The notes under the pieces: model-generated
Told to the model about the DNA's origin: nothing
The model's input: the letters and a program-made list of their open reading frames with translations, nothing else
Databases searched by the model: none
Part shown: in pieces, positions 1 to 64,000 of the stretch
Numbering within the stretch: the first letter of the stretch is position 1
How the letters are laid out: each line of letters starts with the position of its first letter
NCBI GenBank assembly: GCA_945871105.1
Contig: CAMBUO010000006.1
Coordinates: 7,452 to 71,451 of the forward strand
Length of the DNA: 64,000 nucleotides
Source: an uncultured Clostridia bacterium
GTDB lineage: Bacteria > Bacillota_I > Bacilli_A > RF39 > UBA660
Reading direction: 5' to 3'
Made by a program: the position numbers and the translations under genes

Positions 1-175
1 AAAAGATTTTTCCACCTAACGATTTTATCTCTTCGTCATAAAAACCTGGCGTTTGTTTAGAAACACAAAAATCCATTTGAAACTTTGTTTTATCAATTTT
101 TCTATATACCTTCATCAAAAATGTTTCAGCACCACCTCTATCCATGCTAGAAACAATACATAGTAATCTTTTCAT
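1..175 (-). CDS. glycosyltransferase family 1 (GT4), N-terminal fragment; the gene runs off the window start
   Basis: Minus-strand ATG at 175-173 follows GGAG. Translation MKRLLCIVSSMDRGGAETFLMKVYRKIDKTKFQMDF... matches the N-terminal Gly-rich loop of EpsF-like GT4 enzymes. Too short for the ORF track because of the window edge. Confidence 0.55.
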   Translation of the reverse strand, partial: MKRLLCIVSSMDRGGAETFLMKVYRKIDKTKFQMDFCVSKQTPGFYDEEIKSLGGKIF

Positions 176-185
176 AAATTCTCCA

Positions 186-1223
186 TCATTTTAAAAATTT
201 AGTTAAATCTTTTATAGCGTTACTTGATGTATAATCATTTGCCTTCAATAAAATATTCTTTTTTAAACTTATAACTTTTTCTGTATTTAAGCATTCCATT
301 AGTTTTTTTTGAAATTGTTTTGTATCATACATATCTACTAAATAACCAGTTTCATGATCTTTTATAATATCAACTGCATTTTCCCATTTAGTAGCAATTA
401 CTGGAACTCCAGAAAATAATGCATCAATTATAGTTCCGGGAATTCCTTCTGTTTTAAATCTGGTAGGAAATAGCAATAAATAGTAATACTTTAAAATATC
501 TACAGATTTATCAGAATCAACACATCCTTTATATTGAACGTAATCCGGAAATTTTTCCTGCATTGTCTTGAATTTTTCTTCATATAAAGAATCGATCGGT
601 CCATATATATCTAATGTATAAACTATTTTATTTAATTTATTATTTATATTTTCAACTATTTTAATAGCATCTTCTATTCCTTTTTCTGGCATAACCCGTG
701 AAAAAGTACATAAAGGATATGGTTCCACAAAATCGTAGATTAAATTCTCATCATCAAGTGGTTTTATAATTTTAAAATTAACTAATATTTCTACATTAGA
801 AAAAGAATTTTTTTCTAATTCCATTTTCATTTTCTTTGTTTCAACAAAAATTTTATCAAATAATCGTAATTTTTTTGTTAAGTTTAGCTTATCTTTTATA
901 TATTCCGGTAGCCAACCACCTACTACTGCATAGTATAAATTAAATTTATATCTTTTTTTTAAATAAGAAAAAAGCGGTACAAATATTTTTATTCCATTAT
1001 GAGCTGGTAAAATAATAATATTTTTACTATCTTTTGCCGATTTTAAACATTTTCTTAATAATTTAAGAGGATTTTTTTTCCAATTATAAGTATCAATTAT
1101 ATTAATATTATTTTCAGCATATTCATTAATCAATGCTTTATATAAATTTTTTGTTTTTACTGTTTGACCATCTAAAAAGTTATTATTACCTCCAAAATGA
1201 CCACATATAGTTACTTTATACAT
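186..1223 (-). CDS. glycosyltransferase family 1 (GT4)
   Basis: C-terminal EGIPGTIIDALFSGVPVIAT is a GT1 E-x7-E-type motif. I prefer the ATG at 1223, which has AGGAG 6 nt upstream and gives MYKVTICGHFGG. The track start at 1265 would overlap the upstream gene. Confidence 0.8.
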   Translation of the reverse strand: MYKVTICGHFGGNNNFLDGQTVKTKNLYKALINEYAENNINIIDTYNWKKNPLKLLRKCLKSAKDSKNIIILPAHNGIKIFVPLFSYLKKRYKFNLYYAVVGGWLPEYIKDKLNLTKKLRLFDKIFVETKKMKMELEKNSFSNVEILVNFKIIKPLDDENLIYDFVEPYPLCTFSRVMPEKGIEDAIKIVENINNKLNKIVYTLDIYGPIDSLYEEKFKTMQEKFPDYVQYKGCVDSDKSVDILKYYYLLLFPTRFKTEGIPGTIIDALFSGVPVIATKWENAVDIIKDHETGYLVDMYDTKQFQKKLMECLNTEKVISLKKNILLKANDYTSSNAIKDLTKFLK

Positions 1224-1231
1224 TTCTACTC

Positions 1232-1975
1232 CTATTTTATATGAAATACTTTTATTATCCCCCAAACACCTATATGAAAAACTGATCTGATAACTGATAA
1301 ATGTTCAATTTCTCTATATAATTGCCAATGATATTTAATTAAATCTAATTTATTGCTAGAAACAGAATTTTTTCTTAAACGATACTGCATTAATACTTCC
1401 TTTTGACCATAGATATATTCTTCTTTTTTTAACATTTGAAGCCATAAAGCATCATCATTTCTTTTTCTAATATTTGGTACTTTAAACTTTCCTAGTTTAG
1501 AAACATCATAGAAAACAGTTGAATTTCCAACAGGACAACTTAATAAAATTCCATTATAATTTACTTTCTTTTTACAAGAAATAGTTCTATTTAACTTATT
1601 ACCTTTTTCATCAATCTGTTCATAATCAGAACATATTATTTTATATTTATTTCTCTTTATAAATTTTATTTGTTTTTCTATTTTATCACTAACCCAAATA
1701 TCATCACTGTCAAGAAAAGCCATATACTTTCCTTTAGCAAGTTCCATAGCTGTATTTCTAGCAACGGCTGGTCCGCTATTTGTTTTTAACTTTATATATT
1801 TAATTCTTTTATCATGATAACTATTAACAACCTCTTCTGTATTATCTGTTGAAGCATCATCAACTATTATCATTTCAAAATTCTTATAAGTTTGATTTAA
1901 AACAGATTCTATAGTTTTATCAATATATTTAGAACAATTATAAGTTGGGGTAATAATTGACACTAAATCTTTCAT
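1232..1975 (-). CDS. glycosyltransferase family 2
   Basis: IITPTYNCSKYIDKTIESVLNQTYKNFEMIIVDDASTDNT followed by FLDSDDIW (DxD) gives a classic GT-A/GT2 N-terminus. Confidence 0.85.
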   Translation of the reverse strand: MKDLVSIITPTYNCSKYIDKTIESVLNQTYKNFEMIIVDDASTDNTEEVVNSYHDKRIKYIKLKTNSGPAVARNTAMELAKGKYMAFLDSDDIWVSDKIEKQIKFIKRNKYKIICSDYEQIDEKGNKLNRTISCKKKVNYNGILLSCPVGNSTVFYDVSKLGKFKVPNIRKRNDDALWLQMLKKEEYIYGQKEVLMQYRLRKNSVSSNKLDLIKYHWQLYREIEHLSVIRSVFHIGVWGIIKVFHIK

Positions 1976-1976
1976 T

Positions 1977-2669
1977 TTATCTTCCTACTTTCAAAACTGT
2001 ATTCATACATAACTTTAAATCCAAAAGAATATTAAAGTTTTTTAAATATTCTAAATTGTATTTCATTTTTTCAGGTAATATTCTTTTAAGATATATATCA
2101 TCTATATTTTCTTTTTTGGAATATTTACTTATTATTTCATCTTCATCTTTGTATTCAATGCTTGCTTTTGAGGTAACACCAGCTGGTAATAAAAGAGTTG
2201 CTAACATTTCTTCATTATAAAAATCAACATATTTTTTAACTTCTGGTCTCGTTCCAACAAATGACATATCTCCAAGTAATATATTAATTAATTGAGGTAA
2301 TTCATCTAATCTTATTTTACGAATTTTTTTACCTATTTTGGTTATTCTTGAATCATTATCAAGAGTTACTAAACTTCCCTTTTTATCAGCATCAACAACC
2401 ATAGTTCGAAATTTAAATATTTTAAATTCCCTACCATATTTTGTAATTCTTATTTGTCTATAAAAAATTGGTCCTTTAGAATCAATTTTTATAATTATAC
2501 TAATAATTAATAATATAGGAAATAACATTATTAAAAGAATTAAAGACATGAATATATCAAATAATCTTTTTAATAATAACTGTAATCTTTTTTTACTTAA
2601 AATATCATAGTAATACTTTACTTTTTTATTTTTCATAAAATCAGGTAATTTATCATATTTAATTAGCAT
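1977..2669 (-). CDS. polyprenyl-phosphate sugar-phosphate transferase (small PglC/EpsL-type bacterial sugar transferase)
   Basis: One N-terminal hydrophobic hairpin followed by KGPIFYRQIRITKYGREFKIFKFRTM and RLDELPQLINILLGDMSFVGTRP. These are the hallmark motifs of the bacterial sugar transferase family. Confidence 0.85.
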   Translation of the reverse strand: MLIKYDKLPDFMKNKKVKYYYDILSKKRLQLLLKRLFDIFMSLILLIMLFPILLIISIIIKIDSKGPIFYRQIRITKYGREFKIFKFRTMVVDADKKGSLVTLDNDSRITKIGKKIRKIRLDELPQLINILLGDMSFVGTRPEVKKYVDFYNEEMLATLLLPAGVTSKASIEYKDEDEIISKYSKKENIDDIYLKRILPEKMKYNLEYLKNFNILLDLKLCMNTVLKVGR

Positions 2670-2671
2670 AA

Positions 2672-3886
2672 TTAAAATTCCTTTAATACTTCAATAAAGT
2701 TTTTTATTATATAATCTACTTCTTCCATAGTTAATTTACTATATAGAGGTAAAGTTATTTCATTTTCATATTGTTTATAACTATTTGGATAATCTTTAAT
2801 ATTAAAACCTAAATCTTTATATGCTGTTAATAAGGGTAATGGTTTATAATGAACATTAGTAGTAATTCCTCGTTTGGCCATTTCCATGATTATTTCATTT
2901 CTTGTAGTTTCATTTATATTATTAATTCTTACTAAATATAAATGTCCTGATGATTGATGATTATTATCTAAATGATTTAATACTTTTATTGGTAAATCTT
3001 TAAATGCTTCGTTATATTTTTTAATTATTTTATGTCTTTTAGCAATTAATTGAGAATATCTTTTTAACTGAGCAAGTCCAATTGATGCCATAATATCAGT
3101 CATATTACATTTATATAAAGGTGCTACTATATCATATTCCCAGTTACCTAAACCTTCTTTATGTAAGGCATCTTTGGTTTGACCATGTAAAGATAATAAT
3201 TGAAATTGTTTGTAAAGATAATCATTATCTAAACCAGGAATACTTTTCCAAGTTACTGCTCCTCCTTCACCAGTTGTTAAATTTTTAACAGCATGAAAAG
3301 AAAAGGTTGTAAAATCGGCTATATTACCAGCCATTTTATTATTTTTAGATGCACCTAATCCATGAGCAGAATCAGCTAAAACCAAAACTCGATTATATAA
3401 TTTTTGAATATCATTTTTAGGTTTAAACTTGCTCTTATTTTTCTCAACTATTTCATATATTTTATCATAATTAGCAATGATTCCGGCTATATCAACAGCA
3501 ATAATAGCTTTAGTATTTTCCGTAATTTTTTCTTCTAATTTAGTATAATCCATCTCATAACTATCACTAGCAACATCTACTAAAACAATTTTAGCACCTA
3601 CATGATAAATTGGACTAGCCGATGCGGTATAAGTATATGATGGAACAATTACCTCATCACCTTCTCCAATACCTAAAACTCTTAAAGTTAACTCTAAAGC
3701 GGCTGTTGCTGAATTTAAACAAACGACTTTTTCCGTTTGACAAAGTTTGGCTAATTCTTTTTCAAATAACTTAGTTTTAGGTCCTGTTGTAATCCAACCA
3801 GATTTTAAAGTATCTACTACTTCTTTTATCTCTTCATCACTTATATCAGGTGGTGAAAAAGGAATATTCATTAAAGTTTTATTCAT
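2672..3886 (-). CDS. DegT/DnrJ/EryC1/StrS-family PLP-dependent sugar aminotransferase (PglE/EpsN-like)
   Basis: Contains GWITTGPKTKLFEKELA, SATAALELTLRVLGIGEGDEVIVPSYTYTASA and SFHAVKNLTTGEGG, which carries the PLP lysine. Confidence 0.85.
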   Translation of the reverse strand: MNKTLMNIPFSPPDISDEEIKEVVDTLKSGWITTGPKTKLFEKELAKLCQTEKVVCLNSATAALELTLRVLGIGEGDEVIVPSYTYTASASPIYHVGAKIVLVDVASDSYEMDYTKLEEKITENTKAIIAVDIAGIIANYDKIYEIVEKNKSKFKPKNDIQKLYNRVLVLADSAHGLGASKNNKMAGNIADFTTFSFHAVKNLTTGEGGAVTWKSIPGLDNDYLYKQFQLLSLHGQTKDALHKEGLGNWEYDIVAPLYKCNMTDIMASIGLAQLKRYSQLIAKRHKIIKKYNEAFKDLPIKVLNHLDNNHQSSGHLYLVRINNINETTRNEIIMEMAKRGITTNVHYKPLPLLTAYKDLGFNIKDYPNSYKQYENEITLPLYSKLTMEEVDYIIKNFIEVLKEF

Positions 3887-5762
3887 TTTCTTTTTTCTCC
3901 TTATTTTGATTATTAACTTCTTCCGAATCTTTGTAAGTTGAAACTACACTTTTCATAACTTCAACTACTTTTTTATTACTATATTTATCGTTATACTCAA
4001 GTTTTCTTAGTTTTCTCAATCCTTCTTCTAAACCTTTTTCCGAAAAATCAAAGGGTTTAGATATAAAGATTTTATTATGTTTAGTAGCTGTTAATCCTTC
4101 TTCAGACATTAAAATTTCTTCGTATAATTTTTCTCCTGGTCTTAGACCGGTTATTTCAATTTGAATATCTCTATTTGGTTCATATCCCATTAACTTAATT
4201 AAACTAACAGCTAAATCATATATTTTAACTGGTTTTCCCATATCTAAAACAAATATTTCTCCAACTTCAGCATAAGTCATAGCTTGAAGTATTAAAGATA
4301 CAGCTTCCGGAATGGTCATAAAAAATCTTGTTATTTCTTTATCAGTAACCGTAACTGGTCCACCTTTAGCAATTTGTTTTTTAAATAAAGGAATAACTGA
4401 GCCATTGCTACCTAAGACATTTCCAAAACGAACAGCTACAAAATCAGTTTTACTTTTTTTATCTTTTGTTTGCACAATCATTTCACAAACTCTTTTAGAA
4501 GCTCCCATAATATTAGTAGGATTTACGGCTTTATCAGTTGAAATTAAAACAAATTTAGAAACCCCATATTCATCAGAACAATTTACAACATTTAAAGTTC
4601 CAAAAATATTATTTTTTATAGCTTCAAGAGGGCTTCTTTCCATTAAAGGCACGTGTTTATGGGCAGCAGCATGAAAAACTAAATTAGGATGAAATTTAGA
4701 AAATAAATTATTTAAACAAGCTTTATCCCGAACACTACCTACAATAGCTTCAATATTCATTTTCGGATAATCACTTATAAGTTCCATTTGAATGTCATAT
4801 AAATTATTTTCATAGATATCAAAAATAATTAATTTTTTAGGACTATAACGAGCAATTTGGCGACATAACTCCGATCCAATTGATCCTCCACCACCCGTTA
4901 CTAAAACAACTTTATTTTTAATTATATTTTTAATATCTTTATTTTCTAATTGAATTGGTTCACGACCAAGTAAATCTTCAATTTCAACATCTCTTAAACT
5001 ATTTAAAGCTCCTTGCTTATTAATGACTGATTCCGTAGTTGGTAAAACTCTTGTTTTAACATTAGTTTCTTGACAGATATTTAAAATTTCTTTTCGATCA
5101 ACAGGTGTTACATGATTAATAGCAAAGAAAATTAAATCAACATCATTTTCTCTAACTACTCTTGGAATATCATATCTAGTTCCTAAAACTTTAATACCTA
5201 ATATCTTATGATTAATTTTACTTCTATCATCATCTATTAAACCAACTATATTATATTTATCTTGCATGTTATTTAAAATAGCAATAATAATCTCTCTAGC
5301 CCCCATACCAGCTCCAATTATTAATAGATTATTAGGAGCTTTATGTTTAAAAGTTGGCAAAATTTTATGCTTGTTAAAAAATGATCTTAAAAACAAACGA
5401 TATACAATCAACATTCCCGCTATAAATATACCTGCTAAAACATTAATCTTAAAAGAAATATAGCTTAATTGAAAAATTATTCCTAAAATAGAAATGGCAA
5501 CAATCGAGAATACTGCTACAAAAATATATTTAATATAATCTTTTCCTACTTCATATTCTAACAGATTTTGATATAAACCAAATATATTTAAAAACATTTG
5601 ATAAAATAATATATGAATTCCAATTCCTTTTAATAAGTACGTAACACTTATATCAGCTGTTGTATTTAAAAAAACAATAGCTACTATATAACCTAAAATA
5701 ATAATTAAAATATCTAATATCAAAGTTAATAAACTACGATATTTTTTTACTACATTTTTCAT
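3879..5762 (-). CDS. membrane-anchored nucleotide-sugar 4,6-dehydratase, CapD/PglF/EpsC family
   Basis: Four N-terminal TM segments, then two Rossmann folds (LLIIGAGMGAREI and VLVTGGGGSIGSELCRQI) and a CapD-type SDR core (ISTDKAVNPTNIMGASKR). Confidence 0.85.
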   Translation of the reverse strand: MKNVVKKYRSLLTLILDILIIILGYIVAIVFLNTTADISVTYLLKGIGIHILFYQMFLNIFGLYQNLLEYEVGKDYIKYIFVAVFSIVAISILGIIFQLSYISFKINVLAGIFIAGMLIVYRLFLRSFFNKHKILPTFKHKAPNNLLIIGAGMGAREIIIAILNNMQDKYNIVGLIDDDRSKINHKILGIKVLGTRYDIPRVVRENDVDLIFFAINHVTPVDRKEILNICQETNVKTRVLPTTESVINKQGALNSLRDVEIEDLLGREPIQLENKDIKNIIKNKVVLVTGGGGSIGSELCRQIARYSPKKLIIFDIYENNLYDIQMELISDYPKMNIEAIVGSVRDKACLNNLFSKFHPNLVFHAAAHKHVPLMERSPLEAIKNNIFGTLNVVNCSDEYGVSKFVLISTDKAVNPTNIMGASKRVCEMIVQTKDKKSKTDFVAVRFGNVLGSNGSVIPLFKKQIAKGGPVTVTDKEITRFFMTIPEAVSLILQAMTYAEVGEIFVLDMGKPVKIYDLAVSLIKLMGYEPNRDIQIEITGLRPGEKLYEEILMSEEGLTATKHNKIFISKPFDFSEKGLEEGLRKLRKLEYNDKYSNKKVVEVMKSVVSTYKDSEEVNNQNKEKKENE

Positions 5763-5871
5763 TTATAATTCTACTCCTTGCTAATTATCTTTACTCACTA
5801 AAAGTATAGCATTTTTTTTAATAATCGTCTATTAAAAAAGCATTTTATTTACATAATAATAAATTTTCTTG

Positions 5872-5894
5872 ACAAAAAAACAGCCAAAGCTGTT
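5872..5894 (-). terminator. Rho-independent terminator after the LCP gene
   Basis: Minus strand reads AACAGC-tttg-GCTGTT followed by TTTTTTTG, directly after the stop codon at 5894-5896. Confidence 0.6.
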
Positions 5895-7612
5895 TAATTA
5901 TCATTTTCTTCTTGATTATTTATTTCAATGTTATTATCAGATATTTCTTTATTTTCATTTTCTTCATTTGGTACATCTGATGTATCTTTAGTTTCTTCTT
6001 GTTTGGATTCTTCTTTAGGTTTTTCTGAAATAATTTCATTTACTTCATTTACATTAGTAGCCTCATCTACATCTAAATAAGAATTATCTAACAGCTTACC
6101 ATTCTTAACGGATTTTAAAGCATCTTTAACATTTAAAATCGTTTCTTCTTTTGGAATCATAACATATAGTTTTTGATAAGGATAACTATAAGTATATTCA
6201 CTTCCATCACTTCCATTTAAACTCATTGAAGTTATATTCCAACTTGGCATTTTATCAAGTTGCATTTTTATTAAATCCGTTATCTTATCTGTAGAAATAT
6301 TAGTAGCAAAAGTTCCTTTCAACGATTCTAAAATATCACTATATTTAGTTAAAATAGCACCAGAACAAGCTTTTTTAATAATTGCTTGAATCATGGCTTG
6401 TTGATTTTCTCCTCTTACCCTATCACCATCTTGGAAAGCTTCTCTAGTTCTTACAAAATATAAAGCTTTTTCTCCATTTACGTGATTTAAACCTTTTTTA
6501 TAATAATAATTCTTATCAGTACCAACACTTGTAAATGAATATTTCGAATAAACATCAACACCACCTAAGGCATCAACTAATTTAACTAAAGCTCCATAGT
6601 TAACTTTAAAATAATAATTTATTTCAATATCTAATAAATCTTCAATTGATTTAACACTCATTTCGGTTCCATAAATACCAGCATGTGTTAATTTATCTTT
6701 TTGACCTATTTCATGTAAAGTAACATAATAATCTCTTGGTATGTTAATCATTAATATTTGATGAGTTTTGGGATTAATACTAACTAAAATATTAACATCA
6801 CTTCTCGTTAAACTATTAACATCACCATAAGAATCAATTCCTGAAATATATATATTAAAAGTTTCCTTTAAGACATTAACATCTTTTTTAAAACTCTCTA
6901 ATTTTTCTTTTAAAGCAAATTTATAAATAATTTTTACTTTACTTTCTAATTCTTCATCACTTTCCGTTAAACTATCAAAATGAGAATCAGGAATAACTAC
7001 CCCTTGAATCTTTTTATTCATTAAATCTTCAAATAAAACACTATAATCTTTATATTCTTTAAATTCTAAATCAATTACTTCATCTAATTTTTTATTAGCA
7101 TCTAAAATACTACTATTTAATTGATTAACATAACCAACACTTTCAGTAGTTAAATCTTTAATATCATTAAATTCACTAGATTTTAAAGTAACAACATAAA
7201 AGTTTTTAATTTGATAAGTATTATTACTTGTAAAATCATCTAAAAAATTAAAAGTATGATTTAAATAATAGAAAGCAAAACCAAGTATTACTATATAAAT
7301 AATCTCGATAATTGATAAAAATACTTTTAAAGCATAACCTTTTTTCTTTTTAATAATTAAAAATATTATTAAAAATGGTATTATAACAACTAATAATAAA
7401 TATATAATTAAATATTTTAATGGTAAAACATCGTATTTAATAATTAAATAAGTATTTAATATTATCATTAAAACCATAATTATAGAAATAATAAATAAAT
7501 AGATATTTAATTTTTTTATTTTTTTCTTTTTATTCTTTTTCATATTATTTTTGTTGATATCCTTTTTAATATCAACTTCATCATCTATATCTTCAATAAG
7601 GATATCATCCAT
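5894..7612 (-). CDS. LytR-CpsA-Psr (LCP) family cell-wall glycopolymer ligase
   Basis: N-terminal cytoplasmic Lys-rich tail and a TM region, then the LCP core (NILVSINPKTHQILMINIPRDYYV, LTHAGIYG, ALYFVRTRE). The C-terminal tail is acidic and low-complexity. Confidence 0.85.
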   Translation of the reverse strand: MDDILIEDIDDEVDIKKDINKNNMKKNKKKKIKKLNIYLFIISIIMVLMIILNTYLIIKYDVLPLKYLIIYLLLVVIIPFLIIFLIIKKKKGYALKVFLSIIEIIYIVILGFAFYYLNHTFNFLDDFTSNNTYQIKNFYVVTLKSSEFNDIKDLTTESVGYVNQLNSSILDANKKLDEVIDLEFKEYKDYSVLFEDLMNKKIQGVVIPDSHFDSLTESDEELESKVKIIYKFALKEKLESFKKDVNVLKETFNIYISGIDSYGDVNSLTRSDVNILVSINPKTHQILMINIPRDYYVTLHEIGQKDKLTHAGIYGTEMSVKSIEDLLDIEINYYFKVNYGALVKLVDALGGVDVYSKYSFTSVGTDKNYYYKKGLNHVNGEKALYFVRTREAFQDGDRVRGENQQAMIQAIIKKACSGAILTKYSDILESLKGTFATNISTDKITDLIKMQLDKMPSWNITSMSLNGSDGSEYTYSYPYQKLYVMIPKEETILNVKDALKSVKNGKLLDNSYLDVDEATNVNEVNEIISEKPKEESKQEETKDTSDVPNEENENKEISDNNIEINNQEENDN

Positions 7613-7663
7613 TTTTTCACCTACTTCTCTTTAATTATATATTATTTACTTTGTTTTTACAAC

Positions 7664-9463
7664 CTAAAAATAATTAGAACTAAAATATTTATCGTTTTCT
7701 AATTCTTTACCCCATTTCTTTTTCATATAATCTTGTTCTTTTTGAAATCTGTCCATTTGTTCCTTGGTAACTTCATAGCCACGTGATTTAGATTCATAAT
7801 GTAACAAACTAATATTATTTAAACAAACATTATAATAACCTTTCTTTAACATTTTTAAATTAAAATCAACATCATTTAAAGCAACTTTTAAATTTTCATC
7901 AAAGCCATCTACTTCTAAATATTTACTTTTTTTAACTAATAGACAAGCAGCTGTTACAGCCGAATAATCATAAGGCATTGATAAACGATTAAAGATACCT
8001 ATATCTTTATTAGAAGCTGTTACAAATACATGTCCCGCTACTCCCCCATAACCAAGTACAACCCCAGCATGTTGAACTTTTAAATCTTTATATAAAAGTT
8101 TTAAACCAACACAACCAACATGATCCCTTGATGCATATCCTACCATGTAATCTAAAAAGTCTTTATCTAATACTTCAGTATCATTATTAAGAAGTAGTAT
8201 ATAATCACCTGTTGTTTCTTTAATAGCTAGATTATTTAATCTCGAATAATTAAATTCTTCTTTAATAGTTAATATTTTAACATTATCATGTTCTTTTTTT
8301 AAATTAGTAAAATAAGCAAAAGTTTCTTCTTCCGTACTATTATTATCAACAATTATTATTTCAAAGTTTTGATAAGTATTTTTCTTATATAAAGAATCAA
8401 TACAAACTTTTGTTAAATTGACTTTATCTTTCATAGGAATAATAATACTTACTTTCGGATTATCATGTTTATATTTAACTAAATACGTACTACTCGTTGG
8501 ATTATCTAATACTTCTCCTTTAATATTTCTTCTTTTTAAAGTATCTTCTAAAGCTCTTTTACCAGCTAAATAAGCATAGGATTTATTACCTAAAGCTAAA
8601 CTAGTTGAATTTGGAGTTTCCCTCCAATGATATAAAATTCTTGGAACATGATAAATTTTTTTGGTTTTATCTAATATTCTTAAAAATAAATCATAGTCTT
8701 GGGACCCATCATATTCCTTTCGAAATCCTCCTACTTCTCTTACTAAACTTGTTCTTAAACAACTAAGATGACAAATATAGTTCATACCCATCAAAGTATC
8801 AGGTGAATAATCGGGTTTAAAATGTGGTTCAAAATATTTACCATGAATATCCATTTTATCTTCATCAGTATAAATAAAATCTAAAGTTTTATCTTTATTT
8901 AAAGCTTCAACTAAATAATAAAAAGCATTTTGATCTAATTTATCATCATTATCAACTAAAACCAAAAATTCTCCTTTAGCTAATTTTATACCATCATTAC
9001 TAGCAACTGATATCATACCATTAGTTTTTCGATATTTAATTTTAATTTTTGAATTATTTTCATATTCTTTTAAAGTATTCAAAGTTTCTATATTACTAGA
9101 ATTATCATCAATTAAAATAATTTCAAAATTAAGATAACTTTGTTTTAAAATACTTTCTAAACATTCAACTAAATATTCTCTTTTAACATTATAAACAGGA
9201 ATAATAACTGATAATAAAGGATTATAAGAAAACTTTTTAATTTCAATATGATTATTATTTTTTTCTAACCATTCTTGATAACATTTTTGATTATCAATTA
9301 GATTAGAACTAGTTCCTCCTCGTCTTAATATTTTAATAAATGATTTAATATATTTTTTCATCGCACTTGGAGGTATTAAAAAATGATGACGATGCCAAGC
9401 AAAATAAAGAGATTTTTTAATTAAATAAATTAATTTAGCAAATTTAGCTTTAATTTTTTTCAT
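7664..9463 (-). CDS. two-domain family 2 glycosyltransferase (rhamnan-type polymerising GT)
   Basis: Two GT2 modules: SVIIPVYNVKREYLVECLESILKQSYLNFEIILIDDNSS with VDNDD, and SIIIPMKDKVNLTKVCIDSLYKKNTYQNFEIIIVDNNST with LLNNDTEV. Confidence 0.8.
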   Translation of the reverse strand: MKKIKAKFAKLIYLIKKSLYFAWHRHHFLIPPSAMKKYIKSFIKILRRGGTSSNLIDNQKCYQEWLEKNNNHIEIKKFSYNPLLSVIIPVYNVKREYLVECLESILKQSYLNFEIILIDDNSSNIETLNTLKEYENNSKIKIKYRKTNGMISVASNDGIKLAKGEFLVLVDNDDKLDQNAFYYLVEALNKDKTLDFIYTDEDKMDIHGKYFEPHFKPDYSPDTLMGMNYICHLSCLRTSLVREVGGFRKEYDGSQDYDLFLRILDKTKKIYHVPRILYHWRETPNSTSLALGNKSYAYLAGKRALEDTLKRRNIKGEVLDNPTSSTYLVKYKHDNPKVSIIIPMKDKVNLTKVCIDSLYKKNTYQNFEIIIVDNNSTEEETFAYFTNLKKEHDNVKILTIKEEFNYSRLNNLAIKETTGDYILLLNNDTEVLDKDFLDYMVGYASRDHVGCVGLKLLYKDLKVQHAGVVLGYGGVAGHVFVTASNKDIGIFNRLSMPYDYSAVTAACLLVKKSKYLEVDGFDENLKVALNDVDFNLKMLKKGYYNVCLNNISLLHYESKSRGYEVTKEQMDRFQKEQDYMKKKWGKELENDKYFSSNYF

Positions 9464-9469
9464 AGTACC

Positions 9470-10600
9470 TCACTTAAAAATACGTTTATATTTTTTTACA
9501 ATTATATTCCAGGTAAAATTATTTTTAATAATTTCTTTACATTCTATTCCTAATTTATTAGCATCATATGATTCTATGTTATTTAAAATATTAATTAGTT
9601 CATCTTCATTTTTAAAATATAAACAAGAATCTTGACCAACATCATGGTTAAATTCAACATCATATAAAATATTTAAATTAGTTAAATTTAAAGCTTCTAA
9701 TAAAGATGGATTAGTTCCTCCAACAGAATGACCATGAATATAAGCTAAGGCATTTTTTCTAATAACTGATAACTTTATTTCATCATAAACCCCATCAATA
9801 AAATGAATTCGTGAATCCGTTAAACAATTAGTTTTCCTAACTAAAGTTTCGTAATAATTAGTCATAGAAATATTTGAAATAATAATTAAATCTTTTTTAA
9901 TATTGGCTTTTAAATAACTATTAATAATTAATTCATAATTATTTTCTGGAACAAAACGACCAATGATTAAAACATAATCTTGTTTTTTTAAATTATATTC
10001 TTTTAATATTTTTTCTTCATTAACATCATGAAAATTAATATTATCTGTTCCATAAGCAATATAAGTTGTTTTATCTTTTAATTTAGGATATTTATTATTA
10101 ATATAACGTTTAATACCTAAAGCATCACAGATAATAAGATCGCAATTATTTAGCATCCATTTTTCACTTAATAAAAAGAATTTTTTAACAAGTACTCCCC
10201 ATTTACTTCTTTTATGTTCCAAGCCATCTGGATTAACAATCGTTGTAATACCTAAATTTTTAATTTTTCTTTTTTTAAATTTTAAAACAGGTCCAAGTTT
10301 TAAACCTAATATATAAATATAAGCATTTTTAATATCATTCTTTTTAATATATTTAAGATAATAATTTAAAGCTTTAATGGTACAAATTAACATTTGACCT
10401 ATTTCCCCTTTAACATAAATGGGTTTAATTTCTATATTATCATTTACTTTGTATTCTTCTTTTTTACTTTTACTAAGTTCACTTATATAAAACTTGGTAT
10501 TTTTATCTTGATAATTATCTACTAATTTTGAAACAAATGTTTCCCATCCACCATATTTAGCATGATAACCTCGACTGCCAATTATAAATACATGCTTCAT
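9470..10600 (-). CDS. family 1 glycosyltransferase with DUF1972-type N-terminus (RgpA/GacB-like rhamnosyltransferase)
   Basis: N-terminus FIIGSRGYHAKYGGWETFVSKL is the DUF1972 signature seen in streptococcal rhamnan initiating GTs. The C-terminal half is GT1-like (HGHSVGGTNPSLLEAL). Confidence 0.75.
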   Translation of the reverse strand: MKHVFIIGSRGYHAKYGGWETFVSKLVDNYQDKNTKFYISELSKSKKEEYKVNDNIEIKPIYVKGEIGQMLICTIKALNYYLKYIKKNDIKNAYIYILGLKLGPVLKFKKRKIKNLGITTIVNPDGLEHKRSKWGVLVKKFFLLSEKWMLNNCDLIICDALGIKRYINNKYPKLKDKTTYIAYGTDNINFHDVNEEKILKEYNLKKQDYVLIIGRFVPENNYELIINSYLKANIKKDLIIISNISMTNYYETLVRKTNCLTDSRIHFIDGVYDEIKLSVIRKNALAYIHGHSVGGTNPSLLEALNLTNLNILYDVEFNHDVGQDSCLYFKNEDELINILNNIESYDANKLGIECKEIIKNNFTWNIIVKKYKRIFK

Positions 10601-10604
10601 ATAT

Positions 10605-10800
10605 ACCGTTATCGAAAACTTATAAAACTATAAAAAGTTTATGTTTCGTTCTTGTTTCTACCAATCCAATTTTGAATACTATATATTCTACTTTTGTTTA
10701 TATAATTGTCCGCAAGCGTTAATTCCCGTCTAACTAACGGTACATATATAAAGTTGCTTTATAGTGCTAATACTTTATATGTTTCACAATCTTTCAAATT
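10605..10800 (-). ncRNA. candidate TnpB guide RNA (omega-RNA/reRNA) scaffold at the right end of the IS
   Basis: In TnpB elements the guide RNA overlaps the tnpB 3' end and runs to the right-end boundary (established knowledge). This 158-nt tail is locally more GC-rich and structured: hairpin CCGTtagttagACGG, and ACCGTTA near 10735 complementary to TAACGGT near 10608. Exact ends are unknown. Confidence 0.3.
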
Positions 10801-11907
10801 CAAACTTGCATTATAATCTCTATCTTCGATATAACCGCAATCGCATTTATAAATTCTATCTTTTAATTTCAAATCGTGTTTTATAGTACCGCAATTATGA
10901 CATATCTTACTACTAGGATAAAATCTATCTACTTGTCTTAATTCAATACCATACCAGCTTGCCTTATATTTTAATTGTTTTATAAATTCATATAAACATT
11001 GATTGGCTATTTGCTTTGAAAGATGTTTATTTTTCATCATACCACTTATATTTAATTCCTCTATTGTAATAAAACTAGGTTTTCGTTTTATTATTTCAGT
11101 TGTTATTTTATTGATGTAATCTTTTCTAATATTTCGCAAATGATGATTAATTTTCAATAAACTTTTTTCTAATTTTATAATGTTGCTTGTTTTGCAATAA
11201 CTATCTCCTTTCTTATTCATTTCGTATTTTCTTGATAAAATACGCTGCAACCTATGTTTTTTCTTTTCTATTTTTTTGACATGAGATTGTTTATTTATGT
11301 TTTTATATACATAACCATCAGAGCATATTGCTAAATCTTTTATTCCTAAATCAATACCTATACCATAAGTGAATTTTTTAAATGCTTGGTTTTCACATTC
11401 TATTCCTACGCTTATATACCAATTTTCTTTATCATAATTTATTCTTATATTTTTGAAACGCAAATCTTTACCATGACCAATAGGTATTTTATTTTTTTCA
11501 CTTAATTTTACCCATCCAATATTTGATAAATATACTTTACTTTCATTAACTTTAAATTTAAAAGTATCTTGAAAGAAAGATTGCATATTATTCTTTTTAC
11601 TCTTAAATTTAGGATAAAAACTTTTTTTCTTAAAGAAATTAATAAATGCTCGTTCTGCATCTTTGATTGCTTGTTTAGGTATATCACAACTGACTTCATA
11701 AAGCCAATTATTTTCTTCTAATGATTTGAAAATAGTAAATTCTTTTCTCATGTCATAATTATTTAAAAATTTACCATTCTCTTTATAATTTTCTTGTTGC
11801 TTATTTAAAGCCCAATTATAAGCAAATCTTGATATACCCAATGATTTTTTCATCATAGTTTTTTGGATATTGTTTGGTTCTAATCTAACTTTAATAGTTT
11901 TATTCAT
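10759..11907 (-). CDS. tnpB: TnpB (OrfB) RNA-guided endonuclease, IS200/IS605/IS607-associated
   Basis: RuvC triad is present: IGIDLGIKDLA (D), ITIEELNISGM (E), DRDYNASLNL (D). Zinc finger CHNCG...CDCG is also present. Length of 382 aa is typical. Confidence 0.9.
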   Translation of the reverse strand: MNKTIKVRLEPNNIQKTMMKKSLGISRFAYNWALNKQQENYKENGKFLNNYDMRKEFTIFKSLEENNWLYEVSCDIPKQAIKDAERAFINFFKKKSFYPKFKSKKNNMQSFFQDTFKFKVNESKVYLSNIGWVKLSEKNKIPIGHGKDLRFKNIRINYDKENWYISVGIECENQAFKKFTYGIGIDLGIKDLAICSDGYVYKNINKQSHVKKIEKKKHRLQRILSRKYEMNKKGDSYCKTSNIIKLEKSLLKINHHLRNIRKDYINKITTEIIKRKPSFITIEELNISGMMKNKHLSKQIANQCLYEFIKQLKYKASWYGIELRQVDRFYPSSKICHNCGTIKHDLKLKDRIYKCDCGYIEDRDYNASLNLKDCETYKVLAL

Positions 11908-11913
11908 TTTCTT

Positions 11914-12308
11914 TTAATAATTCATCGACCATTTTCTTGTAATTTTTACTGTTGTAATTTCTTTAATAAGTTGTTGTAATCCTTTTTTATTATAATTGAT
12001 ACCACTTCCAATATCCTGAATAATGCTAAAAGGTTTTCCTTTAGCTAGTAAATAAGTTTTCATATTTTCGACTTGTCTTTTCAAATCAGCTTTTTGTTTA
12101 TTACTAGATATACGACAATAACCTATTATTTTTCGTTCAACATTAAGAGTTGGATTAAGTATTTTCGATATTTGCTCCATTTTATAATATCTAAATCCAT
12201 TCGGAGATTTATATTGCGAAATTAATATCCCTTTTTTTACCAATTCCTTAATGTTTGACTACTGACATTGAGCATTTCACTAGCTTTTCTTATGCTTATA
12301 TAGTCCAT
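11914..12308 (-). pseudogene. tnpA: IS607-type serine-recombinase transposase tnpA, frameshifted and truncated
   Basis: ATG at 12308 gives MDYISIRKASEMLNVSSQTLRNW-stop (MerR-like HTH). The sequence continues in another frame as VKKGILISQYKSPNGFRYY...IGYCRISSNKQKADLKRQ, which carries the catalytic Ser motif. A 1-nt loss at TTGGTAAAAAAAGGG (12237-12243) explains the shift. The product ends after about 132 aa in total, whereas intact family members are roughly 190-220 aa. Confidence 0.75.
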
Positions 12309-12359
12309 GCCTCTCTCCTTTCAGCATTATATATTATCACAATATTGTTAAAAAAGAAA

Positions 12360-14132
12360 TTATTTTAATATTTTTAAAAACCTTAATATTCTTTTAAATT
12401 TTTCATTTCTTGGATTGGAATTAACTTGAATACAATATTGACAAAATTCAGGTATTTCTTTTCCTTTAACTGAAACGACTGTATTTTTATATTCTTCTCT
12501 GACTAATTCTAAATATTTAGTTAAAAATTCTTGTCTTTTTAAACTATCATCTTTTTTAGCAGGAACACGGTAAATAGAAGTTGTTCTTTTTACATATTTA
12601 AATGGATATTTAAGAGCAAATCTAATCCATAATTCCCAGTCTTCTAAAGCATCTAAACGTAAATCAAAACCACCACATTCCTCGCAAACTTCTTTTTCAA
12701 ACATAACCGCTTGAATAGGAGTAATATTACTATATAAAATTTTTAAGAGACTAAATTTAGTACTATAAACAACTTCTTGTTTTAAAACTTTATATTTATA
12801 AGGATCTTTAGAATAAATTTCAATTGGGGTTTCAAAAGCGGTCGTATAAGCAACTTTTTCCTTGGAATTTTCTAATTCTCCAACTAAAGTTTCAACATGA
12901 TCAGGATAAAAAACATCATCATCATCTAAGAAATTTAAATATTTTCCGGTTGCTAATTCTAAAGCTTTATTACCAACTGCACATCGACCTACATTTTCTC
13001 CGGTTGCATAATAAATAATATTTAAATCTTTAAATTCTTTCTCAATCATTTCTTTAGCTGTTGGTTTACCATCTTCAACCACTACTACTTCGATATTTTT
13101 ATAAGTTTGATTACGAATACTAATTAAATTTTCTCTTAAATAACTAGGACGATTACAAGTTCTAACTAAAATACTAACTAAAGGTTCTTCTTTGGTTTCT
13201 TTAATTTCATAAAAAGCACCTTCTTTAACTCCACAATATTCTAAACCAAAAAAATCTAATTTATCTGGTTTTTTGTTAAAAATAAATCTTATACGTTTAA
13301 ACCATTCTATTATTCCTTTAAAAATCATTCGATGACGATTTTTTAAAACATCTTTTTTGATACTTTCCTTTTCATTGCTTGGAATATTTTTATCATGTTC
13401 GATATTACGATAAAAAACAATATTCGTATAAAATCCTTTCATAATATCCAAAAATGTACCATATTTAAAACGTAAATATAAATTATTAGCAATAGTATTA
13501 ACATATTGATTTCTTTTAAACTCTTCTTTTTCCTTATATGAATAATGAATTATGGAAATATTATTTAAATAATAAATTTTTTCACCTAAACGTCTTATTT
13601 TATAACTTAAATCAACATCTTCACAATACATAAAGATATTTTTATCAAATCCACCTACTTTAAAAAATAAATTTTTTTTAATAATAAAACAAGCTCCCGA
13701 AGACCATTTAGTTTCTAAAGTAATTGGATCATAATATTTGGGATGTTCATATGGAGTTTGTTTTAATTCTAAAATACCAAAAGTTTTACGTTTCTTAATT
13801 TCTTCTTCTAACTTAGTTAAAGTATTGGGATATATTTCGCAATCAATATTTAAGAAAAATAAATAGTCGGCTAAACTATTTTTAGCAGCTAAATTGTTAG
13901 CTACTCCAAAACCAAGATTTTTTTCACCTTCTATTATTTGAAAAGTAGCTAACTTTTTGGCATATTTTTCTTTTAATTCTTTTAAAATAGAAATCGTTTC
14001 ATCATTTGAATTATTATCATAAACTAAAATTCCTACTTTGTTTAAATCATAATCACTTTTAAAAATACTTTCAAGACAGTTTTTTATATATTTTTTTGAA
14101 TTATAAGTTACTAATATAATATCTATTCTCAT
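12360..14132 (-). CDS. two-domain family 2 glycosyltransferase
   Basis: IDIILVTYNSKKYIKNCLESI...VYDNNSNDET and VSILVRTCNRPSYLRENLISIRNQTYKNIEVVVVEDGK with LDDDDVF. Confidence 0.8.
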   Translation of the reverse strand: MRIDIILVTYNSKKYIKNCLESIFKSDYDLNKVGILVYDNNSNDETISILKELKEKYAKKLATFQIIEGEKNLGFGVANNLAAKNSLADYLFFLNIDCEIYPNTLTKLEEEIKKRKTFGILELKQTPYEHPKYYDPITLETKWSSGACFIIKKNLFFKVGGFDKNIFMYCEDVDLSYKIRRLGEKIYYLNNISIIHYSYKEKEEFKRNQYVNTIANNLYLRFKYGTFLDIMKGFYTNIVFYRNIEHDKNIPSNEKESIKKDVLKNRHRMIFKGIIEWFKRIRFIFNKKPDKLDFFGLEYCGVKEGAFYEIKETKEEPLVSILVRTCNRPSYLRENLISIRNQTYKNIEVVVVEDGKPTAKEMIEKEFKDLNIIYYATGENVGRCAVGNKALELATGKYLNFLDDDDVFYPDHVETLVGELENSKEKVAYTTAFETPIEIYSKDPYKYKVLKQEVVYSTKFSLLKILYSNITPIQAVMFEKEVCEECGGFDLRLDALEDWELWIRFALKYPFKYVKRTTSIYRVPAKKDDSLKRQEFLTKYLELVREEYKNTVVSVKGKEIPEFCQYCIQVNSNPRNEKFKRILRFLKILK

Positions 14133-14146
14133 GTTATCAATCCTTT

Positions 14147-14920
14147 CTATAACTCTTCAGCAAATCTTTTTTCTAGCTTTCTAAATATTAGATAACCAAC
14201 TATTAATATTATAATACAAACAAAGAATAATATGAAAACAGATCCCATTTCAGGAAATTTTCCATAATATAAAATATCACGATAATACTTAATTATATGA
14301 AACATAGGATTTAATTTAAAAAGTGGTAAATATTTAGTAGGAATCATATCAGCTGAATAAACAATTGGACTTAAATAAAAAGCTAACATCATAATTACAT
14401 TAATTAAATATTCAACATCTCTTACATAAACTGTAATAGCCGATAAGATAAAAGAAAGACCAAGTTGTAAAATATATTGCATTAAAATAATTATAGGTAA
14501 AGCAATGATTGAAGCATGAATTCCCACTCCACTTATTAATAAAGCTACAAAAACAATAACACTAGAAATTAAAAAGTTAATTAAATTACTAGTTGCCGTT
14601 GAAATTGGTAAGATTTCTCTTGGAAAATAAACTTTTTTAATAATTCCACCATTACTAACAACACAAGCAGCGCTTTGAATGATTGATAAATTAAAGAAAT
14701 TCCATGGGAATAAAGCAACAATTAAAAAAACTGTATAGTTTGAAACATTATTTTTTAAAATAAATGGAAAAACTAAAGCATAAATTAATAATTGAAATAA
14801 AGGATTTAAAAAACTCCATAATATACCTAAAAAGGATTTTTTATATTTACCACGAAATTCTTTTTTAATCGAAGTTTTTAAAAATTCTCGATAATTATAT
14901 AAATTCTTAAATATATTCAT
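14147..14920 (-). CDS. polysaccharide ABC exporter permease (ABC-2 type; Wzm/TagG/RgpC-like)
   Basis: Six predicted TM helices and the ABC-2 N-terminal motif FRGKYKKSFLGILWSFLNPLFQLLIYALVF. It lies next to the cognate ATPase. Confidence 0.85.
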   Translation of the reverse strand: MNIFKNLYNYREFLKTSIKKEFRGKYKKSFLGILWSFLNPLFQLLIYALVFPFILKNNVSNYTVFLIVALFPWNFFNLSIIQSAACVVSNGGIIKKVYFPREILPISTATSNLINFLISSVIVFVALLISGVGIHASIIALPIIILMQYILQLGLSFILSAITVYVRDVEYLINVIMMLAFYLSPIVYSADMIPTKYLPLFKLNPMFHIIKYYRDILYYGKFPEMGSVFILFFVCIIILIVGYLIFRKLEKRFAEEL

Positions 14921-14927
14921 AATTCAC

Positions 14928-15662
14928 CTATCCACATACCTTAATGTATTCTTTTAAAACTTCTTCCGTTTTTCCATCTTTTTGAATCTCACCATTATTA
15001 ATCCAAACTGCACGATCACATAAAAATTCTACTGCTTCTTTGGAATGAGAAACAAAGACCATCGTTTTGCCCATTTTCTTTAATTCCTGCATTTTATTCA
15101 TACATTTTTCTTGAAATCTTTGATCGCCAACTGCTAGTATTTCATCAATTAAAATAATATCAGCATCAACATTAATAGCAACCGAAAAAGCAAGACGCAT
15201 ATACATACCTGAGGAATAAGTTCTTACAGGGGTATCAATAAAACTACCTAGTTCTGAAAAAGCAATAATATCATCTAAACGACTATCAATTTCTGATTTG
15301 GTTAAACCAAAAATCGAAGCATTAAAATAAATATTTTCTCTTCCCGAAAAATCAGGATGAAACCCAGCTCCAAGTTCTAGTAAAGAAGCAAGTTTACCTT
15401 TAACTTTAATAGAACCTGATGTTGGATAAATAATCTTAGTAATTAACTTTAAAAGAGTTGATTTACCACTTCCATTAACTCCTATTAAAGCTACAGTTTC
15501 TCCTTTTTTAATTTCTAAATTGATATTTTTTAAAATATGACGAACTTCTTTTTTATTATTAGAAAATCTTACAATTCTTTCTTTTAAAGTATTAGCTTTA
15601 TCTGCATAAATAATAAAATCTTTTGACATATTCTTTATTGTAATAGCAACATCATTTTTCAT
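14928..15662 (-). CDS. polysaccharide ABC exporter ATP-binding protein (Wzt/TagH/RgpD-like, short form)
   Basis: Walker A GVNGSGKST, signature YSSGMYMRLAF, Walker B IILIDEILAVGD. Confidence 0.9.
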   Translation of the reverse strand: MKNDVAITIKNMSKDFIIYADKANTLKERIVRFSNNKKEVRHILKNINLEIKKGETVALIGVNGSGKSTLLKLITKIIYPTSGSIKVKGKLASLLELGAGFHPDFSGRENIYFNASIFGLTKSEIDSRLDDIIAFSELGSFIDTPVRTYSSGMYMRLAFSVAINVDADIILIDEILAVGDQRFQEKCMNKMQELKKMGKTMVFVSHSKEAVEFLCDRAVWINNGEIQKDGKTEEVLKEYIKVCG

Positions 15663-15794
15663 TATCTACTCCTCATTTTTTTATTAAAAAATTATTATCA
15701 TAAATCAGATTAATTATATCATTTTCTTTAATACCTAGTCAACCAAACAGTGATAATTAAGAAAAAAACCATAAAGGGTTACTTTATAGTTAAA

Positions 15795-16799
15795 TTAATC
15801 TTTATAAGCTTCTTTATAAGAACCAGATTTTATATCATTGATCCAATCTTGATTATTTAAATACCAATCAACAGTATCTTTAATACCATCTTCAAAGTTA
15901 TAAGTTAATTTCCAACCTAATTCTTTTTCAGTTTTTTTAGAATCAATCGCGTATCTTAAATCATGACCTGGTCTATCAGTTACAAACGTAATTAAACTTT
16001 CTGGTTTTCCAAGTTGTTTTAAAATGGTTTTAACAACATCTAAATTCGTTCTTTCAGAGTGTCCACCTAAATTATATATTTCGCCATCACGACCATGTTT
16101 GATAATTAAATCAACACCAACATTATGATCATGAACATGAATCCAATCACGAACATTCAAACCATTCCCATAAACAGGAATATTTTCATTATTTAAAGCC
16201 TTACTAATAACAACTGGTATTAACTTTTCTGGAAATTGATAAGGACCATAGTTGTTTGAACATCTTGAAATTGTTACTGGTAAACCAAAAGTTCTATGAT
16301 AAGCAAGAACTAATAAATCAGCTCCGGCTTTACTTGCTGAATAAGGACTAGAAGCTTTAATGGGATTAGTTTCCTCAAATAATAAATCTGGTCGATCAAG
16401 AGGTAAATCCCCGTAAACTTCATCAGTTGATACTTGATGAAATCTCTTAATTCCATATTTACGACAAGCATCCATTAATGTTTGGGTTCCTAAAATATTA
16501 GTAGTTAAAAAGATACTAGGATTTTTAATAGAATTATCAACATGACTTTCCGCAGCAAAGTTAACTACATAATCAAATTTTTCTTCTTCAAATAACTTAT
16601 CAACTAATTCACGATTAGTTATATCGCCATGAATAAATTTAAAATTAGGTAATGTTTCTAAACTTTTAATGTTATTGTAATTACCTGCATAAGTTAAAGC
16701 ATCAAGACAGATAAACATATCTTCTTTATAAGTTGAAGTCATATAATGTAAAAAATTGCTACCAATAAAACCAGCTCCACCGGTTACTAAATATTTCAT
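15795..16799 (-). CDS. rfbB: dTDP-glucose 4,6-dehydratase
   Basis: MKYLVTGGAGFIGSNF, STDEVYG and YSASKAGADLL. The start is moved to the ATG at 16799, which forms an ATGA overlap with the rfbD stop. The track start at 16847 adds 16 non-conserved residues. Confidence 0.92.
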   Translation of the reverse strand: MKYLVTGGAGFIGSNFLHYMTSTYKEDMFICLDALTYAGNYNNIKSLETLPNFKFIHGDITNRELVDKLFEEEKFDYVVNFAAESHVDNSIKNPSIFLTTNILGTQTLMDACRKYGIKRFHQVSTDEVYGDLPLDRPDLLFEETNPIKASSPYSASKAGADLLVLAYHRTFGLPVTISRCSNNYGPYQFPEKLIPVVISKALNNENIPVYGNGLNVRDWIHVHDHNVGVDLIIKHGRDGEIYNLGGHSERTNLDVVKTILKQLGKPESLITFVTDRPGHDLRYAIDSKKTEKELGWKLTYNFEDGIKDTVDWYLNNQDWINDIKSGSYKEAYKD

Positions 16800-17647
16800 T
16801 TTTCCTCCTTTAATTCTTGACAAAATCTTAAAGTAGCATCTTGCCAACTTGGTAATCTTTCTAAATTTTCTTCATCTAATCTATCTTTTGATAAACGAGA
16901 ATTTAAAGGTCTTTTAGCCAAAGTCTTATAATCTTTAGTTAAAATAGGTTTAAGATTAACATCTAAATTATTAATTTTAAAGATATAATCAGCAAATTCA
17001 TACCAACTACAATATCCTTCATTAGTGGCATGAAAAATACCTGATTTATTCTCTATTACCATATCAACTAATAATCTTGCTAAATCTTTGGTATAAGTAG
17101 GACTTCCTACTTGATCAGATACAACGGATATTTTTTTATTTTCACTAGCAAGTCTTAACATGGTTTTAATAAAATTATTACCATTTAGACCAAATACCCA
17201 AGAAATACGAACAATTAAATAATCTTTTAATTTTTTAACTTCTTCTTCTCCTAAAAATTTGGTATATCCATAATAATTGATAGGATTAGCTTCATCTAAA
17301 ACTTCATAGATACCATCTTTATTACCTTGAAAGATATAATCCGTACTAATATAGATAACTTTAGCCTTAACTTCTTTAGCAACACTCACAATATTTTCAG
17401 TACCAACTACATTTATTTGATAACAAAGATCTTTATTTTCTTCTGCTTTATCAACCGCTGTATAAGCCGCTAAATGATAAATAACATCTGGATTATAATC
17501 TTTAACAACTTTTCTTAAAACTTCTAAATCTGTAATATCTAATTCTTCAATAGTTGGAGCTAAATAGTCATCTTGTTTTCTTTTTTTTAATTCTTTAATT
17601 AAATCATAACCTAATTGACCAGCTCCACCTGTTATAAAATACTTCAT
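16796..17647 (-). CDS. rfbD: dTDP-4-dehydrorhamnose reductase
   Basis: ITGGAGQLG, an RmlD-type length and position within rfbA-C-D-B, and STDYIF / YGYTKFLGE motifs. Confidence 0.9.
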   Translation of the reverse strand: MKYFITGGAGQLGYDLIKELKKRKQDDYLAPTIEELDITDLEVLRKVVKDYNPDVIYHLAAYTAVDKAEENKDLCYQINVVGTENIVSVAKEVKAKVIYISTDYIFQGNKDGIYEVLDEANPINYYGYTKFLGEEEVKKLKDYLIVRISWVFGLNGNNFIKTMLRLASENKKISVVSDQVGSPTYTKDLARLLVDMVIENKSGIFHATNEGYCSWYEFADYIFKINNLDVNLKPILTKDYKTLAKRPLNSRLSKDRLDEENLERLPSWQDATLRFCQELKEEK

Positions 17648-18216
17648 GCTTCTCTCCTAAAATCTACTTTAGTTTCTTTTAAACTTTTTCTATTCAAGTC
17701 TTTATCTGATAAAATTGGTTCTAAAATGTCATTTTCTTTAAACATAGTTTCCCAATCAATACCAATTTCTTCATCATTATAAATGATTCCTCCTTCTAAT
17801 TCAGGAGCATAATCATTATCAATTAAATATTGAAAAATAGTATCATCTTCTAAACTTAAATAACCATGAGCAAAACCTCTTGGAACATATAATTGACGAT
17901 TATTATCCTCAGTTAATAAAACTTTAATCCATTTTTTATAAGTTTTAGAATCTTTTCTTAAATCAACCACCACATCATAAGCACTTCCTTTAATTACTTC
18001 CACTATTTTGGCTTGACATTTAGGATTTTCTTGATAATGAAGTCCTCTTAAAACACCTTTACTACTCTTGCTACGACTAGCTTGCGTAACTCCTTGAAAA
18101 CCTAATTCTTTAAACTTGTCATTAATATAAAAAGGTGAAAAATAACCACGTGAATCACCAAAGCGATCTGGTTCAATGATATAACAATCTAAAAGTTCTG
18201 TTTCTATTACTTGCAT
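17644..18216 (-). CDS. rfbC: dTDP-4-dehydrorhamnose 3,5-epimerase
   Basis: DSRGYF, LRGLHYQ and FAHGY, the cupin motifs of RmlC. Confidence 0.92.
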   Translation of the reverse strand: MQVIETELLDCYIIEPDRFGDSRGYFSPFYINDKFKELGFQGVTQASRSKSSKGVLRGLHYQENPKCQAKIVEVIKGSAYDVVVDLRKDSKTYKKWIKVLLTEDNNRQLYVPRGFAHGYLSLEDDTIFQYLIDNDYAPELEGGIIYNDEEIGIDWETMFKENDILEPILSDKDLNRKSLKETKVDFRREA

Positions 18217-18217
18217 A

Positions 18218-19129
18218 TTACTCCTTTTCTAATAAAATTCTTGTTGGTTCTTTGTCTAATTCTTTTTCACTTAATGCAATTAAGTATTTACCATAACTAT
18301 TCTTTTGCATACTTAAACCAATTTCTTTAACTTTTTCTTTTGTTATCCAACCTTTTAAATAAGCAATTTCTTCTAAACAAGCTATCATTTGCCCATTACT
18401 TTCAACAGTTTTAACAAAATCAGATGCTTCATTTAAACTATCAAAAGTACCTGTATCTAACCAAGAATAACCTCTTCCTAAAACTTCAACGGATAATTCC
18501 CCATTTTCTAAATAAATTTTATTAATATCTGTAATTTCTAATTCTCCTCTTTTAGATGGTTTTAAATTCTTAACATATTGAATAACCCGATTATCATAAA
18601 AATATAATCCCGTTGCCGCATAATTAGATTTTGGTTTTTCTGGTTTTTCTTCAATGGAAATAACTTTTCCCTTCTTATCAAACTCAACTACCCCAAATCT
18701 TTCCGGATCATTTACATAGTAACCAAAAACTGTTCCTAATCCTTTATTCGTATTTTCCATAGCCGTTTTTAATTTTTTTTGTAAGCCATTACCATAGAAA
18801 ATATTATCACCTAAAATCATAGCTACATTATCATTGCCAATAAAATCAGCCCCAATGGTAAATGCTTGAGCTAATCCTTTAGGTTCTTCTTGAATTTTAT
18901 AAGTTAAATTAATGCCATAGTTAGATCCATCACCTAACAAATTTTGAAACTTTGGCGTATCTTCCGGGGTTGAAATAATTAATATATCCTTAATACCAGC
19001 AAGCATTAAAACAGATATAGGATAATATATCATTGGTTTATCATAAATTGGTAACATTTGCTTACTAATAATTTTTGTAATTGGATATAATCTTGTTCCT
19101 GATCCTCCAGCTAAAACAATTCCTTTCAT
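18218..19129 (-). CDS. rfbA: glucose-1-phosphate thymidylyltransferase
   Basis: [31 protein letters not shown] and GLAQAF. Confidence 0.93.
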
Positions 19130-19148
19130 TCACATTCCTCCTAAATGT

Positions 19149-19177
19149 ATTGTAACATAAACATAGATACTTGTAAA
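19149..19177 (-). promoter_or_regulatory. sigma-70-type promoter ahead of rfbA
   Basis: Minus strand TTTACA (19177-19172), 17-nt spacer, TACAAT (19154-19149), then AGGAGG and the rfbA ATG. Confidence 0.5.
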
Positions 19178-19187
19178 TTTCTTGACG

Positions 19188-20708
19188 TTAATAAATAATT
19201 GATTTTAGATCACTAATAGTTGTTGTATTAACAATTCCATATCTTGGTACTTTATACTTATTTGTTCCAACTCTAACTTTCATTCTACCACCCATAAAAG
19301 CCATGGTAAATCCGGCTTCTTTAACTAAACTAATTGCATAATCATTATATTCAAAGAATGGATAACAAAAATAAGTAGTATTATTTAAATCTTCTCTTGA
19401 TTTTTTTAAATCAGCTAAGATTTTTTCGCGAGCTAAACATTTAAGGGGACTTCCTTGTCCTCCACTACAAGCACCTGTATAATGCAAATTATCCGTATGC
19501 GAATGAATTTCTAAATTAGGAGAATTATAATCAAAACCGGTAATATTTTTTATATTACCAACTAAAAACAAAGTAGCATGTAAATCATATTTTTCTAATA
19601 CTTCAATTGTCTTTGGAATATAATATCCATCATCAACCGTAATAACAACTGTTCTTTCAGGTAATCTAATTTTTCCCTCAATAAACATTTCTAAATCATT
19701 TAAAGTAGCTGTATAAAAGCCTTCATTTTTAATAAATTCCATATGTTCAGAAAACTTTTTATCACTTAAACAAATAATATTAGTACATTCATATCTTTCA
19801 GCCACACTATTAGAATCATAAGTATAATGATAAGTTAAAACAGCTATCTTACTAGTATATTTTAAATTATAACTATTATTTTGATAAACATTAACCTCAT
19901 CTTTTTTCAAATAATATAATTTATTATGAATAAGTACTCCATAATAATTATCTTCCATAACTAAAATAGGAAAACTATATTCACCAATTAAAGAAAAAAC
20001 AACTTTATCATCTAAATAAAACTTTGGATTATTAACCTTAATATTTTTATCAAATGAAATATAATTTAAATAAGTATTCTTTTCTTCTTCAATACTTTCT
20101 TCTTTAATATTCAAGTAATCAATATAATAATTAGTATCTTTTATTTTAAAATAACCTGATTTAGTATAATCATCACTCTCTAAATTTAAATAATTATTTA
20201 TATTAATAACACCAACAACTTCTAAATTAGAATCAACTAATTTATACAATTTCTTAGCTTTTAAAGTTACAACATTATCATGATAATATTCTAAATAATT
20301 AATTACTTTCTTATCATCTATTACTTTTAATTTATTTATTTTAAAATAACTAACTAAATTATAAGTAGACAAACTTAAAAAAACTAAACTACTAATTATA
20401 ATACCCATAATTAAAATACTTTTTTTAATTTTCTTTTTACTTTTCTTTCTAGGAACTATTAATTCATTAACTTCTAATTCTTTCTTTTTATTTTTTTCTT
20501 TACTATTCTTTTTATTAGATACTACTTCAACATTTTTCTTTGGTTTAGAACTTACCTTATTATTATTTTTCTTTGGTTTAGTACTTTTTTTATCATTATT
20601 TTTATTTGGTTTAGAACTAGTTTTATTATTATTTTTCTTTGTTTCAGAACCTTTATTTTTATTTAATTCCTTTTCTTTTTCAGTTTGATTATTCTTTTTA
20701 TTACTCAT
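19188..20708 (-). CDS. membrane-anchored polysaccharide deacetylase (NodB/CE4 domain) with Lys/Asn-rich N-terminal tail
   Basis: C-terminal VVITVDDGYY...LHATLFLVGN...HSHT are NodB motifs. There is one TM segment (ILIMGIIISSLVFLSL). The N-terminal ~95 aa are low-complexity Lys-rich sequence. Confidence 0.8.
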   Translation of the reverse strand: MSNKKNNQTEKEKELNKNKGSETKKNNNKTSSKPNKNNDKKSTKPKKNNNKVSSKPKKNVEVVSNKKNSKEKNKKKELEVNELIVPRKKSKKKIKKSILIMGIIISSLVFLSLSTYNLVSYFKINKLKVIDDKKVINYLEYYHDNVVTLKAKKLYKLVDSNLEVVGVININNYLNLESDDYTKSGYFKIKDTNYYIDYLNIKEESIEEEKNTYLNYISFDKNIKVNNPKFYLDDKVVFSLIGEYSFPILVMEDNYYGVLIHNKLYYLKKDEVNVYQNNSYNLKYTSKIAVLTYHYTYDSNSVAERYECTNIICLSDKKFSEHMEFIKNEGFYTATLNDLEMFIEGKIRLPERTVVITVDDGYYIPKTIEVLEKYDLHATLFLVGNIKNITGFDYNSPNLEIHSHTDNLHYTGACSGGQGSPLKCLAREKILADLKKSREDLNNTTYFCYPFFEYNDYAISLVKEAGFTMAFMGGRMKVRVGTNKYKVPRYGIVNTTTISDLKSIIY

Positions 20709-20751
20709 ACAACCACCTTTATTAATTACATAACTATTGTATCACAAAAAA

Positions 20752-21621
20752 TTAATCTTCATGAATAATTTTTAAAGATTCTTGAATAGTTTCTTTAAAG
20801 TCTTGAAAATTAACGTTAACCCAATTTACATCCATTTGATGTTTAAAAAAAGTATATTGTCTTTTAATAAAATGTCTTGTATTTTTCTTTATATTATTAA
20901 TAGCTTCTTCTAAAGTAACTTGATTATCAAAGTAAGCATATAATTCTTTATAACCAATTCCTGTTTCTATAGCTTTACTACGAATACCTTGATTATATAA
21001 ATTTTTAACTTCTTCAATCAATCCTTCTTCAACCATCAAATCAACTCTTTTATCAACTATTTCATATAATTTATCTCTTGGACAAGTTAAACCAATAATT
21101 GTAAAATCATATAATTTTTTATAAATATCTGTTTTTATATTATTACCATTTTTTATTTTATTTAATTCTCTTATTAATCTTTTTCGATTATTAACATGAA
21201 TATCTGTTTCATGATCCTTTTTTATTTCAGATAATATTTCTTCATTAGTTAAATCATGGTAATCATCTTGAATACTTTCTTCTTGAAATTTATAATCATA
21301 CAATAAACTTTTTAAATACAAGCCTGACCCACCAACGATAATAACATTTCTATTTTCTTTTATAAACTTATCTAATAAACATCTTCCATCTTGTTGATAT
21401 TTATAAATATTATAATCTTCTAAAGGAGTACAAATATCAAATAAATAATGCTCTATTCCTTCTTTTTCATTTTCTTTTATTTTAGCCGTTCCTATATCTA
21501 ACCCTTTATAAACTTGCATACTATCACCATTAATAATAACAGCATTCATTTTTTTAGCAAGTTCAATACTTAATTTCGTTTTACCAACACCAGTTGGTCC
21601 TACAATAACAATAATTTTCAT
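20752..21621 (-). CDS. miaA: tRNA dimethylallyltransferase
   Basis: IVIVGPTGVGKTKLSIELAKKMNAVIINGDSMQVYKGLDIGTAKI. Confidence 0.92.
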   Translation of the reverse strand: MKIIVIVGPTGVGKTKLSIELAKKMNAVIINGDSMQVYKGLDIGTAKIKENEKEGIEHYLFDICTPLEDYNIYKYQQDGRCLLDKFIKENRNVIIVGGSGLYLKSLLYDYKFQEESIQDDYHDLTNEEILSEIKKDHETDIHVNNRKRLIRELNKIKNGNNIKTDIYKKLYDFTIIGLTCPRDKLYEIVDKRVDLMVEEGLIEEVKNLYNQGIRSKAIETGIGYKELYAYFDNQVTLEEAINNIKKNTRHFIKRQYTFFKHQMDVNWVNVNFQDFKETIQESLKIIHED

Positions 21622-22328
21622 TTTATACCTCTCTTATAAATAGCTAAAGCTTTTCTTTTATTTAAATTTGTTCGATATTTATCTAAAGATTCATTATTAT
21701 AAACAGAAATTTTACTTAATATTTCTTTATAATGTTCTTGAAAATATTTTTCTAAACTGATTAAAACATATTTATTTTCAGATAGTCTTTGATTATTAAT
21801 AATTATACTAATCCCATCACCATTTAATTTAAAACTAATTAACCTAGTTCCTGCTAAATTAACTAATAAATCATTATAAAAATCATTATCTAATAAAGAA
21901 TTAGTATTTTTATAATCTAATAAAGATTTTAAATAAGGAAACATTAAATCTAAAGAATTATCAATATAACTATTATAATGACTTTGAACTCCACTTTGAT
22001 TAATAAATGGTTTAATCGTTGTATTATTAATAACTAATTGTAAATTTAAATAATCTTCATTATATATTTGTCTAGGATCAAGATAAATTTTAAAGTTTTG
22101 AATATGATATTTAATTAATTTATTTGTTATATCATCATATAATTGCTTTAAAACTACATACCTAACCTGTCTTTTATTAGTTATTTCTTGATTAATTTTT
22201 TCTAATGTTAAAGAACCAGAAAGATAACCAATATTCTCTGATAATTTTCCAAAGTCGGAATATCGTAAAATATTAGCTAAACGATTGTTTAAATTTTCTG
22301 ATACTATATCAATATCATCTGTTAGCAT
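21618..22328 (-). CDS. hypothetical protein (236 aa) wedged between mutL and miaA
   Basis: Long ORF with coding-like composition and an ATGA overlap with miaA. I recognise no motif. Confidence 0.6.
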   Translation of the reverse strand: MLTDDIDIVSENLNNRLANILRYSDFGKLSENIGYLSGSLTLEKINQEITNKRQVRYVVLKQLYDDITNKLIKYHIQNFKIYLDPRQIYNEDYLNLQLVINNTTIKPFINQSGVQSHYNSYIDNSLDLMFPYLKSLLDYKNTNSLLDNDFYNDLLVNLAGTRLISFKLNGDGISIIINNQRLSENKYVLISLEKYFQEHYKEILSKISVYNNESLDKYRTNLNKRKALAIYKRGIK

Positions 22329-22336
22329 ATTCTCCT

Positions 22337-24097
22337 CTACATAGCTCTTTTAAAGAGTTTTTCTAAATCATATTTTGTATAAGCAATAATAGTTGGTCTT
22401 CCATGGGGACAAGTAAAAGGATTTTTGGTATGTCTTAATTCATTTATTAAATAAGTCATATCAGGCATCGTAATAACATCCCCAGCTTTAATACTCATTT
22501 TACAAGCTAAAGTAATTGATACTTTTTCATTAAATTTATCTTCATCAAAATCTTCATTCATAATAATAATATCAATTATTTTTTTAATTGCTTCTAAGGG
22601 TGCATATTTAGGAATCCAAGTAGGATGTGTTCTTATAATTAAAGTATTAGTACCAAATTCTTCATATTTAAAACCTAAACGATCTAAAATAGAAAAATTC
22701 TTACTTAAAATTAAATATTCATTAGCTGGTAATTCAATTTTATAAGGAACTAAAACATCAATTGTATTCTTAGAATGGGTACTTAAAGCATGATAATATT
22801 TTTCATAGTTAATACGTTCAGCGGCTGCATGTTGATCAATTATAAACATACCATCAGGATTTTCACAGATAATATAAGTTCCATGAACTATTCCAATTGG
22901 ATACATATCTTTAATCCGACTATCTTCTGGAAATTCTTCATAAGTTTCTTTTTCTTCTTGAATAGAAAAATCAAAGGTAAGTTCTTCTAACTTTTTTACT
23001 TCCTTAATTTCTTCTTTAATAACTTCAGGAGAGTTAAATAAATCATTATTTACATTTAAATCATCTTGGTAATAATTATCTTCAACGTTTTCATTAATAA
23101 CTTTAGGTATTAAAGTCTTTTTACTTAATTTATTACTAATCGTTTCCATAATTAAATTTAATAAATTATCTTGTTTGGAAAACTTAACTTCCATTTTCGT
23201 AGGATGAACATTCACATCAACTAAGAAAGGATCCACTTCGATATTTAAAACAATATAAGGATAACGATCTTTTGGTATATAAGTATGATATGCTTCTAAA
23301 ATAGCTTTAATAATCTCATTATTACGAACAACTCTATTATTAACAAGTAAAGTAATACTTCCTCGATTACTTTTAGTTAATTCAGGATATGATATATAAC
23401 CAGATATTTTATAATCATTATTCATATTTTCTATAAACATCATTTTATTAGCAACTATAAGACCATATATATTTAAAATAGTTTTTAATAAATCACCTGA
23501 TCCACTAGTATTTAATAGTTCTTTAGAATTATTAATTAATATAAATTTAATATTTGGATAACTTAAAGCCATTTTATTTAAATAATCACTTATATTAGCA
23601 AGTTCTGTGTATAAACTTTTTAAATATTTTAAACGAACAGGAGTATTATAGAATAAATCTTTAACAATGATGGTCGTTCCTTGTTTTAAATCACAAGATT
23701 TAATTTCTTTTATTACTCCTCCTACTAATTCAACCATGGTACCTGTTTTCCCATCACTAGTTTTTAAAGTAACATTAGATACACTGGCAATTGAAGGAAG
23801 TGCTTCACCTCTAAAACCTAAAGAATTAATATTAAATAAATCATCTAAAGATTTTAATTTACTTGTAGCATGTCTTGAAAAAGCTAAAACTGCATCATCT
23901 TTATCCATACCAATACCATCATCAATTACTTTAATTTCTTTAACTCCACTATCAATAAGTTCAACTTTAATCATTGTACTTTTAGCATCAATTGAATTTT
24001 CCACTAATTCCTTAACAACATTCATCGTTTTTTCAACAACTTCTCCAGCTGCAATCTTATTAGCTAAATCTTCATTCATTACTTGAATTTTACTCAC
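22337..24097 (-). CDS. mutL: DNA mismatch repair endonuclease MutL
   Basis: ANKIAAGEVVE, DDGIGMDKDD and the endonuclease motif DQHAAAERINYE. I prefer the GTG at 24097 (GGTGG lies 5 nt upstream), giving VSKIQVMNEDLANKIAAGEVV, over the TTG at 24112. Confidence 0.9.
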   Translation of the reverse strand: MSKIQVMNEDLANKIAAGEVVEKTMNVVKELVENSIDAKSTMIKVELIDSGVKEIKVIDDGIGMDKDDAVLAFSRHATSKLKSLDDLFNINSLGFRGEALPSIASVSNVTLKTSDGKTGTMVELVGGVIKEIKSCDLKQGTTIIVKDLFYNTPVRLKYLKSLYTELANISDYLNKMALSYPNIKFILINNSKELLNTSGSGDLLKTILNIYGLIVANKMMFIENMNNDYKISGYISYPELTKSNRGSITLLVNNRVVRNNEIIKAILEAYHTYIPKDRYPYIVLNIEVDPFLVDVNVHPTKMEVKFSKQDNLLNLIMETISNKLSKKTLIPKVINENVEDNYYQDDLNVNNDLFNSPEVIKEEIKEVKKLEELTFDFSIQEEKETYEEFPEDSRIKDMYPIGIVHGTYIICENPDGMFIIDQHAAAERINYEKYYHALSTHSKNTIDVLVPYKIELPANEYLILSKNFSILDRLGFKYEEFGTNTLIIRTHPTWIPKYAPLEAIKKIIDIIIMNEDFDEDKFNEKVSITLACKMSIKAGDVITMPDMTYLINELRHTKNPFTCPHGRPTIIAYTKYDLEKLFKRAM

Positions 24098-24179
24098 ACA
24101 AACCACCAGCAATATTGTATCAAAAAAAAGAATAAATATAAACTACTTTACATATTTATTTTTTTGTAAAAATAAATTA

Positions 24180-24206
24180 CAAAAAAAACTAATGATTTAC
24201 ATTAGT
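24180..24206 (-). terminator. Rho-independent terminator
   Basis: Minus strand ACTAATG-taaat-CATTAGT followed by TTTTTTTT. It overlaps the stop codon of the 300-aa ORF. Confidence 0.65.
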
Positions 24207-25108
24207 TAAATAGCTTTACTTTTGCTTTCTTCATCAACTATTCCTAAGAAAGCTTCTTGTTGACTAACTGTATCACTTAATTGATTAATTTCAGCTAAAA
24301 CATCATTTAATTCTTGAGTTAAAGCCATATTTTCTTCAATTAATTCACGTTTTCTTGCTTCACATAAAGCATTATTTTGTTCAACTTGTTTTCTTAGATT
24401 CATTAATATTTCTTTTTGCGTTGCTAAAGAATCAGCTGTGGTAGCTTTTTGTTCCATTAAAGTTTGAAATTCTACAACATTACTATCTTCTTTAGGTTCT
24501 TCTTTTACACCTTTAGAAATTGTAGTATCCTCATTTCTTAACCAACTATATGGTTTTTCTTCTGCAGATTCTTTTGTTGGAACTTCTTCCTCTTTTGGCT
24601 CAGTTTTTGGCTCACTTGGAGTCATCGCTTCAAATGATTTAGAAAAATCATAAACATTTTTTACTTCTTCTTTTGGTTCATTAAGTTCTAACGGTTTAAC
24701 ATTATTCTTAACGTTTTTAGTAAATTCAATTACTTTAGCAGCTACTCTTAACTTACGACTAGAAGTTATTTTATTAATTAATGCTTTATTAGTACAGGTA
24801 ACACCTTTATTAGTTAATCTTTTTTCACATTCAGCAGCATCAGGAAAATTAACTACATTATCAGGTGCAGTATTATTAGCTGCAACTGGTTTATTAGTTG
24901 GTTCACTTTTAGTTTCAACTGGTTTTTCTATTTCAGGTGCTGGAGCTACTGGTGTTGGTGTCTCTACATTGGCATTTTTTACACTTTGCTTTAAATTAGA
25001 TGTTTTGGTTTTAAAAGTTTGGATTGCACTTAACTTAGCTGGTTTTCGTCCAACTATTTTCTTATTTTCATCTAATTTACCATCAGTTACGGTGATTTTA
25101 TCTAGCAT
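24206..25108 (-). CDS. hypothetical protein, Pro/Glu/Lys-rich disordered region plus C-terminal coiled coil
   Basis: 300-aa ORF. The C-terminal ~80 aa have heptad-like Leu/Glu/Gln periodicity (LMNLRKQVEQNNALCEARKRELIEENMALTQELNDVLAEINQL). I recognise no family. Confidence 0.55.
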   Translation of the reverse strand: MLDKITVTDGKLDENKKIVGRKPAKLSAIQTFKTKTSNLKQSVKNANVETPTPVAPAPEIEKPVETKSEPTNKPVAANNTAPDNVVNFPDAAECEKRLTNKGVTCTNKALINKITSSRKLRVAAKVIEFTKNVKNNVKPLELNEPKEEVKNVYDFSKSFEAMTPSEPKTEPKEEEVPTKESAEEKPYSWLRNEDTTISKGVKEEPKEDSNVVEFQTLMEQKATTADSLATQKEILMNLRKQVEQNNALCEARKRELIEENMALTQELNDVLAEINQLSDTVSQQEAFLGIVDEESKSKAI

Positions 25109-25119
25109 GATATCCCCTC

Positions 25120-25380
25120 CTATTCATTTTTTGAAAGTTCTCTTAAAAGATCTTTAATTCTTGACCATTCATTATCATCACTTACAGTAGTTAAAGTTGC
25201 CTCATCACCAACTCTTGTTACATTAGAAACATAAATAGTTACATTTCCATTTTCATCTTTTTCATTTTTTGTATATATAACGTATTCCTTATTATTATCA
25301 TTAAATTTAAAAGATAATAAAAGTTCTACTTCTTCTTTAGTTCCATTTTCTAAAGTTAAAGTCATCATTTCTTTTTCCAT
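25120..25380 (-). CDS. DUF1292 (UPF0473)-family small acidic protein
   Basis: 86 aa. The pattern ...ENGTKEEVELLLSFKFNDNNKEYVIYT...DEWSRIKDLL resembles YrzB/DUF1292 proteins. Confidence 0.6.
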   Translation of the reverse strand: MEKEMMTLTLENGTKEEVELLLSFKFNDNNKEYVIYTKNEKDENGNVTIYVSNVTRVGDEATLTTVSDDNEWSRIKDLLRELSKNE

Positions 25381-25479
25381 AACATATCCTCCATATCTTC
25401 TAATATCATTTTATCATATTTCTTCATAAATTCAAGTAGTTTGACAAATTATTTTATTAAAAAAAGAAGTTTTTTTCAT

Positions 25480-25767
25480 TTACTTCTTCTTTTCTTTCTT
25501 AATTAAAAAATAATTACAATTAAAAGCACATAGTTCTTTTAAATAATTGTCCTTAGTTTTAATATCATTTATTTTATTAAAACGACTATTATTTTTCTCA
25601 CAAAAACCTTTTAAACGAAGTTTATTATAAGCATAATCTCCTAAGATATAATCAAAATCATAAAAATAATCCGTATATTTTTCTTGTAATTCTTCTAAAT
25701 TTAAACAATCATTTTTATTTTCTATTATTAAATAATTATTATTTTCTAATTGAATTTTTTTATCCAT
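25480..25767 (-). CDS. YutD-like (DUF1027) protein
   Basis: YLIIENKNDCLNLEELQEKYTDYFYDFDYILGDYAYNKLRLKGF matches the conserved DUF1027 core (yd-yIvGDw-y-qLRLKGF). Confidence 0.6.
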   Translation of the reverse strand: MDKKIQLENNNYLIIENKNDCLNLEELQEKYTDYFYDFDYILGDYAYNKLRLKGFCEKNNSRFNKINDIKTKDNYLKELCAFNCNYFLIKKEKKK

Positions 25768-25812
25768 AACACCACCAAGTTAATATTATCATATTTTAAA
25801 ATAAATTCCTAG

Positions 25813-27519
25813 TTATTTACCATAAGTTCGATTAAAAGCACTAAACTGAGATTTATATTTACTAAGATTAGAACCCGAATTCCAAGTCATATATCCACCC
25901 GTTAAGCCAGCATCATATAAACCATTTATTTGTTCTGTTAACTTTTCACCGTTATAAATAACCGTTGGTTTCCAATATGGAGTATCATAGGCCGTTATCC
26001 AAGTTCTAGCAATAGCTGGAGTTTTTATTTCACTTTGTCTTAAAGCAGCCGTTTTTCCCCAATTTAACATTGTTTGATAAGGATTAGTCCAATAAGTTTC
26101 TTTTTTTTCAAAATGATCAACATAAGGCATAGCACTTATGGCATCAACGACATTAGAAATAGCTGGCCAGTATTGACCATAAGCTGTTACATAACCCCAA
26201 GAAGATTCACCAAAGACATCAGCCGATACATATACATTTAACTTATGAAGTTCATAGGTTGCATACATTAAAAATCTTTGAATAGCTTCCGCTTTAGTTT
26301 CATTATAGGTATTATGAAAATCAATGTTTTTATAAGAACTAATACGATCAGGAAAACGAACATAATCAAATTGAATTTCATTAAAACCAAATAAATTAAC
26401 TGCTTCTTTCGCAAGATTTAAAGTAAACTCCCAAACTCTTCTTGAATATGGCGTTGGCCAATAAGATCCTCCATGTTTTAATAAAGAACCATCTGTTTTT
26501 GAAATAGCATTTTCTTTATTATCTAAAGCATAATAATCATCTTTAAAAGTAGTAATTCTGCCAATTACATAAAAACCATTTTCTTTTAATAAATTAATTG
26601 CATATTTATAATCTTCAATTGTATTATTAGCATACTTATAATTAGTTGGTGAATAAGTTTCATATACTTTACTTTGATATGCCGGAACACAATTATCTTT
26701 AATATCAACAACAAAAGCATTGATTTTCGTTGTTTTAGCATAATCAATATAACCTTGAATACTGTTTTTTATTCCTCTTGCTCCATTTATATATAAAGCA
26801 TATACTTCTTGAGGCATTTTATTATCTTCAAAATTAGCTTTCGTAACCGGATAATAATCTAAAGATCCCCCATTACCTCCACCTAATTTATCCGTTCTTT
26901 CAGCATGAATTTTATAAATACCTTCTTCATCATAATTTTTAAGAGCATCTTCTTCGTTAGCTAATAAATATTCACTTAAAAAATATCCTTCTTCTTCACC
27001 AACTTTTACTTTATAAAGATCAACACTCCCGTCATCTAATAACTTATTAAAACCAATTACTTTAACACTTTCACCCTTTTTAACTAAAGATAACAAATTA
27101 CCATCTAAATCTTTCTTTAAATTAGCTGATGTTCTTACATACAAAGTATCTTCTAAGACAACTCCTTCTTTTTTAGAAACAATATTATCTTTTAAAACAT
27201 AATAGTTTTTATCTTCATAAATAATTTTTAAATACTCTTTATCTTCATAAATAAGACTACTATCTGGAAAATATTTAATTTCTTTTCCACGTACCAAAGA
27301 ATCTTTCTTTTCTAAACTCTCTTTTTCTTCTTCTTTTAGATATTCATATAAATCAATTGTATAAGTACTACTAGCTAAATAACCTTTTTCCTTCTTTTCA
27401 ATTAAAATATTATCTTTTTTAGTAAAAATAAAGATACAACAACAAATAAAAATAATAACAACAAATAAAAACATAATACTTTTAACTTTAACTTTACGTT
27501 TACTTTTCTTTTTTTCCAT
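25813..27519 (-). CDS. membrane-anchored putative glycoside hydrolase (GHL/DUF4015-type TIM barrel) with N-terminal SH3-like region
   Basis: N-terminal TM segment. INAFVVDIKDN, GRITTFKD and NEIQFDYVRFPD are typical of the putative glycosyl hydrolase-like family. Confidence 0.65.
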   Translation of the reverse strand: MEKKKSKRKVKVKSIMFLFVVIIFICCCIFIFTKKDNILIEKKEKGYLASSTYTIDLYEYLKEEEKESLEKKDSLVRGKEIKYFPDSSLIYEDKEYLKIIYEDKNYYVLKDNIVSKKEGVVLEDTLYVRTSANLKKDLDGNLLSLVKKGESVKVIGFNKLLDDGSVDLYKVKVGEEEGYFLSEYLLANEEDALKNYDEEGIYKIHAERTDKLGGGNGGSLDYYPVTKANFEDNKMPQEVYALYINGARGIKNSIQGYIDYAKTTKINAFVVDIKDNCVPAYQSKVYETYSPTNYKYANNTIEDYKYAINLLKENGFYVIGRITTFKDDYYALDNKENAISKTDGSLLKHGGSYWPTPYSRRVWEFTLNLAKEAVNLFGFNEIQFDYVRFPDRISSYKNIDFHNTYNETKAEAIQRFLMYATYELHKLNVYVSADVFGESSWGYVTAYGQYWPAISNVVDAISAMPYVDHFEKKETYWTNPYQTMLNWGKTAALRQSEIKTPAIARTWITAYDTPYWKPTVIYNGEKLTEQINGLYDAGLTGGYMTWNSGSNLSKYKSQFSAFNRTYGK

Positions 27520-27610
27520 ATCTACTCCTACTTTTATTATTTATATTTTTTTTATTTTTATGTCAATTATTACCACTTAATTGTAACAAATTTTCTAATG
27601 AAAGTCTATA

Positions 27611-28309
27611 TCATTTTTTTAAATATAATATCTTAGTAACTTTATTTTCTACTAAAAATTTACTTTCTAAATTAGCTAATAAACTTAAATTATTACTAAC
27701 ATACCAAGCTAATTCTGTGTCATAATTAGTTATAAAATCTATTAAAAACTTTTTAATCTTTTTATCACTTTTAAAAAACATATTAACAATAGTAAGAAAA
27801 GAATAATCCTTATTTTGATAAAATATTTCTTCAAGAAATTTATTAGCAAAATAAGTTAAAATAAGTTCTCGTTTAAAAAATCTATTTTCAATATAAATAA
27901 ATCCTAAACCTTGATAATCATCTTCTTCCATTTCTATTAATAAACTTAATTTAAATTCTTCATAATAATTATTTAAAGTATTTAAATATTGTTGTTCTTC
28001 TAAATCATTAGTTTCTCCAATTATTTTACTTAAAATAATATGTAATTCAAAATAATTAAGTAAATCAGAACAATTATTTAAATAATAATCACTTATATAA
28101 AAGATAAAAGTTTTATCTGTTTGAAATTTAAAAATTAAATTTTTAAGAAACTCATAGTTTAATTTTAATTTATTACTACAATTAAAATAATAAGTTTTAT
28201 CTTGGGTTATAGTAATTAAATTTAACATGAAGGTAAAATTATCTTCTAAACTATTTCTTTCTTCTTTAGTTAATTTATTTTCTATATATTTTTTAATAAG
28301 TTCTTCCAT
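27611..28309 (-). CDS. hypothetical cytoplasmic protein (232 aa)
   Basis: Long ORF with its own promoter-like region. No recognisable motif. Confidence 0.5.
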   Translation of the reverse strand: MEELIKKYIENKLTKEERNSLEDNFTFMLNLITITQDKTYYFNCSNKLKLNYEFLKNLIFKFQTDKTFIFYISDYYLNNCSDLLNYFELHIILSKIIGETNDLEEQQYLNTLNNYYEEFKLSLLIEMEEDDYQGLGFIYIENRFFKRELILTYFANKFLEEIFYQNKDYSFLTIVNMFFKSDKKIKKFLIDFITNYDTELAWYVSNNLSLLANLESKFLVENKVTKILYLKK

Positions 28310-28323
28310 AAGTTAATTGTATC

Positions 28324-28354
28324 AAAAAAAGAAAGAAATGATAACACTTCTTTC
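28324..28354 (-). terminator. Rho-independent terminator after parC
   Basis: Minus strand GAAAGAA-10 nt-TTCTTTC followed by TTTTTTT. Confidence 0.65.
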
Positions 28355-28360
28355 ATTATT

Positions 28361-30865
28361 TTATAAAAAATCATCAATTGTTAATAATCTATCATCTATT
28401 TCTTGAATAGATATTCTTGGTTTAGTACTAGTTGGTTGAATATTTACTTCTACTTCTTTTTCTTTTTTTTCTAAAGAAACTAAGATATTCACGTCTTCTA
28501 TATTATTTTTCGTAATAGTACTTCCCGTTGAATAACGATCTAAAATAGGAAGTTCGGTTAATTTCATGATAATATTTTCACTACTTCTAATGACTAAATG
28601 CGTATTAGCATTTTCGGTAAATGTTTTTAAAACATGATAAGGATTACTCTTAATTTCTTTTAAAATCATTAAACCACGTCTAGCTCTACTTGATTTTTCA
28701 AATTCACTTAATTTCATTCTTTTACCAGTCTTTTTATCCGTTATTAAAGAAATATACTCAATATTATCAAAGTTATTAACTGATACCACTTCTTCTTTGT
28801 CTTTTAGATTAATTGATTTAACACCACTTGTTCTAAGACCAACAACTGGTATTTCATTAATATCATACCAAAGACCATAACCAGAATTAGTAGCAACAAA
28901 AATATTATTATATTTTGATAAGAAAGCACTTATTAATCTATCATCATCTTTTAATTTCATACAATTAACTGCTTTATTATAACGAAGTAATTTAAATTCA
29001 TTTAATTTAGTACGTTTAATCATACCATTTTTACTTGCTAATAGAATATCTAAATCTTCTTTAAAATCAGTAACTTTTAAACAAGAAATAACTTCTTCCC
29101 CTTCATTTAAAGTAATTAAATTACTAATATGTTTACCAATATCTTTCCATTTTAAATCAAAGATTGTATAAACCGGGATAAATAAGAAATTACCAAGATT
29201 AGTAAATACTAATAAAGTATCTAAAGTATTAGCTTCATATAAACCTAATAAATAATCATTATCTTTTAAAACTGGTTCCATATCACTTGATGAATATGAT
29301 CTGATACTAGATCTTTTAATATAACCATCCTTAGTTAACATAACAATAACATCTTCTTTGGGAATCATATCTTTTTCATCAATAGTAATATCTAATACTT
29401 CATCTCTTATTTCAGTTTTTCTTGGAGTAGCATACTCTTTTTTAATATTTCTTAATTCTTGTTTCATAACTTCTTTTAATTTTTCTTTATCTGATAAAAT
29501 TAAAGTTAAACCAGCAATTATTTTATTTAAATTAGCATATTCGGTTTTAAAATCTTCAATATCAGAATTGGTTAAACGATATAATTGTAAAGTAACAATA
29601 TAAGTAGCTTGAATTTCCGTAAAAGCATATTCACTGACTAAATTATTAATAGCATCAGCTTTATTTTTACTAGCACGAATGGTTTTAATAACTTGATCAA
29701 GAATAGAGATAGCTTTAATCATTCCTTCAACAATATGCATTCTTTCTTTAGCTTTTCTTAAATCAAACTCTGTTCTTCTAGTAATTATTTCTTCTAAGTG
29801 ATTAATATAAGCATCAATTATTTGAATAACTCCAAGAGTCATCGGAGTACGATTAACAATAGCTACCATATTATAATTATAATTAATTTGTAAATCACTA
29901 TTTTTATAAAAATAATTTAAAACTAATTCCCAATTAGCATCTTTTTTTAAATCAATAACAATACGAACAGGTTCATGACGATCAGATTCATCACGAATTT
30001 CTATGACACCATCAATTTTTTTATCAAGAACAAGTTCACTCATTCTTTTAACAAGCATAGCTTTATTTACATCATATGGTATTTCCCGAACGATTAATTG
30101 TTCTTTCCCTTTTTCTTTCACATAATCAACTTTACTACGAAGAATAACTTTACCCCGACCAGTTGTTAAAGCTTCTCTTATCCCTTCTTTACCTGAGGCA
30201 ATACCCCCCGTTGGAAAATCAGGTCCTTTAATAATATCTAAAATAGTCTCTTCCCGACAATTAGGACTGTCGATTCTTTTAATAGTAGCATCAATAACTT
30301 CTCCTAAATTATGCGGAGGAATATTCGTGGCATAACCGGCTGATATACCAGTTGATCCATTTACTAAAAGATTAGGAAATTTAGCTGGTAAAACTGTTGG
30401 TTCTTTTAAAGAATCATCAAAGTTAGGAGCCCAAACAATTGTATTTTTATCAATATCTTTTAAAAGTTCTAAACTAATTTTCGATAATCTGGCTTCAGTG
30501 TAACGCATAGCAGCAGCCGAATCACCATCCATCGATCCATTGTTACCTTGCATTTCAATATAAGGCGTATTTTGTTTCCACCATTCACTCATACGAACCA
30601 TAGCATCATAGATACTAGAATCACCATGGGGATGATATTTTCCCATAACATCTCCAACAATTCTCGCACTTTTTCGAAATGGTTTATCAGGAGTATAACC
30701 AGATTCATACATGCCATATAAAATACGTCTTTGAACCGGTTTTAACCCATCACGAACATCAGGAATAGCTCTATCTTGAATTATCGATTTAGCATAACGA
30801 CTAAAACGATCTTCCATGATATCTTCAAGCGTTGTATCATATATTTTCTTAATTAATTCATTCAT
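28361..30865 (-). CDS. parC: DNA topoisomerase IV subunit A
   Basis: Type IIA A-subunit with AAAMRYTEARL (active-site Tyr). At the position where GyrA has the GyrA-box (QxRGGKG), this protein reads GYIKRSSIRSYSS. It is paired with a 636-aa B subunit. Confidence 0.85.
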   Translation of the reverse strand: MNELIKKIYDTTLEDIMEDRFSRYAKSIIQDRAIPDVRDGLKPVQRRILYGMYESGYTPDKPFRKSARIVGDVMGKYHPHGDSSIYDAMVRMSEWWKQNTPYIEMQGNNGSMDGDSAAAMRYTEARLSKISLELLKDIDKNTIVWAPNFDDSLKEPTVLPAKFPNLLVNGSTGISAGYATNIPPHNLGEVIDATIKRIDSPNCREETILDIIKGPDFPTGGIASGKEGIREALTTGRGKVILRSKVDYVKEKGKEQLIVREIPYDVNKAMLVKRMSELVLDKKIDGVIEIRDESDRHEPVRIVIDLKKDANWELVLNYFYKNSDLQINYNYNMVAIVNRTPMTLGVIQIIDAYINHLEEIITRRTEFDLRKAKERMHIVEGMIKAISILDQVIKTIRASKNKADAINNLVSEYAFTEIQATYIVTLQLYRLTNSDIEDFKTEYANLNKIIAGLTLILSDKEKLKEVMKQELRNIKKEYATPRKTEIRDEVLDITIDEKDMIPKEDVIVMLTKDGYIKRSSIRSYSSSDMEPVLKDNDYLLGLYEANTLDTLLVFTNLGNFLFIPVYTIFDLKWKDIGKHISNLITLNEGEEVISCLKVTDFKEDLDILLASKNGMIKRTKLNEFKLLRYNKAVNCMKLKDDDRLISAFLSKYNNIFVATNSGYGLWYDINEIPVVGLRTSGVKSINLKDKEEVVSVNNFDNIEYISLITDKKTGKRMKLSEFEKSSRARRGLMILKEIKSNPYHVLKTFTENANTHLVIRSSENIIMKLTELPILDRYSTGSTITKNNIEDVNILVSLEKKEKEVEVNIQPTSTKPRISIQEIDDRLLTIDDFL

Positions 30866-30869
30866 CTAA

Positions 30870-32780
30870 TCACTTCCCTACTATGTAATCATCTTCAAGT
30901 GAAAATTCAATATTTTCTTCAATCCATTCTTTTCGTGGTTCGACTTTATCTCCCATTAAAACGGAAACTCTTTTTTCAGCTAGTAATGCATCAGTTATCG
31001 TAACTCTAATTAAAGTACGGGTATCTGGATTCATTGTTGTTTCCCAAAGTTGAATAGCATTCATTTCCCCTAATCCTTTATATCTTTGAGTTAAAATAGG
31101 TTTAGCTTTTTCCCTATCTAAAATATCTTGTTTTTCTTGATCAGACCAAGCATAATATTCCTTTTTACCATAACCAATTTTATATAAAGGAGGACAAGCT
31201 ATATAAAGTTTACCTGCTTCTATTAATGGTTTCATATAACGATAGAAAAAAGTTAATAAAAGAATTTGAATATGAGCACCATCATCATCAGCATCGGTCA
31301 TAATAATAACTTTATCATAATTAGAATCATTAATATCAAAATCCGATCCAACACCTGCTCCAATGGTATGAATAATTGTATTAATTTCTTCATTTTTAAA
31401 TAATTCTTCCATTCTGGTTTTTTCTGTATTTAAAACTTTACCACGTAAAGGTAAAATAGCTTGAAAAGTTCTATCGCGACCACTTTTAGCCGAACCTCCA
31501 GCTGAGTCACCTTCAACTAAATAAAGTTCATTTTTCTTCGGATTCTTGGTTCCTGCCGGAGCAAGTTTGCCACTTAAAAGTTTTTCCTTTTTATCTTTAC
31601 TTTTACCATTTCTTGCTTCATCACGAGCTTTTCTAGCAGCTTCTCTAGCTATTTTACTACGAACCATTTTATCCATAATTGAAACAGCTATTTGTTTATT
31701 CTCTTCTAAGAAAAATTGTAGTTTTTCTGTCACTAAGGATTCAACCGCTGGACGAGCTTGCGGAGTACCAAGTTTACCCTTCGTTTGACCTTCAAATTGT
31801 AATAAAGCTTCCGGAATTTGGACACTAATAATAGCAGTTATTCCTTCTCTTGTATCACTTCCTTCAAGATTTTTATCTTTAGCTTTTAAGAAATTATTCT
31901 TTCTAGCATAATCATTAAAAACCTTAGTTAAAGCCGTTTTAAAACCAACTTCATGGGTACCACCATCACTAGTTTTAACATTATTAACAAAAGACTCAAT
32001 CGTTTCATTATAACTATCAGTATATTGAAAAGCTATTTGCATATTCATTTTATCTTTAGTTCCTTCAAAATAAACCACATTATGTAATGGATTTTTATCT
32101 TCATTTAAATAACTAACAAATTCTTTAATACCTTCTTGATAACAAAAATGTGCTTCACGTCCATCTTCTTGATCAAATATATCAATAGTAAGTCCCTTTA
32201 ATAAAAAAGCCGATTCTTGCATTCTTTCACAAATAGTTGTAAAAGAAAAATTACAAGATTTAAATATTTCTGAATCCGGTAAAAAACGAACTTTCGTTCC
32301 CGTTTTTGAACAAGTACCAACCTTTTTTAAAGGTATATCAACTTTACCACCATCTTTAAAACGAATAAAATATTCACATTTATCCCTGTGAATTGTTACT
32401 TCCATAAAACTTGATAAAGCATTTACAACACTAGCACCAACTCCATGTAATCCCCCGGATACTTTATAACCAGATTCCTCAAATTTACCACCAGCATGTA
32501 AAACTGTATAAATAACTTCTGGAGTAGATTTACCACTAGCATGCATACCAACCGGAACACCACGTCCAAAATCTTCAACCGTAATACTTTTATCTTTATT
32601 AATAGTAATAATTATTCTATCACCATAACCATTTATAATTTCATCAATAGAATTATCAACTATTTCCCAAACCAAATGATGCAATCCTCTTTTATCAGTA
32701 GAACCAATATACATACCCGGTCTTTTTCGAACAGCTTCTAATCCTTCTAATATTTTAATTGAACTTTCATCATATGCCAT
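30870..32780 (-). CDS. parE: DNA topoisomerase IV subunit B
   Basis: GLEAVRKRPGMYIGST, GGLHGVGASVVNALS, and Toprim motifs EGDSAGGSAK and PLRGKVLN. It sits immediately upstream of parC. Confidence 0.85.
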   Translation of the reverse strand: MAYDESSIKILEGLEAVRKRPGMYIGSTDKRGLHHLVWEIVDNSIDEIINGYGDRIIITINKDKSITVEDFGRGVPVGMHASGKSTPEVIYTVLHAGGKFEESGYKVSGGLHGVGASVVNALSSFMEVTIHRDKCEYFIRFKDGGKVDIPLKKVGTCSKTGTKVRFLPDSEIFKSCNFSFTTICERMQESAFLLKGLTIDIFDQEDGREAHFCYQEGIKEFVSYLNEDKNPLHNVVYFEGTKDKMNMQIAFQYTDSYNETIESFVNNVKTSDGGTHEVGFKTALTKVFNDYARKNNFLKAKDKNLEGSDTREGITAIISVQIPEALLQFEGQTKGKLGTPQARPAVESLVTEKLQFFLEENKQIAVSIMDKMVRSKIAREAARKARDEARNGKSKDKKEKLLSGKLAPAGTKNPKKNELYLVEGDSAGGSAKSGRDRTFQAILPLRGKVLNTEKTRMEELFKNEEINTIIHTIGAGVGSDFDINDSNYDKVIIMTDADDDGAHIQILLLTFFYRYMKPLIEAGKLYIACPPLYKIGYGKKEYYAWSDQEKQDILDREKAKPILTQRYKGLGEMNAIQLWETTMNPDTRTLIRVTITDALLAEKRVSVLMGDKVEPRKEWIEENIEFSLEDDYIVGK

Positions 32781-32832
32781 ATCATCACTCCTAAATAAAA
32801 TAATACCTAAGTATTATCCAATAAACACAAAT

Positions 32833-32861
32833 ATTATAACCAATTTTAAAAACTTTGACAA
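32833..32861 (-). promoter_or_regulatory. sigma-70-type promoter of parE-parC
   Basis: Minus strand TTGTCA (32861-32856), 17 nt, TATAAT (32838-32833). The -35 lies inside a 7-bp inverted repeat, TTTGACA-8 nt-TGTCAAA (32854-32875). Confidence 0.55.
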
Positions 32862-32962
32862 GTAAAAATGTCAAACAAAAACTACTTTCTTAAAAAGAAA
32901 ATGGCAAAGAAATAATAATTATTCACTTCATCTTTTTGATAATGATTTTCTAATAAAATAAT

Positions 32963-33796
32963 TTATTTATTTCTGTTTTCTATAAATTTATTTCTATTTT
33001 CTTTTTCTATTTCTTTTAAACTCTTTTTAGGTGTAGGCATATCTTCTGGCATCATACCCCCAATATCAGCAATTGCACGTCTTACTTTTTTACCTACTTC
33101 ATAATGCACATCTTTAACTTCTTTTTCACCTTGAATATTATCTCTTAAAAGTTTTTGTTTAGTTTGATTTATTCTAAATAAATTTGCTACTAATTCATCT
33201 TCTGTCATATTATCTAAAATATCTTCTCTATAACGTAGTTTTTTTCTTTTAAAAATATCATCAGTTATTTCACCATTATATAAACCTCGATAACCAGCAT
33301 TATGAAATTCAGCCATATTTTTAACTCCAGCTGATGAAGCAACTTTTTGTAAGGTATAATTTCCTTGTCTTATTAAATTTCTTTGATAGAATCTTTTTTC
33401 ATCTGCTGATAACAACTCATATTCTTGTTCTGATATTTCTTGTTTTCTTGTTTGAATAGCAAAATATGTTTGACCTAAGGCAACAACTTCTTTACTTGGA
33501 TTGGCATTTTGAACTATTAAATAACATATATATCTTGATAATTTATAATCTTTAATAATTTCTTCTTTTCCATTACCAGTTTTTATTGGCTTGTCGATTT
33601 CAACAACCCAATCTTCTCTATTGGAAATGCTATTATTTGCTGATATTATTGCTTTATCTATTACCTTATGGAAATTTCTCCAATCTTTGTATTCCAATAC
33701 TTTTTGTAATTCCCTTGCATACCAATATTCATTTCCATATTCATCAACATGTTTTATGTTTTCAAAAATTATATTATTTGTTTCTAATTCATTCAT
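32963..33796 (-). CDS. dinD: DNA damage-inducible protein D
   Basis: Collinear similarity to E. coli DinD over the full length as I recall that sequence: YWYARELQKVLEY, LSRYICYLIVQNANP, QTYFAIQTRKQE, FHNAGYRGLYNG, ELVANLFRINQT, VGKKVRRAIADIGGMMPEDMPTP. Confidence 0.88.
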   Translation of the reverse strand: MNELETNNIIFENIKHVDEYGNEYWYARELQKVLEYKDWRNFHKVIDKAIISANNSISNREDWVVEIDKPIKTGNGKEEIIKDYKLSRYICYLIVQNANPSKEVVALGQTYFAIQTRKQEISEQEYELLSADEKRFYQRNLIRQGNYTLQKVASSAGVKNMAEFHNAGYRGLYNGEITDDIFKRKKLRYREDILDNMTEDELVANLFRINQTKQKLLRDNIQGEKEVKDVHYEVGKKVRRAIADIGGMMPEDMPTPKKSLKEIEKENRNKFIENRNK

Positions 33797-33908
33797 TTAT
33801 ATATCCTCCTTATTTAATTTTTTAGTTTTTTTATAAATATTTATAATCTTAAAAAATATAATCTAAACATCTCTTCCCTCCATATATAATATAAAGAAAT
33901 TTTAAGCA

Positions 33909-33945
33909 ACAAAAAAAATAAGATAATTTTTTAAACTATCTTATT
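33909..33945 (-). terminator. Rho-independent terminator after gatB (second of two hairpins)
   Basis: Minus strand AATAAGATA-11 nt-TATCTTATT followed by TTTTTTTTG. A first hairpin, AAGGTGAA-6 nt-TTCACCTT (33969-33990), abuts the gatB stop. Confidence 0.7.
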
Positions 33946-33990
33946 TAATAAGTATTTAGAAATAAATTAAGGTGAAGAAAATTTCACCTT

Positions 33991-35397
33991 TTACTTTAAT
34001 TTTTCTATTAATAAATCATTAGCAAGTTTAGGATTAACACTACCTTTACTTTCTTTCATAACTTGACCCATCAAAAATTTTAAAGATCTTTCGTTTCCAT
34101 TTTTATAATCTAATACAACATTTTCATTATCTTTTAAAACTTTCTCAATTATTTCTAAAACTAAAGTATTATCAACAACATTTTGAATACCTTTTTCTTC
34201 TAATATAGTATCTATTTCTTTATCTGTTTCCATGATATCAAGAACAATATCTTTAAAGTTTTTATGACTTATTTTACCATCATCTAAGTAACTAACTAAT
34301 TTAATCATTTTATCTTTTGTTAATTTAGTTTCTAAAATAGATTTATTTACTTTATTTAAGTAAGCTTGAATATCTCCAAGTAGTAAATTAGATGCTGTTT
34401 TTAAATTTAAATTAGTAAATTCTTCTAAGTAATCAGATAAATCTTTATTAGCAATTAATTTGTTAATATTTATTTCATTTATTCCTGCTTCTTGGTATTT
34501 TTTTCTTCTAATATCAGCTGATACTGGTATATTTTTCGTGACTTCTTCAATCATTTCATCAGTTAAAACTAAATAAGGAATATCTGGTTCTGGGAAATAC
34601 CTATAATCATTTCCAGTTTCTTTAACACGCATTAAAATAGTTTTATCAAGTTTAGCATCATATCTTCTTGTTTCTTCTTGAAGTTTTTCTCCGGCATCAA
34701 GTATTTCGGCTTGTCTTTTTCCTTCATATTCAATAGCAAGTCCTACATTAGTAATTGATCCAATATTTTTAACTTCAATCTTAGTTCCTAAAGTATCTGT
34801 TTTACTAATTGATATATTAGCATCACATCGCATTGAACCTTCTTCAATTTTACAATCACTGACATTAGCATATAATAATAATTCTCTTAATTTTTCTAAA
34901 TATAAAGTTGCTTCTTTGGCAGTATGAATACATGGTTTAGTAACTATTTCAATTAAAGGTACACCTGCCCTATTAAAATCTAATAAAGTTGTTTCTTTGG
35001 AATGAATACTTTTAGAAGTATCTTCTTCGATATGCATTTCTAAAATTTCAATTTTTTTGGTAACTCCATCATCATTTATTTCCACATATCCATCATAGCC
35101 AATTGGAGTTCTTTCTTCAGTTATTTGGAAATTTTTGGGATTATCTGGATAGAAATAATTTTTTCTATCAAAATGTTGTATCTTTCTAATTTTACAATTT
35201 AATACTTTACAAGCCCGAATAGCAAGTAAAATAGCTTCTTTATTTAAAGTTGGAAGAGTTCCTGGATAACCTAAATCAATTATATTAGCATTTGAATTAG
35301 CTAAAGATCCATAGTTATTTAAAGATGGAGAAAATAATTTTTCTTTTGTTTTAAGCTCACAGTGAACTTCAATTCCAATTGTTTTTTTATAACTCAT
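33991..35397 (-). CDS. gatB: Asp/Glu-tRNA amidotransferase subunit B
   Basis: IGIEVHCELKT, NRAGVPLIEIVT and the C-terminal YqeY-like tail. Part of the gatC-gatA-gatB operon order. Confidence 0.92.
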   Translation of the reverse strand: MSYKKTIGIEVHCELKTKEKLFSPSLNNYGSLANSNANIIDLGYPGTLPTLNKEAILLAIRACKVLNCKIRKIQHFDRKNYFYPDNPKNFQITEERTPIGYDGYVEINDDGVTKKIEILEMHIEEDTSKSIHSKETTLLDFNRAGVPLIEIVTKPCIHTAKEATLYLEKLRELLLYANVSDCKIEEGSMRCDANISISKTDTLGTKIEVKNIGSITNVGLAIEYEGKRQAEILDAGEKLQEETRRYDAKLDKTILMRVKETGNDYRYFPEPDIPYLVLTDEMIEEVTKNIPVSADIRRKKYQEAGINEININKLIANKDLSDYLEEFTNLNLKTASNLLLGDIQAYLNKVNKSILETKLTKDKMIKLVSYLDDGKISHKNFKDIVLDIMETDKEIDTILEEKGIQNVVDNTLVLEIIEKVLKDNENVVLDYKNGNERSLKFLMGQVMKESKGSVNPKLANDLLIEKLK

Positions 35398-35400
35398 AGC

Positions 35401-36834
35401 TTATTTCACCTCTTCTACTTTAAATTCTTTTTCAATGAAACTAGCTAATTTATAAATAGTTGCTTCATTGAAATGTTTAGCCATTATTTGCATACCAATT
35501 GGTAAATTATCAATTAAACCAACTGGTAAAGATAAACTTGGAAATCCTCCCATATTAGCATGCATTACTAAAATATCATCCATAAAACATTTTAAAGGAT
35601 CATCCATATTATTATTTAAATCATAAGCAACACGAGAACTAGAAGGTCCAATAATTAAATCATAGTCATTAAATACTTTATCAAAACTTTTCTTTAAATC
35701 ATCTCTTATTTGTAAAGCTTTATTGTAATAAATTTTAGCATTTTCGCCACTTAAAATATAAGAACCAACCATGATACGTCTTTTTACTTCACGACCAAAT
35801 CCTTTACTTCTTGTTTTCTTATACAAATCTTCTAAAGTATTACTATCTTCTTTTAAGCCATAACGAATACCATCAAACCTGGCTAAATTACTACTTGCTT
35901 CACCCATTGCTATTATTTGATATAAAATAGGTGCTTTATCAATATGATTAATATCAACATAATCAACAATGCAACCTTTTTGGATTAAAAAATCACATAC
36001 TTCTTTGATTCTTTCAACAACTTTTGAATCAACAACAGAACTAACAAAGTAATTAGGAACAGCTATTTTCATTCCTTTAATATCTTCACCAATTAATCTA
36101 GTAAAATCTTCCTTAGTTTCAAAACTAGTTAAATCTTTTTCATCTTTTTGACTAATAGCATTTAATAAAATTGCATTTTCTAAGACATTAGTTGTCATTG
36201 GTCCTATTTGATCTAGGCTTGATGCAAAAGCTACTAAACCAAATCTTGATACTCTTCCATAAGTTGGTTTCATTCCAACAATGCCATTAAAACTAGCTGG
36301 TTGTCTAATTGATCCACCAGTATCACTTCCAAGAGCAAATGGGGTAATATGACTAGCAACACAAACAGCTGACCCACCACTTGATCCCCCAGGAACTTTA
36401 TCTTTATTCCAAGGATTAACAGGACAACCAAAATAACTTGTTTCACTAGTTGAACCCATAGCAAATTCATCCATATTGGTTTTACCTATAATAATCATTT
36501 TTTTATCTTTAATTAATTTAACTACACTTGCATCATAAATACTAACAAAATTTTCTAAAATATGACTAGCACAAGTACATTTTAAATCTTTAACCATGAT
36601 ATTATCTTTAATTGCAATCGGAAGACCAAATAATAAATTATCTTTTTCTACTTCTATATTCTCAAGTTCTAAAGCTTGTTTTCTTGCTCCTTCATAATCA
36701 ATTGTAATAAAAGCTCTAGCTTCATTATTACCTATTTTTTCCAATGCTTCTTCAACTAAATCAATTGGTTTAATTTTTTTATTAACTAATAATTCATGAA
36801 TACTTGTAATATCCATTTCTAAATACTTACTCAT
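35401..36834 (-). CDS. gatA: Glu-tRNA(Gln) amidotransferase subunit A
   Basis: Amidase signature GGSSGGSAVCVA...GSDTGGSIRQPA. Confidence 0.93.
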   Translation of the reverse strand: MSKYLEMDITSIHELLVNKKIKPIDLVEEALEKIGNNEARAFITIDYEGARKQALELENIEVEKDNLLFGLPIAIKDNIMVKDLKCTCASHILENFVSIYDASVVKLIKDKKMIIIGKTNMDEFAMGSTSETSYFGCPVNPWNKDKVPGGSSGGSAVCVASHITPFALGSDTGGSIRQPASFNGIVGMKPTYGRVSRFGLVAFASSLDQIGPMTTNVLENAILLNAISQKDEKDLTSFETKEDFTRLIGEDIKGMKIAVPNYFVSSVVDSKVVERIKEVCDFLIQKGCIVDYVDINHIDKAPILYQIIAMGEASSNLARFDGIRYGLKEDSNTLEDLYKKTRSKGFGREVKRRIMVGSYILSGENAKIYYNKALQIRDDLKKSFDKVFNDYDLIIGPSSSRVAYDLNNNMDDPLKCFMDDILVMHANMGGFPSLSLPVGLIDNLPIGMQIMAKHFNEATIYKLASFIEKEFKVEEVK

Positions 36835-37117
36835 CTTTTAACACCTCAACATCAACAGCAATAAAATTACCTTTTTTACATGGTACATTTTCTAAAACAT
36901 TAGCTTCTTCTATTTTTAAACTATCATTTTCTCTTAAAGTAACATCATGACTCCAAGGTGCAATCATTAATTCATCATCAAAATCATCTAATTCTTTGAT
37001 TTTATCTATTTCATCAATCATTTTTTTTAATTCAACTTGATACTTTTCAATTTCTTCTTCACTTGCTTCAAGTCTTGCTAAATTTAATACATGTAATACT
37101 TCTTCTTTAGTTAACAT
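36827..37117 (-). CDS. gatC: Asp/Glu-tRNA amidotransferase subunit C
   Basis: 96 aa. VLHVLNLARLEASEEEIEKY, with an 8-nt overlap with gatA. Confidence 0.88.
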   Translation of the reverse strand: MLTKEEVLHVLNLARLEASEEEIEKYQVELKKMIDEIDKIKELDDFDDELMIAPWSHDVTLRENDSLKIEEANVLENVPCKKGNFIAVDVEVLKDE

Positions 37118-37275
37118 AAATCCTCCAAAACATTTATATTATATAATATATTTAAAAATTAATAAACCTTTAATTAACTTTTTTTCAAAAAAATCCTTAT
37201 TTCATTTGACTTTCCCTTAGTTTTATGATAAAGTTAATAGACGTAAGTTATAAATTAAGAAAAAGGAGTGATATT

Positions 37276-37467
37276 ATGGCAATCAAAGCTACTTCAAAGA
37301 AACCTATGTTTGGTAATCGTCGCAGTCATGCATGTAATGCAACAAGACACATGCAAAAGTTAAATTTACAAAATGTAACTCTTGAAGATGGAACAAAAGT
37401 AAAAGTAACTACTCGTGAAGCTAAAAAATATAGAAAAGATATGAAAGATACACAAGTAACAGACTAG
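37276..37467 (+). CDS. rpmB: 50S ribosomal protein L28
   Basis: AAAAGGAG SD, then ATG at 37276. MAIKATSKKPMFGNRRSHACNATRHMQKLNLQNV matches the L28 core (GN-RSHA-NAT-R). The track start at 37225 is an upstream extension. Confidence 0.9.
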   Translation: MAIKATSKKPMFGNRRSHACNATRHMQKLNLQNVTLEDGTKVKVTTREAKKYRKDMKDTQVTD

Positions 37468-37504
37468 TATCTTCTTTTTTTTATTTTTTTTCATATAGTT
37501 TAAT

Positions 37505-38272
37505 ATGAAAAGAATCATGAATATAACTCTAACTATTCTTTTATTAGTTTTTAGTTTCTATTATACTAATAAAGTATCAAATTATTTAAAAGATAAAGAT
37601 CCTATCATGATAAAAATAAAATCTTTAGAAGCCAAATATAATAAAAATTATTTAAATGCAACTATTTCTAATAATACAATTATTCCAGGTTTAAGTGGAT
37701 CAGTAATTGATATTAATAATAGTTATTTAAAAATGAAAAAAATAAAATCTTTTCAAGAAAATTCTCTTATTTTAAAAGAAATAGAACCCGTTATATCAAT
37801 AAAAAATAATCAAGATAAATATATTATAAGTGGTAATCCTAATAAAAAAAATATAGCTATTTTAATTAAAACTAATAATTTAGATATTCTAAAATATTAT
37901 GAAAATACTAATATAAATTTAATAGTAACTAATACTTTACTGAATAATAATTATAATTATTTTAAAAATATAAATAATAATTTAGTTGTTTATCAAGCTT
38001 ATTTAAAAAAAAATTATAATTTAATCGATTATTGCTACGAAACTTCTTTAGAAAATATTAATATTTGTAGTAATTATAATAAATATACTATTGTTCCAAC
38101 AATTATTAATCATGATTATTATTATAGTACTTATCAAGAACTTAAAAATGGCAAGATCTTTTTATATAATATTTTAAATGATAATAATGTTAAAGAATTA
38201 AATGTTTTAGTAAAAGGACTTAGTAATTTAGGATATAAAATAGTTAGTTTAGATGAATTAATAAAAGAATAA
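37505..38272 (+). CDS. hypothetical membrane-anchored protein (255 aa)
   Basis: N-terminal TM segment (IMNITLTILLLVFSFYY) and an Asn-rich extracytoplasmic domain. It is faintly reminiscent of a degenerate NodB fold but lacks the catalytic DD motif, so I make no functional call. Confidence 0.5.
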   Translation: MKRIMNITLTILLLVFSFYYTNKVSNYLKDKDPIMIKIKSLEAKYNKNYLNATISNNTIIPGLSGSVIDINNSYLKMKKIKSFQENSLILKEIEPVISIKNNQDKYIISGNPNKKNIAILIKTNNLDILKYYENTNINLIVTNTLLNNNYNYFKNINNNLVVYQAYLKKNYNLIDYCYETSLENINICSNYNKYTIVPTIINHDYYYSTYQELKNGKIFLYNILNDNNVKELNVLVKGLSNLGYKIVSLDELIKE

Positions 38273-38299
38273 ACGTTAGAATAATTAAACTCTAACGTT
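38272..38299. terminator. bidirectional terminator between convergent genes
   Basis: AACGTTAGA-10 nt-TCTAACGTT, a 9-bp stem with T-rich tracts on both strands. Confidence 0.7.
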
Positions 38300-38318
38300 T
38301 ATTTTTAGTATTTTATTA

Positions 38319-41300
38319 CTACTCTATTTTTTCATATCTTCCATCAATAATTGAATATAAATATAAATTAATATCTTTATTAGTTTTTGTTTTAATATAT
38401 TCTTTATAACCTAATAATTGTTCCTGATATAAATTATCTTCTATATTTTTTAATTTATAATCAATGATATCAATATAATTATCATGTTCAATCATTAAAT
38501 CAATAATACCATGTTTTTTAATATGATTACTTTCATATATAAATTCATATTCTTTATAAATATTCGTATTATCTAAATTACTAAATAAACAAGAATTAAA
38601 TAACTTAAGAAAATATGGTTGATACTTTTCATCAATTAAAGTTAAATCTTTTTTCTTAAAATCAGTTATTTCTAATAAATAATGTAAATAAGAACCAAAT
38701 TCAAATTTTTCTTTATCTTCTTTAGTTAATAATTGATGATTAGTTTTAGAAAATTTATCTTTTGTTACTAAACTATAATTTATCTTAAGTTCTTCTACTT
38801 CTAATTTATCTTTTATATTAGAACTTTTATTAATATTACTAGTATTAAATAACATGTAATCTTTGGTTAAGTTATAATTATTTAAATCAATGGGTTTTAA
38901 ATAATTAATTAATTTATCTTGTAAAGAATTTAAAATACTTGCTAAAGAATTATATTTAAGACGAATATCTAAACTTACTATCTCCTCTTCACTTATATCT
39001 TCTTCTTTAAAAGTCGTTATTAAAATCATTTTTTCTTTTGCTCTTGTTAAAGCAACATAAAATAATCTAATTCTTTCACTGATATCTTCTTTTAAATAAT
39101 CTTCTTTATATAAAGTATGATAAATGGTATTTAATAAACCATTATCTTTAATAGTAGGTGTTATAAAACCTAATTTATTATCATAAATAAATCTTTGTTT
39201 AAGATCACTTGTATTAAATTTATTATTTAAACCAGTATAATAACAAATAGGAAATTCTAAGCCTTTACTTTTATGAATAGTCATGATTTTTACACTATTA
39301 CTTATTTCTTTATTTAAAGAATATTTAATTTCATCATTATTTTCAATCATCTTCGTTAAATAATTTAAATAATCTTCGTAAGTATAACCTAAATTACTTA
39401 AATTACTACTTAAATCTTTTAAATAGTCTAATCTTATAATTGATTCATTTATATTACCAACTGTTATTAGTTTTTCATAGATAGAAAACTCTTGAATTAT
39501 TTTTTCTATTAATAAAGAAACGGGTATAAAATCAATATCTAAAGTTAATTTTTTTATTTTTTCAATAATAGGATCAAGATCATATTTATTATTTTTAATC
39601 GTTTGATATAAATAATCATCGCTTAAATTAAATAAGTAACTACGACCAATTGATAAGTAAGCATATTTAAATCTATTATCCATTTTTTTCTTTTTATAAT
39701 TATCTAGTAAAAGAAAGATATTTTTTAAAATATATAAATCATTATTACCAGAGATATTTTCATCTTTTAAAATTGTTAAAGGAATATTTAAATATTCAAA
39801 TATTTTTTTATATAAATCAAAACTAGTTGATTTATCAATTAAGATAACAAAGTCATCATAAGTAATATTTCTTAATACTTTTTTATTTTTATCAAATACT
39901 TGATAATTATTATTTACTTTATCTAAGATATCATAACCGGTTATAAAAGCTTCTACTTCATCTTTGGAGTAAGTTTTATCCGTTAATTCATAGTTATAGA
40001 TTTCAAAGTTATAATCTTGATTATCTTTTTTATTTTCTGTATAAAGAGTATTACCAAAGACCATTTGATGACTATTTGAATAATCAGCTCCTCCCATTTC
40101 TAAATCCATAATGGAATTAAAAATATAATTAATATTATTTAAAGTTTCTTCTCTTGATCGAAAGTTTTTTACTAAATCAATTTTTAAACCACCTAAATGA
40201 TTACTATAATTAACATATTTTTCTTTAAAAAGATTAGGATTAGCATTACGAAAACGATAAATAGATTGTTTAATATCCCCTACCATATAAACATTATTAT
40301 TACTAATTAAAGAAATAAATAACTCTTGTAAGTCACTAGTATCTTGATATTCATCAACTAATATTTCATGAAAACTATTTTTAAGTTCTAATAAAACTTC
40401 TTTATTATCTTTAACAATTGAAATAGCCATTTTACTAATATCTAAAAAGTCATATAAGTTATTTTGCTTTTTAAAGTCTAAAAATTCTTGATCTAATTCT
40501 TGAATAATTTGAATAATCACTTGAACATAATCATAAGTATTTTTTAAAGAATTAAAAATCTCTTCTCTACTATCATAAATAGTTAATTTCTTTAAATCAC
40601 TAATTAACTTGGTAATATTTTCTTTTAAAGGTTTAACATCATCCATACCTTTTTTTAATCTTGGTAAACTAAAATCTAAACTATTTTTAATCTTATCATA
40701 AGTTAAACTATTTACTAAAGGTTCTAAAACGAGATAGAAATCATGATAAAAATCACCATCAACGATTAATTCTAATTGACTTAAATTTTCTTTAATTTTT
40801 TCTATTTTTTTAAGTAAAATATTTTCATATTCTTTAATTTTTTCTTTTAAATAATCATCTTGATAAAAAGTATCTAAATAGGTATTTAAATAAGTATCTT
40901 TATCATATTTTAAATTAATCTTTGCGTCCATATTTAAAATATAATCTTTTATTTTTTGATCGTCTCTTGTTGTGAAATCTTTAATTAGTTTTAAAAATAA
41001 AGGATCTTTTTTAGTATATAATTCTTGAAAAATATTATCTAAGATTTTTTCTTTTTCCCATTTTAATATTAAGGAATCAGCAATTTCTACATCTTGATTT
41101 ATATTTAAAAGATAATGATATTTCTTAACAACGGATAAAGAGAATGAATCAAAGGTTGTAATGTAACTAGAATCAATTTTATCAAGTTGATCAAATAATT
41201 CATTTTCTTTAATAGCTTTCCTGATTCGATCTTTCATTTCTTTTGCTGCTGCATTAGTAAAAGTTAAAATTAGTAATTTTGATACATCTTCACCATGTTT

Positions 41301-41423
41301 TAATTTTTGAATAACTCTTTCGGTTAAAACAGCTGTTTTTCCTGATCCTGCTCCAGCTGAGACAATAATATTTTGTCCTGATTCATCAATTGCTTGTTGT
41401 TGTTCCTTAGTCCAATGTGGCAT
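38319..41423 (-). CDS. addA: ATP-dependent helicase/nuclease subunit A (AddA/RexA)
   Basis: UvrD-type Walker A AGAGSGKTAVLTERV, ILVDEYQDTS, and the C-terminal PD-(D/E)XK motif GIIDLMIEHDNYIDIIDYKLK. Start set at the ATG 9 nt after GAAGGAG. Confidence 0.85.
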   Translation of the reverse strand: MPHWTKEQQQAIDESGQNIIVSAGAGSGKTAVLTERVIQKLKHGEDVSKLLILTFTNAAAKEMKDRIRKAIKENELFDQLDKIDSSYITTFDSFSLSVVKKYHYLLNINQDVEIADSLILKWEKEKILDNIFQELYTKKDPLFLKLIKDFTTRDDQKIKDYILNMDAKINLKYDKDTYLNTYLDTFYQDDYLKEKIKEYENILLKKIEKIKENLSQLELIVDGDFYHDFYLVLEPLVNSLTYDKIKNSLDFSLPRLKKGMDDVKPLKENITKLISDLKKLTIYDSREEIFNSLKNTYDYVQVIIQIIQELDQEFLDFKKQNNLYDFLDISKMAISIVKDNKEVLLELKNSFHEILVDEYQDTSDLQELFISLISNNNVYMVGDIKQSIYRFRNANPNLFKEKYVNYSNHLGGLKIDLVKNFRSREETLNNINYIFNSIMDLEMGGADYSNSHQMVFGNTLYTENKKDNQDYNFEIYNYELTDKTYSKDEVEAFITGYDILDKVNNNYQVFDKNKKVLRNITYDDFVILIDKSTSFDLYKKIFEYLNIPLTILKDENISGNNDLYILKNIFLLLDNYKKKKMDNRFKYAYLSIGRSYLFNLSDDYLYQTIKNNKYDLDPIIEKIKKLTLDIDFIPVSLLIEKIIQEFSIYEKLITVGNINESIIRLDYLKDLSSNLSNLGYTYEDYLNYLTKMIENNDEIKYSLNKEISNSVKIMTIHKSKGLEFPICYYTGLNNKFNTSDLKQRFIYDNKLGFITPTIKDNGLLNTIYHTLYKEDYLKEDISERIRLFYVALTRAKEKMILITTFKEEDISEEEIVSLDIRLKYNSLASILNSLQDKLINYLKPIDLNNYNLTKDYMLFNTSNINKSSNIKDKLEVEELKINYSLVTKDKFSKTNHQLLTKEDKEKFEFGSYLHYLLEITDFKKKDLTLIDEKYQPYFLKLFNSCLFSNLDNTNIYKEYEFIYESNHIKKHGIIDLMIEHDNYIDIIDYKLKNIEDNLYQEQLLGYKEYIKTKTNKDINLYLYSIIDGRYEKIE

Positions 41424-43773
41424 TATTATCATCTCCTTCTAAATAAGTTAAATCATTTTTTTCTTCTAAATAAACTAAATCCTTACCCGTTTTAAAACAT
41501 AAATCTTGATAAGAACAAAAACGACAACCTATATTTTCATTAGCTATTACTTTTGGATCAATAGAAAAATTTCCTTCGGCTATTTCCTTAAAAGCTTCTT
41601 TAATTTTTAAATCAACTATCTTAACTAAATTATCAATCGCTTCTTCACTTAAAACCTTCGTATAATGACTAAATCCTTTACTAGTTATTTTCATACTTTT
41701 AATCATTTTACTATTTTCATAAGTAGAATCAAACATCGATACTAAATAAGCATCATCAATACTATAACCCATTAATTTCAATTTATCTTCTTTTAACGAT
41801 TCATTATCTTTCTTTATATCATAATTAGTTTTTTCATGTAATATCTGCTGGAAATAAAAACCAATTATCTTTGGATTTAAAAACAAATTACTCTTTTTAA
41901 TTAAATAAGCATAGATTGGTAATTGCATATCAATTCCATATTCTAAATTAGACATATCAGTTTTAGGAGTACCTGTTTTATAATCAATTAAACTAATATA
42001 AGTATAATTATCTTTTTCTTTATACATGATTTTATCAATTATTCCCTTAAAATAATTATGATCATTTATTTCTAAATTAATAGCTTGTTCTAATTTTAAC
42101 TTATTTAAACCACTATATTCATGTTGTTTTAAAATAATTTTTATAATATCTTTTAATTCTTGTTTTAATATTTCTAAATAAAATAATTCTTTAGAACTAA
42201 ATTCTTTATCTTTTAGATAATTAGTAAATTCTAATTCAAAATCAAAGTTATTATCAAATATCTTTGATAAAATATAATGAAATAAATTACCAATAAAAAT
42301 TTTAAAAGTATCTTCATAAATATTAAGTTTTAAAATATTATCAATGTAATAACGAAAACGACAAGAATAATAATTATTTAAAGAAGTATACGATAAGTTA
42401 ATATTTGGTATATAAAAGTTATTTAAACCTGTAAAAGTATTATCATAAGTTAAATAAGGTAAATCAGGATAAGTATTATTTAAAATATCTGTATCTTCTA
42501 ACTTAGTTCCATATTTTAACATTAAATCAAAATTATTAGTTAATTTAATTTGATTATATAAATTAGAAGTTAAATTAGCAAAATTATCTTTAATTTCTTT
42601 TACATTTAATTCTTCTATTAAATTACTTGGATAATAACTTTTATAAGGATCAGTATCTTTATAAGTAATTATTAAATTATTTAAACTTTTAATTTGTTTT
42701 AAAACTTCTTGATGAGTTAATTTATTTTTTTCTAAACTCGTAAATAAACCTATTTCTTGTTTAATATTATCATTTAAATAATCTATATCTTTATAAGTAT
42801 TAGGAATATTTTCTAAATTAAAACCTAATAAAAAGATATAATTATCATTTGTTATATAAGAATCATCAAGAGTAATAATTTCTATTCCTTCATTATAAAT
42901 TGGTTCTAATAAATAAGTATTTTTTAATTCATAAACAATTAAATCATAAACTTCTAAGAAACTATTTGTAAAGTAATAATGATTTAAAATATTAAAAATA
43001 CTAGAGTAAATATCTTTATCTTGAAAATGATTTAAATAATCTAATATCTCTTCTTTTGATTTATTATCTTTAATTAAAGATAAAAGATTTTTAACCATAA
43101 CCGTTCCATAAATACTAGTTTTATTGATATTATTAATTTTTATTTTATATAAGTAACTAAAACGTTTTAAAAAATTATAATATTCACTAGTAACATTCAT
43201 TAATTTTATACTTTGAGGATTAACTCCTGATTTTATTAAAGAACTTATTTGATTAAAGATAAAACTTACTTCTTCTTCAATACCTTTAAAATGATATATA
43301 GGTATTTCTAAGTTTAAATCTTTTAATTCTAAAGAATAATAAGTTGGATTATAAAGGGAAAATATTTTTACATAAAATGGTTCTATTTCTTTGGTTTTTA
43401 AAATAATTAAATTAATATCTTGTAAATATTTTTTAAATAAAGGATCAAAGATTAATAAATCATGATTAATTAAATCTTGATAGATTTTTTTTAAATATAA
43501 GATATTTGGATGATTAGAATTATAATCTTCCATAAAAATTAAATTATTTAAAAAGATAATAGCATTTTCAACACTTAAATTATAATTTTTAACTAAATAG
43601 TAAATTGTTTCTTGATTATAATCAAAGAAATAATGTTTATTAAATTCGTTGAAAGTTAAAATTTTTACATTAATTAATTTATCTTGTTTATTTATTTCTT
43701 CTAATACTTTAGTTTTTAAGTTATTAGGAATAATTAATAAGGATTGTTCTTTTAAATTATTTAGAAAGTCCAT
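41407..43773 (-). CDS. addB: helicase-nuclease subunit B (AddB/RexB), short form
   Basis: C-terminal nuclease GIIDKIMY...LIDYKTG and the Cys cluster CRFCSYQDLC. It overlaps addA. The N-terminus lacks a Walker A motif, and 788 aa is shorter than Bacillus AddB. Confidence 0.75.
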   Translation of the reverse strand: MDFLNNLKEQSLLIIPNNLKTKVLEEINKQDKLINVKILTFNEFNKHYFFDYNQETIYYLVKNYNLSVENAIIFLNNLIFMEDYNSNHPNILYLKKIYQDLINHDLLIFDPLFKKYLQDINLIILKTKEIEPFYVKIFSLYNPTYYSLELKDLNLEIPIYHFKGIEEEVSFIFNQISSLIKSGVNPQSIKLMNVTSEYYNFLKRFSYLYKIKINNINKTSIYGTVMVKNLLSLIKDNKSKEEILDYLNHFQDKDIYSSIFNILNHYYFTNSFLEVYDLIVYELKNTYLLEPIYNEGIEIITLDDSYITNDNYIFLLGFNLENIPNTYKDIDYLNDNIKQEIGLFTSLEKNKLTHQEVLKQIKSLNNLIITYKDTDPYKSYYPSNLIEELNVKEIKDNFANLTSNLYNQIKLTNNFDLMLKYGTKLEDTDILNNTYPDLPYLTYDNTFTGLNNFYIPNINLSYTSLNNYYSCRFRYYIDNILKLNIYEDTFKIFIGNLFHYILSKIFDNNFDFELEFTNYLKDKEFSSKELFYLEILKQELKDIIKIILKQHEYSGLNKLKLEQAINLEINDHNYFKGIIDKIMYKEKDNYTYISLIDYKTGTPKTDMSNLEYGIDMQLPIYAYLIKKSNLFLNPKIIGFYFQQILHEKTNYDIKKDNESLKEDKLKLMGYSIDDAYLVSMFDSTYENSKMIKSMKITSKGFSHYTKVLSEEAIDNLVKIVDLKIKEAFKEIAEGNFSIDPKVIANENIGCRFCSYQDLCFKTGKDLVYLEEKNDLTYLEGDDNNATLD

Positions 43774-43813
43774 TTTTCACCTCTTAATCATTATATAATA
43801 AAAAGAATTAAAC

Positions 43814-44866
43814 TTAAACTGATTTTACTCTTTCTTTAGCTTTTTTTAAGTTATCTTTAATAATAAATATAGCTAATAAAATACCTGTATAAATAACAAA
43901 TAAATAGAAATTAATAAATCTTGTAATAAACATAGCACTTCCTAAAACATTTGGATTAAATAAATTTTTATAAAGTTTCATGAAAATTGCTTCACTTATA
44001 CCAACAGCACCTGGAAATGGTAAAGAAGAAACGGTTATATTTAAAACGGCTTGGGTAGTAATAAATTTAAAAATAGATGTATCGTGATATCCTAAAGATA
44101 GGTAAACAAAATAAGGAATTGAAAAAACTAAAACTATTTGTATTAAGGTTGTTACAATACATTTTAAGATTATTTTTTTATTAGTTTTTAAAATAGTAGC
44201 TGATTTAGAATATTCTTCAATTTGTAAATTAATTTTTTTCTGAAGTTCACTTGTTTTTTTATAATGAAATTTATTTAAAACTTTACCAATAATTTCTACT
44301 ATAAAAATAATTATTTGTTTAAAGAAAACTATTAAAAAATAAAGAGTACAAACTAAGATATTTAAAAATAATCCTAAAAAAACTAGATATTTAAAGTTTC
44401 CTAAAGTAGTAATTATTTGGTTATAGGAAGTAAAAAAACTAATACTTGCTAATATTATCATGACAAATTGATAAACCATTAATTTGGTAAATAAAGCAAT
44501 AGCTGAATGACTAACTGGTATTTTATCTTTGGTCATTAAGTAAAAAGCCATAGGATCACCACCTGATGAAGATGGGGTAATTGACGCAGTAAAAAAAGCT
44601 CCAACAGCATATTTATAACACTTAGAAAGTTTTATTTTGTTACCAAGCGAATTTAAAACTATTTTAATATTTAATCCTTCTAATAAATTATAAAAAAACA
44701 TACAAAGAATACCAAAAAAGATAAAAGTTTTATTTGATTTTTGAAAAATTAAGATAACATCTTTAAAAGTAGTTTCTTTAAAGATAAAATAAAAAACAAT
44801 TACAACTAAAATAACAAAAAAAATACTACTTAATAAACTTTTTTTTATAATACTATTTGCTTTCAT
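43814..44866 (-). CDS. flippase-like membrane protein (lysylphosphatidylglycerol-synthase TM-region family, UPF0104)
   Basis: Eight or more TM helices. AVGAFFTASITPSSSGGDPMAFYLM matches the family motif. Start set at the ATG at 44866, which has an AAGGATGA SD. Confidence 0.7.
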   Translation of the reverse strand: MKANSIIKKSLLSSIFFVILVVIVFYFIFKETTFKDVILIFQKSNKTFIFFGILCMFFYNLLEGLNIKIVLNSLGNKIKLSKCYKYAVGAFFTASITPSSSGGDPMAFYLMTKDKIPVSHSAIALFTKLMVYQFVMIILASISFFTSYNQIITTLGNFKYLVFLGLFLNILVCTLYFLIVFFKQIIIFIVEIIGKVLNKFHYKKTSELQKKINLQIEEYSKSATILKTNKKIILKCIVTTLIQIVLVFSIPYFVYLSLGYHDTSIFKFITTQAVLNITVSSLPFPGAVGISEAIFMKLYKNLFNPNVLGSAMFITRFINFYLFVIYTGILLAIFIIKDNLKKAKERVKSV

Positions 44867-44971
44867 AACATCATCCTTATAAATATAATTTATTATAAAC
44901 ATTTAAAGTGACTTTTAAATGACTATTTCCTTTATCATCATATCATATTTTTAAGAAAAAGAGAAATATTT

Positions 44972-45007
44972 TTAGAAAAAAGAAAAAACCTTGAAAATCA
45001 AGGTTTT
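44972..45007 (-). terminator. strong Rho-independent terminator with no CDS upstream of it
   Basis: Minus strand AAAACCTTG-attTt-CAAGGTTTT followed by TTCTTTTTTC. It lies about 105 nt upstream of the flippase-like gene start. Confidence 0.65.
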
Positions 45008-45141
45008 AAATACAATATTGGTGCCTTTGTAGAAGAATTCGAATAACTTTTCTTACAAACATTAATAGGTAGTAGTAATTTACTAGCTAATACAAGTATA
45101 TCACAACTTTATAAAATTGTTACATTTTTTTACTTGTTCGC

Positions 45142-45170
45142 TTGTTTTTATATTTATTTGATAGTATACT
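45142..45170 (+). promoter_or_regulatory. promoter of the candidate type I toxin mRNA
   Basis: TTGTTT (45142-45147), 17 nt, TATACT (45165-45170). Predicted start is near A45177/G45178. Confidence 0.5.
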
Positions 45171-45233
45171 TTTTATAGGGAATATCAGTTGTTGAGTGTC
45201 TACCTCTAATCTTTATAGAGAGGAGGTTTGATA

Positions 45234-45329
45234 ATGATGAAGAAAAGAAACTTTGTAATCAAAGTTCTTCGATACATTACTATCATTTTATTTCTCCTTA
45301 TCATTATGATAGTAGTAATAAAAAAATGA
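45234..45329 (+). CDS. candidate type I toxin: 31-aa basic/hydrophobic single-TM peptide
   Basis: GAGAGGAGG SD (45218-45226) lies 7 nt before ATGATG. The ORF gives MMKKRNFVIKVLRYITIILFLLIIMIVVIKK, ending at TGA. It is absent from the ORF track because of its size. The RNA context is described in the findings. Confidence 0.6.
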   Translation: MMKKRNFVIKVLRYITIILFLLIIMIVVIKK

Positions 45330-45438
45330 CACTTAATTCGCATTTGAATTAAATGTCGTCCAAATAATTTTGGGTAGACATTCAACATTGCTAAACTGAA
45401 TGTTCCCTTTTTTATTTTATGCGATTATTTCTGCTTAC
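45317..45438 (-). ncRNA. candidate antisense antitoxin sRNA (about 120 nt) convergent with the toxin mRNA
   Basis: It starts about 7 nt after a near-consensus promoter. It ends at the hairpin GACATTTAATTC-aaatgc-GAATTAAGTGTC (45357-45328), which has 12 bp on this strand only, followed by ATTTTTTTATT. It is fully complementary to the toxin 3' UTR and the last toxin codons. Confidence 0.5.
45372..45417 (+). terminator. Rho-independent terminator of the toxin mRNA
   Basis: GGG-(TA bulge)-GACATTCA, 12-nt loop, TGAATGTT-CCC (45372-45407), followed by TTTTTTATTTT. Confidence 0.6.
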
Positions 45439-45444
45439 ATACTA

Positions 45445-45473
45445 ATATTATCATAAAAACATTGTTTTGTCAA
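45445..45473 (-). promoter_or_regulatory. promoter of the antisense sRNA
   Basis: Minus strand TTGACA (45473-45468), 17 nt, TAATAT (45450-45445), with a TGn extended -10. Confidence 0.6.
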
Positions 45474-45487
45474 AATTTTTTCTGCAA

Positions 45488-45772
45488 TTATTTCACTTTT
45501 AAACAAGTTTCTATCATACTTACAATTACATTATTAAACGAAGTATCATTTTCTTTTGCTATTTTTTCAATCTCTTTAACCAAACTTTCCTTTATGTCAT
45601 CACATTCATCAAACATTAAATAATCAATATTATTAATTTTAATAATATGTAGTTTTACATAAGCAATATTAGTACCTTTAATATTCTTAATATTTCCATT
45701 TGTGATAGTAGGTTTAACACAGGCAAACTTACATATCATCTCAACTTTCTTAAATAACAAAAAAACTAACAT
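45488..45772 (-). CDS. hypothetical small protein (83-94 aa), possibly with a C-terminal ribbon-helix-helix-like fold
   Basis: ORF directly downstream of tRNA-Ala. The C-terminus YLMFDECDDIKESLVKEIEKIAKENDTSFNNVIVSMIETCLK has a strand-helix-helix pattern like CopG/Arc proteins. The start is ambiguous (ATG at 45772 or 45739) and neither has a good SD. Confidence 0.4.
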   Translation of the reverse strand: MLVFLLFKKVEMICKFACVKPTITNGNIKNIKGTNIAYVKLHIIKINNIDYLMFDECDDIKESLVKEIEKIAKENDTSFNNVIVSMIETCLKVK

Positions 45773-45828
45773 TTCTGTTAGTAATTTATTACTCTCTAAA
45801 CTTTAAAAGTTCGAGTTTCCTATCAATA

Positions 45829-45904
45829 TGGTGGAGCATAGCGGGATCGAACCGCTGACCTTCACGGTGCAAACGTGACGCTCTCCCAGCTGAGCTAATG
45901 CCCC
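45829..45904 (-). tRNA. tRNA-Ala (anticodon UGC)
   Basis: Reverse complement GGGGCATTAGCTCAGCTGGGAGAGCGTCACGTTTGCACCGTGAAGGTCAGCGGTTCGATCCCGCTATGCTCCACCA. It folds as a cloverleaf with a G3:U70 pair, anticodon loop TTTGCAC, T-loop GGTTCGATCC and an encoded CCA. Confidence 0.95.
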
Positions 45905-45957
45905 AAAAATATAATTCTTTTGTCAAACGACATATAGAATTATATTATAAATTGTTG

Positions 45958-47247
45958 TTAATTGTCAATATGTTTTTGTAAAAAAGTTGGTAAATCTATC
46001 ATTTTTACTTCTGTTTCTTCTTTAGTTTGCATATTTTTAACTTTTAAAAGACCTGAAGTTACTTCGTTACTACCAATAATACTAATAAATTTTATTTTTT
46101 CAGCTTCAGCATATTCAAAACATTTACCTACTTTTTTCTTATTCATTTCAATTAAAACTTTTATATTATTATTTCTTAATTCGGTTGCTAATTTTAAACA
46201 TTCTATATTAGTATCAAGTGGTACTAGATAAATATCCATAATAGATTCATCTTGATATTCATTTTTTAATATTTCATAAATTGGTTCTAGTCCAAAGGAT
46301 AAACCAACAGCTGGGTAAGAATTACCATTATTCATGAAATCTGTAATGATTTTATTATATCTTCCCCCGGCTCCAAGAGCTCCGGTTATTCTTAATTTAG
46401 TATCATAAAATTCAAAGACTACTCCGGTATAAATAGTTAAACCACGAGCTAAAGTTGGTGTAAACTTACATTTATCTAAAATATCTAAAGATTCTAAATA
46501 AGTATCTAATTCATTTAATTCGTCTAAGCCTTCTTTAATTAAAGAATTAGTTGTATCTTTAAACATTTCCTTAAATTCTTCTTTTTGATACGTAAATAAT
46601 TTTAATAATTTAGTAATACTATCTTTAGTAATATCTAAGTTTTCTAGCATTTCGATTAATTCTTCTTGACTAATCTTTTCAAGTTTATCAATTACGCCAA
46701 TGGTTGCTACTATTTTATCTTCAGGAATACCACTTTCAATAATTAAACCTGACATTAATTTACGATTATTATATTTAACAAGAACATCTATTCCTAAATC
46801 TTTATAAGTATTAATGGCCATTAAAATTTGTTCTGCTTCAATATAACGATTATCAATACCAACAACATCAATATCACATTGATAAAATTCTCTTGTTCTT
46901 CCTAATTTAACGGGACCATTACGAAATACTCTTCCTATTTCATAACGACGAAAAGGCATTTTTAAATCTTTATTTAAACCAATTACTTTACAAAAAGGAA
47001 CAGTTAAATCATAACGAAGTCCAAGATTTCTATCACCTTGATCTTTTAATTTATAAATTTCACTTAATATTTCAGCATCTGAATCATATTTATAAGCTAA
47101 TAAATCATAATAATTTAAAATAGGTGTTTCAATTGGTAAATAACCGTATTTTTCAAAGTTCTTTTTTAAAATATCAACTATTTTATTACGAATAATTTGA
47201 TCTTTTGGTAAAAAGTCATTTGTTCCCTTTAAATTCATTAATTTCAT
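45958..47247 (-). CDS. hisS: histidine--tRNA ligase
   Basis: GTNDFLP, GLRYDLTVPF, and class II motif 2 RRYEIGRVFRNGPVKLGRTREFYQCDIDVVG. 429 aa, with a C-terminal anticodon-binding domain. Confidence 0.88.
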   Translation of the reverse strand: MKLMNLKGTNDFLPKDQIIRNKIVDILKKNFEKYGYLPIETPILNYYDLLAYKYDSDAEILSEIYKLKDQGDRNLGLRYDLTVPFCKVIGLNKDLKMPFRRYEIGRVFRNGPVKLGRTREFYQCDIDVVGIDNRYIEAEQILMAINTYKDLGIDVLVKYNNRKLMSGLIIESGIPEDKIVATIGVIDKLEKISQEELIEMLENLDITKDSITKLLKLFTYQKEEFKEMFKDTTNSLIKEGLDELNELDTYLESLDILDKCKFTPTLARGLTIYTGVVFEFYDTKLRITGALGAGGRYNKIITDFMNNGNSYPAVGLSFGLEPIYEILKNEYQDESIMDIYLVPLDTNIECLKLATELRNNNIKVLIEMNKKKVGKCFEYAEAEKIKFISIIGSNEVTSGLLKVKNMQTKEETEVKMIDLPTFLQKHIDN

Positions 47248-47255
47248 AAAACCTC

Positions 47256-49625
47256 CTATTTATCACGAACTGTACAATTTAATTTACTTGTTACATCATT
47301 TATTATTTTATTAAATACTTGCATTACTTCTTCATCACTTAAAGTCTTGCTATCATCTTTGAATGTTAAAGTATAAGCAATTGATTTTTCATTTTCTTTA
47401 ACATTTTCCCCAGTATAAACATCAAATACTTCTATTTGATTTAACATACGTCCACCTGCTTTTTTAATTAAAGTTGTTATATCACCATTTAAAATATTTT
47501 TATTAACAACAAAAGCAACATCTTTAACAATACTTGGATATTTAGAAATATCTTTATATGTCATTTTAGATGGATGTAGAGATAATAATTTATCTAAATC
47601 TATTTCAAAGACAAATATATCTTTTTTCGTAACATTTGGATGTAATTTACCAATTATACCGATGTTATTACCTTGAATATTAATTAAAGCACTAACACCG
47701 GGATGTAATTCCGAAGGCACATTACCAGTTATAAAACTATATCTACCATTAAATCCTAAGTAATCTAATAATTCTTCAACAATTCCTTTTAAGATATAGA
47801 AATCTACTTTTGTCTTTTTAATGTCTAAATAATAATTGCCTGATAATAACACAGCTAAATTTAATTTTTCTTTATATTCATTATTTTCTTTATAGAATGA
47901 TTTTCCTATTTCAAATATTGATATATCTGAATTATTTCTAGCATTATTATATTCAAATACCTCTTTTAAAGAATATAATAAACTATATCTTAAAGTATTT
48001 CTATCTTCACTCATAGGATCAGCTAACATTATTTCTTCAAAAGTATCCGTTGTAAATTTATGTACTTCACTTTGCGGTATTAAAGAATAAGTTAAAGTTT
48101 CATTTAAGCCAAGACTTGCTAATTTATTTTTTATTTCTCTTTTTACTTTATTATATTTACCAAGTTTTAATGGTAATTCTGGTAATTTACCTTGAATTTT
48201 ATCTATTCCATAAATTCTTCCAATTTCTTCAATTAAATCTTCTTCTATTTTAATATCTAATCTTCTTGTTGGAACAGTTACTATAACAATATCTTCTTTT
48301 TCTAAAGTTTTAAATCCTAAAGCTTTAAGAATAGAAACAATTTCATCTTTTGGTATTTCGATACCTAATACTTTATTAACTTTTTCATATCGAACTTCAA
48401 TTACTTTTTCATCCTTATCTACTGTATCATGTATTAACATACCTCCAACAATTTCCGCATCAGCATATTTTTCTAATAAAGCACAACTTCTTTCAATAGC
48501 CATATAAGTTCTTTTAGGATCTAATCCTTTTTCAAAGCGATTTGAGGCTTCACTTCTTAAGATTTTTTTTGAAGTTTTTCTTATTTTTATACTATCAAAT
48601 ATAGCTGATTCGATAATAATATCTTTAGTATCATTTTCAATTTCCGTTGACAAACCACCCATTACTCCGGCTAGACCAACAGCTTCATTTTTATTGGCTA
48701 TTACAATATCATTTTCGTTTAAATTTCTTTCATTGCCATCTAAAGTAACTAATTTTTCATTGCAGTTTGCATTTCTAACGATTAAAGTATCTCCTAAGCG
48801 ATTAGCATCATAATAATGTAGAGGTTGTCCGGTTTCTAACATAACATAATTTGAAATATCAACAACATTATTAATTGGTCTTATACCTGATGCTATTAAT
48901 CTATTTTTGATAAATTTTGGACTTTCTTTAATTACAACATTTTTAACTTTTTTAGCTAAAAATAAAGGACAATCAGTTGTTTTTATTTCTATTTTAAATT
49001 CATCTTTTATATTTTCTTTATTTTCTTTATAAGTTAAATCGATATCTTTAACATCTTTTTTATAAATTGCTCCTAATTCATAAGCCATACCAAGAATACT
49101 TAGTAAATCCCCTCTATTTGAGGTTAATTCAAAGTCAATTACTTCATCATCTAATTCTAAAGCTTTAATTGGATCAGTTCCAACTTTGGTATCTAATGGT
49201 AATTCATGTATTCCTTCAATATCTTTTGGTTCTAAGAATTTATTATCTAAACCTAATTCTTTAATTGAACATAACATTCCATTAGATTCAACACCTCTAA
49301 TTACTCCTTTTTTAATTTCTCCACCTGGCAATACTGCCCCTGGTAAAGCAACTATTACTTTAATTCCTTCCCTGACATTGGGTGCTCCACAGACAATATT
49401 TAAAACTTCACTTCCAATATCAACTTTACAAACATGTAAATGATCACTATCTTTGTGATTAACACATTCTAAAACTTTACCGACAATTAAATTAGTACAA
49501 TTAATAAGAGGTCCTGCACTATCATATTCATTACCAACACTTGTCATATCATCAGCAATTTGTTTGATTGATAATTCTTTGGGTAAGTCAATATAATCAC
49601 TTACGAATTTTTTACTTAGTAACAT
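47256..49625 (-). CDS. pheT: phenylalanine--tRNA ligase beta subunit
   Basis: N-terminal tRNA-binding OB fold (GKVLECVNHKDSDHLHVCKVDIG), B3/4 and B5 regions, and a C-terminal FDX-ACB domain. It shares an ATGA-type junction with pheS. Confidence 0.92.
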   Translation of the reverse strand: MLLSKKFVSDYIDLPKELSIKQIADDMTSVGNEYDSAGPLINCTNLIVGKVLECVNHKDSDHLHVCKVDIGSEVLNIVCGAPNVREGIKVIVALPGAVLPGGEIKKGVIRGVESNGMLCSIKELGLDNKFLEPKDIEGIHELPLDTKVGTDPIKALELDDEVIDFELTSNRGDLLSILGMAYELGAIYKKDVKDIDLTYKENKENIKDEFKIEIKTTDCPLFLAKKVKNVVIKESPKFIKNRLIASGIRPINNVVDISNYVMLETGQPLHYYDANRLGDTLIVRNANCNEKLVTLDGNERNLNENDIVIANKNEAVGLAGVMGGLSTEIENDTKDIIIESAIFDSIKIRKTSKKILRSEASNRFEKGLDPKRTYMAIERSCALLEKYADAEIVGGMLIHDTVDKDEKVIEVRYEKVNKVLGIEIPKDEIVSILKALGFKTLEKEDIVIVTVPTRRLDIKIEEDLIEEIGRIYGIDKIQGKLPELPLKLGKYNKVKREIKNKLASLGLNETLTYSLIPQSEVHKFTTDTFEEIMLADPMSEDRNTLRYSLLYSLKEVFEYNNARNNSDISIFEIGKSFYKENNEYKEKLNLAVLLSGNYYLDIKKTKVDFYILKGIVEELLDYLGFNGRYSFITGNVPSELHPGVSALINIQGNNIGIIGKLHPNVTKKDIFVFEIDLDKLLSLHPSKMTYKDISKYPSIVKDVAFVVNKNILNGDITTLIKKAGGRMLNQIEVFDVYTGENVKENEKSIAYTLTFKDDSKTLSDEEVMQVFNKIINDVTSKLNCTVRDK

Positions 49626-50680
49626 TATTCTCCATCCTTTCTATCAAATTGATTTAAAAATCTAATATCATTTCCATAAATGGTTCTAATATCGGGAATT
49701 CCATATTTAAACATAGCAAAACGATCCATTCCGGTACCAAAAGCAAACCCTTGATATTTTTTACTATCATATCCACTCATTTCTAATACATTAGGATGAA
49801 CCATACCAGCACCAAGTACTTCTATCCAACCAGTTTGCTTACATAAAGAACAGCCTTTTCCTCCACATTTAAAACAAGTTACATCAACTTCAACACTTGG
49901 TTCGGTAAAAGGAAAATAACTTGGTCGAAAACGAACATTGGTTTTTTCACCAAGAATTTTTTTACAAAATAATTCTAATGTTCCTTTTAAATCAGCCATA
50001 GAGACATTTTCATCGATTACTAATCCCTCTATTTGCATAAATTGATGTGAATGAGTAGCATCTTCATCTCTTCTGTATACTTTTCCAGGACATACTATTC
50101 TAATTGGTCCTTTTTCTTTGTTTTCTTCCATTGCTCTTACTTGAGCCGTTGATGTTTGACTTCTAATCAAAAAGTTTTCATATTCATCTTTTAAATAAAA
50201 AGTATCTTGAGCATCTCTAGCCGGATGACCTTTCGGAATATTTAATTTTTGAAAACAATTTTTATCACTTTCAATTTCCGGTCCATCATAGACAGTATAG
50301 CCCATAGAAACAAAGATATCTTCAAATTCATTTTGAATTCTTGTCATGGGATGAAGAGAACCTTTTTTAATCTTTTTACTAGGTAAAGTTATATCTATTT
50401 TTTCACTTGCTAACTTTTCTTCTAACTCTTTTCTTTCTATTTCTTTTAATAAAGTTTCCAATTTTAAAGAAACTTCATCCTTAATTTCATTTAAAAACTT
50501 TCCATATTCACGTTTTTCTTCATTAGGAATATCTTTCATTTTTAAACTTAAATTCGTAACTATTCCATTTTTACCTAAATATAAAGCTTTTAGATTGGCT
50601 AAATCATTTTTGGTTTTAATAACTTTTAATTCTTTTTCTAAAGATTCAATTATATTTTTTCTTTCTTGTTCTTTTTCCAT
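49625..50680 (-). CDS. pheS: phenylalanine--tRNA ligase alpha subunit
   Basis: HPARDAQDTFY, FPFTEPSVEVDV and GAGMVHPNVL. AGAGGTGGA SD lies before the ATG at 50680. Confidence 0.93.
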   Translation of the reverse strand: MEKEQERKNIIESLEKELKVIKTKNDLANLKALYLGKNGIVTNLSLKMKDIPNEEKREYGKFLNEIKDEVSLKLETLLKEIERKELEEKLASEKIDITLPSKKIKKGSLHPMTRIQNEFEDIFVSMGYTVYDGPEIESDKNCFQKLNIPKGHPARDAQDTFYLKDEYENFLIRSQTSTAQVRAMEENKEKGPIRIVCPGKVYRRDEDATHSHQFMQIEGLVIDENVSMADLKGTLELFCKKILGEKTNVRFRPSYFPFTEPSVEVDVTCFKCGGKGCSLCKQTGWIEVLGAGMVHPNVLEMSGYDSKKYQGFAFGTGMDRFAMFKYGIPDIRTIYGNDIRFLNQFDRKDGE

Positions 50681-51369
50681 TTTTTTCCACCTCTTAAAAA
50701 TAATTTTATATATTCTGCTATCTCTTTTTTTCTTTCTAATTCTAAACTATTACCTGATAATATTATATGTTCTCCATTTGTTATATAAGTTAAAGTTTTA
50801 TTTTTACTATTAATATTATCATATATTTCTTTAGCATTTTCTAAAGAAACTATTTTATCTTTATCACTTTGTATGATTAATACTTCATTATTGATTTCTT
50901 TTAAAATATCTTGATAAGTTTTAATTAATTTAACAAACTCTAAGAAAAAAGGAATCGAAGTATGAAATACTTGATTAAATACTTCTACATAATCTTTATA
51001 GTCTTTATTAGTTAAAATATTTATTTTAGTTTGATTAAAATTTAAATATTTAAAACTTGTATTTAGCAAGATAATTTTTTTAATTTCTGGATAATTATTA
51101 GCTAAAATAGTTGCTAAGACTCCACCTAATCCATGACCAATTACATATATATCTTTGAAACCATAGTCAATTAACTCCTGGATACTTTTTTTAGTAAAAT
51201 TAACCCATTCTTCGTATTTACCTATTTGATAATTAGCAAATAAGTAATGACCTGGTAAAGTATTAGTAAAAACTTTAAACCGATCATCTAATTCTAAATA
51301 ATTAGCTAAATATTCGTTATCATAAGTTGAACCAACAAAACCATGAATAATTAAAATAGCTTTTTTCAT
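50650..51369 (-). CDS. alpha/beta-hydrolase-fold protein (carboxylesterase-like) lacking the nucleophile serine
   Basis: ILIIHGFVGS (oxyanion-hole region), and Asp/His candidates in SDKDKIV and GEHII. The nucleophile-elbow position reads VIGHGLGG (G-H-G-L-G) instead of G-x-S-x-G. AAAGGAGGAG SD is present. Its 3' end overlaps pheS by 31 nt. Confidence 0.7.
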   Translation of the reverse strand: MKKAILIIHGFVGSTYDNEYLANYLELDDRFKVFTNTLPGHYLFANYQIGKYEEWVNFTKKSIQELIDYGFKDIYVIGHGLGGVLATILANNYPEIKKIILLNTSFKYLNFNQTKINILTNKDYKDYVEVFNQVFHTSIPFFLEFVKLIKTYQDILKEINNEVLIIQSDKDKIVSLENAKEIYDNINSKNKTLTYITNGEHIILSGNSLELERKKEIAEYIKLFLRGGKKWKKNKKEKI

Positions 51370-51390
51370 ACTCCTCCTTTACATATACAT

Positions 51391-51606
51391 AAAAAAGAAT
51401 GGTAAAGAAGTCAAAAGACGGTACCATTCTTAATTTTACTCTTAAATCTTAACGCGATTAACGATTTATCTTAAGAAGTGAATTCACTTAAATTCCTTAT
51501 TAGTTTACACCAACCACTAACTCTCTAAAAATTCCTATTAAGTTACTACTCTTCTCGCATCAATAATTACAAGCATAATTGTAACATTTAAGTTTTAAAA
51601 AGTAAA
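51391..51606 (-). promoter_or_regulatory. T-box leader (Phe specifier UUC) with promoter and terminator/antiterminator
   Basis: Minus strand TTTACT-17-TACAAT (51606-51578). Stem I elements are GATGCGAGAAGAGTA, AGAGAG and GGTTGGTG. The specifier loop is GAA-TTC-A, with TTC at 51482-51480. The T-box sequence AATGGTACCGTC and a 9-bp terminator AGAATGGTA...TACCATTCT followed by TTTTTT complete it. Confidence 0.85.
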
Positions 51607-51696
51607 CAGATTTATTATTTTTTGCAAAATAATTTTTTTACACAATCTAGATAAAGTAAATTATATTTGATATAATTATCTTTGGAGTGATGATTT

Positions 51697-52401
51697 ATGA
51701 AGCTATTAGTAAGTGATTTTGATGATACTTTTTATACTGATGATATCAATGTTTTAAAAAATATTACAGAATTAGAAAAATACAAAAAGAATAATTTATT
51801 TATGTTATCATCGGGTAGAAGTTTTAATTCTTTAAAAAAAATGTGTTTAAAATATAATATTCCTTATGATTATTTATCTTGTTGTGATGGATCTATTTTA
51901 TATGATAAAAACAATAATATTGTAGTTAAATATAGTTTAAATGAAAAAATATTAGAAGAATTTTTAAAATTACAAGAATTAGTTAATATTTTAACTATTC
52001 AATATTCCTATCCTGATGATTATTATGATACTTATTTAGATAATAATATCATTGGTTGTAATATTGTTGTTTTAAAAGAAATGATTAGTAATGAATTTTT
52101 AAGAAAATTTCATGAATTAGAAAAGAAATATCCAGATTTTGATTTTTTAGAATATACTCATGCAAATATAACTTATTTTTGTTTAAAGAATAAAGGTATT
52201 AATAAAAGTACAACTGTTTATTATTTAAAAGATTTATTAAATATTAATCAAAATGATATTTATACCATTGGTGATAATGATAACGATTATCCTATGTTAA
52301 AAGAATTTAAGGGTTATTATATTGGTAATCCTAATCAAGATATTAAAGATGTTTGTATAAAAGGATATAATCAAGTCTTTGAATTAATTAAAACTTTATA
52401 A
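51697..52401 (+). CDS. HAD-superfamily hydrolase, Cof-like (subfamily IIB) phosphatase
   Basis: Motif I LLVSDFDDTF, motif II SSGR and motif IV GDNDNDYPML. Confidence 0.8.
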   Translation: MKLLVSDFDDTFYTDDINVLKNITELEKYKKNNLFMLSSGRSFNSLKKMCLKYNIPYDYLSCCDGSILYDKNNNIVVKYSLNEKILEEFLKLQELVNILTIQYSYPDDYYDTYLDNNIIGCNIVVLKEMISNEFLRKFHELEKKYPDFDFLEYTHANITYFCLKNKGINKSTTVYYLKDLLNINQNDIYTIGDNDNDYPMLKEFKGYYIGNPNQDIKDVCIKGYNQVFELIKTL

Positions 52402-52421
52402 AAACAACCATAAGGTTGTTT
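52402..52421. terminator. bidirectional terminator between the HAD gene and thrS
   Basis: AAACAACC-ataa-GGTTGTTT, flanked by A- and T-runs. Confidence 0.65.
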
Positions 52422-54172
52422 TAATTTTTTTCCGTTATTTTTTCATTTATAAATTCTATAAATTCTTCTTTAGATAAAGTATTTGTTTCTTGACTTCCAA
52501 ATAAACGGTAACTTACAGTATTATCTTCTTTTTCTTTATCACCAAGAATAACTGTTATAGGAATTTTTTTAACTTGCGATTCACGCATTTTATAAGATAG
52601 TTTTTCATTACGATTATCTAAATTAACTCTTATATTATTACTTTGTAATAATTCTTTTAAAGAAGAAGCATATTCTAAATGAAAATCATTATTAACAGGA
52701 ATAATATTAACTTGAACTGGGGCAAGCCATAATGGGAAAGCTCCTTTTGTTTCTTCAATTATGAAAGCTGTAAAACGATCAAAGGTTCCAAAGATAGCTC
52801 GATGTAGAACAACTGGTACTTGTTTTTCACCTGATTTATCAATATAAGATAGATTAAATCTTCTTGGTAGAAGGAAATCTAATTGACAAGTTGATAAAGT
52901 TACTTCCGGTCCAACAGCTGGTTTTACTTCAACATCTAATTTTGGACCATAGAAAGCAGCTTCACCTATTGCTTCATGATATTCACATCCCAGTTCATTT
53001 AAAACTTCGCGAAGTTTATTTTCAGCTTCATTCCACATTTTATCATCATCAAAGTATTTTTCTTTGTCTTCTTTATCTCTTAAAGATAATCTAAAGGTAT
53101 AATTTTTAATACCAAAATCTTTATAAACATCTAGAATTAAGGAAACTACTTTTTTAAATTCATCACCAATTTGTTCAGGTGTTACAAATAAATGAGCATC
53201 ATTTTGGCACATACAACGAACTCTTTCAAGTCCTTTAACGGCACCACTCGCTTCATAACGAAAATCAGTAGCAAATTCGCCTATTCTAATTGGTAAATCA
53301 CGATAAGAATGAATTTCATTTCCATAAATTAACATATGATGAGGACAATTCATAGGACGTAAAACAAATTCTTCATCATCAACTTTCATTGATGGAAACA
53401 TATTTTCTTTATAATGATCCCAGTGTCCTGATGTTTTATACAAATCAACAGTTCCAACACATGGAGTGTAAACATGCAAGTATCCTAATTTTTGTTCTTT
53501 TTCATAGATATAGTTTTCTAATTGCTTACGAATAATTGCTCCATTTGGAAGCCATAAAGGCATACCTTTTCCAACTAAATCATGAGACATAAAAATATTT
53601 TGATCTTTACCAATTTTTCTATGATCTCTTTCTTTAGCTTCTTCTAATTCTTGTAAATAATCATTTAAATCATTTTCATCATAGAAAGCTACTCCATAAA
53701 TACGTTGTAACATTTTATTTTTAGAGTCCCCTTTATAATAAGCACCGCTGACTTTTAACAACTTAAAATGTTTTATTTCTTTTACACTTTCAACATGAGG
53801 TCCACGACAAAGATCAGTAAAATCTCCTTGGGTATAACAAGAAATAACTGTATCATCTTCCATATTATTAATTAAATCAATCTTGTATGGATCATCTTTA
53901 AATTTTTCTAAAGCTTCAGCTCTTGTTAATTCTTCTCGAATAATTCTTTTACCATCTTTAGAAATCTTTTTCATTTCCTTTTCAATACTAACTAAATCTT
54001 CATCATTTAATTTAATATCCCCTAAGTCAATATCATAGTAAAATCCTTCATTTATAACCGGTCCTACCCAAAATAAGGCATTGGGATACAAATGTTTTAC
54101 AGCTTGAGCTAATAAATGAGCCCCACTATGATTTAAAATACTTAATTTTTCATCTTCTTTAATTTTTTTCAT
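52421..54172 (-). CDS. thrS: threonine--tRNA ligase (no N-terminal TGS domain)
   Basis: [11 protein letters not shown] (editing-domain motif) starts at residue 15. [12 protein letters not shown] and [24 protein letters not shown] are also present. 583 aa. Confidence 0.92.
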
Positions 54173-54196
54173 ATATCCTTCTTTCTAAAATATGTT

Positions 54197-54425
54197 AAAA
54201 AAAAGAATGGTCCTTAAGGAGTCATAAGACGGTACCATCCTTTCTTTTACTTAATTTGATAACAGGTTTTACCTGGAAATCTCTTTCGAGTTCTATTCAT
54301 AGGTAGTAACTTATAAATCATTTATTAGTTTGCACCAACCACTAACTCTCTTAAAAATAAATTTATAAATCGTGTCCTAATCAACATATTTGTTTTTATT
54401 ATAGCATTGATTTTCTATTTGTCAA
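54197..54425 (-). promoter_or_regulatory. T-box leader (Thr specifier ACU) with promoter and terminator
   Basis: Minus strand TTGACA-16-TGcTATAAT (54425-54398). AGAGAG...GGTTGGTGCAA is nearly identical to the Phe leader. The specifier ACT-A is at 54307-54305. T-box GGATGGTACCGTC and terminator ...GGACCATTC followed by TTTTTTTT complete it. Confidence 0.85.
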
Positions 54426-55922
54426 CTACTTATCCATATTTTGAATAGCTTTAATACAACTATTAACATCATTAGCTCCAATAACATCAGCTATAAAAAT
54501 TAAAATAGTTGGTGTTAAATAAATTAAAACAGCTGCAATTGCTCTTTTACCAAATCTTTTCCAAGCATTTTTTATTCCATCTTTATCATCATTAAATACT
54601 ACTTTGGAAAAATCAATAGTTGTTAAAACTAATAAAATAATAGGAACAGCAATATAAATGATTTTAAATACATTTTTCTTTAAAAAGTTCATAAAGCCAC
54701 CTTCACCACCACCAAATAATTGTTCACAAGTAGCTTCGATTTCATTTAATGGTAAATTAACTAATGAATTTTTTTTACTAGATAGAATATACACGTTATA
54801 ACTTTTTGAGTCTTTAGGAACACTTGTAGCAAATAAATAATTCTTCGTGTTTTGCTCTTGAATAATATATAAAGGATATTGAGCAGTATCATGGCTTGCA
54901 AAATTTGAAGAATAATTAGAAGCATTAGAAATCGTAATAGCACCAACACTACCATTAAAACTTATCTTAAACCTTTCGGAAGCAACATCTGAATTGATGT
55001 ATGATACTTTGATAGTTGAACTACTACTTCCATTTATCAAAGTATATCCTACTCCATCGTCATCATCAACAGTACTACAATTACCATCCGTTATAATTCC
55101 CTCTTTTTTTTCATCTGCAGCTCCATAATAATCATAGCAATTTTTTATAGAAGCATATCCTTGGCAACTGACACTTCTTCCAGAAAGTCTATTATTTTCG
55201 TCTGTTATTGACGTTGGACAAACCGTTTTTTCCCAATTCATCAATTTTCTACCATCGTTAAAAAGATTTTCATATATATTAATTTGCTTATAAAATTTTA
55301 ATTCTAGTATTTTACCACAATTATTTTTATAATAACAGTATTGATATTTATTAGTAGATTGTTGAGGTGTTTCTACCTGACTCGAATGAGAACTATTCTG
55401 ATTCAAAGTAAATGTTTTGGTAGAAAAATCAGTTTTTTTCAAAAAAGTGCCATTATCACTTAAAATATCCAATTGTAATTCTGTCTGGGTTAAACCATTT
55501 TTTTCATCAATTTTTAATCCATTTTCTGAAAAGAAAACAATTGCTAAAGGAACGTTATCTACATAATTATGCCTTATATATTTTTCTAAAAGAGCATTTG
55601 ATGAAATAGCAATATATAATTGTTTAGGACAAGCAAGTGCACAATATTTTCCATCAGCATAACAAGTTCCAGGAACCGATTCATATTCTTCTTTATACTT
55701 AACAATAGAATTAGCTGGATATGTTTTTTTAATCTGCGAATTATACTTAATTGAATATTCAAATTGATTTTCACTAACTATTGTTGGATTATATGTCATG
55801 TATAAATTTACTTCTTCAGAACCATTTTTATAATTACATGTAAATTCTAAAGCTTTAACATTATAAACATTAAAAATAAGCATCGTAGATATTAATAAAA
55901 CAAAATATATATTTTTTCTCAT
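54426..55922 (-). CDS. hypothetical secreted Cys-rich protein with a C-terminal double-TM anchor
   Basis: Signal peptide MRKNIYFVLLISTMLIFNVYNVKA. About 19 Cys residues are scattered in the mature part. The C-terminus has two hydrophobic helices (IIYIAVPIILLVLTTI and AIAAVLIYLTPTILIFIADVI) separated by a basic loop. It overlaps the upstream gene by 4 nt. Confidence 0.6.
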   Translation of the reverse strand: MRKNIYFVLLISTMLIFNVYNVKALEFTCNYKNGSEEVNLYMTYNPTIVSENQFEYSIKYNSQIKKTYPANSIVKYKEEYESVPGTCYADGKYCALACPKQLYIAISSNALLEKYIRHNYVDNVPLAIVFFSENGLKIDEKNGLTQTELQLDILSDNGTFLKKTDFSTKTFTLNQNSSHSSQVETPQQSTNKYQYCYYKNNCGKILELKFYKQINIYENLFNDGRKLMNWEKTVCPTSITDENNRLSGRSVSCQGYASIKNCYDYYGAADEKKEGIITDGNCSTVDDDDGVGYTLINGSSSSTIKVSYINSDVASERFKISFNGSVGAITISNASNYSSNFASHDTAQYPLYIIQEQNTKNYLFATSVPKDSKSYNVYILSSKKNSLVNLPLNEIEATCEQLFGGGEGGFMNFLKKNVFKIIYIAVPIILLVLTTIDFSKVVFNDDKDGIKNAWKRFGKRAIAAVLIYLTPTILIFIADVIGANDVNSCIKAIQNMDK

Positions 55923-57208
55923 TCGAACTCCTTTAACACATCATTTAATTCATCTAAACCTTTTTCTTCTTTTTCTTGATTTTTATCAAACCAAATTGGT
56001 GTTTCATCATTAATTTTTATATTTGGTTTAGAATCATTGTTATTTATTATCTTTTTAAATTTCTTATGCTCTTTTTTACATACTTCCATAGCATCAACAA
56101 CCGTTTCTACTTTTAATCTTTTCCATTGACCAACAATGGTTTCAATATAATCTTTATTTAATTTTTTATTATTAACTTTTAAAACATAATCAATTAAAAC
56201 GTTGATAACACCAGGATTTAATTTCTGTTCTAACATCAAGTTTTCAATTAGTTTTTTATCTCTATTTGTTGGTTCTGTATTACCATAACTTTTTTTTAAA
56301 AAATCATAAGGACTAGTATTTTCAAAACTATAAATTACTCGAGCTAACTTTGAATCATTACCAAGAGGTGTTTTTAAATAATCGGGTTGCTTATTATAAA
56401 TTAAAGTAGGTAACCTACCATTATTTTCAAATTGATAATAATTACGACAACTATTTTTTAATTCATTTTTATCAATTAATCCTCTTTCATTTAAACAATT
56501 ACGAACTAATCCTTGCATATTTAAATTATCTATTTTATAAATATAAGCTAAATTAGTTATTAATTCTTTTATATCTTCTGTAAAGCACTTAGGACTTACT
56601 AACCTTTTAGGAATACTCGATATTAATAAATCCATATCAATATCACTTTTAACAATTATATTTCTTTTATTATCATTTACAATATCATGATTATCAAATA
56701 ATAAACTTTGATTAACTGATGATGTAAAAATATTTTCAAAAGACATTGTTATATCTTCATAATCTTTAACATTAATTCTTGGTACTTTATAATACTCTTG
56801 TAATTTTTCATATTCAACCGAACCAATATTATTATATAAAACAATATTTAAAATAGGATGATTAAAAAATTCATAAGCACTAATCGGTGAATATAAAACA
56901 TAAATATATTCATCAATTTCTCCTTGTTTTAAATAAGTTTTTAAAAGACCAATAGCTTCTAAACGATATCTAGCATCTTTTATACTTTCTAATTTTAATT
57001 GCATTAAAGTCATTAAATGATGATGATTTAATTCTAAACTAATACTTTTTTGATTTAAATCATTAAAAAGAGTTAAATATAAAGATGTTGCTTGAGAACC
57101 TATAATAGGTTGGTATAAACTAGTTAAAATCTTAATCTTATCATCAGTTATAATACCTTTATTATATATAATATATTTATCAGCTGGAGCTAAATCTATT
57201 TTTTGCAT
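55919..57208 (-). CDS. replication initiation and membrane attachment protein (B. subtilis DnaB/DnaD family; not the helicase)
   Basis: N-terminal LTSLYQPIIGSQATSLYLTLFNDL and C-terminal DnaD-like repeat NVLIDYVLKVNNKKLNKDYIETIVGQWKRLKVETVVDAMEV. Confidence 0.75.
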   Translation of the reverse strand: MQKIDLAPADKYIIYNKGIITDDKIKILTSLYQPIIGSQATSLYLTLFNDLNQKSISLELNHHHLMTLMQLKLESIKDARYRLEAIGLLKTYLKQGEIDEYIYVLYSPISAYEFFNHPILNIVLYNNIGSVEYEKLQEYYKVPRINVKDYEDITMSFENIFTSSVNQSLLFDNHDIVNDNKRNIIVKSDIDMDLLISSIPKRLVSPKCFTEDIKELITNLAYIYKIDNLNMQGLVRNCLNERGLIDKNELKNSCRNYYQFENNGRLPTLIYNKQPDYLKTPLGNDSKLARVIYSFENTSPYDFLKKSYGNTEPTNRDKKLIENLMLEQKLNPGVINVLIDYVLKVNNKKLNKDYIETIVGQWKRLKVETVVDAMEVCKKEHKKFKKIINNNDSKPNIKINDETPIWFDKNQEKEEKGLDELNDVLKEFE

Positions 57209-57239
57209 ACAATACCTCTTGTCTATTTATTATAACATA

Positions 57240-57767
57240 TTATCTTAAAAAAGCTTTAAAGATCCAAAGAGAAATCATTAAAATATCTAAAAAGAAAATT
57301 GATGAAAGAAATAAAGACATATAATTAGAAAATCCCATCGAAAATTGTAATTTCTCTGGTTTATTTACTAAAATTTGATCATAAGAATCATTAATATTAA
57401 AATCAAAGTTATCTGATAAATCATTAAAACTTTCTCTGATTTTTAACATTTCTTTTTTAGAAAAACCAATAAATGTAATAATTCGTCTTTCTTCATAATT
57501 AAAAGTATAAATATTTTTATTATTTTTTATTTCATATTTTTCTTCTTTTAATTTTAAATTACTTTGAATTTTCAAAATTATTTCTTTTAAATTAGTAAAG
57601 AATAAATCTTTATTTATTTTAACAAAAGTTTTATTAATAGAATCGAAGGAATAAGTAAGATTAAAACGAACGAGATTTTCTTCGTTATCAACTTCAATTA
57701 ATAACTGACTATCTTTTTCTTTTAATAAATATAAATCTAAAATACTTAATAAATAACTAATTGTCAT
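57240..57767 (-). CDS. hypothetical protein with C-terminal TM anchor (175 aa)
   Basis: ORF with a C-terminal hydrophobic segment (YMSLFLSSIFFLDILMISLWIF). No recognisable motif. Confidence 0.5.
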   Translation of the reverse strand: MTISYLLSILDLYLLKEKDSQLLIEVDNEENLVRFNLTYSFDSINKTFVKINKDLFFTNLKEIILKIQSNLKLKEEKYEIKNNKNIYTFNYEERRIITFIGFSKKEMLKIRESFNDLSDNFDFNINDSYDQILVNKPEKLQFSMGFSNYMSLFLSSIFFLDILMISLWIFKAFLR

Positions 57768-57813
57768 ATTCCCTCCTATTCTATTATTAATATACCATAT
57801 TTTTTCTTAATTA

Positions 57814-60066
57814 TCAATCAATTGTTTCGATATCATTTTCTTGTAGTTTTACTAATACTTCTCGTGGTTTAGAACCATTTTGGGGACCAATTATGCCTCT
57901 TTCTTCTAGTAAATCAACAATACGAGCAGCTCGATTATAACCTAATTTAAATCTTCTTTGTAATAAAGATGCACTGGCTTTACCACTAGTAATAACAAAT
58001 TCAACTATTTCATCATATAATGGATCTTCATATTCTTCTTTAACTTCGGTCTTAGCATCAATTTTACTTTCTGATTCAACTGGGGTATTTAAATTCAATA
58101 ATCTTTCATCATACATAGCTTTTTGTTGACTAATAGTATAATCAACAATTCTTTTAACTTCATCTTCTGTTATCCAAGCACCTTGAATTCTTGTTGGTGT
58201 TGATTCACCCATTGGTAAGAATAACATATCACCTCGACCTAATAATTTTTCGGCACCCGTCATATCCAAAATAGTTCTTGAATCAATTCCTGAGGAAACT
58301 GCAAAGGATATACGCGATGGAATATTAGCTTTAATAACACCGGTAATAACATCAGTTGAAGGTCTTTGAGTAGCAATAATTAAATGAATTCCCGCTGCTC
58401 TTGCCATTTGGGTAATACGCATAATGGAATCTTCTACTTCTTTTGAAGCTACTAACATCAAATCAGCAAGTTCATCAACAATAACGACAATATAAGGCAT
58501 CTTTTTTAATTTTTCTGAATCAGTTAAATTTTTATTTTTCTTTTCAATCATTTCATTGTAAGAGCCAATATTTTTAACCCCTTTTTCTTCAAATAAATCA
58601 TAACGATCTTCCATTTCTTTAACAATTTTTGATAAAGCAACACTAGCTTTTTTGGGATCCGTTACAACTGGAGCTAATAAATGGGGAACTCCATTAAAAA
58701 CAGATAATTCAACTTTCTTAGGATCAACTAAAAGTAATTTAACTTCATCGGGTTTAGCTCGCATTAAAATACTAGCCAAGATACAGTTAATACAAACTGA
58801 TTTACCAGAGCCTGTGGCTCCAGCTACTAATAAGTGAGGAGTTTTATTGATTTCACAATATTTTGGTTTACTTAAAATATCTTTACCAAGAGCTACTAAT
58901 AATTTATTATCTGATTTTTCATTAACTAATTTTTCCATGATTTCTTTAACAAAAACAGTTGTTGGATTTTCATTGGATATTTCAATTCCTACTGTACTTT
59001 TACCAGGAATTGGAGCTTGAATACGAACATCTTTTTTAGCTAGTGCTAAACTTATTTCCTTATTAATACCTGTTAGTTTTGATAACTTGGTACCTGGTTT
59101 TAATTCAAGTTCATATTGGGTTATAGCCGGTCCTACAGTTACTTCAACAACATGTCCAATAATACCAAATTCTCTTAATACCTCTTCAAGTTTTTGAATA
59201 TTTGATTCAATATTAGCTTGATTATTATTTTTAGTTTTCTTAGGTTCATCTAAAAGAGATAAAGGTGGTAATTTATAATTTTCATTTGGTTTAACCACAT
59301 TTTCAATTTTTTCAACCGGTTCTTCCTCTTCTTGATTAGTATCAACAATTTTGGCTTTTTTCAAATCATTTAAATTAGATATTACAACTTTACCATCATC
59401 TTTATTATCAACATTATCATTTATTTTTACTTCATGACTACCCGTTACTAAAGGACTTTCTTCTTTGTTTGTATGATGAGGTAGCATTTTTTTACTACTA
59501 TCAACAATCTTTTTCAAAACATCAGCAATACTAATACCCGTTATAATAATAATACCAAAGATAATTAAAACATAATAAATAATTTTAACTCCATTTGTAG
59601 CAAATAAAGAGGCAAAGACACTGACAAAAAAGCCACCAATCATACCTCCTCCAATATTTTGAAAAGTTAAAGTACGATTAGCTCCATCAACAATCGAAAA
59701 TACTTTCATTAAATTAGTAAATGTTTCTTTCATTGTTCCTAAAAACCCTGTAAACTCAACATTAATATAAGAAACATGCAATAACATTAATAATCCTACA
59801 ATTAAAATATAAAAACCGATTAATTTCGTATTAAAAAAATCCGGATATTCTTTTTTTAATAAAATATAAAAACCAATAATAATTAAAGCTATTAAAAAAA
59901 CAAAGTATAAACATCCAAATAAAAAAGCGGAAAAAGCACAGATAAGTTCCCCACAAGGACCATATCCACAAATACCTAAAATTCCTATTAATATATATAA
60001 AATGCCATATAATTCGGCTTGATAACTAAATTTTTTCTTTTCTTTCTTTTTCTTTCTTTTTGCCAT
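57814..60066 (-). CDS. ftsK: DNA translocase FtsK/SpoIIIE
   Basis: N-terminal TM helices, Walker A AGATGSGKS, Walker B IVVIVDELADLM, and a C-terminal gamma domain (ASASLLQRRFKLGYNRAARIVDLLE). Confidence 0.92.
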   Translation of the reverse strand: MAKRKKKKEKKKFSYQAELYGILYILIGILGICGYGPCGELICAFSAFLFGCLYFVFLIALIIIGFYILLKKEYPDFFNTKLIGFYILIVGLLMLLHVSYINVEFTGFLGTMKETFTNLMKVFSIVDGANRTLTFQNIGGGMIGGFFVSVFASLFATNGVKIIYYVLIIFGIIIITGISIADVLKKIVDSSKKMLPHHTNKEESPLVTGSHEVKINDNVDNKDDGKVVISNLNDLKKAKIVDTNQEEEEPVEKIENVVKPNENYKLPPLSLLDEPKKTKNNNQANIESNIQKLEEVLREFGIIGHVVEVTVGPAITQYELELKPGTKLSKLTGINKEISLALAKKDVRIQAPIPGKSTVGIEISNENPTTVFVKEIMEKLVNEKSDNKLLVALGKDILSKPKYCEINKTPHLLVAGATGSGKSVCINCILASILMRAKPDEVKLLLVDPKKVELSVFNGVPHLLAPVVTDPKKASVALSKIVKEMEDRYDLFEEKGVKNIGSYNEMIEKKNKNLTDSEKLKKMPYIVVIVDELADLMLVASKEVEDSIMRITQMARAAGIHLIIATQRPSTDVITGVIKANIPSRISFAVSSGIDSRTILDMTGAEKLLGRGDMLFLPMGESTPTRIQGAWITEDEVKRIVDYTISQQKAMYDERLLNLNTPVESESKIDAKTEVKEEYEDPLYDEIVEFVITSGKASASLLQRRFKLGYNRAARIVDLLEERGIIGPQNGSKPREVLVKLQENDIETID

Positions 60067-60085
60067 ATCCTACTCTCCTAAAATA

Positions 60086-60114
60086 ATTATACTATCAGAA
60101 AGAAAAAATAACAA
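60086..60114 (-). promoter_or_regulatory. promoter of ftsK
   Basis: Minus strand TTGTTA (60114-60109), 17 nt, TATAAT (60091-60086). Confidence 0.5.
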
Positions 60115-60117
60115 GAA

Positions 60118-60537
60118 TTATCTTGTCATTTTCTTATTAAATTTTGAATCAATATAAGCATCAGCCATCTCTGAAGTTATTTGAATAAAATCCGGATCCC
60201 CATCATATAAAATATCAGCTAACCAAGTAGTTTTAGTAGCATTTTTCCACATATTATTTTCTTCATCATAAATTTGTAAATAAACATCATTAAAGATACG
60301 AATCAAAATCATAGGGTTTCGTTTTTTACAAAAATAAAATTTATAATTATCATTTTTAATTTTTTCAAATTGACTAGCACTAATTTCTCTCATTTCATCA
60401 CTTAAATTTAATTTAAGTAGATCACATTTTTTAAAACTACCGTCATAATCAAAATACTCAACACATTGCGGATTATCATTAATACGAATAATTGTCTTTT
60501 CATTTGAATTTTTTCTACTACAAATAAAATATTGCAT
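60118..60537 (-). CDS. hypothetical 139-aa protein with internal duplication; candidate cognate antitoxin/immunity protein
   Basis: Starts 1 nt after the upstream stop. There are two similar halves: YFICSRKN..TIIRINDN..VEYFDYDGSFKK and YFCKKRN..ILIRIFND..LQIYDEENNMWK. I recognise no family. Confidence 0.45.
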   Translation of the reverse strand: MQYFICSRKNSNEKTIIRINDNPQCVEYFDYDGSFKKCDLLKLNLSDEMREISASQFEKIKNDNYKFYFCKKRNPMILIRIFNDVYLQIYDEENNMWKNATKTTWLADILYDGDPDFIQITSEMADAYIDSKFNKKMTR

Positions 60538-60538
60538 G

Positions 60539-61288
60539 CTACCTCCTCTTTACATTAGATACAAATTGATATTCTATAGCACCTACTGGAGCCTTAACAC
60601 TTGATTGTAATATTTTTCTTAATTTATTAGCCAAAAATTTTAATCTAGAATCAGCATCTTCATCACGAATAACACGATATAATTTTCTCGTACATTCCTC
60701 TTTTACATGATGTCCATACGGAGTATGAAACTGAATCTCAAAAAAATTTCCTTCTTTATGCTTTAATTTTACATTAATACCTTGACATACAGGAGTTCCC
60801 CAATTATTTTTAACTTCAATATCATAATAACCCATTTCTTCTAGCATATGCAGAAAATTATCAACACTTTCTATATATTTATCATCTTCATAAATAACCG
60901 TGTATCGAACAGCATCTCGTATATTTTTGGAAGCTAGGAGATAGTCTCCTTCATATGCATCACTATCATCAATTATTTTTCTCTTAATACTGCTTTTTTC
61001 TTTTAAAACATGAGATGGGTTTACTAAACCTGTTTCCAGATCAACATTACCTAAAAGATTACCTGAAGTAACATTAGCTAACATTCTTATATCATTAGTA
61101 ATACCAGGTTCAATTCTTTTAGAATAACTATAAAGATCGTCAGCACATTTTTCTAACAATATTTCTAGTTCTGTTTTAGGTTCAAGAGTTTCTTTCTGTC
61201 TATCTGTTTCATCTAAATATTGAATGTACTCATCAACCCACATTCTAGTATCATTCCATTCTTCAATTGTCATAACATCGTTATTCAA
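60539..61288 (-). CDS. RelA/SpoT-homologue single-domain nucleotide pyrophosphokinase, toxSAS-like (candidate toxin)
   Basis: Synthetase-domain motifs appear in order: HVLKEKSSIKRKI, IRDAVRYTVIYEDD, CQGINVKL and FFEIQFHT. Compare RelQ, as I recall it: RVKxxxSIxEK, DIAGLRI..F.DD, YRSYH and VEIQIRT. I prefer the TTG start at 61288, 8 nt after AAGGTGG; the alternative is ATG at 61273. Confidence 0.6.
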   Translation of the reverse strand: MNNDVMTIEEWNDTRMWVDEYIQYLDETDRQKETLEPKTELEILLEKCADDLYSYSKRIEPGITNDIRMLANVTSGNLLGNVDLETGLVNPSHVLKEKSSIKRKIIDDSDAYEGDYLLASKNIRDAVRYTVIYEDDKYIESVDNFLHMLEEMGYYDIEVKNNWGTPVCQGINVKLKHKEGNFFEIQFHTPYGHHVKEECTRKLYRVIRDEDADSRLKFLANKLRKILQSSVKAPVGAIEYQFVSNVKRR

Positions 61289-61301
61289 ATTAAACACCAC
61301 C

Positions 61302-61329
61302 TTGACATATCTAATTATTATGATATAGT
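61302..61329 (+). promoter_or_regulatory. promoter of the DUF192 gene
   Basis: TTGACA (61302-61307), 16 nt, TGaTATAGT (61321-61329). Confidence 0.55.
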
Positions 61330-61348
61330 AAAGACAATGAAAAGTCAA
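61320..61348 (-). promoter_or_regulatory. promoter of the toxSAS-like operon, overlapping the divergent DUF192 promoter
   Basis: Minus strand TTGACT (61348-61343), 17 nt, TATCAT (61325-61320). Its -10 shares bases 61324-61325 with, and directly abuts, the + strand -10. Confidence 0.45.
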
Positions 61349-61357
61349 GGTGATAAG

Positions 61358-61666
61358 ATGAAACTAATTTTCGATAAAGAAATTAATTTGAAAGAAGCTA
61401 ACACATTAAAAAAAAGATTACTAGGTTTAATGTTTAAAACTAATATTCAAGAAGGATTAGTTTTTAAAACTAAAGCTATTCATACTTTCTTTATGAAAGA
61501 AAATATTGATGTTATTATAACAGATAAAAATAATAAAACAATAGCTTTCTATAAAAATTTAAAAAGAAATAAAATAATTATTAATTTAAAAAGTTATTAT
61601 ATCTATGAATTACCAAATAATTCAATTAATAATTTAAAAAAAGGAGATAAGTTAACTATTCAGTAA
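61358..61666 (+). CDS. DUF192-family protein
   Basis: AAGGTGA SD, then ATG at 61358. LLGLMFKT...GLVFKTKAIHTFFMKENIDVIITDKNNKTI resembles the DUF192/COG1430 core. The track start at 61220 is an antisense extension into the neighbouring gene. Confidence 0.6.
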   Translation: MKLIFDKEINLKEANTLKKRLLGLMFKTNIQEGLVFKTKAIHTFFMKENIDVIITDKNNKTIAFYKNLKRNKIIINLKSYYIYELPNNSINNLKKGDKLTIQ

Positions 61667-62180
61667 CTTTCTCCTTTTTTATAATATATTCTTTCAAGCA
61701 AACAGCTTTTTTCTTTTTTAAAGATGCTTTAACATTAATAATTCTTTGGTTAGTTGATCCACGATATTTAGCACTATAACTTTTTTTAGATTCAATAAAT
61801 GGTCCATCAACTAAAACATCAATATATTTTAAAAACTCTAAACAATCTTTTTTCTTTAATAATTCTTCAAAGAGAAATCCGGTGTAACACCAAACATTAA
61901 AACCAAGTTCTTGACAAGCTTTAGCTATTTCTAAACAAGCCAGAGGTTGCATCATGGGATCTCCTCCTGAGAAGGTTATGCCATCTTGTAATTCAGAGTT
62001 TTTAATTTCTTCAATTAAAGAATTAGTATCAACAAGAAATCCTTTATCAAATGCATGTGTTTCGGGGTTATGACAATTTAGGCAATGATGGGGGCATCCT
62101 TGAGTCCATATAACCATCCGGATACCTGGTCCATCAACCACACTATCTTTTTGTAAAGGATTAGCAAGTCTTATTTGCAT
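61656..62180 (-). CDS. nrdG: anaerobic ribonucleoside-triphosphate reductase activating protein
   Basis: Radical-SAM cluster motif GCPHHCLNCHN and GITFSGGDP. It lies directly downstream of nrdD. Confidence 0.9.
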   Translation of the reverse strand: MQIRLANPLQKDSVVDGPGIRMVIWTQGCPHHCLNCHNPETHAFDKGFLVDTNSLIEEIKNSELQDGITFSGGDPMMQPLACLEIAKACQELGFNVWCYTGFLFEELLKKKDCLEFLKYIDVLVDGPFIESKKSYSAKYRGSTNQRIINVKASLKKKKAVCLKEYIIKKEKVTE

Positions 62181-64000
62181 TATTTAAAAGTATGTTTTAC
62201 ACGGTCATGTTCTTCAGCTCTTTTACCATTATTAAAACGATCAACAGTACCTACTAAATAACCGGTAATTCTTCTAATTCTTTCAAACTTAACCCCATCA
62301 GTTTCACGTCTGCCACACCCTGGACAAACATCACCTATAACACCTGTAAAGCCACAAACTGGATCTCTATCAACAGGATGATTTACAGCTCCATAACCAA
62401 TACCATTTTCTTTCATTAAACGAACAACTTTCATGAAAGCATCAACATTCTCTGTTAAATCACCATCAAGTTCAATATAACTAATATGACCTCCATTAGT
62501 TAAAGCATGATAAGGAGCTTCCGTTTTAATCTTATTAGCAATTGTTGTTTGATAATAAACTGGTACATGGAAAGAATTGGTATAATAATCACGATCCGTT
62601 ACTCCAGGAATAATACCATAAATAGATTTATCAATCGCCGTGAAACGACCAGATAACCCTTCAGCAGGCGTTGCTATTAAAGAAAAATTAAGTTTATATT
62701 CTTTACTATAAGCATCCGTTCTATCACGCATAAATTTAACTATTTGAAGTCCTAATTCTTGACTTGCTTTTGATTCGCCATGATGTTTACCTGTTAAAGC
62801 TTTTAAACATTCAGCAAGACCAATAAATCCTTCGGTTAAAGTACCATGTTTTAAAACCTTTCTTAGATTATCTTTATTTTTTAAATTTTTAGAATCAAGC
62901 CAAATACCTTGACCAAGTAAGAAAGGAAAATTATAAACATGTTTTTTGCATTGAATTTCAAAACGATCTAATAATTGATCACGAACTTTATCCATAGTTT
63001 CCCCAAGTTCTTTATAAAAACCATCCATATCAGCTTTTTTATTACCATTAACAATTCCATATTTAATTCCTAAACGAACCAAGTTGATAGATGTAAAAGA
63101 TAAATTACCACGACTTGTAACAATCTCTCTTTCAGGATCAGCTACATTTCCAATTACTCTCGTACGACATCCCATATAAGCAATTTCTGTATTGATATTA
63201 CCTTCTTTATAATATTGCTTATTAAATGGAGCATCAATAAAAGAAAAGTTTGGAAATAATCTTTTAGCACTAACCTGGCAAGCTAATTTAAATAAATCAT
63301 AGTTAGGATCTTCTGGATTATAGTTAACACCTTCTTTTACTTTAAAAATAGATATTGGAAATATTGGTGTTTCTCCATGTCCTAAACCAGCTTCCGTTGC
63401 TAGTAAATAATTTTTAATAACCATTCTACCTTCAAAACTAGTATCTGTTCCAAAATTAATTGATGAAAAAGGTACTTGGGCTCCAGCTCTTGAATGCATA
63501 GTATTTAAATTATGAATAAATGATTCCATAGCTTGATAAGTTAACTTTTCAACTTTTAAAATAGCTTTCTTGTGAGCTTTTCTAAATAATAATTCCACAT
63601 CTCCAGATCCATGAAAATATTTTTCAAAAATATCCATGGAAAAATTAACTTCCTTAATTTTACTAATTTCTTTTTCAATACCTTTAAGATTTAAAAAAAC
63701 ATCAAATCCCATTAACTCTAAATAATCAAATAAAATCGATTTAAATTCTTTTTTAAAACTTTTAATTACACCTGGAGCCATATAATAATCAAAAGCAGGA
63801 ATTGATTGACCACCATGTTGATCATTTTGATTAGATTGAATAGCAATAGCAGCTAAAGCAGCATAACTCATAATACTATTAGGTGTTCTTAAAAACCCAT
63901 GTCCCGTTGAAAAACCTTTTTCAAATAGACTATTAAGATCAATTTGACAACATGTAGTTGTTCCCATTGGTAAAAAGTCCATATCATGAATATGAATCAT
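62180..64000 (-). CDS. nrdD: anaerobic ribonucleoside-triphosphate reductase (N-terminus outside the window)
   Basis: C-terminal Zn site CPGCG and glycyl-radical motif RIRRITGYLVG. The ORF is open at the window end. Confidence 0.92.
   Translation of the reverse strand: MIHIHDMDFLPMGTTTCCQIDLNSLFEKGFSTGHGFLRTPNSIMSYAALAAIAIQSNQNDQHGGQSIPAFDYYMAPGVIKSFKKEFKSILFDYLELMGFDVFLNLKGIEKEISKIKEVNFSMDIFEKYFHGSGDVELLFRKAHKKAILKVEKLTYQAMESFIHNLNTMHSRAGAQVPFSSINFGTDTSFEGRMVIKNYLLATEAGLGHGETPIFPISIFKVKEGVNYNPEDPNYDLFKLACQVSAKRLFPNFSFIDAPFNKQYYKEGNINTEIAYMGCRTRVIGNVADPEREIVTSRGNLSFTSINLVRLGIKYGIVNGNKKADMDGFYKELGETMDKVRDQLLDRFEIQCKKHVYNFPFLLGQGIWLDSKNLKNKDNLRKVLKHGTLTEGFIGLAECLKALTGKHHGESKASQELGLQIVKFMRDRTDAYSKEYKLNFSLIATPAEGLSGRFTAIDKSIYGIIPGVTDRDYYTNSFHVPVYYQTTIANKIKTEAPYHALTNGGHISYIELDGDLTENVDAFMKVVRLMKENGIGYGAVNHPVDRDPVCGFTGVIGDVCPGCGRRETDGVKFERIRRITGYLVGTVDRFNNGKRAEEHDRVKHTFK

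Follow-up and report, generated by a model that had tools for sequence, protein, structure and literature searches.

Does the stretch between positions 45142 and 45473 of the window, that is, of the whole 64,000 nucleotides of DNA that were analysed, hold a type I toxin-antitoxin (TA) module, as a preliminary description proposed? Sequence comparison indicates that the locus belongs to a real and new family with the architecture of a type I TA system, in which toxicity and transcription are predictions only. Taken as a whole, a type I TA module is the best explanation for the locus, and we consider it probable.

The family was found with a DNA pattern from the 5' UTR together with a 47-amino-acid 'protein' that is a read-through of TGA. 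In species-representative genomes, which are all MAGs labelled uncultured gut Bacilli, Tenericutes or Firmicutes, the pattern scan gave at least 119 loci. We take the hosts to belong, probably, to order RF39 of GTDB; Candidatus Ventrenecus is listed as incertae sedis in the NCBI taxonomy. The family is absent from annotation and is found in public protein collections only as mistranslated products of TGA read-through. The exact peptide, in forms of 30, 31 and 33 amino acids, had no match in the protein collection.

The plus-strand gene and the fold of its predicted mRNA

The promoter TTGTTT-17-TATACT (45142-45170, plus strand) is read directly from the sequence at the position first described, and matching promoters recur in the family. 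Among 81 members the -35 hexamer is TTGTTT or TTGTAT, the spacer is 17 nt in 67, the -10 hexamer is TATAAT in 48 and TATACT in 15, and a conserved AGGGAA start follows 6 nt after the promoter in 56; the family conservation profile also displays the promoter as conserved. The family model matches positions 45135-45482 (nhmmer, E = 1e-84). The putative toxin mRNA would begin at the predicted start, end in the U-run of its terminator and be about 239 nt long (45177-45415, both ends predicted), and its reading frame indicates that it encodes a membrane peptide of 31 amino acids with a single helix. The Shine-Dalgarno (SD) sequence GAGAGGAGG (45218-45226) lies 7 nt upstream of ATGATG at 45234, and the ORF of 31 codons, MMKKRNFVIKVLRYITIILFLLIIMIVVIKK, with stop codon TGA, occupies 45234-45329 by direct reading. 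The N-terminus of the product is basic, followed by one hydrophobic helix and a KK tail. All these elements agree with the preliminary description.

The length of the peptide depends on TGA being a stop codon. This is the case in the host genome, where 9 of 45 long ORFs end with TGA and tryptophan is encoded by TGG. Genetic code 4, in which TGA is read as tryptophan and the ORF would extend to 47 amino acids, was rejected for this genome on the basis of stop usage. The ORFs are likewise short (24-34 amino acids) in family members with TAG or TAA stops.

The segment 45177-45417 (241 nt), proposed earlier for a folding check, has a minimum free energy (MFE) of -77.6 kcal/mol compared with -41.5 +/- 4.4 for 200 dinucleotide shuffles (z = -8.26), none of which is as good. 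The MFE structure includes a clamp in which the predicted mRNA would fold its first 29 nt onto the two arms of its terminator and so close the two ends together. The 5' arm (45177-45205) begins at the predicted first transcribed base and its partner is 45372-45408. Analysis with RNAduplex reproduced exactly the pairing claimed for the first 27 nt, with two G-U pairs, a 7-nt bulge and a 1-nt bulge. The duplex has an energy of -39.8 kcal/mol. Paired with 18,166 other windows of the analysed DNA, this 5' segment averages -9.6 +/- 3.2 and never goes below -25.6. The 3' arm is the intrinsic terminator of the mRNA (45372-45413), read directly as GGG-UA-GACAUUCA, a 12-nt loop, UGAAUGUU-CCC and UUUUUU. 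Its hairpin folded alone reaches -9.2 kcal/mol, and in the family the arms are at least 90% conserved and the loop is variable. That the 5' end pairs with both arms of this terminator, as first suggested, agrees with the direct reading, the duplex and the covariation described below.

In the folding models a local helix sequesters the SD. The anti-SD CCUCU (45203-45207), which had been named as an alternative partner, is paired with the SD in the MFE structure, where the partner is CCUC (45203-45206). Over 81 members the mean unpaired probability of the SD is 0.11, and its partner is a local 5' element in 54 of them. A switch that opens the SD was sought in the folding models and was not found: blocking the part bound by the antisense RNA changes the unpaired probability from 0.11 in the full mRNA to 0.08, and removing the 3' arm leaves it at 0.11. 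These models therefore do not account for the activation step of the mechanism proposed below.

A small spacer hairpin, CCAAA-UAAU-UUUGG (45360-45373), lies inside the overlap of the two predicted RNAs and appears in the MFE folds of both strands. Its sequence varies across the family, and the locus L010 has a compensatory change with CTGAA/TTCAG in place of CCAAA/TTTGG.

Copies of the module and covariation of the paired ends

About 90 distinct homologous peptides were collected, nearly all with exactly 30-31 amino acids and with exchanges between I, L, V, F and M. Entropy is highest at the third codon position (0.78), lower at the first (0.60) and lowest at the second (0.38), which is a coding-type pattern. 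Loss of the clamp, the antisense promoter and the terminator from loci that keep the ORF was looked for, and the opposite was found: about 100 distinct copies in many species conserve the clamp along with the ORF, both promoters, the SD and both terminators.

The search for homologues and covariation proposed in the preliminary description shows that the 5' and 3' boxes change together. The cognate clamp duplexes of 81 copies have a mean of -36.3 kcal/mol and beat all of 10,000 re-pairings. Compensatory changes on both sides occur at 16 of 28 pairs. There are 63 double-changed cells compared with 17.5 +/- 3.3 in shuffles, and none of 500 shuffles reaches the observed counts; the covariation score is 0.190 compared with 0.02-0.08 for slid controls. 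These pairs were counted on a compact alignment of arm, linker and arm, because in the MAFFT alignment the outer helix is thrown out of register by terminal indels. The raw MAFFT alignment with RNAalifold was rejected; it gave only 12 clamp pairs together with an alternative SD-CUCC pairing inside the coding sequence.

In most copies the search pattern fixed 14 nt at 45191-45204 and GAGGAGG. Evidence free of this pattern for the 45191-45204 part of the clamp comes from 12 divergent full-length copies found with nhmmer, which keep a clamp of -26 to -41 kcal/mol with both arms rewritten; the 59 rows of the covariation alignment A3 include nine of them, each distinct sequence being represented once. 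Divergent copies that the pattern had not selected have strong SDs as well. Together the copies provide a large set of natural variants, with compensatory changes, of an mRNA with its 5' end paired to its terminator, and with them it can be directly tested what end-to-end closure contributes to mRNA stability and to antisense control.

The genomic contexts of the loci are unrelated to one another, and there are tandem arrangements with two copies at 14 loci and with three copies at 3 loci. Frameshifted copies occur, and in one copy the 5' end is deleted while the antisense half is retained. Many copies in different contexts could also come from a miniature mobile DNA element with terminal inverted repeats, of which the ORF and the RNA structure would be by-products, and the arms do form an imperfect DNA inverted repeat that changes in step. 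We find this extremely improbable. Non-Watson-Crick cells in the clamp are G.U in 86 cases and A.C in 3, whereas DNA repeats would give both equally; the clamp is thus a structure of the plus-strand RNA and not a DNA inverted repeat. Moreover, the arms begin at the predicted transcription start, 6 nt past the conserved -10, and the length and codon pattern of the ORF are conserved. No transposase or target duplication was found, viral contigs had no match to the DNA pattern, and blastn searches of plasmids and phages gave no match.

The same distribution of copies bears on whether the locus encodes an ordinary small membrane protein that is tuned by an antisense RNA, is non-toxic and belongs to no addiction or stress module. 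In themselves the RNA and ORF features show no more than a small translated ORF and an antisense RNA convergent with it, and the weak HMM matches of family members, none of them significant, point to small membrane regulators, among them MgtR and MacP. However, the copies are multiple, in tandem and in unrelated contexts. The frameshifted copies and the antisense-only locus resemble the behaviour of a selfish TA system and differ from that of a housekeeping gene, and closed ends together with a locked SD, as predicted here, characterise toxin mRNAs. A harmless membrane protein is accordingly an unlikely account, and the type I TA module is still preferred.

The predicted antisense RNA and its neighbourhood

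The minus strand carries the promoter TTGACA-17-TGnTAATAT (45473-45445), for which the scanner gave 10 of 12 matches plus the TG. A 12-bp hairpin (45357-45328) is followed by AUUUUUUUAUU, the whole terminator covering 45357-45317, and the scanner gave the sequence after the hairpin as ATTTTTTTAT. The terminator scan found 2 terminator-like sites where 0.1 were expected. The hairpin at the stop codon has a C.A mismatch on the plus strand where the minus strand has U.G, with energies of -10.1 and -12.6 kcal/mol respectively, and the last Ile-Lys-Lys codons, together with the stop codon, are complementary to the U-tract. Promoter, terminator, strand preference and U-tract had all been noted beforehand and withstood analysis; for the U-tract, only the final Lys codons had been mentioned. 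Among 70 distinct variants in the family, 65 have a post-stop hairpin that folds more stably on the minus strand (mean -12.2 compared with -9.3 kcal/mol). The antisense promoter is present in 78 of 81 members, where a 17-nt spacer separates a TTGNNA -35 from a TG-extended -10 (TATTAT in 51), and it puts the start 27-29 nt past the end of the plus-strand terminator.

As judged from the strong conserved promoter and the terminator of its own, a candidate antitoxin RNA of about 119 nt (45438-45320, minus strand) would be made against the last ~96 nt of the mRNA. Predicted lengths in the family have a median of 117 nt and range from 89 to 138. The predicted overlap of 45320-45415, close to the ~95 nt first estimated, is fully complementary and runs from the last three codons of the ORF through the post-stop and spacer hairpins to the 3' clamp arm. 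The antisense RNA has a predicted fold of -26.2 kcal/mol (z = -3.35), and the full cofold with the mRNA reaches -186 kcal/mol compared with -77.6 and -26.1 for the RNAs separately.

About one third of the family copies lie directly downstream of a co-directional tRNA gene, and every one of the 42 tRNA genes that lie no more than 500 nt from a module on its 3' side is directed towards that module. At the locus itself ORF94 ends 15 nt before the antisense -35 hexamer. ORF94 was considered as a partner gene and rejected; it has no family and is found next to the module again only in L010, with fragments in L126. The minus-strand elements might instead be the end of a hisS-tRNA-Ala-ORF94 unit and the plus-strand hairpins a shared convergent terminator, with no dedicated antisense RNA; read-through from ORF94 would then stop at 45357-45328, and the uniform direction of the tRNA genes fits as well. 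This is very unlikely considering that the TG-extended promoter is fixed in sequence, spacing and position in the 78 members, including copies without a tRNA or other gene upstream, and that a separate terminator hairpin lies between an upstream tRNA and the antisense start. Part of the minus-strand conservation could nevertheless serve termination of tRNA operons, because about one third of the copies follow a co-directional tRNA.

If the locus is a type I TA module, analogy with txpA/RatA, bsrG/SR4 and the upstream helix of Fst RNA I suggests how it may work. The clamped mRNA would be long-lived and poorly translated, and antisense RNA in excess would form a long duplex with its 3' end. The duplex would pull the 3' arm off the 5' end and the mRNA would be destroyed, probably by RNase III and by 5' and 3' exonucleases. 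When the supply of antisense RNA falls, the stable mRNA would be translated and the peptide might damage the membrane, so that growth stops.

A more far-reaching proposal is that of a lineage-wide type I TA superfamily in genome-reduced uncultured gut Bacilli with a previously undescribed mechanism. The 5' end would invade its own intrinsic terminator to form a closed 'panhandle', and the antisense RNA, which resembles the 5' end of the mRNA as both are complementary to the 3' arm, would compete the 5' end off and expose both ends to RNases. A conserved linker would tether the modules after co-directional tRNA genes and couple antitoxin supply to transcription of the tRNA operon and thereby to growth rate. 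This full version is possible but rather doubtful. The regular placement beside tRNA genes nonetheless raises a new question of how such modules spread or are regulated.

The reviews consulted record type I TA systems in Proteobacteria, Firmicutes and Tenericutes alone, mostly in cultured model species. Such systems are difficult to find because the peptides and RNAs of different families have no sequence in common. The present family is unannotated even though species-representative genomes of one uncultured gut lineage contain well over 100 copies of it, and it illustrates that unannotated pairs of sense and antisense genes can be recovered from raw sequence.

Comparison with known type I systems

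Traits of type I TA systems are present here: a hydrophobic ORF of fewer than 60 amino acids with its own SD, a predicted antisense gene and a structured mRNA with an occluded SD. By eye the peptide had been judged unlike known toxins, and HMM searches confirm this. Searches with the peptide against Pfam, NCBIfam and PADLOC, and with 21 family members against Pfam and NCBIfam, gave nothing significant, and a profile search of the PDB gave no match. In Rfam, at E <= 10, only the neighbouring tRNA and chance-level matches were seen. Full-text literature searches returned nothing on the peptide sequence, the UTR sequence or type I TA systems in RF39. The layout had been likened to four known systems: the likeness holds for txpA/RatA and bsrG/SR4, with an antisense RNA over the 3' end, but for fst/RNAII only in the sequestered 5' end, not in a shared terminator or direct repeats, and for hok/Sok only in the end-to-end clamp.

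In the par system (fst/RNA II of the Enterococcus faecalis plasmid pAD1; Fst/Ldr superfamily) the toxin mRNA conceals its extreme 5' end in an intramolecular helix, 5'-UH, and its SD in another helix (PMC7472228). With its convergent promoters, sequestered 5' end and SD, mRNA of about 230-240 nt, peptide of about 30 amino acids and low-GC Gram-positive lineage, the module could be thought of as a divergent member of par, but the chance of this is very small. Fst/Ldr peptides have PXXXG in the helix and a Trp before a highly charged C-terminus (PMC7472228), while the consensus here has no Pro, Gly or Trp and a tail of just KK, and none of the 21 members matches Fst or Ldr HMMs, including Pfam Fst_toxin and the NCBIfam Fst models; nor is there an Rfam match. 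The hidden 5' end is paired here with the terminator itself. Where par has one bidirectional terminator, this module has two distinct ones, 45372-45413 on the plus and 45357-45317 on the minus strand, each inside the other transcript. The antisense RNA is about 119 nt compared with about 40 nt in par, and it lacks the second contact that DRa/DRb provide there: pairing with the 5' end and translation start of the mRNA gives -24.2 kcal/mol compared with -24.5 +/- 4.1 for shuffles.

The full-length toxin mRNAs of hok/Sok (plasmid R1) and aapA/IsoA (Helicobacter pylori) are closed by 5'/3' pairing and translationally inert (PMC8594479, PMC6733600), and the paired ends are shared with the putative type I module. 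Their antisense RNAs, however, lie wholly inside the mRNA and target its 5' part, whereas the one predicted here targets the 3' clamp arm. In addition, hok has a leader ORF, unlike the present system, and the HokA match in one of the 21 members (E = 0.12) is noise.

The module also closely resembles txpA/RatA and bsrG/SR4 of Bacillus subtilis, as well as bsrE/SR5 and yonT, which likewise have a small hydrophobic ORF, a short structured mRNA and a convergent 3' antisense RNA. They differ in sequence so far as the Pfam, NCBIfam and Rfam libraries contain TxpA, BsrG, RatA or SR4 models, since scans of these libraries show no similarity to type I toxin or antitoxin families. To our knowledge, pairing of the 5' end with both arms of the mRNA's own terminator is not a defining feature of the txpA/RatA and bsrG/SR4 families. 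The 3'-overlapping antisense layout of Gram-positive families has an overlap of about 100 nt that includes the end of the ORF (PMC8594479), and the overlap predicted here, ~96 nt with the last three codons, is similar. In layout the module agrees with the 3'-overlapping families of Gram-positive bacteria that PMC8594479 lists.

Peptide gene and relatives of the module

The module lies in a 585-bp gap bordered by an LPG_synthase_TM family gene (43814-44902, minus strand; Pfam E = 6e-37) and ORF94, a 94-codon reading frame (45488-45772, minus strand) downstream of tRNA-Ala (45829-45904, minus strand). The window has a G+C content of about 24%, holds almost all of its genes on the minus strand and uses the standard genetic code, with TGA ending 9 of 45 long ORFs and TGG for Trp. 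All sequence elements of the preliminary description are present. The plus strand carries a promoter (TTGTTT-17-TATACT, 45142-45170), an SD (GAGAGGAGG, 45218-45226) 7 nt ahead of the ATG at 45234, and a 31-codon ORF ending with TGA at 45327-45329. The minus strand carries a promoter (TTGACA-17-TAATAT with TG upstream, 45473-45445) and a 12-bp terminator hairpin (45357-45328) followed by ATTTTTTTATT; in this terminator the U-tract is complementary to the stop codon and the final Ile-Lys-Lys codons ahead of it. Between the module and the LPG-synthase-family gene the minus strand has another good terminator (AAAACCTTGATTTTCAAGGTTTT and a T-run, 44985-45007), which would halt read-through from either the antisense RNA or the tRNA operon ahead of that gene. 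Elsewhere in the window, four copies of a 33-nt direct repeat (20527-20691, 67-100% identity to the reference) fall within a 506-codon minus-strand ORF (19188-20708), giving a protein with an 11-residue repeat.

Searches of Pfam, NCBIfam and PADLOC gave no family for the window peptide, Rfam gave none for the module region, and the protein collection searched does not contain the peptide in its exact form. Among 1.84 billion representative proteins searched there are four matches of 87-139 aa, with the first 30-31 residues 90-100% identical to the window peptide; in three the peptide part is followed by 'W' and unrelated sequence, and the fourth continues without a TGA. These are genetic code 4 gene calls reading through the TGA stop, and a read-through version of the peptide used as query rendered three further proteins. 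The public protein sets contain the family only as TGA-as-Trp calls (P0018-P0024, 36-139 aa), whose products extend into the 3' UTR and even into tRNA genes. Code-4 gene calling on short low-GC contigs mis-annotates the lineage, and the window genome clearly uses TGA as a stop. The contigs of the protein relatives (L011-L015) have the same module in quite different neighbourhoods, and one of them, L014, has a strongly diverged second module in tandem.

Scans with a DNA pattern built on the conserved 5' UTR (GTTGAGTGTCTACC-N5-25-GAGGAGG) gave at least 119 stretches in species-representative genomes and no match in viral contigs. The module had no match in plasmid and phage records, nor the family in the literature searched. 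Among the matches listed, the hosts are nearly all MAGs titled uncultured Bacilli, Tenericutes or Firmicutes, with rabbit, mouse, goat, deer, chicken and human gut as sources; named hosts are 'Candidatus Ventrenecus stercoripullorum' and 'Clostridium sp. CAG:594'.

The 140 modules among the matches listed encode about 90 distinct peptides, almost always of exactly 30-31 aa with TGA as stop and with the consensus MK(T/K)(K/R)xF(I/V)(I/L)K(V/I)L(K/R)(L/Y)I(A/S/T)IIL(F/L)LLI(I/L)(M/L)(I/V)V(V/A/E)IKK; a few copies have a frameshift. Third codon positions are the most variable (entropy 0.78, compared with 0.60 for first and 0.38 for second positions). Divergent copies found with a nucleotide HMM, outside the pattern selection, have strong SDs and hydrophobic ORFs of 24-34 aa starting with M-x-K-K-D. 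The small ORF is a real gene. A 27-aa subtype (MGKKDFLI...LLFI(I/T)LK, stop TAG) has the 5' UTR, SD and clamp of the 30-aa type and a longer 3' spacer. It is represented by L090 (6704-7649), L033, L051, L070, L084, L114 and L121, often in tandem arrays of two or three with differing hairpin loops. The shared scaffold and the differing loops of the arrays suggest that coding cassettes are exchanged on one RNA scaffold while antisense contact sites are diversified.

Structures on the two strands

The mRNA ends pair exactly as proposed: 45177-45205 pairs with 45372-45408, with one 7-nt and one 1-nt bulge, at -39.8 kcal/mol, compared with -9.6 +/- 3.2 (best -25.6) for the 5' segment against 18,166 other windows of the same sequence. 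For the predicted transcript (45177-45417) the folding energy is -77.6 kcal/mol versus -41.5 +/- 4.4 in shuffles (z = -8.26), and its minimum-energy structure contains the clamp together with an SD-CCUC helix. The 5' arm starts at a conserved AGGGAA 6 nt past the conserved -10, so it is the extreme 5' end that the clamp would sequester.

The cognate 5'/3' duplexes of 81 complete copies have a mean of -36.3 kcal/mol, which none of 10,000 permutations re-pairing the arms among copies equals. Independent compensatory types include GGGAAU/AUGUUCCC versus GGAAAU/AUGUUUCC, GGAAAUAU/AUAUUUCC, and AGUU/AACU versus AAUU/AAUU. A compact alignment of the arms, with 59 distinct pairs, has 89.8% of its cells paired, and 16 of 28 clamp pairs have both-side changes. 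There are 63 double-changed cells, compared with 17.5 +/- 3.3 in shuffles (0/500 reach the observed value), and the covariation score is 0.190 against 0.02-0.08 with partners slid by 1-3 columns; 14 nt of the 5' arm are fixed by the search pattern in most copies, and the unbiased support for that stretch is 12 divergent copies. All 12 have a clamp of -26 to -41 kcal/mol in which the sequences of both arms have changed, as in GUUGAGUACUUGCC/GGUGAGUACUCAAC, UUUAGGUACUAUUC/GAAUAGUACCUAA and UUUAGGUGCUUACC/GGUAAGCACUUAAA. The non-Watson-Crick cells, 86 G.U and 3 A.C, rule out a MITE-like reading of the arms as DNA-level inverted repeats and are as expected of an RNA read from the plus strand. By this comparison the clamp is an RNA structure of the plus strand that has been conserved.

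The antisense promoter and terminator are likewise conserved family-wide. Across 100 distinct modules of 360 nt, conservation of the -35 and TG-extended -10 of the minus strand equals that of the coding region, and the variable parts are the hairpin loops and the spacer hairpin. A promoter with a 17-nt spacer and TG extension is found in 78 of 81 copies (-10 TATTAT in 51), with the predicted start 27-29 nt past the plus terminator; the predicted antisense RNA has a median length of 117 nt. Of 70 distinct variants of the hairpin after the stop codon, 65 are more stable on the minus strand than on the plus strand (-12.2 vs -9.3 kcal/mol). Its two main sequence types each contain a single U.G of the minus strand that becomes C.A on the plus strand, and the position of this pair within the stem differs between the types. 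Each strand thus bears a structure selected on that strand.

Association with tRNA genes

Among the matches listed, a tRNA gene lies no more than 500 nt from 38 of 119 modules (10.8 +/- 2.9 expected), in 37 of the 38 on the antisense-promoter side. On that side there are 42 tRNA genes within this distance; all of them point towards the module, with a median gap of 36 nt. About a third of these modules are directly downstream of a tRNA gene (Leu, Thr, Met, Lys, Ala and others) whose direction is always that of the antisense RNA. A conserved linker, GATTGATAGGAAACTCGAACTTTTCGAGTA, follows the encoded CCA of different tRNAs (e.g. in loci L120, L115, L027, L088 and L025), and a small terminator-like hairpin (ACGACTT-GTCAAAA-AGTCGT-TTTTT) is built into the antisense -35 and spacer. 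In L020 an 11-nt unit, CAAATATAAAG, occurs five times in tandem within the linker from tRNA-Leu to the module; the linkers of the other copies lack it. The adjacency may reflect tRNA-targeted spread or functional coupling.

The same linker GATTGATAGGAAACTCGAACTTTTCGAGTA is found just after tRNA-Ala in the window (45790-45828, minus strand). ORF94, which has no family match, separates this linker from the antisense promoter, at a place that is empty in most relatives, and therefore looks like a later insertion outside the module. In L010, from a related strain or species, an identical protein is encoded in another context beside a module's antisense half, and fragments or weak relatives are found in L126, L062 and L110. 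What L010 (480-790, 91% identity) retains is ORF94, the promoter and terminator of the antisense RNA and the toxin ORF's 3' half, while a DUF3800 gene stands where the promoter, 5' arm, SD and start of the toxin would be; this remnant is a putative 'orphan antitoxin'.

Proposed mechanism and known systems

Within the reach of sequence analysis, the type I toxin-antitoxin interpretation is supported: the RNA and ORF features are real and conserved, and the labels 'toxin' and 'antitoxin' are a well-founded prediction. The predicted RNAs of the two convergent genes overlap by about 96 nt. The SD is occluded (unpaired probability 0.11 across the family), and none of the modelled mRNA states opens it. 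The antisense RNA covers the 3' clamp arm, with a predicted complex of -186 kcal/mol versus -103.7 for the two RNAs separately. By analogy with txpA/RatA, bsrG/SR4 and the upstream helix of Fst RNA I, the clamp would protect the mRNA and hold it silent, and the antisense RNA would bind the mRNA 3' end, oust the 5' end and trigger degradation. If the antisense supply were lost, the long-lived mRNA would be translated into a membrane-damaging peptide. Neighbouring modules are likely insulated from each other, because the loops within the overlap vary between tandem copies.

Membership of Fst/par is rejected. The family peptides lack the PXXXG/Trp signature, the two RNAs do not share a terminator, a second antisense contact at the start codon was not found (-24.2 vs -24.5 +/- 4.1 for shuffles), and there is no HMM or Rfam match. 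Since the module is laid out like the Gram-positive 3'-overlap families and no sequence link was found to any other described toxin or antitoxin family, it probably represents a new family of a known, type I-like kind. The end-to-end closure of its mRNA recalls hok and aapA1, and the family combines a clamp of the 5' end and terminator with an antisense RNA aimed at the 3' arm of that clamp.

Follow-up and report, generated by a model that had tools for sequence, protein, structure and literature searches.

Two genes on the minus strand lie between nrdD, nrdG and a DUF192 gene on one side and ftsK on the other in the window (the whole 64-kb stretch of DNA that was analysed). They encode a 249-aa RSH synthetase protein and, directly downstream, a 139-aa partner (Table 1). 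Both genes are, by homology, relatives of the characterised phage Apk2/IapK toxin–immunity pair, and they probably encode a toxic (p)ppApp-type alarmone synthetase and its inhibitor.

The operon signals of the pair comprise its own promoter, a 1-nt gap between the genes, a ribosome-binding site (RBS) inside the RSH tail and a terminator downstream of the partner. The toxin ORF starts with TTG at 61288 behind the RBS AAGGTGG (61303-61297), and a second possible start, ATG at 61273, matches the start position of homologue P0013. The stop codon of the RSH gene is at 60541-60539 and the ATG of the partner at 60537, exactly 1 nt apart. The partner RBS sits within the final RSH codons, which points to translational coupling and accounts for the conserved KRR tail of the enzyme; a functional peptide role of this tail was rejected. 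A site scan detected no terminator-like site between the two genes. An earlier sequence-only reading had described the neighbours, the 1-nt spacing and the uninterrupted gene pair in the same way.

The putative operon promoter is a pattern match from a consensus scan, in which promoter-like sites in this AT-rich region were no commoner than in shuffles. It stands back to back with an opposed plus-strand promoter (TTGACA-16-TATAGT, 61302-61329) for the divergent DUF192 gene. At the other end of the operon, RNA folding found a terminator-like hairpin with a dG of -13.5 kcal/mol and a z of -5.0, which is kept in relatives, even in those where it falls outside the coding sequence. Its 3' arm doubles as the -35 box of an ftsK promoter (TTGTTA-17-TATAAT, 60114-60086; promoter scan). 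The conserved KKMTR tail of the partner was likewise rejected as a functional peptide, because the hairpin and the -35 box are conserved there at the DNA level. The neighbouring FtsK is a DNA translocase with a single ATPase domain and alpha and gamma domains, and on these grounds an EssC-like secretion ATPase linked to the pair was rejected.

Table 1. Coordinates of the features of the gene pair in the window.
Feature	Position	Strand	Basis
Stand-alone SYNTH-domain protein of Apk2tox/EAS type, putative toxin	60539..61288	-	profile, BLAST, structure model
N-terminal helical hairpin, aa 8-73	61070..61267	-	AF2 secondary structure
Lineage-specific insertion of ~10 residues within GNLLGNVDLETGLVNPS (aa 76-92), modelled as a beta-hairpin	61013..61063	-	alignment and AF2 strands E80-82, E89-91
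syn2 motif DAVRYT; D125 (catalytic Asp) and R128	60899..60916	-	alignment to SaEAS D121/R124
syn3 motif QGIN, GxN signature; N172 = SaEAS N169	60773..60784	-	alignment
syn4 motif EIQFHT; E184 and Q186 = SaEAS E182 and Q184	60722..60739	-	alignment
Last four RSH codons VKRR, with the partner Shine-Dalgarno AAGAGGAGG	60542..60553	-	family alignment, sequence inspection
139-aa partner, tandem IapK-like putative immunity/antitoxin protein	60118..60537	-	PHROG, HMM, hhalign, AF2
Partner N-terminal domain, aa 1-64, diverged second IapK-like unit	60346..60537	-	hhalign, AF2
Partner C-terminal domain, aa 65-139, canonical IapK-family domain	60121..60345	-	phrog_3514, domain HMM, BLASTP
Sigma-70-like promoter of the two-gene operon, TTGACT-17-TATCAT	61320..61348	-	consensus scan; pattern match only
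Terminator-like A-tract / 14-bp hairpin / U-tract over the partner's final codons (..KMTR*) and stop	60103..60134	-	RNA fold

The 249-aa synthetase protein

In the Pfam search, the 249-aa protein remained below the threshold of RelA_SpoT (PF04607), with an E-value of 0.08 and 13.7 bits against a gathering cutoff of 27, which formally counts against the RSH assignment made from the letters; its homologue P0018 barely passed the cutoff with 27.5 bits. Despite this, the SYNTH fold of the protein is established by other means. A phmmer search matched SaEAS (8vx3) at 2e-7, and the family profile matched SaEAS at 1e-33 and Tas1 at 0.0085. The AF2 model (pLDDT 91.4) has the central antiparallel sheet and flanking helices of the SYNTH fold and is superposable on solved SAS/Rel structures. 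Foldseek searches with this model returned SaEAS (4e-12, TM 0.80), then Tas1 (5e-7), followed by RelP, RelQ and Rel, and all 40 PDB matches at E<=1e-3 were RSH synthetases (SaEAS, Tas1, RelP, RelQ, Rel, SpoT and FaRel2). The tRNA-type toxins FaRel2 (8pu3) and CapRel (7ztb) were matched at 7.5e-4 and 1.2e-3, respectively. The protein also matched the XopAD C-terminal region of NCBIfam at 2e-20 and the head-morphogenesis MuF-RSH family phrog_7625 of PHROG at 8e-16, with the Apk2tox-homologous region covering residues 8-232. Structure prediction thus bore out a synthetase fold.

Pfam found no hydrolase, TGS, ACT or secretion domain in the protein, as had been read from its sequence. Its N-terminus is acidic and contains no hydrophobic stretch, and Pfam together with inspection of the N-terminus detected no delivery or export module (MuF, PAAR or signal peptide). 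The 249-aa protein is therefore the toxin domain only, and not Apk2, Apk1 or EAS sensu stricto.

The ordered synthetase motifs reported for an ORF of about 250 aa were all located: HVLKEKSSIKRKI at aa 93-105, IRDAVRYTVIYEDD at aa 123-136, CQGINVKL at aa 168-175 and FFEIQFHT at aa 182-189. Six active-site residues, D125, R128, K160, N172, E184 and Q186, align to D121, R124, K154, N169, E182 and Q184 of SaEAS (numbering from PMC12691689). Across 36 homologues, D125, R128, E184 and Q186 are invariant and K160 is nearly so (at least 90%), while N172 is substituted in some distant phage homologues. In the family alignment, Y129 and T130 of syn2 and F187, H188 and T189 of syn4 are invariant as well, and A126, V127 and I185 vary. 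A signature of RYT (syn2), GxN (syn3) and [FY]H (syn4) has been described for adenosine 3'-pyrophosphokinases (PMC12226406), and DAVRYT, QGIN and EIQFHT carry it, with F for Y in syn4 as in SaEAS. The product specificity of the enzyme cannot be read from the motifs alone, because SaEAS shares the signature and yet makes both (p)ppApp and (p)ppGpp (PMC12691689); some other exported (EAS) members, whose motifs lie outside the present comparison, make (p)ppGpp only (PMC12691689).

With the toxin domain of phage MuF-Apk2 proteins (Streptococcus, Mannheimia, Pasteurella and Aggregatibacter phages), the 249-aa protein shares 29-30% identity over 83% of its length, and pairwise BLASTP with Apk2 of the pneumococcal phage IPP60 gave 30% identity at an E-value of 1e-15. 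A tblastn search of phages with the toxin matched 45 records. All 25 matches listed from these lie on head-morphogenesis, minor-head, head or hypothetical genes of Streptococcus, Haemophilus and Aggregatibacter phages; phages from Pasteurella, Mannheimia and, in one case, Ralstonia are included in the record counts as well. The nearest wider relatives are phage-borne (L008, L011 and the MuF-Apk2 phages). Homology thus supports placing the 249-aa protein in the toxic Apk/EAS branch as a SYNTH-domain protein that stands alone and has a cognate, apparently translationally coupled partner.

The 139-aa partner

The sequence-only reading could not place the partner in a known family. By profile comparison, it belongs to the IapK structural-immunity family, phrog_3514: residues 65-131 matched phrog_3514 at an E-value of 2e-9, and an 85-aa orthologue aligned to the same C-terminal domain (BLASTP 2e-5). 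In phage IPP60, the 69-aa ORF IPP60_00041 lies between apk2 and an HD hydrolase gene, and we infer from the gene order, which matches SPNA45_00317-00319, that it is IapK. It matched phrog_3514 at 2.8e-37, as did ORF43 of Aaphi23 at 2.3e-25, and the partner-domain HMM matched IPP60_00041 at 45.3 bits. The published gene order is apk2-iapK-aph1, and IapK occludes the acceptor site and is largely specific for its cognate toxin (PMC12226406). Profile methods alone made the connection between the partner and IapK; a tblastn search of 50,697 phage genomes with the 139-aa protein gave no match. No Aph1 homologue was found in the window by tblastn with the phage Aph1 hydrolase.

The partner had also been described as two similar halves. 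Compared with each other, the halves gave no alignment by BLASTP and only an E-value of 0.03 by hhalign, so that their direct sequence similarity is weak. The tandem architecture itself was supported by the match of the N-half profile to the single-domain IapK-family profile (hhalign, 8.9e-5), by the two strand-rich units of the AF2 model, each closing with a helix, and by relatives with two clearly significant tandem domains (L026, P0099, P0107 and P0117).

The AF2 model of the partner is moderately confident (pLDDT 79.7). Foldseek searches of PDB and BFVD with it gave nothing significant, the best matches being SH3/Tudor-like barrels and small unnamed phage proteins; a Tad2-like match at an E-value of 0.41 was not credited. 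Tis1 (6ox6 chain B) was absent from the top 50 matches (best E 0.19), a weak negative with a model of this confidence, and the antitoxin chains of 8pu3 and 7ztb were not recovered with it either. Phmmer and profile searches of PDB sequences gave chance-level matches only (GST-omega and GINS Sld5), NCBIfam gave nothing, and Pfam and PADLOC detected no pZFD, DUF4065/PanA or HD hydrolase domain. No conserved YXXY motif was seen in the alignment of the partner family. Neither ATfaRel2 nor Tis1 was recovered. PADLOC reported nothing for either gene.

Location and alleles of the pair

The pair lies between the DUF192 gene and ftsK in every related genome recovered, with FtsK identities of 79-98%, and the RSH and IapK-like genes occupy this ftsK locus in more than 12 lineages. 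An IapK-like ORF follows every RSH of the clade at all loci examined. In one more distant lineage (L027) the pair is at another locus, gpsA-htpG, and in L031 an IapK-like ORF lies beside the gene for a 2256-aa polyvalent protein that contains an RSH domain. An FtsK scan of JGI metagenome contigs recovered no relatives without the pair, and an exact look-up of the DUF192 protein gave the same arrangement only. The GC content of the pair equals that of the flanks, and a composition anomaly indicating horizontal transfer was looked for and not seen. The pair is therefore not an insert, as it had been called, but a lineage-wide syntenic and hypervariable locus with deeply diverged alleles.

Three alleles are 69-78% identical in protein, whereas their flanks are 92-99% identical in DNA, and the boundaries are sharp. 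The dS of the pair is 0.42-0.47 compared to 0.06-0.15 in the flanks, that is, 3-4 times higher. The dN/dS of the pair is 0.27-0.66 (about 0.28 where set against flanks of 0.05-0.11), and neither ORF is disrupted in any of the lineages and alleles examined. Sliding identity among the alleles is lowest at 61300-61100, in the region of the N-terminal hairpin of the toxin, and residues 21-60 are the most variable among close alleles, with 70-75% of sites varying compared to 25-40% elsewhere. The divergence of the toxin correlates with that of the partner. When 18 RSH sequences were aligned and compared with the lengths of their partners, the insertion of about 10 residues in the toxin was found only in the subclade whose partner bears the diverged extra N-terminal domain. 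The correlated divergence and this co-occurrence would be indirect signs that the partner binds its cognate toxin. In its allele divergence, dS, dN/dS, correlated divergence and co-occurrence of beta-hairpin and extra domain, the pair shows evolution of a conflict type.

Known systems and possible roles

To our knowledge, the (p)ppApp synthetase toxins characterised to date stem from secretion systems, MuF proteins of prophages and a small number of TA modules in cultured bacteria. Apk2, IapK and Aph1 belong to temperate-phage MuF polymorphic toxins of the S. pneumoniae SPNA45 prophage, M. haemolytica, P. multocida and B. caccae (PMC12226406, PMC10083569). The window pair shares with them a homologous toxin domain with the RYT, GxN and [FY]H motifs and the tight juxtaposition of toxin and immunity genes, the directly downstream gene being a phrog_3514 member, and the cognate specificity of IapK immunity fits the co-diversifying alleles. 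Unlike the phage system, the pair has neither a MuF (capsid/delivery) domain nor the Aph1 (p)ppApp hydrolase, and it lies outside a prophage, at a fixed core-chromosome site by ftsK across the lineage. Its partner consists of two tandem copies, of which the N-terminal one is strongly diverged, and its toxin bears the extra beta-hairpin insertion.

Among solved structures, SaEAS, the exported alarmone synthetase of Streptomyces albidoflavus (PDB 8vx3; PMC12691689), comes closest, and it also gives the best profile match; the six named active-site residues are identical. It has a Sec signal peptide and no immunity gene, whereas the window protein has no signal peptide and is always accompanied by its partner. 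Tas1 (Apk1) and Tis1, the type VI pair of P. aeruginosa (6ox6), have the same SYNTH subfamily fold on the enzyme side, and by analogy the logic would be the same, with a small protein that neutralises a (p)ppApp synthetase by occluding its active site; however, the PAAR delivery domain of Tas1 is absent from the window toxin, and the partner has no similarity to Tis1 detectable by sequence or fold search. The toxSAS type II TA modules (FaRel-ATfaRel/AT2faRel, FaRel2-ATfaRel2, PhRel and CapRel) resemble the pair in a stand-alone, here putatively toxic, SYNTH protein that lacks a delivery domain and has the gene for its antitoxin, here likewise putative, next to it, and a similar antiphage or addiction role is probable by analogy. 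They differ in belonging to other SYNTH subfamilies (Foldseek about 1e-3) and in their patchy distribution, whereas the window module is syntenically fixed. Their known antitoxins are SAH hydrolases or pZFD, Tis1-like and PanA domains (PMC7229694, PMC11782079), and none of these types was detected in the window partner.

We consider it probable that the locus is a phage-derived, self-contained two-gene toxin–immunity (type II TA-like) module, descended from phage MuF-Apk2/IapK, in which the MuF domain for delivery and the Aph1 hydrolase are both missing. The 249-aa protein would be an active 3'-pyrophosphokinase of the Apk/EAS branch, with ATP as its pyrophosphate donor and the 3'-OH of a purine nucleotide as the site of transfer. 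The likeliest acceptor would be ATP or ADP, giving (p)ppApp and ATP depletion; GTP or GDP may serve as well. The 139-aa protein would be made from the same mRNA by translational coupling, and as a tandem IapK-type inhibitor it would bind the enzyme directly and block the acceptor site, so that the producing cell stays viable. Because it has no export or delivery domain, the enzyme would most probably act in its own cell when freed by loss or displacement of the inhibitor, as might happen in a phage infection (abortive infection or addiction).

A fixed core-genome locus across species with a dN/dS below 1 is unusual for a TA module and would also fit a domesticated physiological role. The pair could be a housekeeping alarmone synthetase, a non-lethal source of (p)ppGpp or (p)ppApp in reduced-genome gut Bacilli, with the IapK-like protein as a physiological regulator and not an antitoxin. 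The constant core position in every relative found, the overall purifying selection and the flank-like composition agree with this, some enzymes of the branch make (p)ppGpp (PMC12691689), and a scan of the ten largest ORFs of the window showed no further RSH gene, an observation on 64 kb of genome that says nothing on Rel or RelQ elsewhere. We regard such a role as unlikely, if the foremost of the alternatives: housekeeping enzymes do not normally combine a 3-4 times raised synonymous divergence and 22-31% protein divergence with nearly identical flanks, the closest characterised relatives examined (Apk2, SaEAS without its signal peptide and Tas1) are all toxic in the cytoplasm, and the characterised homologue of the partner is an immunity protein. 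Loci for interbacterial antagonism typically carry hypervariable toxin and immunity alleles that diversify together, as they do here, and such alleles would suit an antibacterial effector of the polymorphic-toxin or EAS-like kind that is exported or delivered with its immunity protein by an unrecognised route. SaEAS is itself exported, fusions of relatives to delivery domains of the MuF, XopAD, LXG or PAAR kind exist (PMC12691689), and the RSH domain of L031 is part of a polyvalent protein; but the window protein has no signal peptide or recognisable delivery domain, its residues 8-232 being taken up by the Apk2tox-homologous region of phrog_7625, and the neighbouring FtsK is not of the EssC type, which makes delivery quite improbable.

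The sequence-only reading, which called the enzyme toxSAS-like, grouped it with FaRel2, CapRel and PhRel, and it named Coprobacillus as the source of FaRel2, correctly according to PMC10565793. The claim of a toxic-branch SYNTH protein with a coupled partner stood on homology, but the grouping lost ground. A tRNA-targeting toxin of this type would share the toxSYNTH fold and the two-gene TA architecture, and the Foldseek matches to FaRel2 and CapRel speak for it, whereas the nucleotide-acceptor enzymes SaEAS and Tas1 are much closer by fold, and SaEAS by profile. The direct homology to Apk2tox and the IapK-family partner, whose family the literature ties to acceptor-site occlusion of (pp)pApp synthetases, also argue against it; tRNA-type toxins are neutralised by pZFD/PAD1 domains with a YXXY motif (PMC11782079), which was not seen conserved in the partner family. 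We therefore hold tRNA targeting to be very unlikely. A decaying, now functionless prophage remnant was already disfavoured and is the least probable of all: the phage-borne nearest relatives and the missing MuF and Aph1 components are as expected of one, but the ORFs are intact throughout, the catalytic residues D125, R128, E184 and Q186 are invariant across the family, dN/dS is below 1, and conservation extends to the promoter, the coupled RBS and the terminator.

By homology, the Apk2tox/IapK cassette exists here without a phage carrier and without a hydrolase, as a fixed yet hypervariable chromosomal locus of uncultured AT-rich gut Bacilli, and its immunity domain has undergone a natural tandem duplication that co-occurs with the toxin insertion. 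A bolder reading, which we put forward as speculation with only a slim chance, is that the pair was captured from a phage and fixed as a core locus in this whole lineage, with ancient, mutually incompatible alleles kept under balancing or diversifying selection, through either a sensor/decoy arms race or a role as an alarmone switch. In the former case, the IapK duplication and the variable hairpin at the enzyme's N-terminus would together form a sensor/decoy interface against phage IapK mimics or Apk2 toxins; in the latter, the pair would be the principal inhibitor-gated alarmone switch of the lineage. Either way, it would represent a chromosomally fixed, allelically polymorphic (p)ppApp system instead of a mobile TA module. 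The assignments given here are also a gain for annotation, as neither gene has a Pfam or PADLOC assignment at present. The natural allele pairs of the window, L002, L099, L015 and L004 lend themselves to mapping what determines specificity in neutralisation of the IapK type, and to finding out whether an IapK carried by a phage can disarm host toxins.

The 249-aa predicted enzyme and its phage relatives

The sequence-only reading had described the 249-aa RelA/SpoT-homologue (RSH) protein as a toxSAS-like synthetase and had named a missing RelA_SpoT match as evidence against this. The Pfam RelA_SpoT profile was indeed not significant (E 0.08, 13.7 bits, cutoff 27), and a PADLOC scan gave no match; the fold was secured otherwise. 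All four motifs quoted in that reading were found in the protein (aa 93-105, 123-136, 168-175, and 182-189). NCBIfam aligned it with XopAD/skwp type III effectors in their C-terminal region (2e-20), where Rel-like domains have been reported (PMC12691689). A phmmer search against PDB sequences matched 8vx3 ("SaSAS", 2e-7), and a profile of 36 homologues matched 8vx3 at 1e-33 and the type VI effector Tas1 at 0.0085. The 8vx3 entry is the exported alarmone synthetase SaEAS from Streptomyces albidoflavus; its products include both (p)ppApp and (p)ppGpp (PMC12691689). Using an AlphaFold2 model built from the family alignment (pLDDT 91.4, pTM 0.85), Foldseek retrieved SaEAS (4e-12, TM 0.80), Tas1 (5e-7), and next RelP, RelQ, and Rel, with FaRel2 (7.5e-4) and CapRel (1.2e-3) far behind SaEAS. 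The predicted synthetase fold is secure on profiles and model despite the weak Pfam result. The six named active-site residues of SaEAS (D121, R124, K154, N169, E182, and Q184; PMC12691689) all align to identical residues of the RSH protein (D125, R128, K160, N172, E184, and Q186); D125, R128, E184, and Q186 are invariant in the family alignment, and K160 is nearly so.

A tblastn search with the RSH protein against 50,697 phage genomes matched 45 records, with 29-30% identity over 83% of the query. All 25 of the 45 matches that were listed fell in genes labelled head-morphogenesis, minor-head, head, or hypothetical, from Streptococcus, Haemophilus, and Aggregatibacter phages; the tally of 45 also takes in Pasteurella, Mannheimia, and one Ralstonia phage. 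The PHROG family phrog_7625 (head morphogenesis) matched the protein at 8e-16. The Streptococcus, Mannheimia, and Pasteurella matches are Apk2 proteins, for which the toxin domain (Apk2tox) has been demonstrated to synthesise (p)ppApp and to be toxic (PMC12226406, PMC10083569). Phage toxins are the closest characterised relatives of the RSH protein. Its motifs DAVRYT, QGIN, and EIQFHT match the adenosine 3'-pyrophosphokinase signature (RYT in syn2, GxN in syn3, and YH in syn4; PMC12226406). These motifs do not decide product specificity, since SaEAS shares them yet produces (p)ppApp as well as (p)ppGpp, and for other exported (EAS) enzymes the product is (p)ppGpp only (PMC12691689). The RSH protein has neither a signal peptide nor a recognisable delivery module (MuF, PAAR, LXG, or other), and the region of phrog_7625 homologous to Apk2tox already spans its residues 8-232. 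Taken strictly, the enzyme family is rare, with 39 clusters among 5.8 billion proteins. In more distant phage-borne homologues (P0034-P0038, 32-35% identity) the N-terminus bears the motif HHGIxGQKWGxRNGPPYPL (Pfam DUF7211, 25 aa), and on contig L008 two different proteins with this motif (4255-4920 and 7162-7695) lie between the terminase large subunit and portal genes. The motif is possibly a capsid-targeting or packaging tag, the counterpart of MuF in Apk2.

The 139-aa partner

The partner had earlier been left outside any known antitoxin family. It drew no match in Pfam, NCBIfam, PADLOC, or PDB sequences, nor in phage genomes by tblastn. A fold search of its AF2 model (pLDDT 79.7) against PDB and BFVD returned no significant neighbour. 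Only the PHROG profile scan placed it in a family, its C-terminal half (aa 65-131) matching phrog_3514 at 2e-9. In the pneumococcal phage IPP60, a 69-aa ORF lies 2 nt past the MuF-Apk2 gene and is followed by an HD phosphohydrolase gene; this ORF matched phrog_3514 at 2.8e-37, as did the equivalent ORF43 of Aaphi23 at 2.3e-25, and an HMM from the partner family matched the IPP60 ORF with 45.3 bits. In the published order of genes, apk2 is followed by iapK and then aph1 (SPNA45_00317 to 00319; PMC12226406), and IapK is a structural immunity protein that occludes the acceptor site of Apk2 and protects mainly against its own cognate toxin (PMC12226406). From gene order, not sequence identity to SPNA45, we infer that the IPP60 ORF is IapK itself. 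Because of the phrog_3514 and HMM ties to this apk2-linked ORF, the partner is assigned by profile to the IapK family rather than to a new antitoxin family. Tis1 (the Tas1 immunity protein), ATfaRel2, and CapRel pZFD were not recovered in the fold searches of PDB and BFVD, so that the "Tis1-like" label of some Apk2 immunity proteins in the literature could not be confirmed for the partner.

The partner family is tiny (10 clusters in a first search; 49 representative clusters among 1.84 billion proteins in an exhaustive profile search), and its usual form is a single domain of ~60-90 aa. The partner had been described as two similar halves; the duplication is real, but the copies are strongly diverged. 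BLASTP of half against half found nothing and hhalign gave E 0.03, whereas the N-half profile matched the single-domain family profile at 8.9e-5 over 46 columns, and the model showed two consecutive strand-rich units, each with a terminal helix. Both copies are clearly significant in the tandem form of locus L026 (2e-14 and 2e-10) and in those of proteins P0099, P0107, and P0117. Tandem duplication arose more than once (L026 6680-7201; P0099, P0107, and P0117), and the RSH partners of these forms lack the hairpin insertion of the window lineage. IapK-like domains are also fused to other modules (P0111, P0100, P0109, P0112, P0121, P0122, and P0128): P0111 joins one to a GNAT acetyltransferase (Acetyltransf_10, 5e-32), and several have, at the N- or C-terminal side, a region of 100-330 aa that is uncharacterised. 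These fusions suggest a small domain reused across different conflict systems.

Locus anatomy and synteny

Features of the locus and of the surrounding window
Feature	Position	Strand	Remark
RSH ORF, 249 aa	61288..60539	minus	TTG start 61288; stop codon 60541-60539
RSH ribosome-binding site AAGGTGG	61303-61297	minus	precedes the TTG start
In-frame ATG in RSH ORF	61273		start position used by homologue P0013
Partner ORF, 139 aa	60537..60118	minus	starts one nt past the RSH stop
Partner Shine-Dalgarno AAGAGGAGG		minus	within the final RSH codons (..VKRR*)
Predicted sigma-70-like promoter of the pair, TTGACT-17-TATCAT	61348-61320	minus	back to back with the divergent DUF192 promoter
A-tract/14-bp hairpin/U-tract element	60134-60103	minus	3' of partner; dG -13.5 kcal/mol, z -5.0
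Predicted ftsK promoter	60114-60086		-35 box is the 3' arm of the hairpin
DUF192 (PF02643) gene	61358-61666	plus	divergent neighbour of RSH
498-aa Cys-rich protein	54426-55922	minus
RAGATH-18 RNA motif (Rfam RF03064)	10649-10716	minus	63 bits, above gathering score

The 1-nt spacing claimed for the two genes was confirmed, and no terminator-like site lies between them, as had also been stated. The position of the partner Shine-Dalgarno inside the RSH gene end indicates translational coupling; it also accounts for the conservation of the KRR tail across the RSH family, since these last codons form the Shine-Dalgarno. The terminator-like hairpin spans the final codons (..KMTR*) and stop codon of the partner, and it is conserved as DNA in relatives, lying outside the coding region in L006 and L009. 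The KKMTR tail thus reflects a nucleic-acid constraint, and this DNA-level conservation rules it out as a peptide motif. The overlap of terminator and promoter is compact, and the same conserved element occurs in L006, L009, L012, L021, and L026.

The pair is flanked by nrdD, nrdG, and DUF192 on one side and by ftsK, a 175-aa ORF, and a DnaB_2/DnaD-like gene on the other; its GC content (25-29%) is no different from that of the flanks, and no prophage signature was seen near it within the window. The window lineage comprises uncultured gut Bacilli/"Erysipelotrichaceae" MAGs from humans, rabbits, and ruminants. The order DUF192 (divergent), RSH, IapK-like gene, ftsK was present at every recovered locus of this lineage and did not change as FtsK identity fell from 98% to 79%; searches of JGI metagenome contigs with FtsK, and for the DUF192 protein, found no relative without the pair. 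The pair had been called an insert, which this constant position does not bear out. DUF192 neighbours RSH in all ftsK-linked relatives, sharing a ~70-bp promoter region with it, even where nrdDG is not upstream (L012-L014). In a more distant Bacilli lineage (L027) the pair lies between gpsA and htpG and DUF192 is absent, so a functional link of DUF192 to the module is unproven. A goat-caecum Bacilli MAG (L031) encodes a 2256-aa polyvalent protein (314-7084) containing an internal RSH domain (aa ~1657-1878, with phrog_7625 matching aa 1685-1855); a 75-aa ORF (7140-7367) and a 397-aa ORF (7382-8575) come next. The 397-aa protein is an ADP-ribosylglycohydrolase with a C-terminal IapK-like domain (E 5e-5) and resembles a composite immunity protein that would serve a multi-toxin polypeptide. 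In the L027 and L031 settings, the pair still behaves as a two-gene module.

Allelic divergence and proposed role

Between the window and L002, DNA identity is 96-100% in the flanks but drops to 77-90% over precisely the two genes, changing sharply at ~61400 and ~60106. A third allele (L099) has 69% protein identity, with flanks 92-98% identical. Synonymous divergence was 0.42-0.47 for the pair versus 0.06-0.15 for the neighbours, and dN/dS was ~0.28 versus 0.05-0.11. The alleles therefore predate the genomic background in which they sit, owing to recombinational replacement or to long-term balancing selection; rapid evolution alone does not describe them, and purifying selection still acts on them. 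Enzyme and partner identities fall together (78/76, 51/40, and 46/15% for three lineages), variable sites are concentrated in the N-terminal helical hairpin of RSH (aa 21-60), and a ~10-residue hairpin insertion (within aa 76-92) is confined to the subclade in which the partner carries the additional, diverged domain at its N-terminus. We infer that enzyme and partner share a co-evolving interface.

The pair probably descends from the phage Apk2/IapK system and forms a self-contained, TA-like toxin-immunity module. The enzyme would be active as a 3'-pyrophosphokinase, most likely making (p)ppApp and depleting ATP, and the IapK-type inhibitor from the same transcript would bind it directly and hold it in check. 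Loss or displacement of the inhibitor would release the enzyme in the producing cell, as in abortive infection or addiction. Action inside the producing cell is most plausible because the enzyme has no delivery domain; an effector exported by an unrecognised route seems rather improbable. Strict synteny would suit a domesticated physiological alarmone synthetase with its regulator, which we consider unlikely given the hypervariability of the locus and the toxicity of its relatives. A toxSAS that pyrophosphorylates tRNA-CCA is quite improbable, the enzyme being much closer to nucleotide-acceptor enzymes and the partner type (IapK family) disagreeing, and a dead prophage remnant, contradicted by conservation, is scarcely credible. 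Under the toxin-immunity reading, allelic diversification might, speculatively, reflect an arms race in which IapK homologues encoded by phages are one possible opponent.

Each component comes from a described family, and the logic of a toxSAS with a neutraliser is already known. What is new is an Apk2tox/IapK cassette without MuF or Aph1, its fixation at a core-genome locus throughout an uncultured lineage, the deep divergence among the alleles there, and a tandem IapK paired with a matching toxin insertion.

The Cys-rich protein is a second hypervariable gene product of the window, with a hydrophobic N-terminus, a C-terminal hydrophobic segment, and no Pfam match. Its alignment to contig L001, which is otherwise 98.6% identical, extends over just the C-terminal 200 aa (62% identity), and the N-terminal 295 aa could not be aligned. 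We regard it as a probable variable protein of the cell surface or a secreted one. The RAGATH-18 motif lies upstream of a glycosyltransferase and LytR-CpsA-Psr cell-envelope gene cluster. Core genes in the window include gyrB, gyrA, addAB-like, mutL, pheST, thrS, ftsK, and nrdDG. Across 1-64000, coding-strand bias is extreme, the minus strand carrying 43 of the 45 ORFs with 150 aa or more, and plus-strand GC skew is uniformly negative, as would fit a single replichore in a low-GC Bacillota chromosome.
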